IMG/VR virus record: IMGVR_UViG_2778261303_000002 | Strand: one strand, 5' to 3' | DNA from: a virus | Taxonomy: Duplodnaviria > Heunggongvirae > Uroviricota > Caudoviricetes | Length of the DNA: 7,743 nucleotides | Shown here: piece after piece, positions 1-7,743 of the stretch | Layout of the letters: every line of letters begins with the position of its first letter | Numbering within the stretch: position 1 is the stretch's first letter | The notes under the pieces: model-generated | What the model saw: the letters and a program-made list of their open reading frames with translations, nothing else | Told to the model about the DNA's origin: nothing | The model's database searches: none | Program-made: the position numbers and the translations under genes

Positions 1-2798
1 GCAGATTTGTCAAAAGTCTGCCCCTGCATCAGGGCATAACCAGACGGAACGGTATCTGATGGCCACGGGATTGGTGCGCCAACTGGGTAGCTTTCTGGTG
101 GAAGATTTTTCGAGGTATAAACTTCTGCCCAGCCTTCCTCAAAACCATAGCCATCTCTTGAGGAACGGTAGAACAGACCTCCATTTCTGTAATGCGCCTT
201 CATCTGCAGGGTCCGGCAACTTCCGACTCCGGTATAGAAGTTAACCAGAATATAGCTGTCGCCAGAGCGGGTGACATTGTAAGCGCCTGATTCGGCATTC
301 CATGGAACGCCCCCATCCGCATCGGCATACGTATCCGTTGCCCTTCTGGCAAAAGCAGCCACATGCGCGGCGGTTAAAGTAATATCTTTGGAACCATCAA
401 ACTCAACACCAGAAACCAGTCTTGGCGTTTGCAGCTTTGTTGCTGTTAATGCATTACCGTTCAGACTTGCGGACAGTTTGGTTCCAATAACCAGTTCGCC
501 GGTTGCGTTATCAATAGCAAACGGTCTTAATGTATTCCAGCCACCATAAACATCACCTTGATTGGTAAGCAGCAGGTAAGTTTTAGCGCCATCATTACGC
601 CATAATGCACCATACTCCCCACCTATCATTCGAATCTGATTACCACCACGCGCTACAATTTCGTCTGTGGCAAAAAGTTTTTTGCACGACAAGTTATCGT
701 TAACGATTAACGAATGAGACTCATAAAAACCACGCCCACTCTTAAAATCAAGGATAACGTCCGCCGCGATACATTCAGTCGCTGGATTTGTTGCCCCAAA
801 CTTATAGGTCGTATCATTAACAACGAGATCAGCACCAGGTGCGGATATTGACAGGCCATCTTCGATAAACGCAAAAACAGGGAAAGCAGCGCCATCAACA
901 TAGAACACAGAGCGCAAATCATCGCCCTTATTACTCATCATTATTGAGTGGATGGCTCGTTCATTGTTTTGATATTGCCAGAACATTCCATAAGCATAAC
1001 GCCCCCTGTCAGTCCAGCCACCAGGCATAACAAATCCGTTAAACTCGCAGTTATTCATCGGATCGCCTGCGGTTCGCGTTGCCGTGGTGATAATGACCCT
1101 TGATGCCAGTTCGCTTACTGAGCCAGCAGAACGCATAACAACAACAGGGTAATATTTTCCAGATGTTGCACCTGCAGGAGCGTTAACCCGCACATAACGC
1201 ATACCACGCTTATCAGCAAAGTCTGTTTTACTGACCGCGTTAATGTTGTTCAGGAAGCGTCCCTTATCGGGTATATCAGCGCCGTTCTGGTCTTTCTGCA
1301 GACGTTTCTCTGCATTGTCATAGGCTGATTTTACTGCCTTTGGCGTTGCCGCCAGCGTTTCAGACGTACTGTTGGTCGCACTGCTGAGCTGTACTATCCC
1401 CTTTTTCGTCGTGCTCGCATCCTCAAGCGCCACGGCGGATGCAATATCCTCTGCCCGTTTTGCCGCTGTCTCGGCGCGCGTTGCCGCGGATTCCGCCGTA
1501 CTTTTGCTCTGTGCTGCCGCCGTCGCACTGCCAGCTGCCTCTGTCGCCTTCGTGGATGCTGTCGTGGCGCTGCCCTTCGCTGCTGACGCCTGTCTGGTCG
1601 CCTCATCTTTTGAAGCAGACGCCGATGATGCCGATGACGCCGCCGAACTGGCTGACGATGCGGCAGCCGTTTTTGAGGATTCTGCGCTGGTTTCCGACGC
1701 TTTCGCGTTCGTTTCGGATGTCTTCGCTGCGGAAGCTGACCTCGCTGCTGCGCTGGCCTGTTCAGTGGCTTCGCCAGCCTTCGTTGTGGCTGTTGAAGCG
1801 GATGATGCGGCGCTTTCTGCCGATTTTCCGGCGGCGGTGGCACTGGCTGAGGCCTGCCCGGCACTTGTTGACGCGGCGCTGGCAGATGATGCAGCCGCTG
1901 TTTTTGAGCCTGCCGCAGCTGAGGCGCTCTGTCCCGCTGCCGTCTCAGAAGACCTGGCGTTCGTCTCGGACGTTTTTGCCGCCTTCGCGGAATTTCCTGC
2001 CGCCGTTGCCGAGGAAGCTGCACTACTGGCGCTTGATGATGCGTTCGTTTCTGATGATTTTGCCGCTTCTTTTGAGGCCGCCGCATCCCGGGCCGAGGTC
2101 GCAGCTTCTGATGCCTTCGTGGTCGCGGTGGATGCAGATGTGGCTGCTGATTGTTGTGACGCTGAAGCATTCGTTTCTGACGTTTTCGCCGCACCGGCAC
2201 TGGTGGCCGCCGCGCTTTTTGAGGACTCTGCAGCGGCAGCACTTTTTGATGCTTCAGTGGCCTTTGTTGATGCCGTTCCTGCGCTGGAAGACGCTGACTG
2301 AGCCGACGACGCGGCCTGTCCGGCTGACGTGCTGGCTGCGCGTGCTGAGTCCGCAGCATCAGCCGCATGGGTTGCCGCCTCACGGGCTGATGTGCTGGCA
2401 TCACTGGCTGACTTCTTCGCGGCTGCCGTGTTCTGTGCCACCGCGGACGCGTTACGCGCCACCTCTTCCACCATCAGTTCAAAACGGCGCAGTGCCTCCG
2501 GACGGGCATCATCCTCCGTCATGGCACCGAGAAAATCATTCAGCGTACCGGGTTGAGAATCTTCATACACGGTGATGGTCCCGGCATGTGACGGCGGGAA
2601 TCCTTCCACCAACAGAATAACGCTGTACTGACCGTACTCAACGTCCATGCTGTAACGCCCGGCTTCATCCGGATTTTCTGAGGCCAGCGTGTTCACCACC
2701 ACCGTGGTGCTGTTACGTTTTGCTTTCAGCTGGATTGTGCAGTTCTGTACCGGTTTTCCTGTGCCGTCTTTCAGTACACCTGAAATCTTTACTGCCAT
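1..2798 (-). CDS. stf: Side tail fibre protein (lambda Stf / StfR-like), N-terminal ~932 codons; the 3' end and stop lie beyond the left edge of the window
   Basis: Hand translation of the minus strand: ATG at 2798-2796 gives [14 protein letters not shown], the recognisable lambda-type Stf N-terminus. The same frame (codon top coordinate = 2 mod 3) gives [28 protein letters not shown] around 2300-2217, [20 protein letters not shown] at 959-900, and [23 protein letters not shown] at 68-1. SD-like GGGGTG lies 4-5 nt upstream of the ATG. Not in the ORF track because no stop occurs inside the window. Only four segments were translated by hand, so an internal frameshift cannot be fully excluded. 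Confidence 0.88.
1500..2470 (-). repeat. GC-rich, Ala/Ser/Thr(+Lys/Glu)-rich low-complexity coding repeat inside stf (fibre shaft); boundaries approximate
   Basis: The true stf frame here reads [27 protein letters not shown]-type repeats. The strong codon-level bias leaves several frames open on both strands (track ORFs 1372..2301 +, 1394..2404 -, 1439..2575 +, 2329..2556 +). Sampled GC is about 63% here versus about 47% in distal stf (421-480). Confidence 0.7.
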
Positions 2799-2809
2799 AT
2801 TCACCCCAC

Positions 2810-2836
2810 AAAAAAGCCCGCCTGAACCGGCGGGCT
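2810..2836 (-). terminator. Putative rho-independent terminator between lom and stf (minus strand)
   Basis: Inverted repeat gcccgcc (2816-2822) / ggcgggc (2829-2835) with 6-nt loop, extendable by an A-T pair at 2815/2836. On the minus strand it is followed directly by TTTTTT (complement of 2810-2815), which runs into the stf RBS. No comparable T-tract on the plus strand. Confidence 0.55.
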
Positions 2837-2862
2837 GTCATAACACTGTGTTACCTGGCTAA

Positions 2863-3462
2863 TCAGAATTTATAACCGACACCCACGATGAAACCGTCAG
2901 TGCGCCAGTCACCACTGCCGGAGCCTTCATAAGCAATATCAATGGCCACGGATTCGGTCGGGTTAAACTGCACGCCAGCTCCCCACGCCAGAGACGTGTT
3001 GCTGTGGCGACCGTCATCACTTCCGGTCAGCACGTCGTGCGTTTTCCCCTTGTTGTCAGTTACGCGGAGATAATCCCCGGAGAAAGTCGACACACGGCTG
3101 TAAGCCACACCCGCCATCGCATACGCGCTGAACCATTCATTCACGCGCACAGACGGCCCCGCCATCACGCTGAACCAGCGGTTACGCACGGAATCTTCAT
3201 GCCAGCGGGTATCGCTGTAATGCGTTTTTTGCTCATCTTCAGCGTTGGCATAACTGAATGACGTAATCAGCCCCAGCGTGTCCGTAAACTCATAACGGTA
3301 TTTCACGTTAATCCCGTTCAGATCATCGCTGCCGGGAGCGTTCGTACGGGCATGAAGATACCCTGCGCTCAGTGTGGCCTGCTGCTCAGACGCCCATGCA
3401 GGCGCACCGGATACGGCCAGACAGATGGCTGCGGACAAAATGGCTGCACAAACTTTACGCAT
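2863..3462 (-). CDS. lom: Lom outer membrane protein (Ail/Lom/PagC/OmpX-family beta-barrel), phage lysogenic-conversion 'moron'
   Basis: 199-aa [31 protein letters not shown]..., near-identical to lambda Lom as I recall it. Signal peptide with AWA/S cleavage motif, and a C-terminal ...GVGYKF ending in Phe, typical of OMP beta-barrels. SD GAGAGG upstream of the ATG. Position between J and stf matches lambda gene order. Confidence 0.95.
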
Positions 3463-3486
3463 AATTACCTCTCGCTTTTCTGCAAT

Positions 3487-3510
3487 AAAAAAGGCGCCAT
3501 TTCTGGCGCC
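3487..3510 (-). terminator. Putative rho-independent terminator between J stop and lom start (minus strand)
   Basis: Inverted repeat ggcgcca (3493-3499) / tggcgcc (3504-3510) with loop tttc. On the minus strand the hairpin begins 20 nt after the J stop and is followed by TTTTTT (complement of 3487-3492). Confidence 0.5.
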
Positions 3511-3529
3511 CGTATATGGGTTATAAAAT

Positions 3530-6500
3530 TCAGCTGATACTGATGCCTGCGGTGGCTTTCTTCATCACCACAACCAGCAAATCGCTGATACTTGCTGTGG
3601 GATACCAGTCATTTACCAGCCATGCTGACACCGAAAACTCCAGCGTCATGTGGCCGTGACCAGCTGGCATATCAATAACACCACTGTAAATCAGCGTATT
3701 ATCCAGCGCGGTACGGTTATAAATTTCAGCACCATTTTTCTTCACTATCAGGCGGCATGACGAATAAATATCGTTATTCTCCCGCTCATGTTTAGCGCCG
3801 CAGAATGCCACCGCTGGAATAACAATTTGCCTGTCAAAAGGCTGATCGTCATAAATCCTGACGGTAATGGTCCCTGATGACCACCGCTCCGGTGCCCGGG
3901 AGTCCCGCGGGAAAGCCTTACCCACTGTTTTGACAATATCGCCTTCAATCTGATTGGCTGACAGTTTCCCCTTAATCTGACAGTTCTCATTAATCGTGAC
4001 GTTGTTGAGCGTCCCTGAGTTCGCATTCACACTGCCACTGATATCCGCATTTTTAGCGGTCAGCTTTCCGTCTGATGTCAGGGAAAATACCGGAGGACTG
4101 CCACCGCTGGTAATGGTGGGGGCCGTCAGGCGCTTCAGGAACACGTCGTTCATGAATATCTGGTTGCCCTGCGCCACAAACATCGGCGTTTCATTCCCGT
4201 TTGCCGGGTCAATAAACGCGATACGGTTAGCGGCAACCAGAAACTGGCTCAGCTTGCCTTCCTCCGTGTCCTCCATGCTGAGGCCAATACCCGCGACATA
4301 ATGTTTGCCGTCTTTGGTCTGCTCAATTTTGACGCCCCACATGGCATTCCATTTATCGTTAGCGTCCTTCCACTCTTTCGAAAACTCATCCAGTCTGCTG
4401 GCGTTATCCTCCGTCAGATCGACTTTTTCCAGCAGCTCCTTGCCGAGATGGGATTCGGTTATCTGCCCTTTGAAAAAATCCAGGTAACCTTCCGCATCAT
4501 CGCTCGCCCGACCGACGGCCTCCACAAATGCCGATTTGCCTACGGTGTTCACACTGCGAACGTAAAAATAATAATCATGGCCCGGTTTGATATTGATACT
4601 GGCGGCTATCCAGTACAGCGCCGTACCAAGATAGCGCGCTGTGGTTTCAACCTGCCTGATATCGGTAATCCGCTTTTCCGAGAACCAGAACTCAAACTGT
4701 ACCGTCGGGTCATAAACGGCAAGATGCGGCGTGGCGGTTATCTGAAAATAGCCCGGCGTCAGCTCAATCCGCGACGGTGCTGCCGGTGCGGCAATCCGGA
4801 ACGATACCGACGCCGGATCGCCCTGCTGCCCCCACGCATTTACCGCCCGGACTGTCAGCCTGTAGTTCCCCAGCGCCAGTTGCCTGAAGCGGTATGTGGT
4901 TTCCGTCGTCCGGGCCGTGCTGACCAGCCGCTCACTGCCGTCGTCCGCTGTTACGGTCAGACGGAGCAGGAAGCTCACCCCCTTCACCACCTTCGGCGTG
5001 TCCCAGCGCGCCAGTACCTGATACTCCCCGCTGTCTGCGGTGACTTCGGCAGTCAGGTGCTGCACCGCTGGCGGCGTGACACCATTCACCGTGCCGCTCT
5101 GGTCGCCGTCAAAGTACGCCCCGTTATCCACGATGGACTCTTTTTCCGGTACATGCTGCACGGCGGTGATGGCATACGTGCCGTCGTCGTTCTCACGGAT
5201 ACTCACGCAGCGGAACAGGCGCTGGCGCAGCGTCGGCAGCTTCAGCCCCCACACGCTGTATTCAGCAACACCGTCAGGAACACGGCTCACTTTCACCTTC
5301 ACGCCGTCGGTGACGGACTGAACCTCCACGCTGATCGGATTGCCACTTCCGTCAACCAGGCTTATCAGCGTGGTACCGGAGGATGGCAGCGTGATTTCAC
5401 GGTCGAGTGTCAGCGTCCGGGTCTGGCTGTTCACCGCCAGCACGCGCCCGCCGGTGCTGATACCGGCATAGTCATCATCGCAGATTTCAATGACATCGCC
5501 CGGCACATGGCGAAGCCCTTCTGCGCCCACGCAGAAGTCCACGGTCTGCGTTTCCAGCAGTTCTGTTTTAATCAGCCACAGCCCGGCGCGGTGTGCCTGC
5601 CCCCGACTGGTACAGCCAAAGGCATCCATCTTCGTGACGTTACGACCGTAACGGGCAATGGCCTGCGTGTCCTCCACAAGCTCTGTTGCCGTCTCCCAGC
5701 CGTTGTTCGGGTCAATCCAGTTCACCTCAACGGCATTATGGCGGTCCTTCAGGGCGCTGAAGCTGTAGCGGAACGGCGCGCCATCATCCGGCATCACCAC
5801 ATTACTGCGGTTATAGGTCCACACCTTATCCGACGGCCGGTCCTGCACGAACGTCAGCGTCTGCCCGTTCCATACCGGCATACAGCGCATCGCCGAGCAG
5901 AAATCACTGAGCACATCCCACGCCTTACGTTGTGTGGTCAGGTAAGCGTTACAGGTGATGCGCGGCTCCGTACCGCCAAAGCCGTCCGGCACCGACTGGT
6001 CGCAGTACTGGCCGATGACATACAGCGCCCATTTATCCACATCTGCCGCACCAAGACGTTTCCCCATGCCGTAGCGCGGGTGGGTCAGCATATCCCACAG
6101 ACACCAGGCCATGTTGTTGCTGTATGCCGGTTTTAACGTTCCGTCCCAGATACCGCTGTATTGTCGCGTCTGCGGGTTATAGTTCGACGGCACCTGCAGA
6201 ATGCGCCCGCGAAGATGATAATTACGGCTCACCTGCTGGCTGCCGAACTGCTCCGAATCCACCTGCACGCCGACCAGTGCCGTGTTCGGGTAGCACTGTT
6301 TCACATCGATGATTTCGGTGCATGACGACCAGAGCGTTTTGTTCTGCAGCTGGTCTGTGGTGCTGTCCGGCGTCATCCTGCGCATCCGGATATTAAACGG
6401 GCGCGGCGGCAGGTTATCCACCACCACCGAGGCCAGATACTGCGAGGTGGTTTTGCCCTTAATGGTGATGTCTTTTTCCGTCACCCAGCCACCGTTACGC

Positions 6501-6925
6501 TGTATCTGAACCAGCAGGCGGACTTCCGATGGATTCCTGTCCCCCTTTGAGGTGGTTTCCACCAGTGCCTGCACACCGAAGGTAAAGCGCAGACGGTCGA
6601 TGTTTGCCGACGTGATGGTGCGGGTGATCGGCGTGTCATATTTCACTTCCGTACCCAGCACAGTCTCGGAGCCGGAGGATTCAAAACCTTCCGGCGGTGT
6701 CTGCTCCTGCTCACCTGCCCGGAAAACCACCGTGACACCGGAGATATTGGTATTCCCCTCACTGTCCAGCACTGGCGTACTGTTCAGCAGCACACTTTTT
6801 AATCCGTCCACCGGACCTTCAACCGGCCCTTCGCTGATGGCGTCTATCACGCTCAGCATCTGGGATGATTTCAGGTTGTCCTTCGCTTCGCGCGGGGTAT
6901 GCCCCTTACTGCTGCCTTTACCCAT
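3530..6925 (-). CDS. J: Host specificity protein J (tail tip / central tail fibre, receptor recognition)
   Basis: 1131-aa ORF beginning [20 protein letters not shown]..., matching lambda J (1132 aa) along most of its length as I recall it. Follows I after a 60-nt gap. The C-terminal ~140 aa appear to differ from lambda J (see findings). Confidence 0.97.
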
Positions 6926-6947
6926 TCCTCACGCTCCAGAAACGACA

Positions 6948-6967
6948 AAACCGCCCTGAGGCGGTTT
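6948..6967 (-). other. Stem-loop in the I-J intergenic region (minus-strand transcript)
   Basis: 8-bp inverted repeat aaaccgcc (6948-6955) / ggcggttt (6960-6967) with loop ctga, inside the 60-nt gap between the I stop and the J start. On the minus strand it is followed by TTTTGTCGTTTCTGG and then GGAG...GAGGA-ATG of J. Weak terminator or mRNA structure; function unknown. Confidence 0.3.
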
Positions 6968-6985
6968 CACATAAAACGTTTTTCA

Positions 6986-7657
6986 TCAACGACCAATCAC
7001 CACAACCTGGCCACCGTCCCCCTCGTCTGCCGTGCTGATCTCCTGAGAAGCCACCCGCGACCCCACGCGCATTTCACCGTACAGAACAGGCAGAACATTG
7101 CCCTGGGCAACCATGTTATCCAGTGAGGAGAAATAGGTGTTCTGCTTACCGTTATCCGTTGTCTGTATACGGGGAGTTCTGGCTTTCGGTGCCAGCATCT
7201 GCGCCACACCACCGAGCACCATACTGGCACCGAGAGAAAACAGGATGCCGGTCATACCACCGGCCCCAATGGCTGCCCCCCATGCTGCAAGGGTGGCTCC
7301 GGCGGTAAAGAATGATCCGGCAATGGCGGCAGCTCCCAGGACAATCTGGAATACGCCCCCTGACTTGGCTCCGGCGACTCTGGGAACAATATGAATCACA
7401 GCGCCGTCAGGCAGAGTCTCATGTAACTGCGCCGTTAACCCGGACGTGCTGACGTCCCGCCCGGCAATCCGTACCTGATACCAGCCGTCGCTCAGTTTCT
7501 GACGAAACGCCGGGAGCTGTGTGGCCAGCGCCCGGATGGCTTCAGCCCCCGTTTTCACACGAAGGTCGATGCGGCGGCCAAATCGTTGTAAATCCCCGTA
7601 AAGGCAGATGCGCGCCATGCCCGGTGACGCCAGAGGGAGTGTGTGCGTCGCTGCCAT
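6986..7657 (-). CDS. I: Tail tip assembly protein I
   Basis: 223-aa ORF MAATHTLPLASPGMARICLYGDLQRFGRRIDLRVKTG..., the same length and, to my recollection, essentially the same sequence as lambda gpI. Its start lies inside the 3' end of K in a different frame, as in lambda. Confidence 0.95.
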   Translation of the reverse strand: MAATHTLPLASPGMARICLYGDLQRFGRRIDLRVKTGAEAIRALATQLPAFRQKLSDGWYQVRIAGRDVSTSGLTAQLHETLPDGAVIHIVPRVAGAKSGGVFQIVLGAAAIAGSFFTAGATLAAWGAAIGAGGMTGILFSLGASMVLGGVAQMLAPKARTPRIQTTDNGKQNTYFSSLDNMVAQGNVLPVLYGEMRVGSRVASQEISTADEGDGGQVVVIGR

Positions 7658-7743
7658 TTGTCGGTGTACCTCTCTCGTTTGCTCAGTTGTTCAGGAATAT
7701 GGTGCAGCAGCTCGCCGTCACCACAGTAAATGGCGGCATGATT
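7555..7743 (-). CDS. K: Tail assembly protein K, C-terminal 62 codons only; 5' end lies beyond the right edge of the window
   Basis: Minus-strand translation from the window edge gives NHAAIYCGDGELLHHIPEQLSKRERYTDKWQRRTHSLWRHRAWRASAFTGIYNDLAAASTFV then stop (TGA, complement of 7555-7557), matching the lambda gpK C-terminus as I recall it. Overlaps I by 103 nt out of frame. Confidence 0.9.
   Translation of the reverse strand, partial: NHAAIYCGDGELLHHIPEQLSKRERYTDKWQRRTHSLWRHRAWRASAFTGIYNDLAAASTFV

Follow-up and report, generated by a model that had tools for sequence, protein, structure and literature searches.

The window analyzed here, a stretch of 7,743 bp, is the complete contig NOMM01000067.1 of the draft assembly GCA_002518575.1. 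It carries the 3' end of K followed by I, J, lom, and the 5' part of a side tail fiber gene, stf, all on the minus strand and in the same order as in lambda and Rac. The features are listed below from right to left, that is, in the direction of the genes, with residue numbers referring to the stf product.

7555..7743, minus strand: K (C40 peptidase), 3' end only, the gene running off the contig on the right
6986..7657, minus strand: I, tail assembly protein
3530..6925, minus strand: J, central tail fiber/tip attachment protein (1131 aa)
2863..3462, minus strand: lom, Ail/Lom outer-membrane protein
2805..2836, minus strand: terminator-like GC-rich hairpin with a T-run in the gap between lom and stf
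1..2798, minus strand: stf (stfR allele), 5' 932 codons
2493..2798, minus strand: N-terminal tail-anchoring domain and linker, residues 1-102
1422..2492, minus strand: Ala/Ser-rich shaft of 51 unbroken heptads, predicted trimeric coiled coil, residues 103-459
1563..1877, minus strand: StfR-type extra part of the shaft (105 aa, 15 heptads), residues 308-412, missing in lambda Stf
1329..1421, minus strand: conserved junction box common to lambda Stf and Mu S, residues 460-490
93..1328, minus strand: beta-rich, non-lambda middle module of 412 aa, residues 491-902
684..1226, minus strand: all-beta domain, residues 525-705
465..812, minus strand: T4 gp34 C-terminal trimerization/Mu S-like domain, residues 663-778
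78..362, minus strand: Mu S'-like domain, residues 813-907
1..92, minus strand: start of a lambda/T4 gp37-type collar, residues 903-932, running up to the contig end

Upstream of stf, the genes were assigned as follows. K was recognized by translation (stop codon at 7555-7557) and is annotated as a C40 family peptidase in matched genomes. I matches PF06805; its true start is probably near position 7558, and in relatives the annotated I is shorter and overlaps the stop codon of K. J has six J-specific Pfam domains and is 89.6% identical to lambda J overall, with a diverging C terminus, and lom matches PF06316 (E value of 4e-127). The hairpin found by a terminator scan between lom and stf has an 8-bp stem with 7 GC pairs and ends 16 nt ahead of the stf ATG; after it comes a Shine-Dalgarno-like stretch, GGGGTGA. 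Lambda has a similar hairpin at the same place.

Translation of the whole frame from position 2798 down to position 1 gave 932 codons with neither a stop nor a frameshift, so the claim of the earlier note that this frame is open throughout holds. The frame is still open at the contig edge, with two bases left over after codon 932, and stf in relatives has about 1117 to 1132 codons, the final 185 to 200 of which lie past the edge here. That note had also judged the protein to be more like StfR than lambda Stf, which proved correct: residues 1 to 932 are 99.4% identical to StfR of the K-12 Rac prophage in one ungapped high-scoring segment pair, and positions 1 to 2798 are 98.6% identical to K-12 stfR across the full stretch, corresponding to 6 amino acid and 38 nucleotide differences. 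At least 80% of the stf DNA is found in 1,231 of 5,426 complete Escherichia coli genomes (about a quarter), and the matching genomes annotate the locus as stfR or as a prophage tail fiber, the best matches among them naming stfR. Nine phage records, some of which are duplicate listings, cover at least 80% of the stf DNA at 97.2 to 98.1% identity and include the phages Kati, ev099, 2H10, mEp332, and PhiR34_1; active lambdoid phages carry this DNA too. A search of the fiber against NCBIfam assigned no family. Taken together, positions 1 to 2798 very probably represent the 5' part, 932 codons long, of an intact stfR-type gene lying after K-I-J-lom in a lambdoid prophage or an N15-like phage-plasmid. 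The gene in the window is the first 83% of a known E. coli prophage fiber gene and is not novel; as an allele of an annotated gene present in about a quarter of complete genomes, it has small discovery value, and the practical yield is an exact module map relative to lambda Stf, consisting of 15 extra heptads and the swap of a 412-aa for a 143-aa segment.

The lambda-type anchor proposed for the N terminus was confirmed by two matches. Pfam PF08400 (phage_tail_N) covers residues 1 to 134 over the full length of the model (E value of 7.8e-72; 240 bits, with a cutoff of 26.6), and residues 1 to 94 match the lambda Stf collar domain (PDB 9e7m/9mgh; E value of 4.6e-52). The anchor and its linker are followed by the repeat shaft rich in Ala, Ser, and Thr that had been noticed earlier, these three residues making up 70 to 80% of the sequence across residues 150 to 450. 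Its consensus is A-x-x-A-x-x-S, the autocorrelation peaks at 7, 14, 21, and so on, and a table of all 51 heptads showed no phase break, with Ala at position 0 in 35, Ala at position 3 in 47, and Ser at position 6 in 37 of them. This periodicity, together with the published model of lambda Stf in which the homologous segment 102-393 forms a proximal coiled coil (PMC12617516), suggests that residues 103 to 459 make up a long proximal coiled coil. Tandem Repeats Finder, run on positions 1 to 2900, returned only two trivial arrays and no DNA tandem copies behind the shaft; the repeat exists as heptads at the protein level, not as a DNA tandem repeat. When K-12 StfR and lambda Stf were aligned globally, the 105 extra shaft residues fell at 308 to 412, and natural stf alleles have either 36 or 51 heptads, in phase every time. 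GC content is about 62% in the shaft (about 1400 to 2500) compared to 43 to 49% at positions 300 to 1200, and at positions 421 to 480, for which a value of about 47% had been given, we measured 46.7%. Three open reading frames that overlap this region, 1372-2301 (plus strand), 1394-2404 (minus strand), and 1439-2575 (plus strand), were rejected as genes, since the GCN-rich repeat produces such shadow frames mechanically.

What follows the shaft departs from lambda and then returns to it. The junction box at residues 460 to 490 aligns with lambda Stf 355-385, and the somewhat wider segment 441-521 aligns with Mu S 91-172 (PDB 5yvq/8ju3). From there on, the 412-residue middle module cannot be aligned with lambda 386-528; it has a GC3 of 0.41 compared to 0.54 to 0.57 elsewhere in stf, and it is matched by PHROG tail fiber families. 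Its all-beta domain (residues 525 to 705) is without a close solved structure and recurs in fibers of unrelated phages. Residues 663 to 778 match Pfam PF21446 (Gp34_trimer) above its cutoff with an E value of 2.6e-27, as well as PDB 4uxe, 5nxf, and 9x3r, and within this domain residues 706 to 778 match Mu S 268-336 and gp34 1036-1106. Residues 813 to 907 match residues 322 to 415 of PDB 8ju3 (domain E value of 2.4e-19). Homology to lambda stf at the DNA level restarts at stf nucleotide 2719, and the last 30 residues on the contig share 80% identity with lambda Stf 529-558, while residues 902 to 932 match T4 gp37 27-57 (PDB 2xgf) with an E value of 1.9e-10. The Pfam Collar model gave only 20.5 bits against a cutoff of 24 bits for the first 30 collar residues present on the contig, because the domain is truncated by the contig end. 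The "different distal domain" described in the earlier note needs refining: the non-lambda part is the middle module, and the last residues on the contig again belong to a collar of the lambda/T4 gp37 type. A monomer AlphaFold2 model of residues 505 to 932 was poor (mean pLDDT of 46) and was set aside as unusable.

Why does the gene stop at the left edge? The earlier note attributed the cut to the window and expected that an extension to the left would show the receptor-binding tip. Both points need correction: since the window is the entire contig, the cut is an assembly break that cannot be extended, and the contig ends in a shared repeat. Of a DNA block common to many fiber genes, only the first 80 nt come before the break. 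These 80 nt were located 5,440 times across 3,312 genomes and the middle module 2,544 times across 1,851 genomes, which makes a repeat-induced break plausible for the source genome, although the median genome has just 1 copy of the 80-nt end. A true truncation or disruption of stf near codon 932 by an insertion sequence (IS) or a deletion, leaving a decaying prophage remnant without a fiber, would produce the same edge, as an IS insertion would likewise break a short-read assembly. IS elements do split this tail region elsewhere, with IS2 and ISEc12 in J and IS5 in lomR of K-12 Rac, IS1 adjoins the fiber genes of phage phi458, and Rac, the namesake prophage of StfR, is defective. Nevertheless, we regard such a disruption as quite unlikely, because the contig matches intact stfR through its final base and carries nothing foreign there, the frames of K (3' end), I, J, and lom as well as 932 codons of stf are all open, and a break inside a fiber block that is multicopy in many genomes is sufficient alone to explain the edge. 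With an intact stfR-type gene as the preferred reading, the tip, the hypervariable stretch, and tfa would be off the contig because the draft assembly broke there, presumably at the repeat. Every full-length relative examined has a C-terminal part, corresponding to residues 903-1120 in K-12, that can be aligned with lambda Stf 529-774 down to the same terminal residues, except for a variable stretch at about 1011 to 1061, and a lambda-like His-rich tip is followed by tfa. The expected tail fiber assembly gene is thus found after stf in every one of them, directly abutting except in pAH01-1, which has a macro-domain gene in between; its identity as PF02413 was confirmed for K-12 and pAH01-1.

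The other expectation for this region, a Pin/Gin-type recombinase with an invertible segment, fared less well. In K-12 Rac, a 196-aa serine recombinase (PinR; PF00239 and PF02796) is encoded 98 bp past tfa, and a recombinase is annotated at the same position in JNU, O157 493/89, and the phages Kati and PhiR68_2; no recombinase is annotated in the stretches fetched for pAH01-1, lambda, PhiR29_1, PhiR26_1, and PhiR30_1. The recombinase genes, along with the homology of residues 441 to 521 to the part of Mu S that surrounds the constant/variable junction, could be taken to mean that the fiber belongs to an invertible system like Mu G, P1 C, or the e14 P segment, in which a Pin-family invertase flips tips and tfa and thereby switches host range. 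We consider this highly improbable, given that the recombinase is found in only some of the relatives and that crossover site searches and an inverted-repeat scan were negative or at chance. The gix/hix-type core AAACCNNGGTTT, allowing up to 1 or 2 mismatches, is absent from the window and no more frequent than by chance in K-12 Rac; with up to 3 mismatches allowed, neither the window nor K-12 Rac nor phage Kati contains the published pix repeat CCTTCTCCCAAACCAA. Inverted repeats around stf-tfa-pin occur at chance level only, and none of the relatives has a second, oppositely oriented tip/tfa cassette between tfa and pin, where there are only 98 bp. One candidate pair (21 nt, 76% complementary) joins the NGADIPDK-coding site of stfR to the 3' end of tfaR; it was rejected as chance because it has a 10-nt exact seed, several similar pairs occur per 5 kb, and it is unlike known sites. 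In published experiments, PinQ and PinR worked in trans, inverting the P segment of e14 (PMC12529663). A Pin recombinase gene nearby, where present, should not count as evidence for a local invertible segment.

StfR of K-12 Rac (b1372, 1120 aa) has the same module order, the same 51-heptad shaft, and the same lom-stf neighborhood, a comparison that covers residues 1 to 932, its last 188 residues lying beyond the contig. The two loci differ in their surroundings: Rac has lost most of its tail operon and carries an IS5 inside lomR, whereas here the reading frames of K (3' end), I, J, and lom run without interruption. K-12 StfR is the closest named homolog and resides in a defective prophage; it is not known to work as a fiber itself. 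Stf of lambda (Ur-lambda; 774 aa) has an anchor about 94% identical over residues 1 to 94, the same type of heptad shaft, the same junction box, and the 80% identical collar restart, and its gene likewise comes after J and lom, with the hairpin ahead of it and tfa following. Two differences stand out. The lambda shaft has 36 heptads compared to 51 here, a difference of exactly 15, and lambda Stf 386-528, the 143-aa hinge and distal part, is swapped for the 412-aa Mu S/gp34-like module. Accordingly, lambda Stf and the near-identical full-length relatives do not match over their whole lengths, owing to the 105 extra shaft residues and this replacement.

By homology with lambda Stf, whose architecture and OmpC binding are published (PMC12617516), the protein would be a homotrimer, four trimers being attached per virion. 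Residues 1 to 91 would form the collar that fixes the fiber to the tail, and residues 103 to 459 a 51-heptad coiled coil of the Ala/Ser "zipper" kind, which at ~0.15 nm per residue would be ~53 nm long, roughly 15 nm beyond the length given by lambda's 36 heptads. Residues 491 to 902 may then form a beta-structured rod or knob that replaces the lambda hinge and distal segment and is built from domains seen in Mu S, Mu S', T4 gp34, and other phage fibers. From residue 903 onward, the gp37-type collar would lead, as in full-length relatives, into a His-rich needle and a receptor-binding tip that probably depends on the Tfa chaperone encoded directly downstream. Such a fiber is predicted to speed up the reversible step of adsorption, in which an outer-membrane receptor is bound (OmpC in the case of lambda), ahead of the binding of J to its own receptor. 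The hypervariable stretch of the tip varies among alleles, and for this reason the use of OmpC should not be assumed for the StfR-type fiber. The middle module might do more than serve as a spacer, with the beta-sandwich at residues 525 to 705 acting as a second, lateral receptor or glycan site and the 15-heptad extension tuning reach; this idea is unlikely, and if true, StfR-type fibers would be dual-receptor adhesins.

StfR-type mosaicism has been a textbook case of the shuffling of tail fiber modules since the early 1990s. Mu S/S' (5yvq and 8ju3) and T4 gp34/gp37 (4uxe, 5nxf, 9x3r, and 2xgf) have only individual modules in common with the fiber described here. They belong to contractile-tail phages, have other anchors, and are without an Ala/Ser heptad shaft, and the invertible segment of the Mu type is not detectable here (in the window and K-12 Rac and, for pix, also in Kati). 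The sharing of modules with Mu and T4 is classic horizontal shuffling of tail fiber segments.

Positions 2798 to 1, read on the minus strand, translate into 932 codons of stf without a single stop, and the start and both peptides that the earlier note had read from this frame are found in it. The genes upstream, on the same strand, are lom, J, I and the 3' end of K, each carrying the Pfam family or families expected of it; together with stf they make up the distal end of a late tail operon of lambdoid type:

2863-3462, minus strand: lom
3530-6925, minus strand: J, 1131 aa
6986-7657, minus strand: I
7555-7743, minus strand: K, 3' end

K-12 Rac StfR matches all 932 residues of the window protein in a single ungapped alignment with 99.4% amino acid identity (6 amino acids and 38 nucleotides differ), meaning that the window gene is an allele of a gene already known and named, and that its previously suspected closeness to StfR was correct. 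The gene is widespread. Its DNA matches thousands of E. coli records, and at least 80% of its 2,798 nt is present in 1,231 of 5,426 complete E. coli genomes with identity up to 98.9%, where the annotation is mostly stfR or 'prophage tail fiber N-terminal domain-containing protein'. Nine phage records, including Kati, ev099, 2H10, mEp332 and PhiR34_1, carry the stf stretch at 97.2 to 98.1% identity.

K-12 StfR was aligned globally to lambda Stf, and this alignment, combined with Pfam and PDB matches, defined the modules of the fiber.

Modules of StfR and their counterparts in lambda Stf (residue numbers)
StfR 1-307 = lambda 1-307: anchor domain and first part of the shaft (PF08400; PDB 9e7m)
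StfR 308-412: 105 extra residues, missing from lambda Stf
StfR 413-490 = lambda 308-385: segment ending in a junction box that is also common to Mu S
StfR 491-902 (412 aa) versus lambda 386-528 (143 aa), unrelated: middle module
Residues 525-705, within the middle module: beta domain
Residues 663-778, within the middle module: T4 gp34_trimer- and Mu S-like part
Residues 813-907, within the middle module: Mu S'-like part
StfR 903 onward = lambda 529 onward: lambda/T4 gp37-type collar, 80% identity, 30 residues remaining in the window

With 105 extra residues and 412 residues replacing 143, K-12 StfR does not align end to end with lambda Stf, and the mosaic interpretation in the earlier note is supported, with some refinements. 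The "different distal domain" proposed there is a real non-lambda region, but it is a middle module, after which a lambda-like collar returns. In full-length relatives the collar is followed by a His-rich needle and the final residues are the same as in lambda Stf, so that the actual tip is lambda-like. The fibers of K-12, Kati and the linear plasmid prophage pAH01-1 differ from each other mainly in a variable stretch at ~1011-1061, as would fit a putative role of the tip in specifying the receptor. Monomer modeling of residues 505-932 with AF2 gave a poor result (pLDDT 46), as expected for interleaved trimeric fibers. The 412-aa middle module might conceivably bind a ligand itself.

GC content is ~62% in the shaft (about 1400-2500) and 43 to 49% at 300-1200; at 421-480 it is 46.7%, in line with the ~47% sampled earlier. 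The high value of the shaft is due to its amino acid content (GC2 0.78 versus GC3 0.54). GC3 of the middle module is genuinely lower at 0.41, which suggests a different origin.

The shaft had been described as a low-complexity repeat; the repeat is there, but it is highly ordered. Residues 103-459 form 51 consecutive heptads without a phase break, with Ala at position 0 in 35 of 51, Ala at position 3 in 47 and Ser at position 6 in 37. Such unbroken, in-phase heptads match the requirement of a coiled coil, and the predicted coiled-coil shaft fits the published model of Ur-lambda (PMC12617516), where the Stf trimer has its proximal coiled coil at 102-393 and its tail-attached collar at residues 1-91, and where OmpC is bound by the tip. 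The 105 residues beyond lambda's shaft are exactly 15 heptads. Among nine alleles compared, shaft length is bimodal without intermediates: 36 heptads in lambda and PhiR70_1, and 51 in the window, K-12, JNU, Kati, PhiR29_1, PhiR26_1 and PhiR68_2. The difference is one 15-heptad block (window 1563-1877), and the distance to the junction box keeps the same phase in all alleles possessing the box. At ~0.15 nm per residue the shaft would measure ~53 nm, compared to ~37 nm in lambda. Three ORFs (309, 336 and 378 aa) run across the shaft in other frames or on the other strand (1372-2575); rather than genes, these are shadows that the GCN-rich heptad repeat casts.

The gene had been thought to be cut by the window. 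However, the exact J protein led to one record only, the 7,743-bp contig NOMM01000067.1 of draft assembly GCA_002518575.1, and the window is this entire contig, with identical extent; thus, stf is cut by the contig end, leftward extension from this record is impossible, and the feature is an stfR allele left incomplete where the draft assembly broke. The contig ends at stf nt 2798; shortly before, at nt 2719, stfR and lambda stf become homologous again at the DNA level. Copies of the final 80 nt were located at 5,440 places, spread over 3,312 complete genomes with at most 6 in any one, compared to only 2,544 places (1,851 genomes) for the middle module. The right contig end, in gene K, is more repetitive still (8,709 places, median 2 per genome), and both ends fall within prophage blocks that are multicopy in E. 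coli, the left one being the fiber collar block. Database homologues of the middle module are mostly 'partial' proteins on contigs of ~1 kb. The break is likely repeat induced, with an IS insertion as the main alternative cause.

The earlier note expected tfa, and possibly an invertible segment, beyond the left edge. In every full-length relative examined tfa (PF02413) follows stf, and the region 3' of tfa differs among relatives. A Pin-type serine recombinase gene lies 98 bp past tfa, convergent, in K-12 Rac, JNU, O157 493/89, Kati and PhiR68_2; none is annotated within the stretches compared of lambda, PhiR26_1, PhiR29_1, PhiR30_1 and pAH01-1. The last, an N15-like linear plasmid prophage with protelomerase and SopAB, is the top whole-contig match (96.5%) and has the order stf, macro-domain gene, tfa. 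Crossover sites, for which the earlier note suggested a search, did not emerge: no gix/hix-type core was found in the window or, above chance, in K-12 Rac, the published pix repeat was absent from the window, K-12 Rac and Kati, inverted repeats around stf-tfa-pin did not exceed chance level, and the relatives with a recombinase gene have no alternative tip/tfa cassette in opposite orientation between tfa and that gene. In published experiments, the DNA that PinQ and PinR inverted was the 1,797-bp P segment of e14, on which they act in trans, and not their own flanking DNA (PMC12529663; bioRxiv 10.1101/2025.03.28.646004). Together, these observations make a local Mu G-type switch unlikely.

Several fiber operons show further peculiarities. 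In pAH01-1 (3929-8798), the gene between stf and tfa encodes a 296-aa macro-domain protein and overlaps the stf stop, an unusual passenger. PhiR30_1, PhiR29_1, PhiR26_1 and another relative, L001 (2052-2264), have an additional tfa, short or partial, that lies a few hundred bases past the main one in the same orientation, with a ybcY-like methyltransferase gene between; these copies may be relics of earlier fiber-cassette exchanges. In PhiR30_1 (1901-5294) and phi458 (1499-4490), stf is annotated as two or three pieces or interrupted, with IS1 nearby in phi458; hence, even viable phages seem commonly to have broken or frameshifted side fiber genes, as laboratory lambda does.

The lom-stf gap contains a strong hairpin resembling a terminator, AGCCCGCC-GGTTCA-GGCGGGCT with a T-run (2805-2836, minus strand), 16 nt ahead of the stf ATG, and lambda has a similar one at the same spot; a second follows J (3492-3511). 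Their probable role is to insulate lom, which is expressed from the prophage, from the late genes, with read-through under Q antitermination. Lom (2863-3462) is a full-length Ail/Lom barrel with only 44% identity to lambda Lom. J is 92 to 99% identical to lambda J up to ~residue 950, but in the C-terminal receptor-binding part (window 3530-4100, codons about 940-1131) identity falls to 62% and then 38%, and GC3 from 0.71 to 0.54; the central fiber probably has a receptor specificity other than lambda's LamB. The mechanically called I ORF (start 7657, 223 aa) overlaps the K 3' end by ~100 nt (7555-7657). Since I is annotated as 190 to 215 aa in relatives, starting near the K stop, its true start is probably downstream of 7657.

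Follow-up and report, generated by a model that had tools for sequence, protein, structure and literature searches.

Terminator-type hairpins in the J-lom-stf region of a lambda-like Escherichia coli prophage and the extent of the lom cassette

The window considered here, by which we mean the whole stretch of 7,743 nt that was analysed, comes from a lambda-like E. coli prophage, of whose late (tail) operon it forms the distal end. Its genes all lie on the minus strand in the order I-J-lom-stf and are separated by intergenic gaps of 60 nt (I-J), 67 nt (J-lom) and 64 nt (lom-stf). The tail assembly gene I (6986..7657, 223 aa) matches PF06805 Lambda_tail_I with E=1.2e-28, and the tail tip and host specificity gene J (3530..6925, 1131 aa) carries six J-specific Pfam domains, among them PF12421, the C-terminal receptor-binding domain. 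The side tail fibre gene stf (3..2798) runs off the window, which holds at least 932 aa of its product; Pfam profiles recognise in it PF08400 phage_tail_N (E=7.8e-72) and PF21446. The Shine-Dalgarno (SD) sequence of stf, GGGGTGA (2807-2801, minus strand), comes directly after the T-run of the hairpin that closes the lom-stf gap.

Between J and stf lies lom (2863..3462), encoding a predicted outer-membrane beta-barrel protein of the Ail/Lom family of 199 aa. Residues 1-199 of Lom fall on profile positions 1-199 of PF06316 with 422 bits (cut-off 23) and E=4e-127, and PF13505 is matched with E=5e-23. The N-terminus is signal-peptide-like and the C-terminus reads ...VGVGYKF with an aromatic end, both features having been judged by eye on the translation and not with a dedicated predictor. 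By this profile match lom is a full-length Ail/Lom family gene. Its SD, GAGAGG (3468..3473, minus strand), was read from the sequence; it stands 5 nt ahead of the ATG and is unchanged across all relatives of the same allele class. With the 8-stranded outer-membrane beta-barrels Ail, PagC and OmpX the Lom of the window shares the full-length PF06316 match and the signal-peptide-like N-terminus; however, those proteins are encoded by chromosomal or plasmid virulence loci, whereas the window lom is found in a prophage tail operon.

Each of the two gaps flanking lom contains a hairpin of the intrinsic-terminator type on the coding (minus) strand. In the J-lom gap (3484..3511) an 8-bp stem with 6 GC pairs (3511-3492, arms GGGCGCCA/TGGCGCCT) encloses the 4-nt loop GAAA and is followed by T6 at 3492-3487 and then by ATT, with a free energy of -13.5 kcal/mol. 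The hairpin of the lom-stf gap (2810..2836) has an 8-bp stem with 7 GC pairs (2836-2815, arms AGCCCGCC/GGCGGGCT), the 6-nt loop GGTTCA, T6 at 2815-2810 and a free energy of -17.6 kcal/mol. When strict rules were applied to both strands of the 7.7-kb window (stems of 7 bp or more with five or more GC pairs and no more than one GU, a loop of 3-8, and 5 or more T among the 6 bases that follow), only this pair passed, whereas dinucleotide shuffles gave a mean of 0.045 strict matches per window and two or more matches in 0 of 200 cases. A loose scan found 9 matches in the window with 7.8 expected, a total that is not above chance, and the lom-flanking pair ranks first and second among them. Bidirectional terminators were considered and ruled out: since neither stem has a T-run on the opposite (+) strand, both hairpins are unidirectional. 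A scan of positions 2600-3800 against Rfam at E<=1 returned only two sub-threshold chance matches, one to Trp_leader (21.7 bits, where the gathering score is 41), the other to a human lncRNA family. The original prediction, which had assigned lom to an Ail-type family and had described a GC stem followed by a T-tract in both flanking gaps (3487-3510 and 2810-2836), is therefore borne out on both points.

The same two hairpins occur at the same positions in phages mEp460 (JQ182728.1), Ayreon (MF807953.1) and 434 (OL657226.1), which carry lom of the same allele class and differ from the window here only by point differences, such as the GCACC/GGTGC stem variant in 434. Both lom-flanking sites are annotated as terminators in the three records (in mEp460 as 'rho-independent terminator', twice), these annotations being software predictions and not experiments.

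How the hairpins vary among relatives is more telling for the upstream one. Among about 100 related loci its stem takes three forms, GGGCGCCA/TGGCGCCT, GGGCACCA/TGGTGCCT and GGGCGTCA/TGACGCCT, which represent two independent compensatory double substitutions; in the alignment fold of 16 distinct sequences, G-C is replaced by A-U in 2 and C-G by U-A in 5. Rare variants include a C-A mismatch (locus L052) and, in PhiR63_1, a one-sided C-to-T change that retains a U-G wobble pair. Lambda carries at the equivalent spot a non-homologous hairpin, CGTCCG-GGAA-CGGGCG followed by TTTTATTAT, which is weaker than that of the window (6 bp, -9 kcal/mol, and the tail just given). Tandem terminators, t'J1 and t'J2, are reported to have been mapped downstream of lambda J by Luk & Szybalski (1983). 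Concerning the downstream hairpin, it is present in all related loci examined except one (L075). In lambda its loop differs and one G-C pair has become G-U, with the fold preserved; variation in this stem consists only of G-U and loop changes and is thus weakly informative on covariation. The T-run is retained in all variants of both hairpins. Both structures are therefore under selection, in view of the compensatory changes upstream and the fold-preserving lambda changes downstream, the evidence being stronger for the upstream hairpin; and both have the anatomy of intrinsic (Rho-independent) terminators and are evolutionarily maintained.

Some further observations were made on these gaps. A short motif, TTATAACCC(C)A, lies at 3512-3526 (minus strand), past the J stop codon and ahead of the upstream hairpin; the J allele classes of the non-lambda group and the lom-less phages have it in conserved form, and lambda lacks it. 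In the exceptional locus L075 an IS200-like transposase element (2340-2995) occupies the exact place of the lom-stf terminator, supplying its own end hairpin, CCTCCGGC-TAT-GCCGGAGG, and leaving the stf ribosome-binding site intact. In four other loci (L008, L009 and L011, upstream of the stf start, and L042 at 2684-2933) lom is cut by foreign DNA or has lost its 5' part, and in all four the stretch from the lom 3' end through the downstream hairpin to the stf start survives. The lomR gene of E. coli K-12 is likewise broken by IS5 (PMC11677980).

The extent of the lom unit could be read from seven phage records in which lom is absent and J is followed directly by stf, i.e. Tritos, HannyBb, ev207 (twice), PhiR11_1, PhiR11_1_star and PhiR63_1. 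The J-stf junction in Tritos and PhiR63_1 is ...GGCGCCTTTTTTATT|TGTGGAGTGAGTATG, and the lom-less gap of 60 nt, which reads AATATTTATAACCCCAATACGGGCGCCAGAAATGGCGCCTTTTTTATT|TGTGGAGTGAGT-ATG, is the window's upstream hairpin and T-run fused to the stf ribosome-binding site. Records that bear lom align to the lom-less junction in two pieces, over a span of about 1035 bp for a query of 361 nt, and the ends of the indel fall within the two T-runs, where 1-3 nt of T microhomology is all that is shared. The inferred cassette thus covers 2811..3483 (minus strand), 673 nt comprising a 21-nt leader with the SD, lom itself and the 3' gap with its own hairpin, and its ends are ambiguous by about 2 nt owing to the T microhomology. 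Since some otherwise syntenic phages are without it, lom behaves as an insertable or deletable unit; the microhomology at the junction would fit either an ancestral lom-less state or a deletion. The upstream hairpin persists in the phages without lom and therefore belongs to J and not to lom, while the downstream one is missing from the lom-less J-stf junctions and therefore travels with lom.

Hairpins of this kind are not restricted to the neighbourhood of lom. The I-J gap of the window contains a weaker terminator-like element (6940..6968, minus strand), GAAACCGCC-UCAG-GGCGGUUU followed by the interrupted T-run UGUCGUUU. The fold of this 60-nt gap has -20.7 kcal/mol with z=-2.3, and its terminator score, computed with a formula that is approximate only, is borderline. 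The hairpin is conserved in every lambdoid relative compared, 2G7b, 2H10, 434, Tritos, cdtI and PhiR34_1 among them, and in lambda as well; the record of phage 434 (OL657226.1) labels it 'terminator'. J is hence bracketed by hairpins just as lom is. Lambda itself (J02459, L127) has a GC hairpin with a T-rich run in the D-E (6080-6134), E-FI (7161-7201), I-J (15445-15504), J-lom and lom-stf gaps and after tfa (22558-22620). Two nominal gaps of the old annotation, L-K and orf401-orf314, were set aside in this survey; the latter is the lab-strain frameshift within stf. Terminator-like hairpins are thus a general property of the late-operon gaps, found in every sizeable one, and lom is not specially insulated, contrary to what had been proposed. 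The picture of lom as a terminator-insulated cassette survives in part: a presence/absence unit with its own downstream hairpin is there, but the upstream hairpin is that of J and the two do not form a matched insulating pair.

Comparison with lambda was also used to place the window. In lambda (J02459, 18904-19649) the gene order J-lom-stf is the same, and the gaps are of nearly equal size (60/61/64 nt there, 60/67/64 nt in the window); the lom-stf gap, which has the same hairpin, shares 94% identity with that of the window, while the J-lom gap also has a hairpin and a T-run, but of different sequence and weaker. The possibility that the window is lambda was rejected, Lom being 47% identical in amino acids to lambda Lom, whereas the best phage matches reach 94-98% nucleotide identity (phage 204576, vB_EcoS-640R1, JLK-2012 and many Stx-converting phages). 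The block diverged from lambda runs from about 4000 to about 2950, with only 48-68% nucleotide identity, and takes in the receptor-binding C-terminal domain of J, the J-lom gap and lom up to ~85% of its length; on both sides of it identity exceeds 90%, on the lom side through the remaining ~90 nt of that gene, the downstream gap and the stf start. In relatives other than lambda the 3'-terminal 300 nt of J are freely exchanged (58-66% identity), independently of lom, whereas identity remains at 84-100% in the J-lom gap, in lom itself, in the lom-stf gap and in the 5' end of stf. From this pattern of identity along the block, the exchange points are the J stop codon and a place inside lom, not the two hairpins. 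A foreign composition of lom was considered and rejected as well: at 55.7% GC (GC3 60.5%) it does not stand out from the window (55.6%), J (56.6%) or stf (54.0%).

The Lom of the window belongs to the allele that E. coli prophages and Stx phages commonly carry. Of 5426 complete E. coli genomes, 4812 have matches to the 1-kb J-lom-stf stretch, which add up to 15,784 places, with as many as 14 in one genome. A search of contigs for diverse Lom loci gave mostly E. coli/Shigella copies and lambda contamination, with little added diversity. Matches to lom were also seen in assemblies labelled Neobacillus, Kitasatospora, Pseudomonas, Shewanella, Bradyrhizobium and others (L091-L104, L107-L110, L112-L115), mostly on low-coverage contigs; the upstream gaps read in two of them (L092, L093) are exactly lambda's J-lom gap, and the lom of these unrelated assemblies is almost certainly lambda spike-in or vector contamination.

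We consider that these data are best explained together by Rho-independent terminator-type hairpins arranged in series, of which the upstream one is that of J and the downstream one is the end of the 673-nt cassette, inserted between the T-run of J's terminator and the stf ribosome-binding site, and which the late antiterminator Q would allow polymerase to pass; we give this joint reading a probability of about 0.8. Polymerase unmodified by Q would stop at the hairpins, so that stray transcription in the lysogen would leave the tail genes and lom unexpressed. Q-modified polymerase coming from the late promoter would read through all of them, so that J, lom and stf would be carried on one message and lom would be translated from its own SD. 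Q antitermination is established for lambdoid late transcription; the Q gene, the late promoter and the Q-binding site lie beyond the 7.7 kb of the window. No promoter-like site that would serve stf came out of the consensus scan, and the gene sits downstream of all three hairpins of the window; it is from this position, taken with what is known of Q in lambdoid phages, that we infer the readthrough. On the coding strand of the 7.7 kb the only promoter-like site was one inside stf. The best promoter-like site of the window is an antisense one within J, at 4548-4575 (+), TTCACA-16-AATAAT, matching 10/12; it is also present in lambda J (L001, 3383-3356).

A different function for the hairpins may be envisaged, in which they would be mainly elements of RNA stability or processing: as 3' stem-loops they would shield the J or lom segments of a cleaved late mRNA from 3'-to-5' exonucleases and so set the dosage of late proteins, termination being incidental. 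The presence of similar hairpins after the very highly expressed lambda genes D and E, which encode the most abundant structural proteins, fits mRNA stability as well as it fits termination and speaks against our explanation. Their occurrence in every gap of the late operon, whether a moron is there or not, favours the stability role too. The covariation of the stem shows selection for an RNA or DNA structure without identifying the function selected. The uninterrupted T6 just 3' of both stems, however, is the signature of intrinsic terminators and would be needless in a protective hairpin, and this T-run is the part that no variant has lost; moreover the two roles are not mutually exclusive. 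We regard stability as the main function as possible but on balance unlikely, while a further or alternative part in stabilising the 3' ends of processed late mRNA segments is plausible, and is one that sequence alone does not separate from termination.

If unmodified polymerase stops at both hairpins, as the series of terminators would have it, the question arises of how lom could be transcribed in a lysogen. The lack of a convincing sigma70 promoter ahead of lom, remarked on in the original prediction, was met with again in two scans: a consensus sigma-70 scan gave no coding-strand site near lom, and a weight-matrix scan of the 500 nt upstream of lom gave a best site of 5.6 bits, which corresponds to about the 99.95th percentile of all window positions and is chance level for that many positions. 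pagC is regulated through a PhoP box, a type of regulation for which we have no counterpart at the window lom, as the PhoP-box patterns searched there gave no match. In lambda a TATTAT hexamer lies 21 nt before the lom ATG, but its -35 partner would land inside the GC stem, and the hexamer is not conserved in the window, which has TTTATTG instead. Since the distance from the 5' end of the cassette to the lom ATG is only 21 nt, the cassette cannot hold a promoter. There may still be an activator-dependent or otherwise non-canonical promoter for lom.

These results weigh on a model in which lom is a classical autonomous moron, insulated on both sides and transcribed in the lysogen from its own promoter, which would be sited ahead of the ATG and either follow the upstream hairpin or overlap with it. 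The moron concept was defined for HK97 gene 15 (Juhala et al. 2000), as summarised in the review PMC3594210. Like morons of the HK97 type, lom is an extra gene of the tail operon that is absent from close relatives, its cassette has its own terminator and its product would act on the envelope; unlike them, it has neither a findable promoter nor room for one, its GC is not deviant, and the upstream hairpin, which stays when lom is absent, is not part of the unit. It thus shares with morons three traits (presence/absence, own terminator, host-directed product) and lacks two (own promoter, deviant composition). Reports on expression are divided. Lambda lom is described as transcribed in lysogens in statements of PMC1151598 and PMC7067206 that both trace to Reeve & Shaw 1979, and the Lom orthologue of the unrelated podovirus 24B was equally expressed with or without induction (PMC3342100), both of which, together with the TATTAT of lambda, would favour an autonomous lom; a microarray study, however, did not detect lom in lysogens and calls its promoter little known (PMC2147009). 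For the lytic cycle, strong expression of Lom is stated in PMC9836094, which cites Liu et al. 2013. The literature searched for lomR/stfR and for phage 24B had nothing on terminators at the J-lom-stf locus. A point against our explanation is that expression of lambda lom in repressed lysogens, as stated in PMC1151598, would be difficult to account for if both hairpins terminate efficiently and no promoter lies between them. Taking the short leader, the two scans and the lambda hexamer not conserved here together with the ordinary composition and the microarray data, we consider the autonomous model improbable.

Least probable of all is that the hairpins are functionless leftovers of module junctions, once the ends of shorter operons and now neutral under Q antitermination, as might be thought from their position at mosaic boundaries, where J C-terminal alleles swap just upstream of the first gap next to a well conserved remainder and where the lom indel ends, since the compensatory substitutions and the different hairpin of lambda argue for purifying selection on structure, the intermediates seen, those of L052 and PhiR63_1, are rare, and the hairpins are conserved over thousands of E. 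coli prophage copies.

Returning to terminators in series read through with Q, the layout of flanking hairpins is already known, ordinary and very common, and is annotated in public phage records. The comparison with lom-less phages adds a sharper statement of an old loose end, by fixing the cassette at 673 nt with a 21-nt leader, with which a textbook self-contained moron carrying its own promoter does not fit. How, or whether, repressed lysogens make lom has become a matter that can be addressed with a few defined constructs. As a tentative and rather doubtful proposal, lom of this common allele class might be a promoterless late gene (SD, open reading frame and terminator) placed behind J's terminator and made mainly in the lytic cycle, any expression in the lysogen coming from leak-through at the terminator or from an unconventional, activator-dependent start overlapping J's terminator, and would then not be an autonomous lysogenic-conversion moron. 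If this were true, Lom made late might act, for instance, by changing the outer membrane at lysis or by restricting the re-adsorption of progeny.

Follow-up and report, generated by a model that had tools for sequence, protein, structure and literature searches.

The J gene carried on the 7,743-nucleotide stretch of lambdoid prophage DNA analysed here (hereafter the window) is a mosaic, in which a lambda/2H10-type body is joined to a C-terminal receptor-binding domain (RBD) of a different class, designated class A. As judged by comparison of RBD sequences, the most likely receptor of the J protein is OmpC, in allelic forms resembling that of E. coli O157 EDL933 rather than that of K-12, and not LamB. 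We infer both this receptor and the mechanism of triggering by analogy with characterised relatives. To the explanation as a whole, namely a mosaic J with a class-A RBD, OmpC as the most likely receptor and lambda-like triggering, we assign a probability of roughly 0.8.

Open reading frames, translations and gene calls show that every gene of the window is read from the minus strand and that the genes follow one another as in lambda (K - I - J - lom - stf):

7555..7743, minus strand: 3' end of gene K, cut by the contig end; 62 codons, 61 of them identical to the C-terminus of lambda K
6986..7657, minus strand: gene I (tail tip assembly protein), 223 aa; ORF with Pfam Lambda_tail_I
3530..6925, minus strand: gene J (tail-tip / central tail fibre protein), 1131 aa, intact ORF; from ORF, translation and Pfam
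3492..3511, minus strand: intrinsic-terminator-like hairpin and T-run between J and lom; terminator scan
2863..3462, minus strand: lom (Ail/Lom outer-membrane beta-barrel), 199 aa; Pfam PF06316, E 4e-127
2815..2836, minus strand: intrinsic-terminator-like hairpin 3' of lom; terminator scan
1..2798, minus strand: stf (side tail fibre), 5' part, 932 codons, cut by the contig end; from translation and Pfam

Positions 14687-21324 of lambda are collinear with the window, and the phage record closest to the window as a whole is 2H10, with 96.1% identity over 96% of its length. The stf part carries the Pfam domains phage_tail_N, Gp34_trimer and Collar. In the terminator scan, the hairpin between J and lom has an 8-bp stem with 6 GC pairs, followed by TTTTTATT, and a terminator is annotated at the matching place in mEp460 and phage 21. 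The hairpin after lom is kept in lambda, 2H10 and PhiR55_1. A tandem repeat search returned a 19-nt imperfect repeat near the junction described below and otherwise nothing relevant.

Six Pfam families were matched in J, each scoring above its cut-off, and their order is that of lambda (E 1e-33 to 3e-42). The domain series is complete, comprising FNIII-A, the Phage-tail_3 hub, two Ig-like domains, the tail-tip fibre and the C-terminal RBD. By both its domain series and its gene context, J is a lambda-type tip attachment protein (central tail fibre). Amino acid identity to lambda J, taken in blocks of 50 residues, is 90-100% to residue 950, 78% at 951-1000 and 34-44% thereafter; it averages about 96% up to codon ~974 and is 43.9% over the last 154 aa (tblastn). 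At the DNA level, identity to lambda is 95.8% over 7743-3969, is lost there and is regained only at ~2990, near the end of lom. A max-chi-square scan sets the breakpoint against lambda at window position 4005, in codon 974; mismatch there jumps from 4.2% to 45% (chi2 764). The lambda-divergent block runs from ~4005 through the end of J, the intergenic region and most of lom to ~2990. The window Lom is 47% identical to lambda Lom, 91% to that of 2H10, 96% to that of pAH01-1 and 85% to that of PhiR55_1, and on these values lom is an allele other than lambda's that belongs to the same divergent block.

The divergence of the J C-terminus from lambda is real and far beyond chance. With 43.9% identity to lambda J ~980-1132, and homology lost at 3969-4005, the J end falls outside the LamB-binding RBD class of lambda. 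The first-pass annotation had described the last ~140 residues as unlike lambda yet related to it, and this description was accurate: the peptide that it quoted is present, and the last 154 aa are 43.9% identical. An identity of more than 95% between the J end and lambda J would have spoken against an exchange, and the value found lies far below it.

For mapping of the junctions, the window was aligned with 2H10, PhiR55_1, lambda and pAH01-1 (a 46.9-kb circular element), and a breakpoint scan was then applied. The results divide J into four parts:

4006..6925, minus strand: J body, codons 1-973 (hub, FNIII/Ig domains, helical shaft and most of the straight fibre), lambda-like
3926..4005, minus strand: crossover zone, last part of the straight fibre, codons 974-1000; alignments, breakpoints 4005/3926
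3592..3925, minus strand: exchanged RBD core, codons 1001-1112, class A (1A2 / PhiR55_1 / O157-prophage type)
3533..3591, minus strand: last 19 codons of J, common to RBD classes A and B, where 2H10 homology resumes

DNA mismatch in the body is 4.2% against lambda and 4.4% against 2H10. Alignment and sliding identity show that the window is 96-100% identical to 2H10 down to position 3926. Over 3592-3925 the identity to 2H10 is only 40-68%, whereas that to PhiR55_1 is 86-100%. From 3591 onwards, 2H10 identity returns to 90% or more and stays there past the J stop and the terminator and over most of lom. The breakpoint scan against 2H10 returned positions 3926 and 3592, with mismatch passing from 4.4% to 46% and then to 6.3%. 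Relative to this nearest relative, the exchanged stretch measures only ~335 bp and covers codons 1001-1112. The crossover zone is diverged from lambda, 96-100% identical to 2H10 (A8-type backbone) and 76-90% identical to the class-A phage PhiR55_1. The extent of ~140 residues that had been proposed for the altered segment depends on the reference chosen: against lambda the divergence is larger, reaching from ~4005 to ~2990 and including lom, and against 2H10 it is limited to 3592-3925.

The Pfam family PF12421 (Ig_GpJ_C, C-terminal receptor binding domain) matches J residues 1001-1131 along all 135 positions of its profile (E 6e-37; 127 bits, cut-off 26). The exchanged unit is the PF12421 domain minus its conserved last strand. 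In PhiR55_1 and pAH01-1, class-A sequence begins ~175 nt further upstream than in the window, and 2H10 has the window-type backbone but an RBD identical to that of A8. Since the junctions differ, as do the partners (PhiR55_1, pAH01-1 and 2H10), exchange at this site appears to have been repeated. The sharp breakpoints, their coincidence with the Pfam RBD and the presence of the patch in differing J backbones together bear out the earlier suggestion that the receptor-binding end of J is a module other than lambda's.

Lambda-type J C-termini in the phage collection (last 155-170 residues) fall into four classes, which are clearly homologous, with 59 of 180 alignment columns invariant. Class A contains the window, PhiR55_1 (94% identity, without gaps), many Stx1a/Stx2a O157 prophages, VT1-Sakai, PPompW, JLK-2012 and 2G7b (90-94%), and class-A RBDs with 90-94% identity to that of the window are present in 54 phage records. 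Identity to the window RBD is 62-71% for class B (A8, 2H10, phage 21 and phi330), 44-48% for the class of lambda and 41-51% for the class of 434 and mEp460. By sequence, the window RBD is a class-A domain, with at least 90% amino acid identity to the class and the loop lengths specific to it. Class A is the commonest RBD class in E. coli, and 3565 of the 5426 complete E. coli genomes carry it at an identity of at least 80%.

Two members of the class are useful for close comparison with the window RBD. PhiR55_1 differs from it at 10 positions, and gpJ 1A2 at about 14 of 170 (about 92% identity), a count that is approximate, the 1A2 protein having been stitched from machine-read supplement DNA with dropped bases. 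Among solved structures, the closest in sequence are those of A8 gpJ713 (9wca/9wcb, E 3e-69), followed by those of lambda J (8xcj, E 2e-45; 8iyk). Because the RBD is 64-70% identical to a solved chain, an Ig-like beta-sandwich with four bottom loops is expected. An AlphaFold2 single-sequence model of the RBD was all-beta over residues 54-157 but of low confidence (pLDDT 54.5), and its best Foldseek matches were 9wca, 9wcb, 8xck and 8xcj at a TM of about 0.5. With so poor a model, the fold search largely restates what the sequence matches had shown and adds little to it.

Several relatives of the window RBD have been studied with respect to their receptors. A8 and 1A2 both derive from E. coli prophages, each being a natural J C-terminus attached to lambda J at residue 964. 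Neither delivers DNA to a lamB/ompC double mutant unless OmpC is provided; A8 works with K-12 and EDL933 OmpC, whereas 1A2 works with EDL933 OmpC only and not with MG1655 OmpC, and together the two cover 21 of the 23 OmpC variants tested (PMC11338833). For A8 gpJ, structures are available of the closed state (PDB 9wca) and of the open state with EDL933 OmpC (9wcb). Infection by the Stx phage phi330 is lost on ompC knockout and regained on complementation (PMC12502783), and the phi330 RBD aligns with class B. The receptor of phage 434 is likewise OmpC (PMC11101478). Related RBD classes need not share a receptor, since the lambda class, 44-48% identical to the window RBD, uses LamB. Based on its ~92% identity to the OmpC-using 1A2, the J end of the window predicts by homology a receptor other than that of lambda. 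Furthermore, the recorded hosts of class-A PhiR phages are E. coli C or ECOR13, with K-12 named for none among those listed, which is consistent with the failure of 1A2 on K-12 OmpC. A search of the literature on PhiR phage receptors returned only a defence-system preprint, without J receptor data, and one on J, OmpC and Stx prophages returned nothing; a receptor-prediction preprint covers Drexlerviridae GpJ and not the class-A RBD.

Three segments of the window RBD are predicted to contact the porin, their roles being assigned by homology from PMC12502783 and PMC11101478:

3881..3904, minus strand: predicted RBD bottom loop 1, J 1008-1015 DSRAPERW; aligns to the phi330 loop T918-Y921 (TSTY)
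3770..3790, minus strand: predicted porin-barrel-entering hairpin, J 1046-1052 HERENND; aligns to phi330 E953-S962 (ENFNSNNQQS)
3599..3616, minus strand: predicted rim-contact hairpin, J 1104-1109 VNDWYP; aligns to phi330 A1015-P1020 (ANNWTP)

The OmpC-contact hairpins of phi330 are themselves AlphaFold3 predictions, in which E953-S962 points into OmpC (PMC12502783). In lambda the RBD is an Ig-like domain that reaches with its four bottom loops into the extracellular lumen of trimeric LamB (PMC11101478). Relative to class B (A8), the window has a 4-residue insertion in predicted loop 1 and a predicted barrel-entering hairpin shorter by 5 residues, and in the alignment the indels between classes A and B fall at the predicted contact hairpins. 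Within class A, the barrel-entering hairpin of the window differs from PhiR55_1 by N1050H and N1051T and from 1A2 by R1048K, N1050H and N1051T.

With several differences in or next to the segment predicted to enter the porin, the OmpC allele preference of the window RBD could differ from those of 1A2 and PhiR55_1. The cluster formed by C1042, R1048, N1050 and N1051 may signal a set of usable OmpC alleles unlike that of 1A2 or, less likely, a different porin; we regard this as unlikely. If true, the window RBD would be a natural variant in which specificity has been fine-tuned, and it would be useful for mapping the loop residues that read OmpC alleles.

A rival explanation is that the exchanged domain recognises something other than OmpC, for example OmpF, LamB or a further outer-membrane protein, or that it is restricted to OmpC alleles outside the range of 1A2. 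The domain is known to change specificity easily, 1A2 and A8 are already unlike in the OmpC alleles that they accept, and the 10-14 substitutions relative to the studied class-A variants are clustered near the predicted barrel-entering hairpin. In contrast, the window RBD is 92-94% identical to class-A RBDs and only 44% identical to the LamB-binding class, and three RBD classes have been tied to OmpC (the 434 type, the A8/phi330 type and the 1A2 type). We therefore consider another receptor, or a shifted OmpC allele range, improbable, and OmpC remains the preferred assignment.

The mosaic itself could in principle have arisen during assembly, if a repeat shared by two lambdoid prophages had led to the J body of one being linked to the RBD of the other. 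The window is itself an entire short contig (NOMM01000067.1) of a draft genome (GCA_002518575.1) that probably holds several lambdoid prophages; in E. coli genomes the matching places number 2-3 at the median and 16 at most, and the flank at 3926-4100 is nearly identical among several phages. However, positions 3590-3960, which include the patch and its left junction, recur at 99.7% identity in at least 96 complete records of E. coli, among them ATCC 8739 and SCU-104, and because of this recurrence we conclude that the patch is not an assembly chimera. In addition, window positions 2863-4030 are found at 99.3% identity in SCU-104 and UTAK-1, and uninterrupted alignments covering the entire window, at 95-96.5%, were obtained with pAH01-1 and three chromosomes. 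Across the whole 7.7-kb window, the best identity among the matches listed is at most 96.6%, so that the joint combination of J body, RBD, lom and stf is, among those matches, unconfirmed elsewhere. Overall, a chimeric origin has very little probability.

Divergence of the J end in place, by fast point mutation under diversifying selection and without any exchange of modules, is equally hard to sustain: RBD loops are known targets of selection, lambda J can use OmpF after a few point mutations (PMC11101478), and the RBD classes are clearly homologous (59/180 invariant columns), but the boundaries are sharp on both sides (mismatch 4.4% to 46% to 6.3%), the classes are also distinguished by 4- and 5-codon indels, the PhiR55_1 and pAH01-1 J genes contain this patch at 86-100% identity between flanks that differ, and the nearest backbone relative, 2H10, carries another RBD class.

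The first-pass annotation had also taken base composition as a sign of module exchange. The values that it gave reproduce exactly, with a GC of 0.35-0.53 in 60-nt blocks across 3541-3840 against 0.65 at 5041-5100. However, the compositional break that it read from them is absent from the module boundary. GC along J drops from ~0.60 to ~0.51 at codon ~740 (window ~4705), within sequence that is 96% identical to lambda, and lambda J and 2H10 J display the same drop. The exchanged patch has a GC of 0.503, compared with 0.509 for the 260 conserved codons immediately upstream; GC3 is the only measure that is somewhat lower (0.518 versus 0.619 upstream). A step that lambda itself has, ~780 nt upstream of the breakpoint, is uninformative on exchange, and GC was rejected as evidence for a swap.

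On the preferred reading of J as a mosaic with an OmpC-directed RBD, homologous recombination within the conserved terminal stretch of the straight fibre would have joined a class-A RBD to a lambda/2H10-type body. The J trimer would then dock on a porin trimer, by analogy with lambda J-LamB (8xcj) and A8 gpJ-OmpC (9wcb). In lambda, binding spreads the three RBDs, upon which the beta-prism fibre twists and the helical shaft flips; FNIII strings are then released and the tail tip opens (PMC11101478). Docking of the window J may similarly spread its three RBDs, with the movement passed up the fibre until the tail tip opens. Since the signal-transmitting body is 96% identical to that of lambda, a lambda-like series of steps is expected here too, set off by a different porin.

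The window J is an already known kind of mosaic, and no new mechanism is involved. Exchange of the J C-terminus is the standard way of changing host range in lambdoid phages, as illustrated by the classical h434 and h80 hybrids of lambda, and engineered gpJ chimeras are built on the same idea. The window provides a further natural example of J-end exchange in which the junctions are precisely mapped. It illustrates that exchange can involve as little as ~335 bp, equal to the Pfam receptor-binding domain minus its last strand, and that the same module is joined at different points of the conserved fibre end in different phages. For prediction of host range, the prophage would be annotated as OmpC-type and not LamB-type, the receptor being assigned by homology.

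One of the known systems closest to the window J is 1A2 (Eligo Bioscience; Brodel et al., Nature 2024), with the same RBD class, length and loop indels. Both consist of a lambda-type J body bearing a class-A C-terminus. They differ in the point of fusion, which is residue 964 of lambda J in 1A2 and a natural junction at codon ~1000 in the window, and in substitutions in or near the predicted contact loops (from window to 1A2: C1042S, R1048K, N1050H, N1051T and D1106N). The J of PhiR55_1 (PV340571) likewise has a class-A RBD with a similar lom downstream, but it is longer (1159 aa), and upstream of the RBD it is only 76-90% identical to the window in DNA, indicating a different backbone.

The A8 gpJ has the same domain and architecture as the window J, and their sequences agree completely as far as residue ~1001 and again in the final ~19 residues, with 70% amino acid identity over 170 residues. 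Its RBD is identical to that of 2H10, whose J body is ~96% identical to that of the window, and close to those of phage 21 and phi330. Lambda J (P03749; PDB 8xcj with LamB, 8xck and 8iyk) shares its domain order with the window J and is within one residue of it in length, but differs in the last ~155 residues (44% identity), in its LamB receptor and in its lom allele. Finally, the RBDs of phage 434 (lambda h434 hybrid, OM418627) and of the mEp460 / cdtI type are homologous to that of the window, but they are set apart from it by an identity of 41-51% and by several loop indels.

Within J, the tail-tip gene, GC content steps down at about codon 740 (window ~4705), from ~0.60 to ~0.51, with GC3 going from 0.73 to 0.62. 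The same fall is present in lambda and in 2H10, the phage nearest to the window, and the sequence is conserved across codon ~740. The step could mark an old mosaic boundary, or it could reflect a hub-to-fibre shift in amino-acid composition. Farther towards the 3' end of J, an imperfect direct repeat at 3958-4000 (19-nt unit, 2.3 copies), in which AACTGTCAG is present twice, sits between the homology breaks at 4005 (vs lambda) and 3926 (vs 2H10). This repeat may be due to chance.

The neighbouring lom gene carries an allele other than that of lambda:

2863-3462, minus strand, lom

The encoded Lom protein is 47% identical in amino acid sequence to that of lambda, 91% to that of 2H10 and 96% to that of pAH01-1. 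A 50-nt patch at 3220-3269 (minus strand; Lom residues ~65-81) is common to the window and pAH01-1 and is unlike the sequences of 2H10, lambda and PhiR55_1, a phage whose receptor-binding domain belongs, like that of the window J, to class A. The patch may correspond to a variable surface loop that was swapped independently.

pAH01-1 (NZ_CP055252.1), a circular 46.9-kb 'plasmid', is the top complete-genome match to the whole window. Since it encodes a ParB partition gene, it is possibly a phage-plasmid. A macro-domain protein gene sits between its stf and tail fibre assembly genes. The regions concerned are:

pAH01-1 11341-12231 and 12848-13743

In the lambda h434 imm21 hybrid (OM418627), NleB- and NleC-like type III effector genes are annotated downstream of stf/tfa at 6815-8401; this is annotation only, and these genes have no relation to the window.

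Stf residues ~115-470 (window ~1390-2450, minus strand) form a low-complexity stretch rich in Ala, Ser and Thr, with a GC content of 0.60-0.66 and a plus-strand AT skew of -0.4 to -0.6. Positions 1585-1891 have no counterpart in lambda stf, and thus the stretch is ~100 residues longer than that of lambda. Window positions 1 and 7743 are both contig ends, within stf and K respectively; contig ends inside genes are typical where short-read assemblies collapse repeats in prophage regions, so the assessment of the prophage covers the 7743-bp contig.

Two long ORFs lie antisense to J and stf:

4301-6136, plus strand, ORF antisense to J, 611 codons
1439-2575, plus strand, ORF antisense to stf, 378 codons

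Both probably arise as a side effect of GC-rich codon usage. In lambda, an antisense ORF, orf206b, is likewise annotated in stf.
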